Assembly: GCA_051294905.1 (NCBI GenBank)
Contig: CM119378.1
Coordinates: 19,716,001 to 19,780,000, forward strand
DNA length: 64,000 bases
Reading direction: 5' to 3'
Origin: Botryllus schlosseri
Lineage: Eukaryota
This document shows, piece by piece, positions 1 to 64,000 of this stretch. Below the pieces are notes generated by a model. It ran no database searches and had not been told where the DNA came from. It saw only the letters and a list, made by a program, of their open reading frames with translations. The position numbers and the translations under genes are program-made. Numbering within the stretch: the first letter of the stretch is position 1; every line of letters starts with the position of its first letter.

Positions 1-616
1 ATTATCATTCTAGCATGCGCGTCCTTCCAGCTTTACACAATCGAGACCCAAACGTGAACATGTGTAAAGAAAGAAGCCAAACAGTTCGATAATATCCCAT
101 TCATTTAAGTGCGAAGAATGTTCAGCCGATCAATCATAGTCGAAAGGAAGCGTTACAGTGGAAGGAAGTGCATGGAGTTACGATTGTGGTACAATTGGTT
201 ACTTAGTGTTGCGCGTATCACAACAGCGGGTTGCAGTTGTGTCCTTCATGAACCTAACCATGTCGGCACACCAAGTTTGGTCGTTTTCTCCAACATCGAT
301 ATGTAATTAACAAATGGTTGTTGTTACCGTATGAAGCTACGGAGGATTGGGCCTTTTTTAGACACCCAGTTTACTAATTTGGGTTAGGCTACTGAGAGTG
401 CTTGAGTGTCCTTTATTTTATATTCATGTTAATGGGCTGATGGTAATCCTGACTACAGTCCTACTGGTATCTTAACTCCAACTTTACCGTGGCCATATCG
501 CTGCTATTACCCATACAAGACAGTAAGTTTAGGGATTCCAAAGGAAAAAAATCCCAACAGTTATTATATGACCCAAACCATGGAGACAATCATGAATCTG
601 GGTCAAAATTGCATAC

Positions 617-834
617 CTCCTGTATCAATGGCGTCGATCAGTGTATCTGTGTCCTTGCTTCTGATGCAGTCGATAAGCTGCCGATGAGATCTTTCGCCGC
701 CCAGCACTTCCAACCTGTTGAACGCCAAGTTCCGTCCTGCGCCCAACGCCATGACGTGCTTCGGTATTGCGTCACGGCCTTCGAACAGGATAATCAGCAC
801 CAGATCGGCCAGACGCATTGTATCGATGCAGCAT
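617..834 (-). CDS. HECTD1: HECTD1 coding exon 8
   Basis: Acceptor gtttgcag; [25 protein letters not shown]...[27 protein letters not shown]; donor GTATGC. Confidence 0.95.
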
Positions 835-3800
835 CTGCAAACATAGGGGTTAGCCCATCATGCACGTCGGGATTACACGTGAAATCACCTTTCGTCTCCT
901 TTCATGGCTTCGTCGATGGCCTGCGCCAAATCCAAGCGGATTATTTCCTGGTGTAAAAAAAACGAGGTATCAAAATGACGGAAAAACCATAATCTTGTAC
1001 TCCAATAACTTTGCTTCTACCGGTCGGAATTGAGCCAAATTTGCTATGCAGCATTTGCCCAGACCAGCGGTTCTCAACCGGGGGTCCGCGAAGCCTCCAA
1101 TGACTTGCAAGATGGTTGATTACCTAATTTGTATTTTCTATATTAAAGAAATCACGAGGAAGATTCGCTTCATAACCGCTAAGAATCAGGACTCGCGTAA
1201 ACAGAATGGCCGTCTGAAAAGAAATATTCTGCTGTGAAAACTCATTTTAATTTCTAAGATGCCGAATTTTAAAATTGTCTACTGATACAAACATATTCCC
1301 CGGTTTTGTTTCCAAAAATTCATTTCTTCTGGTCTATACATAACCGCTATTCCAGAATAACTTGAAGATGAGCTGCGAGACAGACGAGGCTCGGCGTTAT
1401 ATGCTCTTTAAAAATCTGTTTATCAATTTTGGTGCCATATATGTTGGAATCATATGAAAAGGTGTCGTCAAATTTGGTGTACAGCGTTTTAAGCCAACCT
1501 AACAATTTTTTCAAGTAGCCAGTAAAGCTTGAAGGGCAAAGTTATTATTGAACAAGGATAGTATATAAGATATTCAGATAATGCTATGAAGATCATACAT
1601 AACTTCATGCCCTTCCTAGTTTGAACACTCAGCCAGGGATATCTAGAGTTTTAGATCACTGACTCAGCTAATCCGGTTCCGCTTGACAAATTTCTATGTT
1701 TATTTTCTCTCCATCAGTTGATGAAATAATATCTTCTCTCTCACTCTCTATATATATATTTCTCTTTATCTCTCTCTCTCACTTTATCTCTGAACAGATT
1801 CCTTTCTCTGACACTGCTGCTCAGGGGCCTCTCACATCTGTGTTGGTCGTTCTGTTTGCGTAGTGTGTTTGCCATGGTTTTGGTTGCATAGTTGAATGAG
1901 CGCTTGAACGGGTTTGTCCGTAATTCTTGGAAATCAGCATCAAACGGTGGACTACTGAATATGGATTTCAAAAGGCTAGCACTCGACTCATAATCAAGTC
2001 CATAATGGTTGATTTTTGCCAAGCGTCACTTACTGTTAGCCGAGATTTATTCAGGATTTTTCTTCACCAGATAAAATATACAGGCTTTACATCCACGAGA
2101 TCAGCATAACGCTAAAGTCCGACTAGGTACCACCAGAATTAATCCTCTCTCGCGCGCTATTGAAATACAAGCAACTATTTGGTCTAAAATAAATAACGGA
2201 AATCCACTACACATAAGAGGAAGCTTGTCCAATCCATGTATTATCAGCATTCACGTACGCACTTAACTCCAACAAATTGATGCTATCATGACTACACGCC
2301 AGGTGCCCAGACCTAGATTTATGGACATATTATTGTATCAAAAATCCATCAGAAAAATCAAGGTAATTATCACAGTATCCAACTTACATGAGTTATGGAA
2401 GGCGACCCACGACACAAGGTAATCAAAAGATTGATGATAGTCGTCAGTCCAAAGCTGTTTTTCTGATCTGGGGTCGACCCCGGCGTGGTCCCGGTAGCAC
2501 CTTTACCGCTGACGGGCACTCTCGATAAACCACAGCTGGAAGAAAATAATAAAGTTTCTGTATGATAGCCTACCCAAAGGCCTGCATACACTGGTACCAG
2601 AGAGTTGAGAATGCATTTGGAAAACACAGTATGCCCTACTAATTCATTTGGCCGTATTTCACACGATTTTGGCATTTGATATTTCTAGGAATTTTTGAGA
2701 TTAGGTTTTCGCTTTACGTGTGGCTTTCGGATGAATTTAGGTATGAGAGTCACCATGAAATTGCCTTTTGAATATATGAAAGTTGAAATCCTAACAAGGA
2801 TTTGGATTTGATACACAATTGAATAATATATTTGAATTGAAATAAAGCTGAATATTTTCGGCTGATACTCGTCAGGGGTAATAGTCAGCAAGTAGTAGGC
2901 AATTGGAAAGAACATAGTATATCAACAACTGTATCAGCAAATATGTCTTCACGGGCATGAAATTGCGATTAATCAAGGCGAAGAGATCGCTCAACCTCAA
3001 TGTACCATCCTTAGATGATACACGAACTCAGTCTTTTGACACTTACAAGTGTCAAAATTGCATTACGTTGGTATATTTTTATAAAAGTCCACTCCAAGGC
3101 TAACAAATAAAAGTGTAACAGCCTCTGCCAAGGAGCTAAATCTGTTGTCTGGATAATATTCGCAATTACAGAATTATCTATCAAATGTTTGTCGACGGCA
3201 AAATTCATGGCCGTTGCCTGATCTGATTCAAGGATGACCTTTTCTCCGAGCGTGATGTGCGTGTTCTAAGAAATCTAGGGACATGCTATCTTATGCGGCC
3301 CTGAAAACGTGTAGTTCGTCCCACGGAGCCACAATCACAGTGACATTTGTATTCACAGGGCTTGAAGATACTAGATTTGGTTATCTCAAATACCAGTGTA
3401 CACTGTGTAAGTGTACACTACAACATTACTATTGTTGCAATGCTAATAAGGCAACAAGGCACAGTCAAGGTAAGACATGGATAAGCTCCTCGCGAACGAA
3501 ATGGAGAACACCTTACTTTGCTAATCGTTTCACCAGCTCTTTCGTCAGGCCGTGCGCATCTAGCGGCGCGGGATCTATACTTTTGCGAGTAAAGCGTTCC
3601 GCCAGTGTCGAAAAACACCGCAAGGATCCATCGGAAACCTAAATTTAAAGCAACAAAAAATGCAACTACATGCAGATAGATATTGCGAACTCATACCGAA
3701 CATAGCACAGAATCGAAACCAGGGAACATTATTTTTATGTAGTGCAATCCCGGTGTAATACATCATAACAATACTGGCATACAAGGGCAACTAAACCATT

Positions 3801-6800
3801 TTAGTTACAGAGAAATGCCTGTAATCTAATTCTAATTTAATTTGTGAAATGTTTCTGGTTTGCTGAAAATGCTACAGAACGGCATAGTGTGAAACTCGCC
3901 GAGCTTGGTGTACAGACATTGCATTCTCTTACGAGAACAAATTCTAACTTGATATGAACTGAGCTTCTTTCTACTTTGAAATTTCGATTCAATTTCCAAG
4001 TTTTTGCGAATTCAGTATTTCTAATCTAATCAAATTAGGAGAAGCTTGAATTTTTTCGTTGTTGTCTGACCCCAACTGCCCAAAGCATGATTACAAATTG
4101 CATCTAAGAATGGAGTAGGATAAGTAGGCTACAAAAAGACTAGATTATTATGATTAAAATCACTCGAGTCCTCGATATAGAATTGAAGAAATTGATTTTC
4201 TGAGTCCACATCGATATAGGCCTACTTCCTGTACTGTTCCCAGTAAAATAAAAACTATGTAATAGTAGCATACGCCTGTCGCGCATGCATTACTGTCAGA
4301 TACATCAATACATTTGTTTGTCAAGTCATATGACTCAAGCTACAAAATAGCAGGCAAACAGTGGTATGACAAAACTATACCAACCGAAGGATCTTCACTG
4401 TGCAGTAATGACGATAACGACCGAACACTGTCTGGCAACGTCTCGCTGGACGGCTCCACTTTACCACAAAGTCTCGTCACGACCGACATTGCAGAGTGGA
4501 GTGTATCCTGAAGAAGTACAATTTCGTTACAGACATTGCCGAAGAAAAAAATTCGACAGGGCATTTACGCGTCAAACACTGAACAACAGGCCTATGTTCA
4601 AGCACGAATTGAAGTACGGTATGCACAGATCTTGTTATTCGCATTCACATACCCTATCACAGACTTTCTACTGCTATCACAGCTAACGCTTCAACAACTG
4701 CAGAATTTTTATTTCCTTGCTTCAAAAATCGAAAATTATTTAACTCAAGAATTGTAATTTAGGTACGGCCCGGGGATAGCTCAAGAGGGGAAGTAATAGT
4801 TTAGTGATATATCTCCTGAATTACACGCAACATTCAACATTCAAGTCAACAATTACAATTCCTTGGCAAGATTACAAGCATCAATCAAAAACCATTTATA
4901 AGATTAGAAATAATGAAAACCCATTTGAACCACACTAGTATCTATCCAACTAGGGATGGCATGTTTGGTATGCAAACCTCGATTATTCAGAGGTTCTCAT
5001 TTGCAATGAAAACTTTGTAGGTTCTATCCTGTGAACGTTTTTGTGAAATACCTGTGTCTTAACATCTTAGCACCTAATCTTGGCGTATATTATCAAAATT
5101 CCATGGATTTCAACCTCATAATTCGCTGTATGGCAGGAAGAAAGCAAATTCAACACAGTCATTGTTGTCATCAATTACACTGATTTATGTGAATGTTGCT
5201 TGACCATAAAATGACCATTTTGACCAATCACGACCTTGCACTTGTGAATAAAACTACTAAATTAGGGCTATGTATCCGTGTGTGGTCGCAGAGTTATCTG
5301 TGTCTGATGGGACGAAAATGGCAGGCATATATTTGGGTCAGTGGTCGAAAATAGTTCCTGGGCTTTGAAGATTCTCATCCCTACAATACTGTGTGCAAAC
5401 TAGGGTCCTTACTGGCACAAAGTGACTTTGGATCCATTAGAAATTAATCAGCAAATTGATAGAACATCTCGTTTAAGCCATGCATTTACATGCCGGGTCT
5501 TTATGTCAAGTATGTACTCTGATTAATGACTACTACTTAGGCAATATCTTATGCTATAGACAGGGTGGACAAAAATTGAGGAATTGAAAAACTAAATATG
5601 GATTTCCAAAAACAGGGGGCGGGTTGTAAGATATGCCAACCATAACCGCATGCACATTGCCCTCGCATACATATGTCTGGAATTAACATTATGACGTCAT
5701 GTGATGTCATAGATTCTTGTTTATATGTGGTCAGAGAGAACCTTTTTACAAAAGTTTGTGTTCCCATGAGGCACAACCTTACAGAGGTTCACACATTCTC
5801 GAATCTCAATCTAAGGGACAATAACAAGCACTTCAGTCATTCTATTTGAAAAAGGTATTATCAGGGTCAATTATACAGTACATAGCTGACTTAACAGGCC
5901 AGCTGTGTTGGAGCATATGATGATGCAATAACGATTAGGTGAGATGAAAATATGGCTCAAATGAACACATATATTCAACTTTCCATTGCTATATTGCAAA
6001 TAGCTTAAAAATAGCCAACACAACAACACAGAAAAACATCACAATACTTTTAAGCAGGGTTATTTCCACTTCAGTTAAAGTTAGGAAGAACTGGTAATAT
6101 TAACTAGCGTGAAGGGGCTAATCCGTATGTGCAAATAATACAACAAAAGGCACCTTGTGGATGATAGAATCACACTGACAAATGAATGTCAAAGTTGAGG
6201 TAAGTCCGCCTGCATCATAAACGGCACCAGGCTCTCGGGTGCAAATGAACTCCAATACCTGTAGAGCAAGTCAAACAATTACATTGTGACATGTCATAAG
6301 AACTGAAAACGGTAGACTTGTCATGGGCGCGATAAATTTGACGCAGTAATACTTTCATCAACACGGTAGTTTGTTATCAATAAACTCATTCAATCTACCT
6401 GTTCACAGTCACTAGCAATAAGCACTAGGTTGTTATGTTCTGTAGGCCTACCTTGTACATTCCCATACGCAAATAGTGGCAGAATTCCCATCAAAGGTTA
6501 AACCATGGCCCGACAAAATTAAATAATAGGCTATACAGGGTAGACAGGGAAGGCAACTTAGGTTTCAATAGAACTACGAATTATGCACGACCATGAATTG
6601 CTTGTCAGTAAAATCATACAAATAATGCAAAACCTGATCTAGAGTCATTCATGACATCAATGATTATGTTCCTTTTCAGATAATGACACAGAAATTCAGA
6701 TAAGATGACTAAATGTGATGTAGGGACGTGGTAGAAGATTCCCTTGGCCTGTTTATTACTCATGTATCCCAACATGGAAAAATGCTCCAACCCAGATTAC

Positions 6801-8984
6801 TAAGGAGTGAGCAGATCATTAAACCTCTACTGGAGAGATCCATTGAAAAGAAAATATTAGCATGAGCTGCATGACCCACCTTGATACATTGTTCTGACAA
6901 ATCTCTACTAGTCCTGTCTTGAGGATCAACCATAACAAGTCGATTGCAGATAGCCTTGACTGCGCCATCGACAGCGACAATTCGTCTGGTACACTCGGCA
7001 GACACATCAAGGTAATATGTGACTGCCCGCGCGGTGACTTCAAGGACATTTTCAGGAGCAGTTTCATCCAGAAAGATCTTGCAGAGAGCAGGAAGAAAGC
7101 TCCTGGGCGGGCACCTGCAGAAAATAAGGCCATTCTGTATTTTCACTCAAGGAACCGGCATATTATACAACATAACAGATAGTAATTAATGTATGTTGAG
7201 CAATATCTCCCTCATGTGGCTTAAACGATTAAAACCTAATTTTAGGTAAAAATCTATGCTCAAGGCAAAACTTAACATTTGAGTGAGGCTTTAGCAGAAT
7301 GAAGTTACAAGTTTATTTCCTAAGCTGACCCAAAGTCAAAAGTCCTAATCGGTTTCAGTGATAATGGGCAAGTTTAAAAATCAGAAAACACACCAGCACT
7401 CAGCGATGTTAGATCTGAGAGAAAATTTATTATGCAATGTTGCACCATTTCGCGTCATACTTATCACATGTGTTGATATTAGCAATCAGATATCAATGAC
7501 TATCCCTCTAAAATCGATCATAGAGCATTATTTGCTGTAAATTGCCAACAGAAGTAATCAATTGGATAGACCTACTGGTCTCGAAATCTATTTCAGCACA
7601 AAATTATAATGAGAAAGTCATCTCTGCACTGATATGATTATTCCATCTCTGGCCAGACAACTTTTTGATGGCCAATGGCGAGTCATGAAAGGATTACCTC
7701 ATTCGTTTGACAGCATGACTCATGGAAATTGTCAAACTATCAGTAAGACTGAGGCATTAGATTAAAGCAAGGCCAGGAATATATGCTCCAATAGTATTGA
7801 AGACACAATCCAAAAATAAAATTCCATGTACAATGTACATCAAGTAACCAAAATTACAGGTCTTATTCCAACAAGACTGAAACTAGAAGTAATTGATGAA
7901 TGTGTACAAGAGACATGCCCAACATCAGTAATCATACAAATTGGAAAGTGAACTACAAGGATAAGAGTCCTCCTGACTGTTTTAATAATGTATTCATTAT
8001 TATCAAAGAATTAGGCCACTGTATCTAGTCAATAGGTCATTAGGGCATGTACAGGAATTTAAGGCCAGCGCTTGCATGGAACACAGCTATAGTGCCTACA
8101 TAATTTTCGCATATCCAGACGAACAGAAACAAACAATTCGATCTGATCAAAATATTTCCAAATACAGCTACTTCTAAGATAAATGTTTAGATGTGTAATA
8201 TACAAGCTCTTTTTTCTACACCATGTCAATTAAATTGTTCAGATTTCTATATCAGAAAACATTCGGTCAATCCAGAATACTGACTAAAATACACTACAAT
8301 ACCATTTCTTTACACACCACAAAATTTTTACCCTGTTCACCCGACAAAACTATTGAGCTATACATTTACTATCTGGGAGCTTTGAATGCAAGGATATACA
8401 AATTTAAGATTGAAAGAAAATTGGGGCCATCTATAAAGGAATCAATGAGTAGGATCATATAATCTGACTAGTGTCAAAAATCGGATTAATAGCTAAGAAA
8501 CAACACTAAATTTTAGTGAAAGGGACCAGTAAAACAAGCAAGGTTCTTCAGTGGACTGGTGGTCATAATCTATAACAGACTGATTGCAAATTAAGCAACA
8601 GTGGGATTATTGAAGCGTGTTTTAAATTAGTTTGACACATAATATGCTTCTGGGCATTATCTATGCAACATATCAGTACCCTAATTTACACTAATTGCAG
8701 AAATGGATTACGTTTCCGAGTCAAGATAGCACAAAATTAGATAAAAAAGACAACAAAGTAGCTCAGAGAATGAAAAAACGTGGGACGGTATTCATACACA
8801 AGCCTGACGCGAGTAGACATCCAACTGACACACAGGGTACTTACATTTCAAAGCATCTATCCACATTATCCGACATGAGCAATAGCATGCATAGCTGTTC
8901 TAACGCAATGAGCTGCATGTCCCTCTCCTCCCCAACACCCATCTGAAGCCATTCCAGCAACGTGTCAGGATCCACATCAGCCAT
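617..8984 (-). CDS. HECTD1: E3 ubiquitin ligase HECTD1, 5' portion (8 coding exons; continues beyond the left edge)
   Basis: Spliced translation [16 protein letters not shown]...[17 protein letters not shown]...[18 protein letters not shown] matches the vertebrate HECTD1 N-terminus as recalled. All seven internal introns are GT-AG with consistent phases. Confidence 0.96.
889..947 (-). CDS. HECTD1: HECTD1 coding exon 7 (59 nt)
   Basis: Acceptor tttacaccag; [19 protein letters not shown](R); donor GTGATT; followed by a 54-nt intron (835-888). Confidence 0.9.
1733..1790. repeat. (TC)n/(TA)n microsatellite in HECTD1 intron
   Basis: Interrupted tctctc/tatata runs read directly. Confidence 0.7.
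2388..2535 (-). CDS. HECTD1: HECTD1 coding exon 6
   Basis: Acceptor ttttcttccag; ...[20 protein letters not shown]; donor GTAAGT. Confidence 0.92.
3517..3638 (-). CDS. HECTD1: HECTD1 coding exon 5
   Basis: Acceptor aatttag; [40 protein letters not shown]; donor GTAAGG. Confidence 0.93.
4385..4507 (-). CDS. HECTD1: HECTD1 coding exon 4
   Basis: Acceptor cttcttcag; [19 protein letters not shown]...HSEDPS; donor GTTGGT gives the phase 0 required by the next exon. Confidence 0.92.
6154..6258 (-). CDS. HECTD1: HECTD1 coding exon 3 (not in the ORF track)
   Basis: Acceptor ctctacag; [35 protein letters not shown]; donor GTGCCT. Confidence 0.92.
6880..7114 (-). CDS. HECTD1: HECTD1 coding exon 2
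   Basis: Acceptor ttttctgcag; (M)[14 protein letters not shown]...[10 protein letters not shown]; donor GTGGGT. Confidence 0.95.
8845..8984 (-). CDS. HECTD1: HECTD1 coding exon 1
   Basis: ATG at 8984; [46 protein letters not shown]; donor GTAAGT at 8844 (phase 2). Confidence 0.95.
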
Positions 8985-10596
8985 TATTTGAAACGAATCC
9001 GGTGCCGGCTGGCAGCAGATTGAATGTTTATTTATAATAGACACTTGAAGGTCTTTCTTAGTACGGCACACCAAGAGGTCTTTTAATTCACTATCCTAGT
9101 CTCATTATAACACCAAGAATTTGTATCTGAATAGAGATAGTTACGATTAAACAGATATAAGCAGCAGGGAACGTTTGTTTTCGTCTGCATGTAGGTGCTT
9201 GGACTGTGTAGATGTGAAGGAATAGGATTGTTATAGTGTCAATACAGTTTATTCTTTTACCACACACGTGGGATTAGAAAATGTTATCCATTCGATGGGA
9301 ATATCAAAGCCGGAAAGTTTTTTCACTCCTATTTGTTAATTAGATATTCGAGGCTGACATAGGCCTACCATGAATCGGGCGAACTAAAATTACATCACAC
9401 ATTCGCATCAGTTTATTCAATCTTGCGTAAATGCTTCCCAGGTTGACGCACAAAATACGTCTTGTGGTAATACATGAATTGGTAAAATATATATATATAT
9501 AATCATTATATTAAATAAGCTTGCTTGCATATATCTGTAATGCGCAAGTCCGTCGCTGTATTCCGGTATTGCTTTTTTCAGGAAATTCTCTCGTCTGGAG
9601 CTAAGACCGAGACAAAACAACTCTTTAATCTCTATCTAGTTCTCAAATTCGAGAACGAAGCAACAAAGATTTTGCTCGCGTATCCATATACACAATCACT
9701 ACACATTTATTGCATGCCAACAAAATACCCTAGAACTGTGTATTGATAGATTGTCAGATGCAACTTCCATCGAGTGAGCAATGAAGTGCGTACTGGTGAA
9801 GATAAGGTTCCCCTCTATTACATAAAGATGATAACCACACATATTACTGCGATGAATAAGGAATATTTTGGCAGGTAAAGCAGTATATATCACTGGGATG
9901 AAACGGCATAAAATCAATTGCTATGTCATGTCAGCGTATAGCAGCGGCCGGGAACCTATGGCTCGCGAGCCATATATGGCTCTTTTGGGTATAAGATATG
10001 GCTCTTTGCCAAATAAATATTTTTTGTTCCTGAATTGATCAATATTGCAGCAACTTGTTAGTAAATTTTCATCACGACCACAATAATTATTCTCGTGAGC
10101 GTATAAACATTAGGGTGGAGTGAAAAATGGAAAATTTTGAATTTCAAAACGGACACTTGATATGTGGTGCCAAATTTCCAAAAAATATTTTCTATAATAA
10201 TTTTGGGCTCGTGCACCCTCTAGTGGTCGTGCAATTTCACCGAACGTGCCAAAAATAGCCAATTTCGCTATATATGGATGACTGCTTACGCTAGAAAGCT
10301 GATTTTTGGGCTTAAAAGATGCAGAAGCAACAAGTTTCTATCTTACCTCCATAGAACTTTGTCTTAAAAATGAACAGAAAAAAAGTTCGAAGCAAATTAT
10401 TGATTTTTAGACTGTTTTTCAGGAAAATGAGACACTGAAGCAGTGGGTACGAGGTCAAAAGCGTGTAGTGATTGAACTTATGACCGTCAACTCCATATTG
10501 AAAGCAGATAAATTGCAAATCCATATTGAAAACTTAAAATCATCAATTCTATATTGAATAAAGTTAGATTTCAAAGATGGTTTTGCTACCAAAGTA

Positions 10597-11130
10597 TTAG
10601 TCTGCACAAACTTTGAAATCTTGTTTCGAATTAAAGGATTTCATCTGCCTTCGAGACTTCAGTTTTTGTCTGATTAAGCCATCTCTAGCTACGTTTATAT
10701 CCGACACATGAGCATATGCTACGGTCAACGTGTTAATTTCACTTTCCACTGCCTGACTGTGCCAAGGATGATTGAGCCTTAATGGTGATGGCCTTAGATT
10801 TTCCAGCTCGAGATATAACAAATTTTTCATTGCTGGTGGCTGTTCCACATCTATTAGATTCAAGTTGACAATTTGGTGGTATGATTTGGCCTTGATGTTT
10901 ATGATTGGGATTTTAAACAATCTGATCCTAGTGTCAAGGTTGTTTTTAGGTTTTGGTTGATTAACATATTCTCTTTCAAAGTAGCCAATTGGAGTCTGGT
11001 ATTCTGTTCGATCTGCTTATAGTTGTAATCTTGTTAACTGCAAGTCTTCTGAGGCCTTCATCATCATCAGCGAGCATTCCCAGAAAACAACATTTTCTGG
11101 ATGTGCAAAATATGCGTTTCGTTGTACCAT
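10597..11130 (-). pseudogene. hATm-like transposase C-terminal relic (left arm)
   Basis: Frameshifted VQRNAYFAHPENVV...GMLADDDEGLRRLAVNKI...PWHSQAVE...RDGLIRQKLKSRRQMKSFNSKQDF, matching recalled hATm motifs (NAYFAHPEN, PCHSQAVER, RDGFIR). Confidence 0.75.
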
Positions 11131-11551
11131 TACTCATTTACATGTTGATATGATACCATTCGAGCCTACACCAATGGTGGAGGAGTATATAAACTATATT
11201 CGAATTCAATTTCAATAAAACAAGAGGTTTGGCTAAGGTATAAGAACAGAAAACAGAAATGAATATTATGCTATTAAAATACCTCAATTAAGAGCAAGGT
11301 TACGAAATCATGTATCAGAAAGCTTTGTAACATAGGAAACTATGTTGTAGAAGTTTATAGCATGATCAACAATGGAAATGTGCATTTTATTTCAAACAAT
11401 GACCGAAAATAAACCTCCATGCAGAAGTTTGAGGTTCTATGTGCGACAGAGTCATCTATCAAGCAATCTGAAATATCTTGTTCAATTCTGCATGGAGGTT
11501 CATTTTCGGTCATGGTTTGAAATAAAAATGCACAATTCCATTGTTGATGGT

Positions 11552-11994
11552 TGAAGGCCTCAGAAGACTTGCAGTGAACAAGATTACAACTATGAGCAGA
11601 TCAAACAGAATACCAGACTCCGATTGGCGACTTTGAAGGAGGATATGATAATAAAACGAAACCTAAAAACAACGTTGGCACTAGAATCAGATTGTTTGAA
11701 GTCCCAATTATAAACATCAAGGCCGAGTCATGCTACTAAATTGTCAACTTGAATCTAAAAGATGTGGAACAGCCACCAGCAATGAAAAACTTGAGCTGGA
11801 AAATCTAAGGTGATCACCATTAAGGCTCAATCATCCTTGGCACAGTGGAAAGAGACGTTAAAATGGTGACTGAAGCATCTGCCTATGTGTTGGGATTTAA
11901 ACGTAGAGATGGCCTCCTCAGACAAAAACTGAACTCTCGAAAGCAGATGAGATTCTTTAATACAAAACAAGACTTCAAAGTTTGTGCAGACTGA
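11552..11994 (+). pseudogene. hATm-like transposase C-terminal relic (right arm)
   Basis: FEVPIINIKAES...EQPPAMK...VERDVKMVTEASAYVLGFKRRDGLLRQKLNSRKQMRFFNTKQDFKVCAD* with internal stops. Confidence 0.75.
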
Positions 11995-14287
11995 TACTCT
12001 GGTAGTGAAACGATCTTCGAAATATATCTTTTTTCAATATAGAATTGATGTTTTTCTGTTATCAATATGGATTTGCAATTTATGTGCTTTCAATATGGAG
12101 TTGTCAGTCATAGGTTCAATCACTACACGCTTTTGGCATCCTACACACTGCTTTAGTCCCTAATTTTACCAAAAAACAGCCAAAAATCAATAATTTCTCT
12201 TGTAACTTTTTTTCTGTTCATTTTCAAGACAAAGTTCTGTGGAAGTGAGATAGAAACTTGTTGCTTCCGCATCTTTTAAGCCCAAAATCAGCTTTCTAGC
12301 ATAAGCGGTCATCCATATATAGCGAAATTAGCTATTTTTGGATCGATCGGTGAAATTGCACGACCACTAGAGGGTGCACGAGCCCAAAATTATTATAGAA
12401 ATTATTTTTTTTCGATTTGGCACCATATATCAAGTGTCCGTTTTGAAATTCAAAATTTTCCATTTTTCACTCCACCCTAATAAACATGTCATTGAGAGGT
12501 AAAGACAATGCCGTCTTCAGGGTTAGGGGCTCGGACAGCCCTTTTCAAAATCCCCAAATTGAAGTTACTGTCGCGCCGGCGACCAATATCACTCGCGAAT
12601 TCGATGTACCCGACTCGAAATCTAGGATTGCACGATACGTTGATTGATCAAAGAGAATAGCAGACATGGTGATGCCCATAAATGACAACGTAGTTATCAA
12701 ATATATATACGCACCGTTTTCCTGATCTACGGCGCGAGATGAACTGCCGTGGAATTGACATTCACAATTACAAACAACGCCATAGCTATCCCACGTTCTT
12801 GATTGGTATGTCACTTTGTGACACCAGCGATAAAATATAGGCATGTCGCGCAACGTTATATGTTCTCGCCAAACACTTTCAGAATTGAAAAGTAGATCAG
12901 TATTTAGATTTTCGGAATCAGTGCAACAGGTACATTCAGTTCACATCAGTTATTATAAATTCCAAGCTATTTACGATGAATTGAGGTATCAATGGCGAAG
13001 TTTGGCCCGTCTGTGCCTTACCTATCGCAACGGGCTGTATTTTCGAATAATAAATATGCAAGTCGCCTAATTTTGGGAGGAAAATGTTCAAAATTCAGTC
13101 ATTCATTAGCCAAGAGTGATGTACGGTACATCGGTACCAATAATAATTTAAGGAATCCCATGGCTGGCAGCCTGAGCATGAAATTCAACAGAACCTGCCT
13201 TAGCCAATATAGCAATGCTATTGCACTGGTTCTGAAAATATGTACTAAAATAAGCTAGGGTTCTGGAATCAGATCGGCCAAAATCACCGTCAAAAAGTCA
13301 GAAACTCGGAAATCACGATCAGTAGGCCTACCAAAGGTAATCGGCCATTGTGCTGCAGTGATCAGTCTGTTCAGGAAAATGCTGATTCTGGAATTTGAGG
13401 GGAATTATTGGGGGTTCCAGTGCCCCGACCCAATTGTATTATTCATAATTTCGGAATCATGAATCAACGCAACAGTAGCCTATATATATATAGCTTACGA
13501 TTTAGATCGGTTTTATTCTACTTTACGCTTGAGTGGCAAACTACACGATTACCAGGTACTTTTCCAGATCACAATCCTTACCGTGAGCCCATATCTCATT
13601 CACAAGTTCTAAAACGAGTCAACCCTGTAGGCTTAACCATATCGCCATCGTTGCGGAACCCTAACATCGGTAAACGACTATTGCCGAAATAGTATGTTCC
13701 ATTCAATTGTATCATGGCTATATAGAGATATAGAAATAACAGCTATGTAGTCTACGGCTGACAAATATACAGAAAGCTCATACCGCCAACGGCGCCAAGT
13801 ATACGCAACGAAAGTACAGTGCGTTCGCAACCGCAACATAGAGCAGTGAAAAGCGGTGATCACTGAGCTTCTGCGATGACACAGCGAACAAAGCAGTGGG
13901 ACGAGATTCATTGAAGCGTTACCAGAATCTGATAAGCCACTGAGGCTTCAATCAACAATTTTATTATTATTTTCATCATTTCAAAACACCACAAAACTGT
14001 GATACAATGAAAAGATAGGAAGGTGCCCAAACAACTTGGAGTAGCCTTTAAGATCAGACACCCACCTTGGCCTAGGCCAGGGGCTCTCAAAGGGTGGGCC
14101 ACAGAGCATTTTGAGGTGGGCCACAGAGCTATTTAGAAAATTTCTGGATTAATGGAAGTTTAGTTATATTTCATATGTTATTCGCTAAAAATATATTCGT
14201 ATTATCTAATTATGCGTAGGCAACATAAAGTTTTTCATCCGACTCTGATTAGATGTAGTGGCACGTATGAAGTCAGCATGTACAAAT

Positions 14288-15259
14288 CAGTGTTGGGATC
14301 AAGTCACTACCTTCGAGTCACGAGTCATTTCGAGTCATTGCACATTTTGACACGAGCCAAGTCAAGTCAATAGATTTTTAAGGGTGACTCGAGTCAAGTC
14401 AAGTCACTCGATTTTTGAAGGTGACTCGAGTCAAGTCGAGTCAAGTCAAGTCAAGTCACGAGTCAAGTCACATTTCAAGTCAAGTTGTCTTTTCGAAGTA
14501 TGTATGAGGTATGATTACGTCATTGCAATTTGCTAGCTGTCTGAAATACAGTTTGAGTGGTCATTGATTCCAAACCGATGACCGAATATAGAGCTAAATA
14601 TGCACGCAAGAAGACGCTGTGTAGCACTCACATATACGTAGAACTGTTAAACTACGTAATTTCATAGCCACAGTTTGTAGTTACCAGCCGGAATAGAGAA
14701 TGGAGAAACGAATTGATAAGCTGCAATACATTACCCATTCGCAAATAGATATGATACAATTCGAGCCTGCGTCAAGGGTTGAGGACCAAACGATATTCGA
14801 ATTCTATTCCAATAAAATAATAGGTTTAGTTAAGGTAAGAACAGAGAACGGAAATATACATTTTGCTATTTTGTTACTTTACTACTAGAATTACGCCAAC
14901 GTAAGCTGTAAGCTTCGATCACCTCGTTTGCGGTCAATTTATTTGCGAGAGAACAAACGAGGATCAGTGAAACGCACGGTCATTGAATGATTGGTCGCTC
15001 TCACGGTTTGTACCAGCGTTTCGCGAACAATCCGAACATATGCAACATACAGTGATTTTTATCGACACCGACTACTTGATGACTTGAAATTGACTCGTGC
15101 ATTTTGCTCCGAGTCACGAGTCAATCCACATTTCTGATACGCCTAGTCAAGTCAAGTCAAGTCATTTTAGCAAAGTGACTCGAGTCAAGTCAAGTCAATC
15201 GAAAAAGGTGACTCGAGTCTGACTCGAGTCAAGTCATGACTCGAGTCATCCCAACACTG
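14288..15259. mobile_element. hAT MITE family A (gactcgagtcaagtca-rich), full copy
   Basis: TIRs CAGTGTTGGGAT / ATCCCAACACTG; perfect TSD GTACAAAT. Confidence 0.92.
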
Positions 15260-17705
15260 GTACAAATCGAAAACGTTAGGGAGAAATGGTGGCTTTTTCT
15301 ACTGGCCATGACAACCTACGGCTGACAGCAACTAAAATAATTTCAAGCGTATCATAACTGGAAGATAGTGCTGAAGTGACCAAGTATCCCAGCAGGGTCA
15401 TGAAGTATGCCGTTGAAAGGGGTATGCAATGAACTCGCAATCAAGTGCAGTTGATGTATAGATTCACTGTACTTTGGCAGGCCGTATTAATGTAAGCTAA
15501 AATGGACATAATTGCAAATTATTAGCAACTTCTGGCGGAGGTATACCGCACCACCGCAACGAATATTAATGGATTGAGGACTTTTCGGAGCGCATTAATC
15601 TTTGAAGTCGGTTTAAAGTGTCCGGCCTGGAAATCATTGTACATAATGAAAGAGTCACAAGAATTGATTGTATCATTGGATTGAATATTCTGACATCGCA
15701 ACTTCAGTTGTTTTGGTACAAGACATACAAAGTACATCAGGCATATTGAAAAATCTTCCTTCAAGTCTCTGTAGTACCCCATTATAACCAATGAATTGTT
15801 GGATACTGGCCCAGAATGATTATAATATTCCCCACAATAGTATCACTAAAGTCCCAATCACACCGTGCGGGGATCTGATCATTGTGTTTCGCGACGCCAA
15901 CGGAGCAGCGGACGAAAATAATCTACTTTAGCCTATGATCTACAAGCGCCGTAACTGCCACACCCACACCCCCATTGGGGGGGCTCGAAGGTGGCCAAGA
16001 TTATTTCGTTGGTCGTTTGTTGGAGGAAATTTATTCAATTTCAATTTTTTTTTTCATATTCTGGGAGATCGGGGTTTAAATATCATCAGTTACTGAAAAA
16101 TGCGCATATTTTAGAGAAATAGGCATATCGGCGCTGTCCATACCCAGCAAACATTTGATGGTCCACATATAGCCCACGGACGTACGATCAAAAGTCCCTG
16201 ACCTATCCCCTACACTGTTCACTCGGACTGGAGGTGTTGAATCCCCCCGACGTTCACTCACTGGTCAGTGACCGTCTGGTAAATCATTCCCGGGCCAGTG
16301 GAGGGAGAAAGTTGGAACGAATTTATCTGGCACTGGCAAGACATACCTGGGCAGTGCGCTTCTGCCTCAGCTACCCCTACCATCACCAGGATCTAACTAG
16401 ACGCACCAACTTACAAGATTGATTTTTCGTTTCCGAAACTTATATTAGCATAAAAATATCAACATAAAAAAAAAACTGAAAACAGCAGAAAGCTAACTGT
16501 AACACCACACAGTCATTGACAATATCATTAATCAATCAAAATAAAGAAAGTTGGTCGATGAGAGTGAAAACGAGGCAATACCCGCTGCACACTACACATA
16601 TGCACACTTGCAGACAACAATTCCTCTCGCTGGTAACATCTTCAACTTCATACAGGTAGACGAGTCGGATTGATGATGATGAACGCCTTTACCAAGTATC
16701 TTTGCCATCTCGAGTGCAACGTTGAGACAAGATATTCAGTTTCTTTGCATTTTCTTTCTGAAATATTTACCGAGAAATTAATTCCAGCAAACATGAAATA
16801 ATCCTTCAAAATGCTAGCATATTCGGAATACCTTGATGCAAACATTACAGATTACTTAATATGACATGATGTGCATATGGCAAAGACCATGAATATAACA
16901 GAATCTGTGACTTTGTTAGAACTGTGGATAGAAATCACTCAATACAAAGCATTCAAGACACGAAAAGTGTCACAACTAGAAGCGAATGAGTTGTAATAAA
17001 CTACTTGCCGGTCTTTCTACTGCAGCGGGAGAACCCTAGGGAAGGGTCTCATTGCAAACACTCGAACAGCAAACGGCTGTATACCAGGGAATAGCTGCCA
17101 ACTACTTTACTTGACTAGCATTAAAATAACAACGACAATTATAGTTACACCATATTGTCCAAATCTGATTCGCAGACGGAATTGGATTAGAATTAAAATA
17201 AGGGCACAGAAACATTTCGAAAGTTAGATTAGAATTAGATCAGCCGCATTTCGCTCCAATTAATCTGTAATTGGACAACTGGAATCATCTAGTTCTAGTC
17301 GGTCAAGTCTGCCTCAAGAGACTATTACATTATGCTACTTGACTAGCAGGTGCGTATCCCGGCGGTTCGAAGGTTCAGCCCCCCCCCCCATCATTATTTC
17401 AAGTGTTGTCAATGGTGGCAATCGACTGTGCACAACGGCAGGTGCAGCAAGCAGGCAGAGACTCGACACTTTGATTGTGGCCTTATTGCTGATGGGATGT
17501 TCAAGCCTGTGGTGACGTCGTGTGCAAATTTATCAATGACCAGATTTCACATTCAAATGAATAACAGTATCAGTGGGAGGTCTCGTGCCGCTGCGCAGTC
17601 GATTCTCACGAATTGGCAGCACGCAACACTTGAAATGGGGGGGGGGTTTCGTTTCTACCCCCCTAATAAGGACAAAATTTTAGCAAAATGGTGGTACCGG
17701 TAATC

Positions 17706-18414
17706 CAGGGCTGGCCAACCTTTTCAGCCAAAGGGCCACATTCGATTGACGAACTTTTGCGCGGGCCACTATCCGCGCGAAGCGCGAAAATTTTTGGAAG
17801 TTCATAGGTCAATAATATTGTCACTTGACTATATTGCGGGCCTGCTGTGTATCCCTGAGCTAAGTTTGCGAGGACTGGGCTATTCAGCGCATGGACATAT
17901 CGATATCGAAAGCTGCGACCAACATGCGTCAATCATTTCGTGCCTAGGTCTAGTGGACGGTCTTACTGCGAGCGCAAACGCAAGGTCGCATATGTTGAAC
18001 GACACTTTGTCTCATGATCGCTAATATAGTTCGACTCAATCTGATACTTGGTCATTGGGTGTTCTTCAATTTTCACAAAAATGCAACAATATTAAGAACA
18101 AGAAATCGAGTGACAACATATTGCGCTAAGCTTGTAGAAAATTTTTACCTTTGATAAATCTATCGCAAATTATTCTGCTTTATTGTAGTGTACGAAGATA
18201 TACCAATATATGAATGGTTGATGGATCTGTCAATGCGTCGAAACTGATAGTTTAGTCATCACATCTCAAGTGTTGCGGCCAGACTAATCAAATTTTTGGT
18301 TGGCCTTGCAAGTTCACAATCTGTGCAATCCGTTTTTGATGATATTAGAAATTTCGGAAATTACCTCGCGGGCCACTCAAAACCTTCTCGCGGGCCACGG
18401 GTTGGCCGGCCCTG
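17706..18414. mobile_element. Buster-type hAT MITE
   Basis: TIRs CAGGGCTGGCCAACC / GGTTGGCCGGCCCTG; perfect TSD CGGTAATC. Confidence 0.9.
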
Positions 18415-18692
18415 CGGTAATCTAATCCTCACCTAATTAAGGGGAAGTGTTTATGCTCTTATTATAAAAGTTGGGGAAATTGTGTAGCTATAATTCTAAT
18501 GCTTATCAACTGGAGTAGTATTCCGCATTGGCGGCATTGACAAAATAGATACACCAAGAACCAGTGCATCATAGCAGGGTTCCACACTACCCATAATCTC
18601 AGCCCACCAATGAATATTACAGCAAGCCCCTAAATTAGAGATTGTGTTGAACAATTTAGAGACAGCTTGACATATTCACATGTTCAACTTAC

Positions 18693-18840
18693 GATGATTT
18701 GGTATAGACTCAGTTTACACAGAGCTCTTTTCTTTTCCTTTCTGGCTTTCGGAGAGTATTCGCTCCAAACTCAATCAGTTGCAACTCTTCGGTACAATTT
18801 TCCTTGTGAATGCGACAACAACGGGAGTCATTGGTTTTGC
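18693..18840 (-). pseudogene. DUF4806-like relic exon (CMC accessory gene)
   Basis: AG/GT-bounded; LYRRVATD*VWSEYSPKARKEKKRALCKLSLYQII resembles the recalled DUF4806 pattern; in-frame stops. Confidence 0.4.
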
Positions 18841-19796
18841 CTGGAAAGATATGACAAGTTTTAACATTACGACAATGTCATAAAACCCATGTGGAAAGGC
18901 TTAGGGCCTACTGTATCAGAAAAAACCAAGCGTATTGTAGCGCAGCAAGCACTTGCAAAATTATTACTGAGACAAACAGAGAGATGATGAACACCGAACG
19001 ATCACAAGATACCCTATTCCATGTGTAGTAGAATTGTCTTACGTAATACTACACATGGAATAGGGTAAGACAATTCTTTATTATATACTATTCATTTACT
19101 CAGGCGTGTAGCCTGGGGGGTCAGGGGTCGAAACCAATGTGTGCACAATGTAACGCGACGTCATAACACCCCGCAATTCGTCGCCTCTGGCTGTACTGTA
19201 CAGTACAATATACATCATTCAATAGAACACCGGCATCTCAATTCGCATGAAACGACGACACATGTTTTCTAGATGTTCGGCCACAATAATTTTTTCAAAT
19301 GTGCGAATAGAATTAGAACTACCCAATTTAAAAAAATCCTTAATGGGTAGTTTGTACAGTCTGAATTATGGTGATATACTTTATGAATAAACTACTTTTC
19401 ACACTAAAATTAACGACCACGAAAACGAAATAAACCAACACACAGGTAAAACACGGGTAAATATATGAGTATGGTTACGCAATATAACCATTATCCTCTA
19501 TGCGTATGCATCAGACAATCAATATTGCATCTACCTTGGTCTGTCGATTTTTGTTTTTACATGTGCATGGCGCAACACAGATGCAATGTCGTAGCCCTTT
19601 TCCCAAACAGTTGTATGAATATTGCAACAAGCACCTAAATAGAAAGATAGCATTAAACAAAACATAATAGACAACAAACTAGTTCAACCTACAATATATG
19701 ATCATGTATAAACTCAGTGCACAGCTCTCTTCCCAGTTCAGCCCTTCAATGAGAATTCGCACCAAACTTTATCGGTTGAAACTCTATAGGCTAGAG

Positions 19797-21909
19797 CAGT
19801 GGTTCTCAACCTTTTTAAGCTCGAGGACCAGTAAAATTTCAAAAAATAATCGGCGGACCGGTGGACTTTCAAAAATTGAAATTAACCTAGGTGTAAAGTA
19901 TACCATCGTTTTCTTGCAAGTATATGGTGCTAGAGAGTTATATTTTAGGGTTTTGATCGTATATCTTCAAGATGGCTTATTATGTGGTTTTACGAGAGTG
20001 AGTTTGATAAGTCGAGGTAAAATTGCCTTGCCCAGAGCAACGTGCTACAGCAGAGAGTCGATCACAGTCGTGCCGGAGGCCGCGGATCCGACCACGCTAA
20101 CTCAAATAATATTCTTCTCTTCTACAATATCGAGAGAACAAGTGTTTCTGAGTCGAGCCAAGCACCTTGTCGTGCTACCTTGCTCATTGCCCACTACCAC
20201 CAGACGTAGGCTACTCTGGCCAATACGAATGCAATGCGCCGCACGACAACGGACAACAGCTATACCTGGCCATCCACAAAACTAAGGCCGAAAAAGCACC
20301 TCGTCAGCCCAACCCCAACCCACGTCGGTCTTGGGCCTCTCACAGGGTAATAAATCCAAGACCCCACAGTTGTATGGATGTTTCACCAGTATGTGTGAGC
20401 ACACTCCTTTTACTGAGTGTAGGTAAAAATGTTAACAAAATTGAAGCTACCTAATCGCGCCTAGTGCGAAAATGACTGAATCGGTCAATAATATTGATAA
20501 TTACATGCATATCGCTATAAATTTTATATTCTTTCACGATTCCAAATTGGTATTTCTTCACTGGCAAATAATTTTTCTCTATGGTATGGCATTTGTCATG
20601 CGGGGTATAGATTGCCAGGAAAGCGAGATTAGTCGCCAGTCATTTAGGCGCCTATGTACAATTAAACATATATATCAGGGTTACCATACGTCCTCTTTTA
20701 AGAGGATTTGTCCTCTTTTTTGAAAGTGTCCTCGGAGGACGCCCAAATGTCCTCTTTTTTAAGAAGTTTGGCTAAATATATGGCCAAATAGGCAGTGAAG
20801 TAACGCTCCGCCGGGTATTCCAGGAGCTGGGCCGGCAAGTTGACCATTTTTTTAGTGAACCACCTGATAATGTGAAAGAAAAACCTGTCTTTTGGGCACT
20901 GAGCGAGAACGTTGACCTGTTTTTCAGTCAACCGACTACGATATGGGAAAATTTACCATTTTCAGGATTTTCCTCCGGTTTTGCAAGTCTGAAAATTTTG
21001 AAAAAGTGTCCTCTTTTCAGATTTCTAAAATATGGTAACCCTAATATATATATCGAAGTTTTCGAACAACAAAGGTCAGTCCTTTTCGGTCAAGGTTTTC
21101 CCTTTGCCGAATTTTTGGCACACTTTCACGGAGTCCCATATTAGCCCAAACTTTATTATGTGTTGGCGCGTTGTAGCGCGGTAATGGCTGACTGTGAAAT
21201 ACGTATAAATGCTAAATCATGCGCGTTTCTTGGGGAAGGACACCCAATAATCAAGACATTTGGTGACACCAAATCGCGCAAAGCACGAACAAATTGAAAA
21301 AAGTATTAAAAAAGTACTCTATAATTTATGTTCATTCACATAATAATTTTAGGCCCCTTCAAGCTCGGCTCTGCTCTAATTGGAGATTTGGGGTACGACA
21401 TTTACGTAGGATTACCATATTTTGGGATCGGGAAAGGAGAACACTTTCACCAAATGAGAAAAGTTAGTTGATCGAGACTGAAAACAGCTGGTTTCGCTAT
21501 TTTTGCTGCAAAATTTGGTGAGTTGACTAAAAAAAGGTCATCACTTTCGTATTACCGTCATTGCTATTTAGCGTCATTTATGCCCGTTTTGACTGGAATC
21601 TGTCCATTATCCTAGCTGTAAAAAGGACTGAAACGAAAACGAATGATCGCGGTTTAGCGAGGCAGTTTTTACTTGTCGCTCGCATGTCTTCAAATGACAC
21701 TGCTTGAACTTCAAGTCAAATCAAATATGTTACCTCATGAAGTTCTGAACCAGTTTAAAATTTGATGTGTTAAATATTTTATCAATGGACAAGTCTTCAT
21801 GATATTGCATCATGAAATTGAGGTATAAAATTGGAATATACCTGGCGGACCGGCAGGAAAGTCGTCGCGGACCGGCACCGGTCCGCGGACCGGCGGTTGA
21901 GAACCACTG
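19797..21909. mobile_element. Buster-type hAT non-autonomous element
   Basis: TIRs CAGTGGTTCTCAACC / GGTTGAGAACCACTG; perfect TSD GGCTAGAG; splits a second DUF4806-like exon (21974 to about 19700). Confidence 0.92.
20676..21043. mobile_element. Ac-type hAT MITE (agggttaccata family), innermost nest level
   Basis: TIRs (C)AGGGTTACCATA / TATGGTAACCCTA; TSD ATATATAT; related copies at about 29040-29339 and 46856-47737. Confidence 0.85.
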
Positions 21910-24747
21910 GGCTAGAGCATTCTTCTTACATAGTCATTCATGGTGGACTCCCTGAGGGGATTCATTGCTGATACCTGAAAAATAATTAAAAGTTGACACA
22001 TCTTCATGAATGTGCCATAAAACTCTATAGGCTATAACGACGTTTACCTACATCAGAATACCAAGGATATTTTTTTATGAAAAGCAAGTTATAAGAAATT
22101 ATTACTAGGACGATCAAGGAAACGATAAATAGCAAACGCCCACAAGATATTTATTCTACTTATATCACACAAGACAGAAGTCTGAATTATATCCTAATCA
22201 TTTTCCATACCTCTCGAACGAAGCTTTCCAGTTCTACAACACCCTCAAATGGTTGCGGAATGATACCGTATCTTCAATAAGCATTACTCCAGTTCTGTTC
22301 CGTGGTTTTCATTGGATATTTGGGGCTGGTTGGCAGACTGTATAGTTTCTGCATCAGCAACTTTACGTTCCTCTTACAATCGTTTTTCATGTCTTTTATT
22401 GCGATATACAGCGAGTGGTGATGGATCCGATATTCAACCAGGAACAGCAATCTTGGCCGAAATGCTCCCGCCATTATCCACTCTTGCTTTAGCTAGAGAT
22501 CATTTTCTCTTCACCCAATCTACTTGATATATTTTTACGTGAATTTCTCTTGTAGATATAACTGTAATAGGGCTGGCTAGAATTGAATATCAGTACTTTA
22601 ATAATACAATTCCGAATCCATGCATTAATATCTGCAATATTAGCGAGCACGATTATGAGTAGGTATGTTCAACTCGATCAAATCCTGTCAAAATGCTACC
22701 ATCATATCCATTCCTAGTTCTAAACCACAGAACAGTAGCTCTTACCTCATGTTGATCGAGAAATCAAGTTTGATAGCAATAATAGGACGTACTATATATA
22801 ACAGTATGAAATGAACTCTAAACAACACCGAACATGCGTCATTGCTATAATATGAGGATTCAATAACCAACCAAGCGCATTCTCGCTGTGGGCATAAGCC
22901 ACTTCTGACTAGATAGATAGATAATTATATTTGTGTGTAGCGCTTTACGCTATATACACAGTACGACTATAACACTAACCGTATCATTGACTCACTACGC
23001 TAACTAGAGCCAGTAGTTATAAGCAACCAACGAGGTAAGTGACGCAAAGCAGATTCCCTAATGCTTCTCTCGCCGCTGACAGCAAGTTCGAACTTGCCAG
23101 ACGAAAATTTGAGTCACGTGACTGTGTGCACTGAGACAATGCGCATGTAGGGAAAAACGCTAATGATCTCATCCACGAAGGCCACAACGAGACGATCGTT
23201 AACAATGTTCAGTGATGTTCAACGCAGGAACTTCGGTAAAACACCTTATATGACGGTACAGTACGGTATAGTTTATGACATGCTCGAAATAAAAGTTCGA
23301 AAGAACCATCAACTCCTCAATACCAGCATATAATTCCGATCAAGCCTAATATATAATCCCGATCAAGTCATAAACGAAATACAGATTCATTGTGCGCAGA
23401 CGCCATTTCTGCCGACCGGTTGAGCCCATTTTAGCGAAAAACGCTATAAACGTATCTGACGACGTGAAGCACGCGAAAGGTTCGTCACATATCTTTCGGA
23501 ATTGCGAATGTTCACCGCAGGAACAAACAGTAACGCGACAGCTGAAAAGGCATAGAAATCGTAACGCCTAAAAGCTTGAAATGAAGGCCCGACATGGAAT
23601 ATATTGACCATTCAATGCCAACATGCATAATGCGGTTATACGCCACCACGTCGCTGAAGAATCAAGTCAAGTGACGATTTTCTTTCAAACTATATTCTTG
23701 AAATATTTTGAAAGGATGAAATATGTGCACTTATCAGCACAGGAACTTGAGATGTTGGCTTTTTAGCTGAAACAACGTGTAAATATCCGCACACTGTCAG
23801 AATGTAATATCCATCGGACATTCGACTTGGAATTTCAGTGGACTCTCCTAAATGTTGGTTCGGAGGTATGTTCTTGGATATCCGAGAAGGACAGTACCAA
23901 ATCTGGATAGCCTAGTATATGCCCCCGCATGTCCAAGCGGACACTCAGACACTCGGACACTTCTCGGACCCAACTCGGATAGCCCACGACAATTGGGTGT
24001 TTGCTGGGTAACCACGCATTAAACAGGATTATGACTCTAAGATATCAGGTGGGCCACAGCACATTTTTAAACCGGAAAATGGGCCACGGCCAAAAAAGGG
24101 CTGAGAACCCCTGGCCTAGGCGAAGTAAAGAAGAGGCATGCACAATGCACTATTAGTGAATATTAGTCCATCCTCAACATTACCGGACCATGACTGACCT
24201 ATAGATCTCGCCTTCCATGACATGCCACCCCATTTCTTGCTACTTGCCTTTTTCTATACTATCCTTTTACTTTTCATTCAGTGTACATGCCTCCTCTTCA
24301 CATCGCCTAGGCCAAGGTGGGTGTCTGATTCAGTAGACTGCTCCAAGTCGCTTCGACACTTTCCTATCTTTTCATTGTAGTATATCGCATTTTGTGGTGT
24401 ATTGAACCGATAAAATTGCTAATAAACCAATGATGCATTGCACATGAATGAAAAGTAATGCAGAGAATATAAGACGCAAGCAAGAGCAAGTGGCTTATCA
24501 AACTGACTGTCGCGAATCGCGATACCGTGATGGTCGTATAGGAAATTTAAGGGTTTGCATCAATTATTCCAATTTTACCCGATAATGTTAGAATTGTACT
24601 ACTCACATTCATTTCTGGTTCGAACTGTCTGTCCTTACGAAGTAGTTCGATCTGAAAAAGAAATTTGGACTCAAAAGCTGACAAATTTTTTCATGAAAAA
24701 ACTTAATTTTAACGAAATCTAGCCCTATGAAGAATTCCAGTAGTTGC

Positions 24748-24900
24748 GGGGGAGGTAGCGTAGTGGTAACGATAAGCGCCCACCAATCTGTCGGATCCAG
24801 TTCGATTCCCGTCGGAGGTTTCTCTGGGCTCCTCTTCCCCCGCCGTTGCCGTTCTTACGGCGACAAAAAAGCCCAGAAAAAGACCCAACGAAATAAAGTA
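24748..24900 (+). mobile_element. tRNA-derived SINE
   Basis: Pol III A box TAGCGTAGTGG (24756-24766) and B-box-like AGTTCGATTCC (24799-24809), followed by a non-tRNA body and an A-rich tail; no intact cloverleaf was found. Confidence 0.6.
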
Positions 24901-24991
24901 CTCACAAGGAATGAAAAAAAAACTAATAGAAAGGGTCACGGCTTCAAAAGGATAAATATCGAAAAGAACTGTGACATCGGGCATTCTAGGC

Positions 24992-26118
24992 TAGGGTTGG
25001 CATACGTCCGGAATTTCCCGGACATGTCCGGAATTTCACTGAAAAATCTGCGTCCGGGAGGAATTTCTAAAATATGCCTAAATGTCCGGAATTTTGAAGG
25101 CTTGAATCAGGCTCAAAAGTTTTTCGTAAATCAACATAAACAATATTATTTTAAAGCAGATTTATGCTATTCAAAATTGTTCTTCGCGCCGCGCGCGAGT
25201 TAATGCAACGTATAATGATATTAGTACATGGGCACCAGGCACCACCCTCGCCAAAAATGCAATCAAAATAAATATAAATAACCATCATTTACTGAAATAA
25301 GTCTGATTGTAATCGCAATTATAAGCTAACGGTATATTCCTAGAGTTGCTTAAGGCCGATTGGATGCTTCAATCACAGACAGTGGCTCCAAATCTTGGGG
25401 TCGTCCGCCTTTATCTGGGGATCGCGATGATGTTGGACATAATCAGCTTCCTAGGCCGTGAGTAAGTTTGGGCAAGCTGAATTTTTTTAGTAATCAGCTT
25501 ATCAAGTTTTGAGCTTTGCCACGGAACATTTTCAAGTGGGAAATGAGGTTGCGACCATAAAAGGTTGGAAATCACCGGATTAGCAACCTGCTGGTGCATT
25601 TTATAGTAGCCTAATATATCGAAGAATCAATATTATTGACAGAATTCATGCTTAAAATTTAACAGCCAAATGCATATAGTATAAGTGCCCAACAAGTTAC
25701 ATCGACTATCCTATGGTGGGCCCAAGATCAGAGCTTTTTTGGGCGGAAGGGGGAGAAAAATGTTGTCTCGGACCTGATTGAAACACATAAACAGATAGCC
25801 GCACCGACCTAACTGTATAGCAGCGCTGTCAAACACAATCCTGACAGGCCAGACACGGCCCGCCAGATGATTTCATCCGGCCCGTGGAGGAATCTATTAC
25901 AAACCCTAGCAAGTAGCAATCACCATAGCTCACATTACGGATGGCCCAATTCATGACCTATATGTTCCACTTCATTCCTGTATAGTGTATACAGTCGAAA
26001 GGCAATGCTTTGCTCGTGTGACGTCATATTGACGTTCAATGTGTTTCACCTCATTTTAGAATCCGCTAGTGGGCGCTAAAGAGTGTCCGGAATTTGCTTC
26101 ACAAAAATATCTACTCTA
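24992..26118. mobile_element. hAT MITE (TAGGGTTGGCATACGTCCGG family), right end damaged
   Basis: Left TIR and gtccggaattt subterminal repeats at both ends; right TIR replaced by foreign sequence. Confidence 0.5.
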
Positions 26119-26191
26119 TGCAACATATCAGTATCCTAATTTACGCTAATTGCAGAAATGGATTACGTTTCCGAGTCAAGATACTCTAGGC

Positions 26192-27338
26192 CAGGGGTGG
26201 GCAAACTTTTGAGCTCGCGGGCCGCATTCAACATCTAAATCCATGCGCGGGCCGCACTATATAAAATTGAGATTATAAACCAAAACGCAATGTTGGTATT
26301 TGATTATATAGTGAGGAAATGGAGATGCTTATTTAGAACAAAACAAACATTGCTTTGATGATGTCGAACACACGTCAGAAACATAGTGGCGAGATTTCAT
26401 AGGCTGGTCGACCTCAATGACCAATTTGTCAAAACTATAGAGATGAAAGTCGGTTGTCCCTATTCTTAAAACAGGATTGAAATTTAAATCTGTGAGCAGC
26501 GATCTGTTCTTAGATTTACTTATTCCACTTTTGGTTCAGTTCCAGGACACACAATGCTGACAGCATCATAACCATATTAGCTTTAAACACGCTTCTACGA
26601 TATGTAGATAAAATATAAATACCCCATGGCATACTGAGAACGAATCTACCTAAGACACGTGCGAATCGTTTGTATAAGCACATCAATAAAATAATTAAAA
26701 TAGGAGTGGCCAATATGAAATCCGACTCGTGATCCGAATTATGTCAATCTCGTTTAGGATTTCTGTTGTGTTCGGTAGTTGAAACCTTTCAAACTGCGTG
26801 GGCCTTGAGATCGGGCTGTCGCGCCAGAAATTTAACATAAAGTAAGGAAGTATTTACCTTGGAACAGTGGTTTTCAAACTTTTTAAGACACGCCCCCCCC
26901 CCCTTACGATGGGGAAAGATTTCGTGCTCCCCTTATGGTCATATCACAAAACGCAACGAGGGTGCTAGCAAACCTAACTGACAGTTTGGCACTGAAGGTT
27001 ACGACTGTGGACGAGAGATTTTTAAATATGAAATTGAGACTAACTACAGAGCAACAATTATGAAGTTGCTGAGAATCGCGCGGAGCGCGAAATTTTTTTT
27101 AGTGGAGCTCAGCTTCGGGCCCCCTTCAAACGCTTTCACGCCCTCAAGGGGAGAGGGGGTGCACCCAAGTTTTAGAATTATCATGGTGAAATATACTAAA
27201 AAAAAGTTCAATCAAGTTCCTGCATTTTGGTAGGCATTTTATCAATATTTAAAAAAAGTTTCGTTATACTCTCGCGGGCCGCACAGAACGGTGTTGCGGG
27301 CCGCATGCGGCCCGCGGGCCGTAGTTTGCCCACCCCTG
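26192..27338. mobile_element. Buster-type hAT non-autonomous element
   Basis: TIRs CAGGGGTGGGCAAACT / AGTTTGCCCACCCCTG; perfect TSD CTCTAGGC. Confidence 0.92.
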
Positions 27339-28382
27339 CTCTAGGCCGAGGTGGATATGTTAGAGCAGTGGTTCCCAAACGGTGGGGAATTCAATGGTTT
27401 CTGGTGGGGAACAGACGCGTTTGTTCAAAATTATCTGCAGGACACTCTTCATATTCACGGAGACACATGCGCATGCGCACTTACCGCCGTTACCAGTTAA
27501 CTGCTCTGGAATGTATGGATCGAAAATTATATTGCGCGGTGTTCACAAAAACTCATTTTCAACTCTGGATAACCAATTATGGCGTCACAAACGCATCCGG
27601 CACGACTAGTTTGACGTGAAATAACGCTTTCGCGAAATTTTGAGCGTTACTGGTATCGGTTCACAACACGTTTTACGTTGCATTTATAGGCGATTGTCTT
27701 GCGTACTGGTGTGATTGTGTGTCTTGTGTAGTCAAACCAGCGAATAGCTGCTCTGGTATGACAAAAGTGTTGGGTAGTAGGGAACAGGACCGAACTGCCG
27801 CAACCCACACCCCCCAATTATGGGGGGGGGCGAGCTCGAAGGGGCCCAAAATGATTTCGTGAATTAACATAAATTATAGAGTATTGTTTTGGAAATTTAT
27901 GTCACTTATTCAAATATATTTTTTGTGCTGGGTGCGCTATTTAATATTGCCTAATATTTTGAATATTGGGTTCCCTTCCCCCACTAAAATCGTAGAATTT
28001 ATAGAAATGGAGACTTCGGCGTCGGCCATTACTGCGCCACAACGCACCAAGACATATGAAGTTATTGGCCATGTAACAAGCGACTCCGAAAAGTGTGCCA
28101 GAACAATCAGCAGCGAGAAGACCTTGGCCGAGAAGGAATGCCCTTGTGGTGACCCAAAACTTTTATACATATATGTTTAATTGTCCATAGGCGGTTAAAT
28201 GGCTGGCGCCGAATGTTCCTGTCCTGGCAATCTGAACCCCACAGGACAAATGCCGTCCCACAGGGAAAAAATTATTTGCCAGTAAAGCAACACTAATTTG
28301 AAATCGTGTGTGCCTTTTAGTTTTGGCGATTTCCATATCTTTTGACATAGCAGATATAGAAGGTCACGAAATAGCATCATAT

Positions 28383-31300
28383 AACTTTTTCGTATGACAT
28401 GACTTGACTCGAGTCACTTTGCAAAAATGACTGGACTCGACGCTTCAGAAATGTGGATTGACTCGTGACTCGGAGCAAAATTTACGAGTCAATTTCAAGT
28501 CATCAAGTAAACGGTGTCGATTAAATCACCCAGTGTTAAGTATGTTCGGATTAATCGCGATACGCCGGCGTGACTTGTGAGAGCAGCCAGTCATTCAATA
28601 ACATTATGTTTCACTGATCCTCGATTGTTACATCACAAGTAAATTGACCGCAAACGATACGATCACAGCTTACGTTGCCGTAGTACAGTGCTTTTCAACC
28701 TGCGTGACGGTTCACACTTGTGCGAATGAAAAAAATTGCAGTGCGAATGAGGAAGGTTGTGCGAACGGTGCGAATGAAAATCCCGGATGAGTGCGAATTA
28801 AAATCGTAAATAATAATTGTTAATTTTTCTGACCTGGAATAATTCAAATAAACCTAATAGAAAATTCAAGGTCAGTGTTTGTTGTTGCGATTGTAAAAAC
28901 TTGTTAAACTTACGTCCCACCACTAATCGTAGCTCTCACAAGCCGTAGTGAATTAATATTTTCGCACTATAATTAATACGTAACTAAAAGCCTTGTTTAA
29001 AAGCTTGTGTAGTGGCAGACATACAGTATATCAGCCCGTCCGAGGCTACGAAAGGCTGGAAAAATGACGTCAAAATGACTTTATGCTTTCTTTCGCTAAA
29101 CAATCATCATACTTTCGTAATAACTGTTCGAAAAACAGGGTTAACTTTCTCGCTCAGTGCCCAAAATACAGTTTTTCATTCACATTATCAGGTGGTTGAC
29201 TAAAAAAGGGTCAACGTTCCAGCTCAGCTCTCGAAATAGCCGCCGGAGCGTTACTTCGGTGCTGATTTACGGTATCTCAGTCGAATTTGGCCGTAAATTG
29301 GACCAAAATTCTCGAAAAGAGGACAGATGGTAACCCTACTGTAACGCAAATTTTTACCCTTTCTAGGGTTATTAAAGTATGAACCGCAAAAGGTCTAATA
29401 TTGGGTTGACCCGGTGCCAGAGTTATCAGTTGATATGTAGGGGAGATGTGGTACCGATGGATCACTGGGACCGAAAATACTTTGAAAATTCTCTATGATA
29501 ATTCCATACTTACACTCCGTGAACTTTTCTATAATTGCATGCTGGCAACATCTTTCCTCACATACAAAAAAATTCGACGTGCGCGAACTATGGGGTCTCT
29601 CACAGATGTTTTTTGTTTTGGGGGGTGTAAACTAAATTTAGATCGACATATACATTTTTCTTTGTAACCTTCAAGACGAACAAACCAGCAATCATTTTTA
29701 TTGTGAAGTCTAGGGCTTGTATCAGGCTATATAATGGAACCTATTATTTTTTTCAGTTCTTTCCTTGAGTGGAATTTTTTTCGATTCATGTACAAAATTA
29801 TTAGGGTGGGGACCGATGATACAATAGCCAAATCAAGCAAAATAATCAAGCATACTAATCATGAAACAAATGAAACGTGACTACGTACAGAAAATCTTTA
29901 TGTAATAATTGAATATGATGTTTTATCGCTATAATGAGGTCTTTGGAAGTCACACTGTCGATTTTCGGGCAATATGTATGTACCCTCAAATTTATAAGTC
30001 CGAGCCTAAATCGAAACGTGATTTTATGACAACATTTGAGTCAATATTTAATCTATTTTTTGACGGTTGCGACCGAAAATTCTTCTTTGGCTTGCTGTAG
30101 CTTAGATTATAGTACTGAGCAAGAAAAGTTGTCACATCTGAGTTTTTAGGGTATATGTGTCATAGGTCCCAGGGTCATGTGCCATTGGACCCACCGGGTG
30201 GGGACCGATGACACGTTCGAGCAACAAATTTTAAACGTCCATAAATATTTTTTGAAAAGACGGATATTCATGTATATGTGCGCGATAGGTAGAGCTTGTA
30301 TCAAAGTGCTGAGCCAGCAAAAGATCTGCTGTTTCCGGCTGAACATTTTGGGGCCAGCGAACATTTTCCAATTCTTGATCCATCGGTACCACATCTCGCC
30401 TATGTAATATTTGTTGAATTTGTTGCAAAAAATCCTGCGATAGTTTTTAAAAATCCAAGGTCGCGGTGTTGGGTACTGTAGCCCATAAGCGAGACACGCA
30501 GAAAATATGGCTTTGTCATGAGAATTCATGCTACGATTTGTCCGACTGTTTTTTTCTGGAAAACATGGTTGAAGACCGTTGGGATGAGCTAGTGTAGAGA
30601 CTATCGATGTGAAATGACCGAGTTCAGGTCTATGAGACTCATTACTTTCGAGGCCAACCCCGTCTGCGTCGGGTCACATGAAGACGTAAAGTTTTGGTCA
30701 ACAAACGGCAGATAAAATGCGGTGCCAAAACATAAGCGTCGACAAAACCCATTGCCAAAAAAATGACCGATGCTGGATGACCAAACCATTCGATTTGGAT
30801 ATGCTCCGTTGTCGGTACCGAATAGTCCCGTTCTTGCAGTCTGGTTTGACAGTAGTACAACTGCGAGGCGCTGAGGGGTTTAATTCACCCTAATTTGAAA
30901 TTGTGTGCGTCAGACATATTTTGTAGAGCTGTGTTGGATAGAATTGTGGCGTGCGCGCTCTGTATGTCATACATGTCCGTAAAATCGTAGCATACTACTG
31001 TAATTTTAAGAATAAATTTATTTTCATGGGTGAGGCTCGGGTTGCGAGATGCCACGAAAACTCTGATTTTGGTGATAGTCTAAAAAGCTTCTTTAACGAT
31101 ATTAAACTGTTATGAATTCTCAAGTTAGATTGGACTAAAGAGCAGAACACACAGCGTAGTGAGTTTATTTGCTATTCCGGCATACTTGCGAGACACAAAA
31201 TAGGAAATCGAAAAAAAAAGTTGAAGTAACATACCATAAGCCAGCGAGCTCTAATGTGCCTGCTCTCCTTGATCGTTTGGATCGTATTTTTCAAGACATG

Positions 31301-32701
31301 AGGCAGAAGCATCAACACAAACAATCGGGCTTTTTCACCCTTTCGACATACTGGAGCCTCCAAGACATTTTTGTCCGCTCTCAAAATGGATTTCTTCCAG
31401 CAAGCATTTTTCTACCGTGAAAAATACTTTGTATTTTGGATAGGAGTGCAGAACAGATTCTAAGCCCAGGCCACCACAAGCGCTAGCACTCGTTCAAGGA
31501 AAAAGCCCAACAAGTTGTTTAGCCGAGAAGGGTTTCAGTGAAATAGTTGAAATCAAAACGTGCGAAAATAGTAGCCTTTTTTATGAGGCACTTGATAGCT
31601 TAAGATATATAGTAGCCAATTTGTTTCACATCTGAACAAACAAATGTTGTATTCTCATCTGCTTTTTGTACAACCATTTTCGGTTAGTTTGTGCGAATGA
31701 AATTTATTTTACAAAAAAAGTGCGGATGAAGTTCAAAAAGGTTGAAAAGCACTGCCGTAGTAGATTAATCTAATAGTAACGTATCTTTGTTTCTTTGGCG
31801 ACTCAGTGCTTACATTGTGCATCACGCTGTATCAGATCAATCTTCAGTAGATTTAAAAATATTCTACATAAAATCGTGGCACGTCAAAGGTCCAATACCT
31901 GCAATATTATAACCCCACAGTTTTACGATATCATGATCAATCGCCACGCATGATGTCTATAACTCATTATTTTAACAAATTATGCCCGGCACAAAAACAA
32001 GTTTATCAAATATTTGAAAATGTGATTTTTTTCCGTATCAAGCGTGAATATTACAATCGTGAATTACATTTCCACGATGTTTGTGGAATGCCTGTCTGCA
32101 AGATCCCGTTAAAGAAGGCCTATACTTGGAAACCATACATTGAATAGCCGTATCATTGATGCTGCGGCCCGCGGCGTAATCTAAAGTAGGAAATTGGCCC
32201 GCGAGCACATTTGAGTTTGAGACCTCTGATGTAGATGGACGTAGTGAATTGTACCATATTGATTTGTTTCAACTTTTCAAAGCTTGTATTCGATCCTCTA
32301 TTTTGGCTAATAATAACAGACTGTGGCATGTAGCTATGCAGTAACTCGCGTATTTTATTGACAGTTCGACGTCTGCGTTACCGATACAACGCGTTTATAC
32401 ATTATATTTATCTTTATATTCGTCATTTGATTAAAGACAAATGGCCAATTAATCGGCCTTTCACCCAGTTAGCAAACTGTAATGACTCTGCATCATCACT
32501 CATACTTCGAAAATTCAATTTGACTTGAATAGTAACTTGACTCGTGACTTGACTTGACTCGAGTCACCACCAAAAAAACGAGTGACTTGACTTGACTCGA
32601 GTCACCTTCAAAAATCTATTGACTTGACTTGACTCGAGTCAAAATGTGCAATGACTCGAGATGACTCGTGACTCGAAGGTAGTGACTTTATCCCAACACT
32701 G
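28383..32701. mobile_element. hAT MITE family A, reverse copy interrupted by nested elements
   Basis: 28383-28685 and about 32230-32701 are reverse complements of the two halves of 14288-15259; the TIR ATCCCAACACTG ends at 32701; the other TIR is eroded. Confidence 0.75.
28686..31754. mobile_element. Buster-type hAT element B (contains further decayed repeats)
   Basis: TIRs CAGTGCTTTTCAACC / GGTTGAAAAGCACTG; perfect TSD CCGTAGTA; partial reverse copy at about 43650-45605. Confidence 0.88.
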
Positions 32702-32721
32702 CTATCCGCTCATCACTGGTA

Positions 32722-32998
32722 ATGTACTGAAATTTCCACAGATGCATCACGCTCTAGCAGTCACGCAGAGATCGAACTTTATACAGTTGTCATGTCAGCC
32801 GATGTTATGAAGGAAATAGAATACACTAGGCCCGATTTTGACATAAATCTCCTGACTGGACATCTCCCGTTGAACGCGGTATCTAAACCACCTTGGCGTG
32901 TACGACATATTTCCTTCATAACATCGGCTGACAACATATAAAGTTCGATCCCTGCGTGACTGCTGGAGCGTGATGCATCTGTGGAAATTCCAGTACAT
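32722..32998. repeat. Hairpin/MITE-like inverted repeat (about 95-bp arms)
   Basis: 32722-32818 is the reverse complement of 32908-32998 with few mismatches. Confidence 0.8.
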
Positions 32999-33084
32999 CA
33001 CAGCTCCATTGCGGTGGCGTTCTGAAGAAAACGACTGCGGCCAAAATTTTTCTTTCGTTTTGCCCTTTAATTTGAGACCACATC

Positions 33085-34940
33085 ATTTTTAGAGTGCAGT
33101 GCCCCTTTAAAGCTTTGTGTAAGATACTTCCTCATCGGCCACTTACGTTTAATTCAATGATTCTACTGTCCCAATCACACATAAAACAAGAATACCTTGT
33201 AGTAGGGATGGTGTGAACGTGAGGTTCACGTTCGCGTTCTGTGTGTGAACCACATAAATTTAAAGGTTCACGTTCACAAACGAACCTTGGTAGGTTCTGC
33301 ACTGTGAACCTTTTTCATATATTACAGTTTTCACTTCATTATGACATCTTTGGTTGAAATCTATTGCATTTCAACTGCGGGCCACTCTATGCATGGCGCT
33401 GACAGCATAACAAAAATCAAAACTGAACGAGCATGCACCTTGACAATCTCAAAATATTTAGTTGTTGTTTTTACAAAAGTTTGCTCGAAATATCCAGTTT
33501 TACGTTTGTGAATATTTATAGTGACTCTCTGCTGTGTGCTTGACCCGCAATCACACAAGATCAAGAGCGAAATACACTACATGTAGTCAGCGAATGATGC
33601 TTATTCAACCAATCAATTAAATTGATATCGTTGTCTGATGTAAAAAATTCTAGCATGCGTACGGGGTCAAATTGACTTCATATATTTATTGTATCATAAA
33701 AACCAAATCCGTGCGATTGGGGGGTTGGCAACTATCGGTAGCAAGTATAGAAACTCGTTTTACACTCTGCTCAATATCAACGTAGCAATACTGAGATGCC
33801 GAATACACTGTCCGGTCCGGCCTAGACCCTTAAGGTGTAACTTATATTCCCTTGCACGTCCTCGTCGAAATTGCAGGCAAAGCGACAGAAGATATGGATT
33901 TTATGGGATTATTATACCATATGATTGCCCCGGTTGATACATTTGGCGACGTTTAAAAGGTCAATATGTACTTTAGCATTGTGGCATTATGTTACTCGAG
34001 TCGTCGCTGGGTATGGTATACATTAACATAGGCTATCACTTCACTGAAATGTATGGTTAGAATTAGCAATATGACGTCACGTGACGTCATGAGGTTCACG
34101 TTCGCGTTCACACAGAACCTTTCAAAAAGGTTCGCGTTCACACGAACCTGAACCTTTCAGAGGTTCATACCATCCCTACCTTGTAGTTCTAGAGACAGTT
34201 GAGCCAGTAGCATATTTATGAGTTCAAAATCAACGGAAACTTTACAAGTTTGAGTAATATATTACAAATTGGAAATCAAAATTTTCATATTCTCGTACGA
34301 CCCCTTCATACCAGATTACCAGTTGTACCAGCTGCAGGGGTAGAAGAACGTTGATTCGTATTGTGTGACAAAACAGTTTTAAGGTTGATACATAAATAAA
34401 GACGAGGCGCAATTCCCAATTCCCAATGTCTCTATGAGACCTTGAACATCGATACAATACACTAAAGAAAGATCGGGGGCAAAGGAGCATGTGTATCCAC
34501 TCTCACGATGCATATTGCATATATTAAGCAAAAGTGGTATCAGTGCCAAGCATACGTTTGGCTTTTAATCCGGAACCGACAATAAGAGCAGATTCTTTTG
34601 GAAAATTGGAATTTATGATATTGTTATTTAGTTCTGCTTGATTCAACTTTATATAGCTGCTGATCACCGTCACAGTCATGCTGAGAACATTTTTAACAAA
34701 GTCTCTTCACTGAGAGAATCTTCTTCAACGGAAGGTAAAACTTTTGAAAGCAATGAAATTGTGACATCTGATGGCCGATTAGGAATCGGTCGTATTGCGC
34801 ATGTCAGATTGGGTAATTTTATGCTCATTTTTGACTTTGAATAAAAAACACACGAACAAAAGTAAAAAAACACATGAGCACAAGGAGCAATCTTTTCCAT
34901 GTCCATGTGACTCTCTAAAAACCATTGGCACATCAAATTC
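33085..34940 (-). pseudogene. Decayed Chapaev3-like (CMC) transposase, interrupted by a MITE
   Basis: Collinear frameshifted motifs: YFC...SIKLPNLTCAIRPIP, LNQAELN...PKESA, LVYCIDVQGL, LKTVLSHN, SYENMKIL, VDFELINMLL, then across the MITE RYSCFMCDWDSR and RKWP. The family name is from recall. Confidence 0.72.
33203..34178. mobile_element. Ac-type hAT MITE family C
   Basis: TIRs TAGGGATGGT / ACCATCCCTA; perfect TSD CCTTGTAG; gtgaac/gttcac subterminal repeats; reverse copy at 60822-61674. Confidence 0.92.
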
Positions 34941-35289
34941 GAAAAATTTTTGTTTTCAAATGCTTCACAGCCTCAATGTCGCTATATTTTTAATTCTGTG
35001 TGCTGTGCATAGGCTACCTCTTTTTCGCATCGCCTAGGCCCAGGTGGGTGTCTGATTTCAAAGACTACTCCCAGTCGTTTCTATGCCTTCATATCTTTTC
35101 ATTGTACCGCAGTATTGTGATGTTTTGAAAGGAAGAAAATATTAATAAATTGATACTGACAGCAAAAACTAGGCCTAGAATACTTACTTTTTTACATACT
35201 TATAAAAAGTTACTTCTTCTTCTACTTGAGTACTTATGGTAAGTACTTTGATCACCCCTGGTGTCGTCACAATGGCTATAACTATGACC

Positions 35290-36230
35290 CAACAGCAAGG
35301 AATACTTCACAGAACAGGCTGTTTTAGTACCGAAATGCAAAATTTCAAATCACAGATTACAAAAAATCCTGACGTGACAGAAAAAAGCGAGCTCATATTC
35401 GTAATCAGGGTATACGAAAATTGACTTAATGGTCACCATTTTTGCCAGAAAGTAAAAATCATGTGGACCAGCGTTATAAGACGAATGGGCATCGTGACAG
35501 ATCTTCTTTCTATCCAAAAAGTTATCGTCCTCTCTTCACGTAATTCTCCATATTCGCTGAATACCTTTTAATTGTATCTATATATCGTGGTAAAACATCA
35601 ATACTTCTTTTTACTTTGTGACAAGAAGGGGTTTCAGGTGATATTGAAAGACCAGCAAATGACTATAATTTGCTTTATCAGCTGAGTGGGTTACCATCAT
35701 TTGGTTTTCCCGAAGTTCGCCGAGTTTAGGGCACATAAAAAGCTATAATATCAACGCTTGTATGAAGTACTAGATACACTTTTTCAACTCATAAATACGG
35801 CGTAGCGCATATTCTCAATTGCAATCAGCACCATTTTTAACGCCCTGGATCAGTCAATGTCAAGTAGCAGAGAAATATTCTAACACTGGGCCGCTGAGGG
35901 ACTAGAGGGAAGCAACTTATGTCTCTGTGGGTGAGATTGCGGCAATGGCGACTTTGCAACAGTAAAAACTTCGAATCAAGGCAGAGAGACATCGGTATGC
36001 CCTGCACTGCATACTTGGGATAGGGCACAACAATTTCAACATATCATATTAATTATACTTGCGGCTAGTCCCAGACCCGTCTAGTCAGCGTCTACTTTGA
36101 ACTGATGCGTATTTACAGGCTATACATACGATGTCTCAGCGGCATATCTGTTACTTCACATAAGTGTGGGTACTATGCTTTATAATCTATATGCTCGAAA
36201 ATTTTCCAAGCCTCGAGAAAACCAAATGAC
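35290..36230 (+). pseudogene. Possible decayed MULE (Mutator-like) transposase
   Basis: Broken motifs: FKSQITKNPD, LYQL, LVFPKFA...YQRLYEVL, SREIF, SLWVRL; many stops and frameshifts. Confidence 0.4.
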
Positions 36231-37234
36231 ATAACTCATCAAGTTTATAAAGCGCAATAATGATCTGCAGATGGGTGTCTTTCAATATCACCGCAAAGCC
36301 CTGGTCAAAGTATAATTAAAAGCATTGGCGTTCTACTAGGATGCATGAAGACAATGGTAGTCACTGAATATCGCGAATGGCATGAAATGACAAGGATACA
36401 ATAACTTTTGATTGGAGGAAAAATTGTGATGATTATACTGAGCCAAAGGCGAGATTGCTCGAGCATCCTATCGATACATGACCCTATAGTTCACTACATA
36501 TAATGAAGGATAATCAAATTCTGCTGAAAATAGGAAAGATTTTCCATAAGTCACAAAATTCCTTTGCGAGAGGAATATAGAAGTGCTGCAAAAAGCAAAT
36601 AATATGATATCATATTATCACAATGCATTGTGAAGAATACAGTCACAAACGTCGTTTAGATTTCGAGAAATCTATACATTGGTCCGACAAAGCATACTGT
36701 TAGATATTTACTATCACTTTGAGAAATATATTTACCCGTATGTTACCTGCTTGTCAGTTCATTTCCTTTCATGGTCGTCAATTTCAGTGTGTTAAGTACT
36801 CTATTTGAAAATTATCTCACCATCCTTTTAACGTGGCAATTTCAACAAAGTAAACTATAATTTCCAGCTAGTTCGTGTCAAATCTTTTTTTCTTCGTTTA
36901 CTGGCGATGTCTTTATGCAAACTCCTCCATAGGCCCTTGTCAAGATCAAAACAAAAGAAAAGACATCCCTGCCTCTTCAGGCATACTTCGAACACGACTT
37001 TTGGTCATGCCGGAGTGACGAAATTTGCCACCGTAAATACAATTATTTTAAAAATGACCGAAATTTCAATTTGACTGACCTCGGCATCATGCTGGTATGA
37101 ATTGAGTCAAATTTGGTGTGCAACGTTTTTTTAGGCAACCTGACGAATTGACAATGAAGCGGATGAAATTTGAAGAAAAAAAGTTCTTTTGAACACCCCT
37201 AATGCTCAATTTATTTGTGATATAGAAATGGAGG

Positions 37235-37500
37235 CTTAGTAAAATGCACGATCATTAAATGACCGGTTGCTTACCAGGTCAAATGAGCGTATCTCGAACA
37301 ATCCAAACTTATACAAGATACAGCGATTTAGTCGACATCGATTACTTGATGACTCGAAATTGACTCGTAAATTTTGCTCCGACTCACGAGGCAAAACACA
37401 TTTTTAACACGCCGAGTCAGGACAAGTCAAGTCATATTTGCAAAGTGACTCGAGTCAAGTCAAGTCATACGAAAAGTTGACTCGAGTCATCCCAACACTG
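37235..37500. mobile_element. hAT MITE family A, 3' fragment
   Basis: Ends in GACTCGAGTCATCCCAACACTG; homologous to 14975-15259. Confidence 0.85.
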
Positions 37501-39928
37501 GTATAGGTCACATCTTTGATGCGAGATTAATTCCTCTCCGATATGGAATACCATGTATCCATATCTTTCTTGTCCATTTTGGTTGATGCTGATGTATTAC
37601 GGTTGGATGGAAAATCAAAATTCTCTCCCTCTCTCTCTCTCTGTTTGTGTCTCTGTCGCTCTACCAAGTCCCACCAACAACCCATACTCTGTAATCCGAA
37701 GGTTTGAAAGAGGCACACAATTGCGTCGAATCATACTTGTACAAAGTAGCCATTTAGTTACCCAACTGTTTTTTGAGTAGTTCAATATTTCTAGTTCTGG
37801 TTGCAGATCTTGAAAATTCAGTATAGTTCTAGTTATCGTTCTAGTTGCGCATATGAAAAATATTAGTTGCCGAACAACGGGAAATCAGTTGTCGTCGTTT
37901 TGCGTGAATCGAGATACCGGTGTTCTGCTGAATGATATTTATGCAAATGTGCAGTCATTGAAAGCTCGTAGCCATCACTGCTAACACTGACGTAGGCCAC
38001 GGGCGGATTTCTTTGGTCGAAATCTCGCCAGTTCCAAACTCGAAATCCATACAGTCCTTTTGAAATGGCAATTCTATGTTCGATATTTCTGATAACATAA
38101 TGTCATTCTGTTGTATAGGAGAATGAAGTCCAGTTCAATACGGTTCTTAATATTCAATGACTAGGGCATCCTTACGCCAGAGATTGGCAATTATTTTTCT
38201 GATAATGAGAAGCACTGAAAATACGTTGGCGGGTTAAGTAAAAAGTTTACACTATATTCTGCGGTGTCCTTATTTCTAATCATTTAAATACTGAAAGCGC
38301 TGAATTACGTTTTTAACACAATCTTCTGAGTGGATGTATTACTTTTAGCTAATTAGGAAGTTAGAGATTAGGTTGATGCACGAAAATAATATTTATACGC
38401 CACCTAATTATTCAAAACAATGGTAGACAAGAAACAGTGTTAACTCTTGTAAATCACACCAACCCCAAGACACGTCCTTACATTAAAACATCAACATGTA
38501 TGGGATATTACAACTTGGTCACTACAAGCGGTGTGTAACTTGGTGAAATAGCCTTGTTGTGTCGGTAGTTTTGCAGGCAGGTTTTCCGAAATTCACCTTC
38601 TCGCAGCCTCAGCGTGTTTATGTCATAATTCCGACTTAAATTAACTCATTATATCGATTATTTTGAATACAAATTACGCATACGACAGACGTAGGCTACG
38701 TAACCACGTTGAATAAATATAAACACTAAACAGCCTTCAAAGTAAACGCATTTCCGGCTCAATTTATACAGCCCATGGTTTTAGACGTACACATTCAAAT
38801 GTATGGTTCATAATTCAGAACAACTTTTCGCGGTTCGGATTGGGCCCACGGGCCGTAAAATGCCAGGTGTGCCCTACGCTTATCTGCAAGCCTACGGGGA
38901 ACCCCTAATTTTCAGGGAGTCACACAAACAAAAATCCACCACATATTACACATATAAGAGCACACTTGACTTGATACATTACAAACATAATGCGCCCGGA
39001 AACACCGGTCAAGAACCACTGATGTAGTTCGTTGCCTTTTAGTTAGTTACGTATTTTTAAAGGTTGCTAGTTCTAGTTCTATAGTTGCGAGTTCTAAAAA
39101 TAGTTTTTACAAGTCTGCGTCGAATACGTGCAAGCGACTTCTTATCGTAGTCAGTTGTCGCAAAGCAGATCGTGTCAGCGCGATTTATTAGTATTATAGT
39201 CATAGGTGACTCATAAAACCATTTACTTGAATACTTTACAGTTATTCATCATTTTCCACATCTACTTGGAGCAGAGATTTTGAAATAGCTACATAGATTG
39301 GATTTGAATGGGCATTCAGGGCGTTACTTCTTCTATCTGAGTATAGCAACGTTGAATAAGTTACCACCATTGCGTATCATACAATGGAAAACACGAATCA
39401 CTGATATTGTGTCGTCAGACGATGACTTGAAGCAGTCATTTTAGCATACAATTTTCCCTAATAATTGAAGAGAGCTTTTTATTATTGTTATCAGATAGGC
39501 CTGCTGCAAAGTATATATGAGTTTTGTAACCGATCATTGTTAGTTGATACCAACTACAAAATAATAATAATGTGCGATAGTGGCAAGGATAGTTGAAAAT
39601 ATCTCAAACGAAATAAGAAGATAAATCTTTACACTAACACACAGTAGATTGGTAGAAACATAAATTAATGCAACACCCAACGCGACAAATCCAATTTGCA
39701 CGTTGAAAGCCGAATCTACATCGTCAAAGTAGACACTGGCAATCACATAAGATGTCAGCTTACGAGCGTAAAACGCCATTCCATTCAAAGCCGCTAGTAT
39801 TCCTAAAATGTACAGAGACGATGTCGATGGTTGCCATATCAATGCTATACAACACAATATCATCTCCAAAGTGAAAGCCAGCCAACACAGAATAGGAATT
39901 GAGATCCTAGAACTGAAATAGTTATACA

Positions 39929-41250
39929 CAGGCCGTGTTATTTTTGGCAAATGCCAAAACTGCCAAAAATAACTTATTTTTGGCATTTTTCAATTTTTAT
40001 TTTTGGCAGTTTTGGCATCGTCCTCTAAATAGATAGTTTCAGCCTCGAATTAGTCACAAAAACGCTTTATTTGAGCTAGTTTGTCAAAAGACACCACAAA
40101 ATGTGCAGCATCCACGCATAATCAGTGCCAACAAACAATAAGAAGAAGAAAAAAACTAACGATTTCATAGGTTAATAATATCAAACGAAACCACAAAATG
40201 TGCAGTATCCATCGGAATAGGTGCCAAAACGCAAAAAAAAACACAAGCCTAACAAACACGTTCAACAGCTGATTGTCACAGCTGTTGAATAGACTTAAAT
40301 CGTTTGCGCTGTAACAGTGCCTACAAAATCAGGTGAGCTAAGTTTCTCCTAAATTCATTTCTCGCCCTACGAATCTGGGAAATATCGGCTTCAACAGTAG
40401 CCGTTGAGAGAAAGAATGTTGCCAGTCATCCATAAAAGGTTTTCAGAGCTTCAAAATCTTTGGAGGGCTAAACCGGCTTCCATGCATCATGAAAAGAGAT
40501 CACTTCGCCAGTGCCATTGATCTCATCGCGGAAGGAATTTTCTTCCCGATCTTTTTCCAGGAGTTTCCCGTGTTGTATCTCAACACATTCTATTTAGTAG
40601 CCCGACTATCATTTCTCCTTCAGTCTACCGATATATTTTCGGAGGACTTTTGTCACTTCAGGTGGCGTTAATATTACTAACTCGCATGGAAGAGTCCTGG
40701 AGTCCTGTCTGGCAAAACGAGCCTATGCAGCTCAGAAATAGCCAGACAGTTTGTTGCGTCACAGTGTTCAACTTGATCACAATGCAAAAATTGTGGTGGA
40801 TTTTGGGGGTTCCAGTTCCATGAGCAGAATATAATTTATATTTTAATAATCAGTACTGCGGCAGCTTCTCATTGATACCCGTTTTATCTAATTTAGCGCT
40901 CGACAAGCCGGTCAAAAATGGTCGTAAAATTTCCTTTGGACAAATGGAAAGTATGACGTAAACCAAATGCAGTCAGCCGTTCAATCTCGCTGTGCCCACA
41001 CCATTTAGGACACCATGCTTTCACTCCTAATGGGTGGGCTGGACCCAGATTAAGAAACCTGCCTTTCACAAACGCTCTTCTCGCTTGTAACGCGGTCCTG
41101 TTAACACAACACCATGAACGAAATACACTATTTGGCAGGCCGTGTTATTTTTGGCATATGCCAAAAATTGCTTATTTTTGGCATTTTCAAATTTTTATTT
41201 TTGGCAGTTCTGGCATCTGGCTCCTGAAATGCCAAAAATAACACGGCCTG
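39929..41250 (-). mobile_element. Internally deleted hAT element inserted in the UNC93A-like CDS
   Basis: TIRs CAGGCCGTGTTATTTTTGGCA / TGCCAAAAATAACACGGCCTG; perfect TSD GTTATACA (39921-39928, 41251-41258). Confidence 0.95.
40276..40700 (-). pseudogene. hAT-like transposase C-terminal relic inside the insert
   Basis: One frame with stops: LPCELVIL...IECVEIQHGKLLEK...SFHDAWKPV*...FEALKTFYG*LATFFLSTATVEADISQIRRARNEFRRNL, resembling the recalled LPHELV / GLATVFPGTATVESDFS family. Confidence 0.7.
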
Positions 41251-42366
41251 GTTATACACCATATTAAACACGAATCCACTTGCATAAGTTACCACAAGAT
41301 AAACACCAAGATTTTGAACACCGACCGTACATGAAATGTAAGCTCGATCAAATTCCGACCAGAAGAATCCACATACAAAGCCGTACTGCAAGTGTATAGG
41401 AATCGTTAGTATTTGCAGCTTCGATCTCATGTGGTGTAAAACTCGAAGGAATGAACTTTTTAATGCAGCACAAGCTATCCCTGTTTTATTAGGCCTAAGA
41501 AGAGACTGTTCCTCTTCAGAGTCCACTTCTGGTGCTTTTTTATCGGCAGGAATAGCGATGACGTGAATCAAAATACCAAAAATCTGAGTGCCTGCAAAGC
41601 AACACAGATAAATATCCAGTGAATAATTGCTAGGAGTCAATTTTCCGAACATTGTAGAATTCGTTGAGAACGCATATTCCCCAGAACAATCAGAAGCGCC
41701 ACATTTCGATATATCCGTCAAATTATTACTGCTAAAAATTGTCCATTGACTGTCGCTGTCTTTCAAGATAAACTCCGGTAGAATACCAGCGGCAGTTTGT
41801 GCCAATGCCAGGATGGCAAGAAAAACACCCATATTATAAGACTTGTCTTTTTCATTGCCCGACTCAGTTTCGCAGTGATGTTGTGACGGTAAAGAACTGA
41901 CCATCGATGCTGCTGCTGACATCACCAGACTTTCACCAATTCCCATAATTGCTGCCGCCGTTGCTACAGTCCAAAATCGTGGGAGAAGTAGCGATAGCGT
42001 GTATCCCAAGAGCGATATCTCACCGGCAATTAAGCAGATTTTTCTTCCGAACAAGTGGATTAGTGGAACGTACACTAATATTGTTGCTAGGCATAATATT
42101 TGATATACCAAAACCGTCGTTGAGCCAAGAGCGTCCTGCACACCGATACTTGTCTGCATGCTCAGTAAATTGGTCTGCGGAGCTACAGTTAATGCAAAAC
42201 CCACCGATATCGCATACAGTATCATATTTAGCTGCATATTGTGTCAATCGTAATCAATTGTGTCTCTTTTCCGTGCGATAATGATCTTAAAAATATTCCC
42301 TGCTATTCGCAATGGCGTCACCGAACTCAGTAACGATAGCAACGAGATCAGCCATAAAGTCTTAAC

Positions 42367-43475
42367 CAGAGATGCCACTGGGATATTTCGGAAAAACCCA
42401 GATGTGGACGCTAAATAAACCCAGAAAAACTTAGATCCTCTATTACACTCAAATTGCTATGAAATCGCTCTGAAACTGGAAACTGAGAGTTACTATTATA
42501 CGCTCATGCAGTAATAGAAGTAAGTTTGACCCCTTGATATTGAAATTTCAAATAAGGTTTATACCAGTACTATACATTTTGCTCGGTTAACACTGCAAAT
42601 CTCACGAAAATATCTTGCTTTCCTCTCAACGCATTGCTATGAAAAAATTGGTGCTCGGCGTCAATACACAATAGTGTACAACTGTACAATGTACTGTAGG
42701 GCCTACATGTACAAGTAGCCTACACCGTGCCGAGAATGATCGAAACAATGCTATATTCATTCCCCATCTCTGATCTCTGAGGGTGATTTCGGGTATTTCC
42801 ATGCAGTGATCGGACCAGTTGAAAGTAGCTTTCGGTTGATTAATCCTGGGACAATGTGGCAGGCATGTTTAGTCGAAAAATCTGACCAATCATGAAATTC
42901 AGGGTATATTCGAATATGCTGATAACCAACACCTCTGACTAAATTAATAGTTGGGGGTGTCCGACTCTCTCTCTCTCTATCCCTGTTGGAAGTGAATATA
43001 CTCAGATACCCATGTGCATAATATACAGTTACATATTATTTTTTGATACACGACAAATTTATTGGAGTGATATAGCATTCAAGTCTTATATCGTTTTAAA
43101 TTGTAAGAAAACGGTTCCAACGAGTTGCCCTATGAACATGATTTTTGCGACCTTGGAAGTTAGTATTCAATGAAGTTCCATCGCATCACACCGAGGCCTA
43201 TCATTTTACAATAACTCGTTACGCCGTTACAATAACAACGAAATTTATCGACCGTTCTAGATAGCCCTGCAATGGCGAACTGATTCTGAAGTAGGCCTAT
43301 GTGCATTTTACGACATTATGATCTCACTAATCTAATAATTAATTTTCGAGCGTAAAATTGACCTGACGAACATGATCTCGAAAGAAACCCAGATTTACAG
43401 AACAAAACCCCAGAAACCCAGGTGATGCTCGAAAAACCCAGATCTGGGTGGAAAAACCCAGGAGTGGCATGTCTG
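42367..43475. mobile_element. hAT-like non-autonomous element just upstream of the UNC93A-like ATG
   Basis: TIRs CAGAGATGCCAC / GTGGCATGTCTG; aaacccag subterminal repeats; flanks share only 4 of 8 bases (gtcttaac / gtctggga). Confidence 0.6.
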
Positions 43476-43649
43476 GTCTGGGAGAGAGGAATATAGGAGT
43501 GCTGAAAGGAAAATGGTAAGATATAATGATATCACAATGCATTGTGAAGAATACAACCACTAGTGCGGGACGGATCGACAAATTCTCTGGTCCGACTCCT
43601 ATGTGTTTATATAGCTCAGTGCTCCGATCCTGTTTTTCAATTCTCTGGT

Positions 43650-45605
43650 CCAGTGCTTTTCAACCTTTTTGAGCTCCATTCGCACCTCTTCTGCAAAATA
43701 AATTACATCCGCACCAACCGAAAATTGTCATACAAAAAGAAGATGATGAGATTTAACAACATTTTGTTCAGATGTGCAACGAATTGGCTGCTATATAGCT
43801 TAAGCTATCAAGTGTCTCATTAAACAGGCAACTTTTTCGCTCGATTTGATTTCAACAACTTCACTAAAAACCAAACAAGTTGTTGGGTTTTGTGTCACAA
43901 GAACGTCTACTAGTGGCTTGGATGGCCAGGTCTTAAAATCTGTTCTGCAATCCTATCCAAAATACAGCGTAGTGTACGGGAGTGAAAAATGCTTGCTGGC
44001 AGAAATCGTTTTTGAGAACTGACACAAATGTTCCAGAGGCTCCAGTTTTTCGAAAGGGTGAAAAATTCACATGTTTGTGATGAGGCTTTTCCCTGATGTC
44101 TTTGAAAATAAGGTCCAAAACGATCAAGGAGAGTAGACACATTAGAGCTCGCCACCTTATGATACGTTGCTTCAACTTTTTTCGATTACCCATTTTCTGT
44201 CTCGCGAGTAGGCTATATAAGAGCAAATAAACTCACGATACTGTGTGTTCAGCTCTTTAGCAGTGTTGGGATCAAGTCACTACCTTCGAGTCACGAGTCA
44301 TGTCGAGTCATTGCACATTTGACTCGAGTCAAGTCAAGTCAATCGATTTTCAAAGGTGACTCGAGTCAAGTCAAGTCACTCGATGTTTGGAGGTGACTCG
44401 ATTCAAGTCGAGTCAAGTCAAGTCAAGTCACGAGTCAAGTCACAATTCAAGTAAAGTTGCCTTTTCGGGGTATGAGTCATGATTACGTCATTGCATTTTG
44501 CTAGCTGTCTGAAATACAGATTGAGTGGTCATTGATTTTGAACCAATGAACGAATATAGAGTTAAATATACACGCAAGAAGGCGCTGTATCGCTCACATA
44601 TACGTAGGACTGCTAAACTACGTTAGTAATTGCAGAGCCTCACTTTATATAGTTACCAGCCAAAATAGAGAATAGAGAAACGAATTGATAAGATTCAATA
44701 CATTAACCATTTACAAATTGATATGATACAATTTGAGCCTTCGCCAATGGTTGAGGACTATATAAACTATATTCGAATTCAATTTCAATAAAACAAAGAG
44801 GTTTGGTTAAGGTAAGAAGAGAGAACAGAAATATACATTTTGCTATTAAATTACTATACTATACTATACTAGTTTACGACAGCGTAGGCATCGATCACTT
44901 CGTTTGCGGTCAATTTATTTGTGAGAGAACAATGAAGGCCCAGTAAAACGCACGATCATTGAATGATTGGGGTCGCTCTCACGGGTTACACTAGCGTTTC
45001 GCGAACAATCCGACCATATGCAAGATACAGTGATTTTTATCGACACCGATTACTTTATTATGACTTGAAATTGACTTATGAATTTTGCTCCGAGTCACGA
45101 GTCAATTTACATTTCTGATACGCCGAGTCAGGTCAAGTCAAGTCATTTTAGCAAAGTGACTCGAGTCATCCCAACACTGCTCTTAAGCTCAATCTAACTT
45201 GAGAATTCATAACAGTTTAATAACCTTAAAGCAGCTTTTTAGACTGCCACTGCGTTTTTGTGGCTTCTCGCGACCCGAGCCTCACCCATGATAAGGAATT
45301 CATTTTTAAAATTACAGTAGTATGCTACGATTTTGCGGACAAGTAATGTATTACATACAGAACGCGCATACCATAATTCTACCCAACACAGCCCTCAAAA
45401 CATGTCTGACGCACGCGATTTCAAGCTATAGGGTTATTAAATTCGTTTGTATGTCGCATTTGTACTACTGTCTACTCAGATTGCAAGAACGGGACTATTC
45501 TGTACCGACAACGGAGCATATCCGTATCGAAAGGTTTGGCCATCCAGCATCGGTCATTTTTGGCCAAAGTTTTGTCGCCGCATATATTTTTGGCACCGCA
45601 TTTTA
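43650..45605. mobile_element. Element B, truncated reverse copy
   Basis: Reverse complement of about 30620-31754, interrupted by a family A copy. Confidence 0.8.
44261..45179. mobile_element. hAT MITE family A, full copy
   Basis: TIRs CAGTGTTGGGAT / ATCCCAACACTG; TSD CTCTTTAG / CTCTTAAG; the empty site is visible in the paralogous copy near 31135-31142. Confidence 0.92.
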
Positions 45606-46855
45606 ATGACTTTAAATCTACTCTAGTAAGTAAGTAGTTTCGGAAACAGTCTCAATTCGTTCGCATGGACTGTTAAAAGCTGTGAATTGAGCTATGCGGA
45701 AGGTGCAGAGAGCTTGATTCGTATTGATGCATCCCATGAAGTAGCAATTTTCGACAGAACAAGCACTCTTTCGCATGATGGGATGCAAATTATAGTATTG
45801 ATATGAAAATGCGATACTAACCCTTGGTTTACTAGAAGACCGCGTTTTAGAGAACATCATGACATGGCACCCTACCCCATATTATAAGGCCCCAAGTTTA
45901 GGCGAAGAGCAATACGAAGATGTTGTATCGGATACAGTTTCAACACTTCGCGCGATTAGTATACGTTAATAGCAAATATTGTGGATCGCAAAATTTATAT
46001 TTAGTGTAGCCTTATTTTCGGAAAATAGAGGCATTACTACAGTTGCTTTTATGCTTCAACATGTATGTTCTGCAGACAAAAGAACTGAAAGTAATTAGAA
46101 CTCAAAGTATGATCTAGGAATTGAAAGTGAAATACAAATACCACTTCTAAAAAGCGGAAAATATATTTCATGTCTCTTGTCCATAAAGCTTCAAAGGTGA
46201 TCTGCTAAATCAGGTCTAACGTTTAAAAAAGCCGGATTTTCCAGATTAGCAGGACACGTCACGGGCTGCTAGATTACGATATGATAGGTAATTGCAAGAT
46301 TGCGACACGGTAGTTTCAAACGTTATGGTGGGCCATATTTACTGTGATGAAATATTTGATATGGGCGACAATACGGTGTGAGCGGAACCAAGCAATCCGG
46401 TATACCTAAATTATATTCACTGATACTTTCGTGAAAACATATTTGTCACGCCATACTGTGCGCGAAGCGCAATAAAATTTCTAAGCTTTACCTGACTTTT
46501 ATGAATAATAAATGTTGGTACTCCGTGAAAACAGCCCCGAAATTCCTCTAGCTATCTTTCGTATTGGGGGATTAAACTACTTCTACTTGACAAACTGAAA
46601 ATAGCGAAGAGTAAGTAGGTAGATCACAAAATATTACGAAGTAGAAGCAGAGAAAATAAGATCTACTGGAGTAAGTACCAGAAGTAGAGGAAAACTACTT
46701 GAGTACTTCCAAAAAGTAGAAGTACTTCGTTAGTGACCACCTCTGTTTGTAGCACGACCCACTTTTAGGCTTTTCAAAACACCGCTTACGCAGATGAGGC
46801 GGCGTGTGAGTGACGATAGGTATCCATCATCACATTTTACAGATGGTTGTTAATA

Positions 46856-47737
46856 AGGGTTACCATACGTCCTTAGGAGGATTTGTCCCCCTTTCTCAGA
46901 TTTTTGAAAATGTCCTCCGAAGACGCCTAAATGTCCTCCTCTTTTGGGAATTCGTCCTTCTTTACAGCTTTTAGAGCTAAGAAATCGGCATAAATGACGC
47001 TAAATAGGAAATATTCGTGGTTCGAACGAAAGTGACGTCCTTTTTTTCTCTCGAGATTCTCAAAATAGGACAAAATCTCAAAAAAGAGGACAATTGGGCG
47101 TCCTCCGAGGACACTTTCAAAAATGCCAAAAAAGAGGACAAATCCTTCTAAAAGAGGACCTATGGTAGGGTTACCATATTTTGGAAATCTGAAAAGAAGA
47201 CACTTTTTCAGAATTTTCGGACATGCAAAACCGGAGGAAAATCCTGAAAAATGGTAAGTTTTTTCCACTTCGTGATCGGTTGACTGAAAAAAAGGTCAAC
47301 TTTCTCGCTCATTGCCCAAAATACAGTTTTTCTTTCGCATTATCAGGTGGTTGACTAAATAAGGCCAACTTTCTCGCTCAGTGGCTAAAATACAGTTTTT
47401 CTTTCACATTATCAGGTGGTTGACTGAAAAAAAGGTCAACTTTCTCCATCATTGCCCAAAATACAGTTTTTTTTACATTATCATGTGGTTGACTAGATAA
47501 AAGGTCAACTTTCCGACTCAGCTCCCGAAATACGCGCCGGAGCGTTAACCCGGTGCTGATTTACGGTATATCAGTTGAATTTGGCCGTGAATTTGACCAA
47601 AATTCTCAAAAAAGAGGACAAAATCTCAAAAAAGAAGACAAAAGGGCGTCCTCCGAGGACACTTTTAAAAAAGTCGAAAAAGAGGACAAATCCTCTTAAA
47701 AGAGGACGTATGGTAACCCTAACCGAAGGTATCCCTA
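46856..47737. mobile_element. agggttaccata-family MITEs: one copy (47166-47721) inserted in the terminus of another
   Basis: Inner TIRs TAGGGTTACCATA / TATGGTAACCCTA; flanks ACCTATGG / ACCGAAGG; host terminus resumes as TATCCCTA; inner copy carries about four ~62-bp tandem units (about 47275-47515). Confidence 0.7.
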
Positions 47738-48256
47738 CCATATACGGATATCCCCTAACCATAACTAAACTCCAAAGAACATAGATTTCGGAGGTTAACA
47801 GGAGGCACTGCTGCTTTCCGCTCATTCGGGTAAACTTTTAAACATGGTGTGTGCTTCTACAAATCGTAATTCTACGTATACAATAACCCGAAACCAATAC
47901 AATAGTATAATAGTTAAATATGCTAAGGGCTACCTAACTGTATGTAATGACTGGCGTTTAACGGTCCCTGTTACGTCACAAAGCCCTGTAGTTATTATAT
48001 TTCGAGCATGATCATTTCGATCATTTGCTACCATCGTTTAATTTTTCTTCTATTTACTTTTTTTTAACTACTGTAACCTTTTTTACAGCAGACTGTTTAG
48101 AGTCAAGTGTACCTGTTTGATGCTGGTGTGATCAGACTAGATGACCTTCACGGTCTTATCGATCATTCCTATCTAATACCGAATACTGTGCAAGCATATT
48201 TTCTGTACCACCACCACTGCCGTGTGTTATGTATTTTGGTTGGATGAAAATAAAGA

Positions 48257-48257
<1 letters not shown>

Positions 48258-48283
<26 letters not shown>
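48258..48283. repeat. (CT)n microsatellite
   Basis: Direct read of the ctctct run. Confidence 0.9.
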
Positions 48284-48288
<5 letters not shown>

Positions 48289-48551
48289 TGACTTTGATTG
48301 AACTGCCAGAGGATATTTCCATACGGGAAATAGAGTCACTGCTATAAAAAAAAGTTAAGAACCACCGTGTTAGATGTATCTATTACACAGTCGCATCGAT
48401 AAGGTGTTGTATTCATAGCTTTACTGAGTCTCGTTATGTCTGTCTAACTGTCTTGTCTATATTCTAACTTCAATCGGTTCCCACCCAGAGAGTACTGGAT
48501 TATTAGGAGCAGAACAACAATTTCCCATAATGAGATGACGTCATGATAGAT

Positions 48552-49850
48552 CAGGGGTTTTTATGGATCGCGTGGCGTATAATTCTGGGTCGCGACGGCC
48601 CAGAGAAATATTTTAATATGCATGCAATATTTGTTGCATTTCATGCAACAGAAGATTCGAGGTCACAGTGTTGGATTATAGATAACTAACCTATGTAGGT
48701 TAGTTATCTATAATTAGATAGCCTATACCACATCCAATAAGCGAGACACGTAGAAAAGTCGTTGCTGCGCTATATGGGCTGATCATGAAAATGCGCCGCC
48801 CTTTGTATTACACAAATTGGTTAGTATTCATCATGATAAGATTCGTCCGATATTGGTTACTCTGTAAAACACTGTCGGAGACCGATGGGATGCTTTAGTG
48901 TAGGGCAGGGGTTTACGGTAGCCCGCGAGACCAAATGAGTCGCCCGCGGTCGCAGTAGCAAATATTCCAATGAGAGATTGGAAAGTCGAAGCGCAGAAGG
49001 GTTTTTTATGAGCAGCAGTTGAACATGGGTCAGTCGATTATAGGGAACATACGAACGCAGTTTTAAATCGGGGTGTTGCTTATGTCTACGCCCACGCTAG
49101 TTAATATTCCCTAGTCTCGATGTAGTGATTGGCGCTTCAGCGCGCAATGCGGCAACGCAACTGAGCACGGACACGCTGGTGTGAGTCCCTGTTAGTGAGA
49201 GCTTTCTGTTCTTGGTAGGGGGGCGGAAATTCTGTCTAGTGCTCTGAATGTATGAGAGAATAAATCCAACTGAGCATGTATAAACGGCGGGTAGCCCGTC
49301 GCACTATCAGCTCTTGGTTTCAAAAGGGTTGGTGACCCCTGGTGTATAGGGGTGTTCAACTGGCGGGTGCGGGAATATGATGCACATTTTTTCGAGGCCA
49401 ACCTCTTCCGCGCCGAGGCACATGAAAGCATGACGTTTTGGCCAACATACGGCGCGTAAAGTGCGGTGTCAAAAAGCAATAAAACCCCTGGCCGTCGCTG
49501 GTTGGCCAAAACAGTCGACATTGATATGTCCACCGTCCAGTGGTCGAAATGGTCGGCAACGAATAGTGCCATCCTTGCAATCTTAGTAGACAGAGAAGTA
49601 GACGGAGAATAAATGCGAAAGAGTAAAATAATGCACGTCAATTTGAAGTTACGTGCGTCGGACATGTTTCATATAATCGAGCTGCGTTGCGTACTACTGT
49701 TGTCTGCGCATTATCCACGTCACACGCCTGCAATATCGTAGCATAAAGTAATATTAAAAATAAATGCTTTTTGATGCGCGAGGGTTGGGTCGCGAGATGC
49801 CATTAAAACTCGGATTTGGGTCGCGGTCTTCAAAGTGTAAAAACCACTGT
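48552..49850. mobile_element. hAT-like element with a nested MITE (48906-49341)
   Basis: Ends CAGGGGTTTTT / AAAAACCACTG; homologous to about 30465-31090; inner CAGGGGTTT...ACCCCTG with a degenerate TSD. Confidence 0.6.
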
Positions 49851-52800
49851 GATATATTGCAACGTGACCAAGCAAAATGATACCACAAAATCAAGCTTGA
49901 AATAAATGGACGTAATACTCCTATAGTCACCAGGGCGTCTAACATGGAAAACGTGAAAGATAGATTGATAATTATGAATGTAAACAAACATGGAGGGACT
50001 TGAATAGTTCATGCGTTGTTATCAGTTACTTTCTGACGTTTATCAGTAGGCTACTATTTGTTGAGCCAGCGATCCACAAAATGCAGACATAGGCACATGC
50101 TATATATCGCTACAGCTTTGAGGCTGGTGGCCGGAATATGAAACTTATTCGATATATTGTCGTTTAAGAACTGCATTTAACTACAGCAGTATGCAGATAT
50201 AACCCCTAGGGCTACGCTTGAAAAATGCAAGTCACTATGATTTTAAAACGCTTTCACTAGTATCTTTAATTTTGGTAATTTATAACTCTGAACATATGAT
50301 TATAGTTATTCAAATCACAGAAGTATGATTATCGTCCGGTTATTGTGAATGTGCGCTACATCCATGTGCCGTGTTTACATGTTAAAGCTAAACATCACAA
50401 CAAATCTGCGCATCTACCAAGAAGCAATGGTACAAACAGCATGTTATTGACCCACATTTATTGCAGAGTTACGGCAGACTGAACATTGCGCGCTCTCAGC
50501 TTCTTAAGAGAAATTGATTAATTACTAATAACTAGACGCAAGTACAACTCATCCAAATTTGAAATTCAAAGCTTCGACAAATATTCAGATTATTATACGT
50601 CAGAGTTAAACCATCACATTACTACTTACTCCTCGGTTTGCGTTTCCTATTTTGGATACATTTTGCAGCACAATAATACTGCAATGTGAATTCCATCGTG
50701 AATATTATGGAATAGTAGTGTTTTGGATATTTTGTATGCGTGGAGGGCAGTGGTGAAGAATGGTAACCTTAACAAATATCGATTCATCTGTGAAACTATT
50801 AACATAGCAACTAGTTGTTATAACCTGCATTACATGAGTCTTATGAGTACACCATATGGACTATTATGTACGGTTGCTCTGGGCACATTACGATTCAATT
50901 TGCATGCCGTTATGGATGTACAGACGAAGTTCCTTCTGAGTGCATCATATTTGTATTGGCATAAATAAATATTCAACTTTCAATTCAGCAAACCTATATC
51001 GCGTAGGAGGCGTAACTTCGGCAATGCAAGGAATTTGTGGTGCCCTTATTTTGGGATCTGAATGTATCGAAATCGATGCATCGCGTCATTGTGAATAACA
51101 GACCCCGACCATTAAGTATCAACTCCTCCATAAATCTACTCAATACATTATGAATATATAGAAAGTTATACTTGGGCCTATATTTATACTCTAACCAAAA
51201 ATTTAAACAGATATTATGTTTCACGCATAACCAACAGTGCAAATGTAATCGCTAGTAGATCTATCCTATCCATATGCTGTATCTTACGGCGCATTTCGAA
51301 AGTGCTACGTCATATCACACTTTAAATAACGAATCGTCGGACATTTTCCACCAGTACTTATTTGGCAAGCTCATTGAGGGACAGTGAAAATTTAAGTGAC
51401 AAGGGTGAATATCTTATGAGCCTGAAAGAGTTATGATTAAGCGAAAAACTATGGAAATAGCTTGAGCAACTGTATTGAAAGCAGCGTCTATAGAATAATC
51501 TAGTCATTTCAGCTATAGTTATGACTGTCGACGCCCGCTTTTCAGTATACTAGCCTCCAAATGATATTGTGTAGGCCCTATAGTAACAAACAGCCAGCAT
51601 GTAATAACATTGATAGGTACATTACAAACGCCTACCGCAATAATCACCCTAGAGGTACAAATATTCACTCGTTTACTTTTTGCAATAATGATATCTTACG
51701 CTGTTTTATTTAGAATGTGTATATTTAACACGTCGATCTTGCTATAATTTTAGCCGCATTGCCGATCAAATTCAACTATGATAATTTCATTTCTTATCCA
51801 ATGAGAAATGTTTTGCGTACGTCCAGGACAGCAGCCGAACGCTATTTGCGAGAATATAAGTCAGCGCATTGAACCAAGGGAGAGTTACGAGAATCACGAT
51901 GCCAGGACGTTCACAATACATTGCGCATTCAGAAATGCGTATATTTCTTATATCCCATATGAGGCCTATTTACAAAAGATCATGAATCGATCTATCATTG
52001 ATAGTAAAAGTAATATCTATAATGCAATGTATATTCCGACTAGCAATATCCAAAATCAATGTTAATTTGTCCATGCTATAGATCCAGATCGATGAGCTAT
52101 ATTTACGGTGCAGTGAATGCCATGATATTGTCAAGTGGGAAATGGCTACAGATATTGGTGATGGTTTTTCAATTACACCCGACAATGTACATAGACTAAC
52201 TCAGCGGTTCCCAGCCTGGGGAGGATGCTCAATGTGGGGTAATTTTGTAATTTGTGTGGGGGAAATCAAGCATTAGGATTGTAAAACTCTTTACGTAGAG
52301 ACACACCTGAAATGAGTGTAACAGATCTTATTCACTTCGTGGTATCATAAAATTTACGTAATTGGACAATTCAAGTCTCTCTTACTGTTAAGACGACATA
52401 ACGTGTGGTGCATGCATACTTGACTCGGACCAGAATCACTGCGGTACTCGATTTTTTTCCTGGCCCTAATTATAACATTTATCTGCATTCTGCTATTCTC
52501 GCATCGTCCACACGCCTAAATCTCAAACGTAAATCCGAAAATTGTAAACGTAAATATAGGTTCTCAGATGCGCAATCGCCTGCATCGTTGTTGATACTGC
52601 TCATCGAGATTATAAGGCTATTTACGACTCTTGCAGGATAATCCCATGTTTTTAAATAATTATGCAACGCACGGCCGCATTCGGAAATGCGAATTTGATT
52701 AATGGTTGGCACACGAGTCTTACACGTCTAAAGCAGGGCCGTCCAGACTTTTTGCTACATACGAGCGCATTTCGGTTACTTCCACGGCGTATAGGCCTAT

Positions 52801-54304
52801 ATGGCCGCATGCCAGCCAAAGGAAATTCGTAAAGTAAAAGATCACGCACCCACGATAAATCGACTACAGGGGGACATCGTATCGCGGAAAGCGCATGGGG
52901 TTCCAATATCATCAGGATCAGCCTTTGCTTGTTAAATCTTTCATCATGGCAGTTCTTAATTGCATAAGTAGAACGCACTATCGTAGAGGCTGCATGACGC
53001 CTTTCTCGGGCACAAACGCCTGTCGCGACAACTTTTGGCGTCGCGATTTGTAAGCATGAGCATCATTACCCGACTCATGTCCATAAATATTTTTCGAAGT
53101 ATCGTGTCTAGTGATGCCGACCTCAAATAATTTTATTCAATTTCGTTGCCCACTAAAACTTGTACATTTACTAGCCTATAATTCAAAATACCAGCGACAT
53201 AGCCCGTGAAGTAGTCCAACTCACGAGAACACGCGGGAATAAATTCACGGCAGCACTATGGTACCAAAAGCTGTTGGAAAACGCCCTCAGAACCCTAAAA
53301 TCAACAAAGCACAGGATAGTAGCAAATAGTTCGTTTCGTAGTAACGGCAATGGGGGCGACAAACAATCAATCCCAGTGGCAGGTATAGGCCTGGGCTTGA
53401 TGATACATAGGCTATCTATTGGAAATTTGGTGGACTGGACATATTAACGACCGCATAATTAGACACCGACGGCCGTAGGTTTGACACCGTTGCTCTAGAA
53501 CACAGGTTCCAAATCTTTCTCCGATCTCGTGCAACTTAGACGCTCTGTACTGCCACGGGTACCATTTCTTGCAGAACGACATATCTGATCGAATCATATT
53601 TTATTTAGAGGAATAACATTGGCCTACTAAAATAACACTAAAGCATCATAACTAAATTAAATAAGATTTTTGTTTTTGTTTACCGTCCACCAATTTGTCG
53701 ATGCGTGGTGTAGATTTGGTAACAGCGCAACTAAAGTAATTTTCGGGCATACCTATAATAAGGATAAGGTTTATCTAGCATCCTTCTCGCCATGTGAGCC
53801 TCGTAAGTGGTGTCATAAAAAGCCTAGAAATGCAACAAGTCTGCAGGATGGGAATCATAATAAAGAATATCGGCTTGGTGTAAATGGTCATTGTAGACAT
53901 AAAACACCATGAATCACACAAACAACAACATAAGATTATATGTGTTTACCAGTTTTACTGTGAATAAAGAATATAATAATAATAAAATTCGATTTTTTGA
54001 CTTGATATTCATGATGACTGATAGGCGAGTATCCCTGCTCGCATTACCACGTGCAAGGGAAAAAAGCAGCGCGAAGCAGAATGGAAACGTATAGCGTTCA
54101 TTCCATCAATCCTGGGAGATCATCAATTTGATATTGTTTGTGAACAAAACGAGACATAAAAAGTTGCGAATCGAGGTTTTTGTGAAAAAATCGGAAGCTA
54201 TATACTCATGTATAATCTGATAAACCATCGTGTGCCACAAGAGGTACGCGTGCAACTATAAGGGTACGCATAAACCACAGGCGGGAAATATACCTGCTCT
54301 ACAT

Positions 54305-54800
54305 CAGTGTTTTTCAACCGGTGTGCAGTGTAAGATATCTATGAACGTACCCCATGTTACTGTCGTGGCGTTGAGATGCCCACGCGAAGTCTTGTCCATC
54401 GAAACTGCGTAATGAATTAAATCTGAAAATACTCTAGAGAGAAAGTTCCTTCTCATCGTGACCACGAAGGGACGATTCGTGAAATTTAATAACTTTGATT
54501 GCATCAATCACTCGACAGAGTCGATACCGATCCTTATCTACAGGCTCATTGTGCCGGCAGACAGATAAGAAATACCTTCGTGGATATGGTTCATGATATT
54601 CACTGTACCTAACAATTTGTGTTCAACTGCACTATCCATGTGCATGTGTACTTGGAAAATGTAATGTGCCAGAATCGTTGCTTGTGCTACTGGCGTTGTC
54701 AAATCAAAGATAGGAAAGTTCAAGACAGCGTCCTTATCCTTGATATACGTCAGTCATCTATTTTTATCGAAATTGACGAGAGAAAAGATACTCGATATAT
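54305..54800 (-). pseudogene. Decayed hAT transposase N-terminal part (DUF4371-like) next to a CAGTGTTTTTCAACC TIR
   Basis: HMDSAVEHKLLGTVNIMNHIHEG / RHNEPVDKDRYRLCRVIDAIK...SLRGHDEK matches the recalled hAT motif ...HNEEVDKNR...IIDCIKF...LRGHDE. Confidence 0.7.
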
Positions 54801-56568
54801 TTAAAAATATGTGAATAACTATTTACAGAATTTGCTAATAATAACTTGAAGATTCGGGAGATTATGTAATGTGTATAGCGAAGTTAGAAAGGTCTACTAT
54901 ACGTACGTATACGCAGACAGATACAAAGACGATGTAAGTTCAGATATAAACAGCATTGTTATATCATAGGTATACGAGAAAAAGTGAACTAGGTAAGGCA
55001 GATCAAGAGTTGCATTTTTTGTGCTCACTTATTTCACGTAGTAAGGTAAATAAAAAAATATCTAAATGGTTAACTTCCTTTATGGTGAGCGACTTTGAGA
55101 GAATACATAAGGAACGCTAGTTTTGAGCGTCACTGGATCATAACATTCCCGGCTTGACATTTATAAGCAAAAACGAGCAAAATATCGCGAGTTTCGCTGC
55201 AAATTCGCTATTTTAATTGTGTGTATGAATAACAAATTGAAGAGCTTATTGGAGCTACAGAACTTCAATATGCAATTGAAAAGTATATTCACATCGCAAT
55301 GAACCAGAATATTTTCGTCTGTTAATTCTGTTACATCACCGAATTAACAGTTGCACCAGTTGCCCTAATTGCACCAATATCTCATGTATTCAATATTGGT
55401 TGAAATCGGTCAAGACTCAGATTAGCGTATACGATGATTATAAAATTTCACCGATTGCAATAATGAATTGGAACGATTGTATTCCGATTATTAAAAAGCT
55501 TCGCAAAACTACGAACGGGCCAATCGCAAATTATACTTCAGTGTAATTATTACCTATGTAATTTCATCAAGATCACTCGGTGATAAAGACATCGGTATTC
55601 CAAAGCTTGCTGAAGGGCAGGAAAATGACACATTGGTCGACAACGCGTGCGAAACGTGCAAAATATCCACTTAAAACAAACGAACCATCAATGCGGCTTG
55701 ATATGTTGTGGAGCTTCGCAATCGTGAGCTGACCTCTATATCACGTGATTTCACCAAATGACAATATATGCCATTCCTTTGCTTTTGTTCAAGCCGCCAC
55801 GAGAATTGGTAGCAAACTATAGATTTTCTACCCACTGGATATCCATCGACATTCGTCATGATTTATGTAGTCAATCAGTATAAAATTAAACTATGAATAT
55901 GTATATTCCTTTAATTACTATTTGAAAAATATTTAGCCCACAAAGTTGCTTTTCAGTGACTGTATTGATGTATTCAAACAAAACTGTACGCTGTACCTAT
56001 TCCAGTTCCAGTTCCTATTGCCATGGCAAATATTTTGGGTGGAAGGATACATATGGTGCAGTGGTATATGAAACGTCGTCGAATCCTTTTTTGCCTAAAT
56101 ACAATTTTTAATTTCCTATATACTTTCTATAATAAACCAGAGCTTGTAATTTTAGCTTGGCATTTTTACGCATTTTACTCCCCTTGGTGACTTCTGAATT
56201 TGAAACCTTCAGTGAAACATCTATTACGCAAACCGTTACACTTCAAGCCGTCTATTTATCAGATGATGTAATAAATAATTATTGATTGTGAGATAGGCCA
56301 ACCCAACATATTAGCAAATCATATACTCGTGGCAGGCATATGCACAATGCAGTTATGCACTGATCGTTTGTACTGTGTATGAGTCGGTGTATATGACGCA
56401 AAAAATCAAGGCTAAAATATACAACGTTCTATTCCTATCCCGCACGCAAGTAGAGTAATTTATGATGTTTTAGAGGTTTCACTATATAAACAATCCGAGT
56501 AATTAATTTTATACAGATATAGATAGCAATAGTTTTCCTCGGAAACTAACCAATCTGTAGCAGCCAAT

Positions 56569-56764
56569 ATGAGGAGTGCGGTTTGGTTTCTCGCTTTTGT
56601 TTCTGTTGCTACAGCAAGCGAGGATAGCTTTCCATGGATGAACAATTACGTCGCATGCATCCTGCGAATGCCGGTGTACAACTACGAGCCTACTATTTTA
56701 ATGGAGGGGACTTATGACATCAAAGCTGACAAATCCGAATTCAAAGAGGGATCGTTGATCGAAG
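56569..56764 (+). CDS. Reeler protein exon 1
   Basis: ATG at 56569; signal peptide plus start of Reeler; donor GTGAGT at 56765. Confidence 0.88.
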
Positions 56765-59700
56765 GTGAGTGATGAACACCGAAGAAACAGAATCCCTTGT
56801 GAAGGAAATTGGAAGCTCCAATTCAATGGGACTGTGGCTTAGGGATGTCGAAAGATTTTTTTTTAAATCCACATTTCACTGGTCATATAGGTGAATAAAT
56901 TGCTAGGTTGCATTTAAAACGCTTCACACCAAGTTTGGCGCAATCCCAACTTACGTTGACAAATTTCGTCACTTCGCCATGACCAGACATCATCCTTCAG
57001 GCATGCCTGAAGAGAATGTAATAGGTTTTCATCTTGGGATGGGCCTTTGTTACTGTTCGGATAAAGATATTTAAATTATTAAGGAAAAATTTCACGCTGG
57101 GAAATTGGAAATTGATAGTCACGTTATAGTTTTTTTAATATCCATACTGTGGCTATATTAATTTGAGAACGCATAATAACTTCCTTTTTCTGCAGTACAA
57201 GTGGACAGTAAAGACCCCTCTGGAATGTACAAGGGAATATTTATCACCGTAAGTGTTCGCTGTGTAATTGCTAATTTCTGTTTCCCGCATTACCATCAGC
57301 TATAGTAGTCCGAGGATATTGGGTCAGTGAGACATTTGAAACCACGATGGTGATGACGGTTACATTCGCTCGAATGATTGGTTGTGATTTAATTGTCACA
57401 GTGACGTCAAACACTCGAAACTAGATGGTGCGCGATCCCTGTAAAGGAGATAAGCTGCAGTCCTATGCCGTACACAGACAGTATAGGCGTCCTATAGGAA
57501 CCAACCTGTAAAAAGCGTGTTGCTGAAGAATAAACAGTAGACTCACGCTTTTACTGTTGTGTACATTGTTGGTCTTGGTGTAAAATATTCACTTGTCCAT
57601 GTAAATTGCCCTAATATCATAAGGCTCTCACAAAAATACAATTAAAAATAGGAACCTTGCTGAAGGTTCCCGACCCTGTTGAAAAGCTGAAATGTTGCAT
57701 GTGTTGCACGCTCAATTGTCGTACAATAGATTTGATTAGTGCAGGACTCATAACATCACATGACGAATCCCATGTAATAAATTTCGATTTCGTGTCACCA
57801 TGACTTCACGAGATTTCGACTATGACGTAACGCCACTGAGCATTACCGGGATAGCATGGAGGAGTGGTGCAAGACTTATAGAAAGCCCTACAACTAGGGC
57901 TGGGTACAATGATTCGAGTACTCGAATCGGAATCGAGTAAGTATTTTAATGATTCGAGTCGAGTAGCAAAATACGATTTTTCGAGTACTGAAATTATACG
58001 TTCCTCGCCAATGAAAGTTATTTTTATCGACGAGAATTATAGTTTTGATACTATTATCCACTGTGGAAACCTTGATTGCCCGTATCGCAGCATACGAAGC
58101 ATAGTACAAAGCTACGAACGCTACTGGAAACATTTTCAAAGTCATGATCCTCCCATAACATTGCCACAAAGTGAAATGAAATCGGCAGGGTGGAAATAAT
58201 ACCAACGTATCTTTAATGTGATTGATAACAGGCATTATATTCTTTGTGGTGGCATAAAAGGTACATATTTGAACCTTAATATCATATATACTGTTATGAT
58301 AATGAGCGGTAGTCGACTACTCGACTCGGCTCGAAGCATAATACGTGATTCAGAATCGAATCACTCAGGCACTCGATTTTACTCAGCCCTACTTATAAGT
58401 TATAACACAAGGCTATTTCTGCACTTTCATTGTCCACCGATATATGCACATCATGCACTCACGGCATCTAGGCTATATGGATATGCAAATGCATGCACGG
58501 ATCGCGTGTATGTATAATGTATATCATGAATCGGTATGAAGCAAGAAACATCCGGGACAAAAATGTACAACGTCCGACTCCTATCCTAACAGTGGATTTT
58601 CGTCGTTGTATGGTTCTTTGGTAATTACAATTGAAAATATAGGGTCAATATAGCACTTTTGCCGAAAATATTTCCTGACCCCTGGAATATAGGCTACCAT
58701 ATATTATAAAATGTTGTTTCGCGTGAAACTATAGCAGAATGTAACGGATATACAATGAGAGCCCAACTACCTAGCATCATTTCTGGATCAATTTCACTTC
58801 GTTTGAATTTTAAATTGCTAGGATCAAAAAGATCAGACACAATACCAAAACCAACAAGCCATGCTTGCTCAACATAATCGCATAGTTAGATAACAGACTA
58901 GAACATTCAAAATGCGTCTTATGTACCTGCCTTAACATTTCACTATCGGCATCTACAGTAGGTAAGAAATTGATAGTTAGGACGTCATTTAACAAAATCA
59001 TCCATATTGTCACGTCACCGCTTTAGTACCGGCGGGTTTGATGTGTGCCGAAATCCTCATGCATTATGAAGATTACTGTCGATAACTACCCCGACGGTGG
59101 TCAGTACTGATGTATTTCCAGTTTTTAGGGGTACTCACGTAGGTTCTGCCTATACTTGCACCATTTACTCAAGTGGTTAAGATCTTAGACTGTTTCTAGT
59201 AAACAATTTCCGGCTTTTATTTGGCCAATTGGCCTAGAAAACTTACTCTATACTTACTTGGAATTCCTTACTTCTAGTTGTACCTGAGTACACATTTACG
59301 AGTTTACTTCTGCTTGTACTTCACCACCAAAGTTGACTACTTTGACCATCACCGCTGGGCATATGTCAACGAGCTTTAGTTGCGTTCACGTTTTATACAA
59401 GTTCGCGTGTACGAGAGCACGTACGAATGCTTCTGCAGCTCGCACCATTTAAAATAATTCCTTACCAATTTCTGCAGGTTCTGGAAGACGGTAAATCGCG
59501 TGGTGAGTGGATCGCTGGCTCCGATTTCAAGTCGAAAGCTTGTCATGGCTCTACGAATAGCGCACTGACAGAGATGACTAAATCTTTAAAATCCACAAGA
59601 AGTCACACACTTACTTGGAGAGCACCAAGATGCGATCCCAGTAAAACGTATGAAATGAGGTGAGATCGAAATTTCCACTTTAATGATATTAATGCGAATA

Positions 59701-62700
59701 TGAAATGGGCAGACTTGGGATTTTACATTCGACATACATACATAACATGAACGCATTAGACTGATACACACATTGGTATTGGCGTATAATATCTCAGTGC
59801 GAACTTGCCAATAGGGCTTCATGGATTTGTTGAGTCTGTATATAGTCTGCGTGACATGAGGACAGACGGAGTGAGCGGGCTCTTTTGTATTACGAACGAC
59901 TCGGGCTATAGGCAAAATCATTACCTTTCTGATTCGATTCAGCGCGATTCGATTCGGTGCGTTTCCTCGACCATTACCAGCCTTGTGCTACAATAGGCCG
60001 CATGATTTGTACTCAGTGATCCGACCAACCACTGTTTTAAGGCTTTTTTTTAGCTTTTTCTATATCTATCAAAATCAAAGGAATCTATCTCACGATATCA
60101 CAAACTCGACAACAGGGGTTAATAGTTGACGCAGGGCTAAGAGGTTGTAAGTTGTGACTGAAATGACTGTTGAAAATTAGATCTTAATCAGTTGAGGATG
60201 AAATGGTCGACGGTCTCGGGGATATCGCAATGATTAGGCTATACGGAGCGGAGCAATTCCTATCATTAAGTTTTGACACAATAAACGAACAGTAAGCTAC
60301 TCGAATCGTTTTAACAGTAGAACAGTGGTTCTCAACCGGGGGTCCGTGAAGCCATTTCAGGGGGCCCGCGAAGCCTCTAAATTTGTAGAATGATTGATGA
60401 CCTATAATTTATATGTTTTTATTAGGGAAAGCATGCGACAATTTCGTTTCAAAATTGCTAAAACGCTAGGACTAACATCATTAAAATTGTCGTCTGAGAT
60501 GAAATGTCCGACCGTGCAAACTCATTTTAATTGCCAAATTGCCAATAGCATGCCATAGCATAGATGTTTTGTTGGGGTTTGTGGAAAAATGAAAAGCTGG
60601 AGATAGCAAGGTCAAACCTGACTTCTAAATGTTTGCAAAACATTTTTGATTTGGAGTTGTCGGTCAGGGCAAACTAGTAAACAGACGGTTGAAATAGAAA
60701 TTTCTGCGTTTTTCCTAATCTGTCCCATTGAAGGAATTGAAAACTCGCCACAAAATTCATTTTCTCCTGTGATATAACCATTAAATAACTTCAAGATCAG
60801 ACGCTAGATAGATATGACTACTAGGGATGGTGTGAACCTCTGAAAGGTTCAGGTTCGTGTGAACGCGAACCTTTTTGAAAGGTTCTGTGTGAACACGAAC
60901 GTGAACATCATGACGTCACGTGACGTCATACTGCTAATTCAAACCCTATCTTTCAATGAAGTGACAGCCTATATTGATGTACGCGATACCTAGCGACGAC
61001 TCAGACCACATAATGCCACGATGCCGAAATACATATTGGCGTCTTAAACGTCGCTAAATGTATCAACTGAGCAATCAAAGGACATAATACTCCCTTCAAA
61101 ATCAATATCTTTCGTCGCTTTGCCAACAATTTCGACCCCATTAACGAGTTATATAGCGGTAGCCAACACCTCATTCGCACGTATTAGGTTATAATGAGGC
61201 AGTAAAGATTGACCCCGTACGCCTGCTAGATTTTTTGCATCAGAAAACGATATCAATCTCATTGATTGGTTGAACATTGAACAAGAATCATTTGCTGACT
61301 ACGTATTTCGCTCGTAATGTTGGGTGATTGCGGGTCAAACTCACAGCCGAGAGTCACTAAATATTTACAAATGGAAAGTTGAATATTCCGAGCAAACTTT
61401 TGTAACAAAGTAAGTAAAACTTTTGAGATTGTCAAGGTGCATGCTCGTTTAGTGTTGATTTATAATGCTGCCAGCGCCACGCATAGAGTGGCCCACAATT
61501 AAAATGCAATAAATTTGAACCAAAGAAAGATGTTATAATGAAGTGAAAATTGTGATTCAGGAAAAAGGTTCACAGTGCAGAACCTACCAAGGTTCTGTTG
61601 TGAACGCGAACCTCTAAATTTCCGAGGTTCACACACAGAACGCGAACGTGAACCTCACGTTCACACCATCCCTAATGACTAGACTGGACGTGATATGTTC
61701 ATCAAAAACTCACACCAAAAGCTGTCGTCGGAAGCGTAACGCGTTAATATTACATTCGCCACCACTATCTTCGTGTAAATAAATTTTCGGCGCCCATTCA
61801 TATCAAATCGAAGAAGCGTATTTACAAGACAATAAACACAGCTGCAGAATTCGCTTCGAATAAAAGTCTAACCAATATCTACAATTCTACATATAGTGTA
61901 GTGTTATTTTCAAGAAAATTCATTTTGTGGCTGTTTATCACTAGCCTATAATTAATATTTTCACAAGACAGATGAGGGTTGCACTAATATTGAGCTAATT
62001 TTGAACGAAAACTTGAGGGGATGCGCGGAGGTGCATGGCGGTCCAAAACGGGTCTGCGAAGACAAAAAGTTTAAGAACCATTGCACTGCTACACGAATGA
62101 TCATGCTGGAACTTGTCGTCGTTTTTCAGCCACAACCGTAGCGTAAGCGAATACGAACCCACCAAAGTATTAGGTCTTGAGGATTTTTCAGTTACTTATT
62201 ATTTGTGGTGCATTTTTATCAAGTGGAACACCATTTCATCCCCAGCTGCATGGCATGCAATATTAGTGTACCATATTTTGGAATCGGGGAGACTGAAAGT
62301 TGAAGTCGCAAGTTGAGCAAGACTGAAAACAGCCGATTTTGCTATTTGCTGGAAAATTTGTGGCGTTGACTAAAAGAAAAGATCGTCACTTCTAATCGAC
62401 TACCGAATGACCCGTTCGAACGTTCGTATCTGATATTTAGCGTCATATGTGCCGATTTTCAGTCGAACCTGCCCACTATCCTAGCTGTAAATGCTGTAAA
62501 GGAGAATATTTCCAAAAAGGAGGACATTTAGGGACGTATGGTAGCCTTATGCTATGTGTTAGGCAGTAACACTTGTCGAGTCGTCTGGTGTCAAATACTG
62601 TATAATACGACTACCTTAAACGTATAACTTTTGTTTTACGCGCTCAGTGTCAATTACTGCAGTATAGCGTAGCGGCAATTATTTCATTTTTACGCAACAG

Positions 62701-64000
62701 TATAGTATTTTTAATGTGTTGTCTGCCTTTGCGCCTGACCATGAAACGATCAAATGATGTGCGCTTGATCCGGGCAACGACTTTTGTCCAGCCAAAGGTT
62801 AGCGGAAGCAGTCTTCGAATTAAGCGGCGAAGACGTTACGTATCACAGACGCCGGCAATACGCATGTACCTGATTTCGGCCATTATCGCTATACTCGGAA
62901 CTCAGAACTCAGTTTTGGCGAATTATTTTGTTACAATCGATACGTACCTTTTATTCCTACTTCCCATCATACATAATACTCTAAAGTCGGTTCAAACTCG
63001 AGGACGCCTTTGTTCTGTCCAATTTGGATCCATGTTGATGACAAACCGTGGGACGATTGCTATTAGTCTCACTATTAGTAAAAAGTAAGGCAGAATTAAT
63101 TCTGCATTAGAAGTATTTACCCACCTGCAGTGTATCGTAATCATCATTCATCCTGTGTTCCAGGGCAACAGTGATAAGAGACGAGAATGAATTCCAACCA
63201 AATATCAAAATCCCGCTAAGGTGTCAGATGGACGTTGGGGTGGCAGATATGTCCGATACAAACATTGCGACTTATCCAGAAGGCGAACCTGTACCCGAAG
63301 GCAGTGATATGACCGATGATCACGATTCTTCGGATAAGGGCGCATCCTCTTCTACGAGCAGCGAACATGAATATTATTACGATGCTATGTATTACAATCA
63401 GGAGACAGATCAAGTATCCCTACCCGGTTCTAGCAATACAGAACCTATCATAAAGACGAAAGAGGATGCTCCCATATCCACTAGAAAAGCTGAACCGGAT
63501 CAGAGATCAGACACGCAAGAAGGAACAGTTGACTATTATTATGATATGTATTCATATGGCGACACAACGATGTCCTCAAATCCTGAACCAGAATCCAGCA
63601 ACCCAGAACCAGAGAGTACCGATTTCGGAGAACACGGAATTGCCGATGATGACAAGGCGTCCTATCCGGAAAATAACCCAACCCCCGAAAATACGCGTCA
63701 GCCGTCAGGACAACCTGAACCACCGGCTGGAGCCGGGGCTGAACCAGAGAGCACCCCGTGGGAAGAAGACGGTTATGACGAAGCGGGGAAAGAGCCAAGT
63801 GACCCAGAAGGAGAACCAGCGGCTGAGCCAGAAAGCAATCCGGAACCTGAATCTCAGCCGCAGGCCAACATGCCCCCGATGTATGTTCTTTTCAGGAATA
63901 TCGGAGCGCCAGTAGTTGACAGAAGCATGCCGGAAACTCCGCCTCCCTCAGCGGAACCTGAAAATGTGCCAGAAACGCCCCCTATGTATGTGCTATTCAG
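56569..64000 (+). CDS. Secreted Reeler-domain protein with an acidic Pro/Glu-rich tail (4 exons; continues beyond the right edge)
   Basis: Signal-peptide-like MRSAVWFLAFVSVATA. GT-AG introns of phase 1, 0 and 2 join an open frame with Reeler hallmarks (AC..MP, Y.I, KGIFI, GEW, C.G...A.T, LTWRAP, RATV). Confidence 0.88.
57196..57248 (+). CDS. Reeler protein exon 2
   Basis: Acceptor tttttctgcag; VQVDSKDPSGMYKGIFIT; donor GTAAGT. Confidence 0.88.
57895..58391. mobile_element. hAT-like MITE in Reeler intron 2
   Basis: TIRs TAGGGCTGGGTA / TACTCAGCCCTA; tcgagt subterminal motifs; no clean TSD. Confidence 0.7.
59478..59659 (+). CDS. Reeler protein exon 3
   Basis: Acceptor tttctgcag; VLEDGKSRGEWIAGSDFKSKACHGSTNSALTEM...LTWRAPRCDPSKTYEM(R); donor GTGAGA. 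Confidence 0.9.
60323..62083 (+). mobile_element. Decayed Buster/Charlie-like hAT element with transposase remnant, in Reeler intron 3
   Basis: Ends CAGTGGTTCTCAAC / TTAAGAACCATTG; remnant FATT/YLRVNKFSAPIHIKSKKR near 61755-61820; the left end is shared with a fragment at about 1068-1200. Confidence 0.6.
60822..61674. mobile_element. Ac-type hAT MITE family C, reverse copy
   Basis: TIRs TAGGGATGGT / ACCATCCCTA; TSD ATGACTAC / ATGACTAG; reverse complement of 33203-34178. Confidence 0.9.
63164..64000 (+). CDS. Reeler protein exon 4 (open to window end; not in the ORF track)
   Basis: Acceptor cctgtgttccag; 278 stop-free codons: ATVIRDENEF...EHEYYYDAMYY...DYYYDMYSY...PEPES repeats...PPMYVLFR twice. 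Confidence 0.9.

Follow-up and report, generated by a model that had tools for sequence, protein, structure and literature searches.

An UNC93A-like gene is, very probably, interrupted on one haplotype by a young and still segregating hAT-type transposon insertion, in a family member that would be dispensable or only weakly constrained. Positions are those of the window, by which we mean the whole 64,000-nt stretch of Botryllus schlosseri DNA that was analysed. We propose that a non-autonomous hAT-type element inserted by cut-and-paste in an UNC93A-like gene of the MFS type that has no introns, splitting its coding exon, an event that would have created the usual 8-bp duplication. The carrier haplotype could then encode only TM1-TM8 and a 40-residue tail supplied by the element, and the other haplotypes would have kept the unoccupied site, one with an intact-looking reading frame and one with a nonsense mutation and a frameshift of its own. 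Such a locus would belong to a large gene family with birth-and-death turnover, and several of its alleles in the population would have lost their function.

Anatomy of the insertion and the interrupted reading frame

The features of the insertion and of the gene are listed by position.

39540..39920, minus strand: UNC93A-like CDS, 3' part, codons 330-455 and stop, TM9-TM12 (colinear with intact paralogues; hydropathy; paralogue model)
39921..39928, no strand: target-site duplication (TSD), left copy, 8 bp, GTTATACA
39929..41250, no strand: non-autonomous hAT-like transposon, 1322 bp, internal-deletion derivative of a 3.6-kb element
39929..39949, plus strand: terminal inverted repeat (TIR), left, 21 bp, CAGGCCGTGTTATTTTTGGCA
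40279..40656, minus strand: decayed remnant of a transposase C-terminus, 76% amino acid identity to ORF3 of the 3.6-kb relative L071, with 5 stops (tblastn)
41128..41130, minus strand: stop codon ending the interrupted ORF, after 369 aa
41136..41250, no strand: complete MITE-like unit of 115 bp at the right end of the element
41230..41250, minus strand: TIR, right, 21 bp, perfect complement of the left TIR
41251..41258, no strand: TSD, right copy, 8 bp, GTTATACA
41251..42237, minus strand: UNC93A-like CDS, 5' part, codons 1-329, TM1-TM8 (Pfam MFS_1 33 bits, UNC-93 27.4 bits)

The ORF starts on the minus strand with the ATG at 42237, 9 nt 3' of an in-frame TGA, and runs for 329 codons to 41251, so that the right TSD copy makes up the final 8 nt of this part. 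The second part contributes 126 codons, from 39920 to 39543, and ends with the stop at 39540-39542. When the element and one TSD copy are removed in silico, 455 sense codons remain and the only stop is the one at the end, and the restored ORF is colinear across the junction with seven intact paralogues. With the insert in place, the ORF at 41128..42237 specifies 369 aa, composed of 329 gene codons and 40 element codons. The preliminary description had reported a 1322-bp element with 21-bp TIRs and a perfect TSD in the CDS, a reconstruction of 329+126 = 455 sense codons, and translation for 40 codons into the element to give 369 aa, and all of this is borne out by the sequence.

The perfect 21-mer terminus occurs 1963 times genome-wide (987+976), against none for the reversed control, and three times in the window, where none is expected; the third of these is a direct copy at 41136-41156 that faces the right terminus. 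Since, in addition, 27 of 30 sampled copies of the element are flanked by perfect 8-bp TSDs, the anatomy of the insertion is not a product of chance. Another repeat, at 42302-42428 upstream of the ATG, was on inspection without TIR or TSD structure.

The element family and its hAT affinities

At least 38 near-full-length copies of the 1322-bp element, 91-98% identical, are present. One further sampled copy has a TSD with a single mismatch, and the perfect TSDs have A and T as their fourth and fifth bases, corresponding to NNNATNNN, in 29 of 29 cases. The copies differ in TSD sequence and have therefore spread by transposition rather than by duplication. The window copy is 98.4% identical to its nearest relative and, in the comparison among the 30 sampled copies, bears only three private substitutions in 1322 nt, where the flanking haplotypes differ by about 1%; this suggests that the insertion may be recent also when counted in years.

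A longer relative of 3593 bp, L071, came to light from the distances between perfect termini on contig C1. It has the same termini, a TSD of its own and hAT-like transposase ORFs, and both ends of the window element match it. Perfect 8-bp TSDs were found in both the 3.6-kb relative and one of 2.0 kb. The reads also reveal a short form of the element, in which 40019 is joined to 41220.

Pfam assigned no family to any of the three ORFs of L071 (hmmscan, E<=0.1), the hAT dimerisation model PF05699 included, and gave no matches for the small ORFs inside the 1322-bp element. By a protein-atlas feature search ORF2 groups with FAM200/ZBED5/GTF2IRD2/DUF4371 clusters (0.90-0.93) and ORF3 with Dimer_Tnp_hAT clusters (0.94; 94 of 100 matches). 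It is from language-model similarity solely that the transposases may be called hAT-like; the TSDs, TIRs and element size agree with the superfamily on separate grounds. A search of the assembly for an intact transposase source of this exact element family found none, and loci retrieved with PF05699 as candidates for an autonomous partner were rejected, as the element terminus occurred in 0 of the 30 best.

The target consensus of the Ac group is nTnnnnAn. The TSD motif of the window element, NNNATNNN, fits neither this pattern nor the nnnTAnnn consensus reported for TcBuster, a Buster element (PMC3499496), and the mismatch touches placement in a subgroup, not membership of the hAT superfamily. 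Likeness to the superfamily is seen in the 8-bp TSDs of the element's family and in the perfect 21-bp TIR, which is within the range of 10-25 bp quoted for hAT elements, and the parent-like element measures 3593 bp where autonomous elements are given as 2.5-5 kb (PMC3942097). Retention of the ends and deletion of the interior are further shared with non-autonomous hATs of the internal-deletion kind, such as Ds-type elements and the Drosophila BuT2/mar MITEs (PMC3942097, PMC3517528). The window element differs from these in that its right end carries the complete 115-bp MITE-like unit.

The UNC93A-like gene and its truncated product

The interrupted gene belongs to a set of about 25-30 MFS paralogues that lack introns and include several pseudogenes. 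Its N-terminal piece scores 27.4 bits against Pfam UNC-93 (PF05978; cut-off 22.9); the paralogues reach 24.5-33.1 bits, one of them spanning profile positions 22-376 of 379, and more distant profile matches score 72-104 bits. An exhaustive search with a profile built from the paralogues recovers 'unc-93 homolog A-like' proteins of ascidians and fish; nearest among the named relatives are the ascidian 'protein unc-93 homolog A-like' of Styela clava (XP_039254111.1) and Ciona intestinalis (XP_078482005.1). A word-index protein search with the 329-aa piece and a PDB sequence search with a paralogue gave no matches. Paralogue L034 shares about 50% identity with the window gene, and its AF2 model has a pLDDT of 91 and 12 TM helices; the top five matches of this model in a Swiss-Prot fold search are vertebrate UNC93A (TM 0.81-0.84), and after them come fly and worm UNC-93, MFSD11 and UNC93B1. 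The UNC93A-like assignment made from the sequence alone is supported by the Pfam score, the ascidian relatives and the fold of the paralogue. The label UNC93A-like, as against other UNC-93/MFSD11 branches, is taken from the names of the NCBI relatives and from the ranking of the fold matches.

Vertebrate UNC93A is an orphan 'atypical SLC' of the MFS type (PMC5627054, PMC5671512). The window gene resembles it (e.g. human Q86WB7) in the 12-TM MFS fold of the paralogue model and in a similar length of about 455 aa, but identity is only 17-21%. Whereas vertebrates have a single UNC93A gene, there are here about 25-30 intronless paralogues including pseudogenes, and in this family, unlike in UNC93A, the loop between TM5 and TM6 is conserved, contains Cys and is rich in N-glycosylation sites.

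Mapped onto the L034 model, the insertion point falls at the end of TM8, and the hydropathy of the restored ORF agrees with the 12 helices of that model. Loss of the last several TM helices had been predicted, and these prove to be TM9-TM12. The carrier allele is almost certainly null because an MFS protein needs both of its six-helix halves. The bulk RNA run X23, of which 6% was read, gave 0 reads on the exonic parts, and the gene could already be silent.

Alleles at the locus and alternative explanations

An exact empty site, with 39920 joined to 41251, is present in contigs of two DNA runs, X1 and X4, on two haplotypes. The joint skips 1330 nt, which equals the element plus one TSD copy (1322+8). 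Read mapping across 39920/41251 had been proposed as a check, and its outcome in both runs shows directly what had earlier been suggested, that the insertion is recent and polymorphic; the few private substitutions of the inserted copy agree with this. In X4 the empty-site contig measures 453 nt, extends 72 nt beyond the site and is covered as deeply as the flanks. In X1 it is short, reaching 21 nt past the site, and the flank contigs break off precisely at 39929 and 41251; the depth of the short contig, 18.3 against 17-18 in the flanks, fits a sample in which the insertion is mostly or wholly missing better than it fits a 1:1 heterozygote. The flanks of X1 and X4 differ from the window and from one another, yielding three haplotypes, the only ones sampled, which diverge by about 1%. 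A search of the assembly for a second copy or haplotig of the locus found none, the next protein match being 49-50% identical, and the best match to a sought intact allele in the protein library was 43% identical.

The X4 haplotype apparently has an intact ORF, with no disabling change among the listed differences in the 91% of the ORF that the listed contigs cover, 26 further sequence differences lying outside those listed for the read data. The X1 haplotype is a second, independent null allele, with two lesions.

41338..41338, minus strand: G>C in X1, codon 300 Tyr to stop (Y300*), depth 17/17
41457..41461, minus strand: 1-base deletion in a T5 run in X1, frameshift near codon 260, stop at codon 270, depth 17/17

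Because X1 bears this independent nonsense mutation and frameshift, at least two unrelated null alleles segregate beside an apparently intact one. The preliminary description had seen in the insertion a possible first step of pseudogenisation; the insertional knockout stands, but it is not simply a first step, as X1 already has its own two lesions.

The X1 lesions also bear on whether the gene was already defunct as a pseudogene when the element arrived, in which case nothing was knocked out. This is unlikely, but it finds some support in the X1 haplotype, in the pseudogenes among the paralogues and in the empty result from X23; the pN/pS of 0.4-0.76 among the three haplotypes, against 0.21-0.27 between paralogue pairs, points the same way, but counts of at most nine polymorphic sites are too few for a neutrality test. 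In dN/dS against the nearest paralogues, dS was saturated. Against prior death, X4 looks intact, and the carrier haplotype shows no other lesion in its 455 codons, in AT-rich DNA; the gene has kept the family's invariant residues and length although its nearest paralogue shares only about 50% identity with it. A lesion-free frame with these residues at such divergence requires purifying selection over a long time, until recently.

Introns derived from DNA transposons are known in some eukaryotes, and there are in-frame GT...AG pairs around the element, one of which takes out exactly 1330 nt (41242 to 39913). One might thus envisage that transcripts lose the element by splicing, or exonise part of it, as with a newly gained intron, with the carrier still making a working or near-complete protein. 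This is very improbable, as the candidate donors agree poorly with the consensus (5 of 8 positions at best), the paralogues are intronless and the part of X23 that was read holds no RNA reads on the gene; the joined form was seen in DNA runs and is therefore an allele, not a splice product. That hAT elements move by cut-and-paste and that excision occurs would allow the empty sites to be revertants of an old insertion, with the 'intact' alleles secondary. There is little probability in this either, since the joint restores exactly one 8-bp target copy without a footprint, both empty haplotypes differ from the carrier by about 1% at linked sites in both flanks, and the inserted copy is nearly free of private changes. 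As no contig among those listed from the reads spans a flank-element junction, read support for the insertion is indirect, consisting of the X1 break points and the TSD/TIR anatomy, and a highly repeated element could in principle have been misplaced into the gene by the assembler. Such an artefact is most improbable: a misjoin would not yield a complete element with perfect TIRs and a perfect 8-bp TSD with the family's central AT, and the window copy has a sequence of its own. Moreover, the points at which carrier and empty alleles part are precisely those at which the X1 flank contigs break off, and the 21-nt overhang of the bridging contig is what a k=31 bubble should give.

A segregating insertion in an otherwise intact exon, with a TSD and beside an unoccupied site, is like the classical transposon-insertion nulls, from which it does not differ in principle; here a point-mutational null also segregates at the locus. 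Polymorphic transposon insertions are expected in multigene families of highly polymorphic marine invertebrates, and what is described is the usual turnover of genes within a large family, which leaves current understanding unchanged. One may speculate further, and tentatively, that functional and null alleles form a standing polymorphism at the locus, in three classes or more (a transposon null, a null by nonsense mutation and frameshift, and an intact allele), that the sequenced animal may be a natural compound knockout, and that the family is a fast, tunicate-specific birth-and-death expansion. If so, the intronless UNC93A-like expansion would resemble chemoreceptor or immune-receptor families, with members individually dispensable or conditionally useful. 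The insertion and the second null haplotype do suggest that members of the expanded intronless family may be individually dispensable. The 1.3-kb hAT derivative has moved recently enough to remain polymorphic, and it provides a clean, genotypable presence/absence marker together with a naturally occurring null allele for an UNC93A-like orphan transporter.

Insertion anatomy and the interrupted frame

It is very probable that a non-autonomous hAT derivative entered the single coding exon of the UNC93A-like gene by cut-and-paste, and that the resulting allele, truncating and almost certainly null, is still segregating alongside the unoccupied site, at a locus where a point-mutational null also occurs. 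The observation in the preliminary description is confirmed in full, while the kind of event, an ordinary transposon insertion, is unsurprising. The element with terminal inverted repeats (TIR) and target-site duplication (TSD) reported there inside the CDS matches the sequence in coordinates, inverted repeat and 8-bp duplication:

39929-41250, the element, 1322 bp; first bases CAGGCCGTGTTATTTTTGGCA, last bases the perfect reverse complement of CAGGCCGTGTTATTTTTGGCA
39921-39928 and 41251-41258, 8-bp duplication GTTATACA on both sides of the element
42237, minus strand, ATG of the UNC93A-like gene, with an in-frame TGA 9 nt upstream
42237 down to 41251, minus strand, 5′ part of the CDS, 329 codons
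39920 to 39543, minus strand, 3′ part of the CDS, 126 codons, then stop
41128..42237, minus strand, interrupted ORF, 369 aa, extending 40 codons into the element
40279-40656, minus strand, decayed transposase C-terminus remnant in the element, 76% identical to the C-terminal ORF of the 3593-bp relative L071, 5 stops

When the two parts are joined through a single 8-mer copy, the described 329+126 = 455 sense codons are restored with one stop, which is terminal, and the 369-aa product claimed for the occupied allele corresponds to the interrupted ORF.

The element family and its hAT-like parent

Copies were sought across the 495-Mb genome that the window belongs to, and at least 38 near-full-length ones were found (identity 91-98%). 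A perfect 8-bp duplication bounds 27 of the 30 fetched copies, and its sequence differs between copies, which is the hallmark of transposition. Genome counts of the perfect 21-mer terminus are 987 forward and 976 reverse, against 0 for the reversed control.

The relative L071 (G000:C1:23865138-23868730), picked out from the termini on contig C1, is a pair of termini 3593 bp apart with its own perfect duplication, CATATTAG. Its ends match element positions 1-733 (87%) and 777-1322 (78-95%), and its 2.4-kb interior is missing from the window element. Three ORFs (260, 308 and 126 aa) lie side by side in this interior, separated by a single in-frame stop and a single frame change. A Pfam search of the three recognised no family; in a protein-language-model search the 308-aa ORF grouped with FAM200/ZBED5/GTF2IRD2/DUF4371 clusters and the 126-aa ORF with Dimer_Tnp_hAT clusters, all of which are hAT-derived. 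By its shared ends, missing interior, hAT-type matches and decayed remnant, the window element is a non-autonomous derivative that arose from a hAT-like transposon by internal deletion. L071 is the sole close transposase-bearing relative in the assembly and its frame is broken; the relatives after it reach 75% identity and contain several stops, and no uninterrupted transposase of exactly this family is present in the assembly.

In TSD, TIR and size the family agrees with the hAT superfamily, for which an 8-bp TSD, a 10-25-bp TIR and a length of 2.5-5 kb are given (PMC3942097). Every perfect duplication (L001-L030, L071, L072 and window 39921-39928) has A-T at positions 4-5, that is NNNATNNN, often TATA, which is unlike both the nnnTAnnn of TcBuster (PMC3499496) and the target motif of the Ac type.

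The right end of the element (41136-41250) forms a complete MITE-like unit of 115 bp by itself, a direct copy of the terminus lying at 41136, and an abundant short form of ~120 bp in read contigs consists of the two element ends only (joint 40019->41220). Matches to the hAT dimerisation domain are abundant in the assembly: a first look gave 2620 candidates, and open frames of 600-930 aa are present in many of them.

Segregating alleles and the age of the insertion

The exact empty site was found in two DNA runs, X1 and X4, which differ in sample and study; 39920 is joined to 41251, skipping 1330 nt (1322 + 8), with 9 letters that could be assigned to either side. Read mapping across 39920/41251, proposed in the preliminary description as a check, thus recovered the empty allele twice and bears out the suspected polymorphism. 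The X4 contig of 453 nt runs from 39540 across the joint and 72 nt further at a depth of 71.8, equal to the flanks; X4 is DNA, as shown by a longest contig of 131 kb and even depth across intergenic flanks. The X1 bridging contig has a short side of 21 nt. Two long X1 flank contigs end and start exactly at 39929 and 41251, the points where occupied and empty alleles diverge, with the lengths expected of a k=31 graph bubble, which suggests that both alleles are present in this sample; the bridging contig's full flank depth (18.3 versus 17-18) counts against this. X1 also has two 109-nt variants at 42090-42198, one being the window sequence. About 1% of flank sites in X1 and X4 differ from the window, and the two runs are also unlike each other, so that the samples comprise at least three haplotypes and therefore no fewer than two animals.

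The empty sites are ancestral alleles. They are not splice products, the joint being found in DNA; splicing of the element from the transcript is very improbable, and it is just as hard to credit that the empty sites are excision revertants, given a joint without footprint and linked flank differences in the empty haplotypes. Least probable of all is that the insertion is an assembly artefact.

Among the 30 aligned copies the window copy has three private substitutions in 1322 nt, an upper limit on change since insertion and less than the ~1% divergence between flanking haplotypes. It differs by 1.6% from its nearest relative, L002, and by 3.2% from the majority sequence (sample pairwise mean 4.3%). 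The few private changes, the perfect TIRs and TSD, and the persistence of the empty site in the population show that the insertion is young, as had been supposed.

The X1 and X4 ORFs were built by applying the listed read-contig differences to the restored ORF. Seven substitutions, with four amino-acid changes (F168S, N250T, G253E, I405T), mark the X4 haplotype, and neither stop nor indel occurs among the listed differences over 91% of the ORF; 26 differences lie outside this set. Among nine substitutions in the X1 haplotype, 41338 G>C turns codon 300 into a stop (depth 17/17), and the loss of one base from the T5 run at 41457-41461 shifts the frame around codon 260, leading to a stop at codon 270 (depth 17/17). 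X1 therefore carries a second, independent null allele. The ratio pN/pS is 0.4-0.76 among the three haplotypes (at most 9 sites), while two paralogue pairs give 0.21-0.27; this suggests relaxed constraint on the gene, with far too few sites for a test. That the gene was dead before the insertion is unlikely, and its consequences overlap those of the insertional reading. The insertion had been proposed as a possible first step of pseudogenisation: the truncating allele stands, but pseudogenisation at this locus is multi-allelic and was not begun by this insertion.

In the bulk RNA run X23 (~6% of the run read) zero reads fell on either exonic part of the gene. Element reads there came from other family copies only, on both strands, at 95-99% identity and most extending into flanks other than these; transcription of the family, or read-through into it, takes place somewhere in the genome. 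X6, a run of unknown kind, gave low-depth contigs at 41892-42231 identical to the window.

Upstream of the gene, 42302-42428 (65-190 bp from the ATG) is repeated sequence, covered thousands of times in DNA runs. Contigs of X1 omit 138-172 nt ending at 42568 (region 42395-42568), and both X1 and X4 omit 6 nt at 42253-42260; these skips resemble indel polymorphisms of a putative promoter.

The UNC93A-like family

The proposed family assignment is upheld by profile and fold. The N-terminal piece of the gene scores 33 bits on Pfam MFS_1 and 27.4 bits on UNC-93 (cut-off 22.9). A profile search from the paralogues gave 982 cluster representatives at E<=0.001, the nearest named being 'protein unc-93 homolog A-like' of Styela clava and Ciona intestinalis, with a fish UNC93A-like protein more remote; relatives at greater distance reach 43-104 bits on Pfam UNC-93. 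These matches make an ascidian host probable. For paralogue L034, an AlphaFold2 model (79-sequence alignment, pLDDT 91, pTM 0.91) shows 12 TM helices; vertebrate UNC93A takes the first five places among the model's Swiss-Prot fold matches (TM 0.81-0.84), followed by fly and worm UNC-93, MFSD11 and UNC93B1. UNC93A belongs to the atypical solute carriers and is an orphan (PMC5627054, PMC5671512, PMC7591606).

Seven intact paralogues align with the restored 455-aa protein from one end to the other, gap-free at the junction. Residues 329/330 at the insertion site map to 336/337 of L034, in the final turn of TM8, and hydropathy of the restored ORF is concordant. On this model the interrupted product would keep TM1-8 followed by 40 unrelated residues and lack TM9-12, in line with the anticipated loss of the last helices.

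Intronless paralogues number ~13 at 41-50% identity and ~15 more at 25-31%, several with stops. On contig C2 (G000:C2:34071302-34183900) six tandem copies of a paralogue fragment, with a period of ~21.7 kb and the same three stops in each, are a pseudogene amplified within a larger tandem repeat. On C7 (G000:C7:19104377-19118119) the paralogues L032 and L033 lie inverted ~12 kb apart, one intact (445 aa) and the other with a TAG stop, further evidence for birth-and-death turnover in the family.
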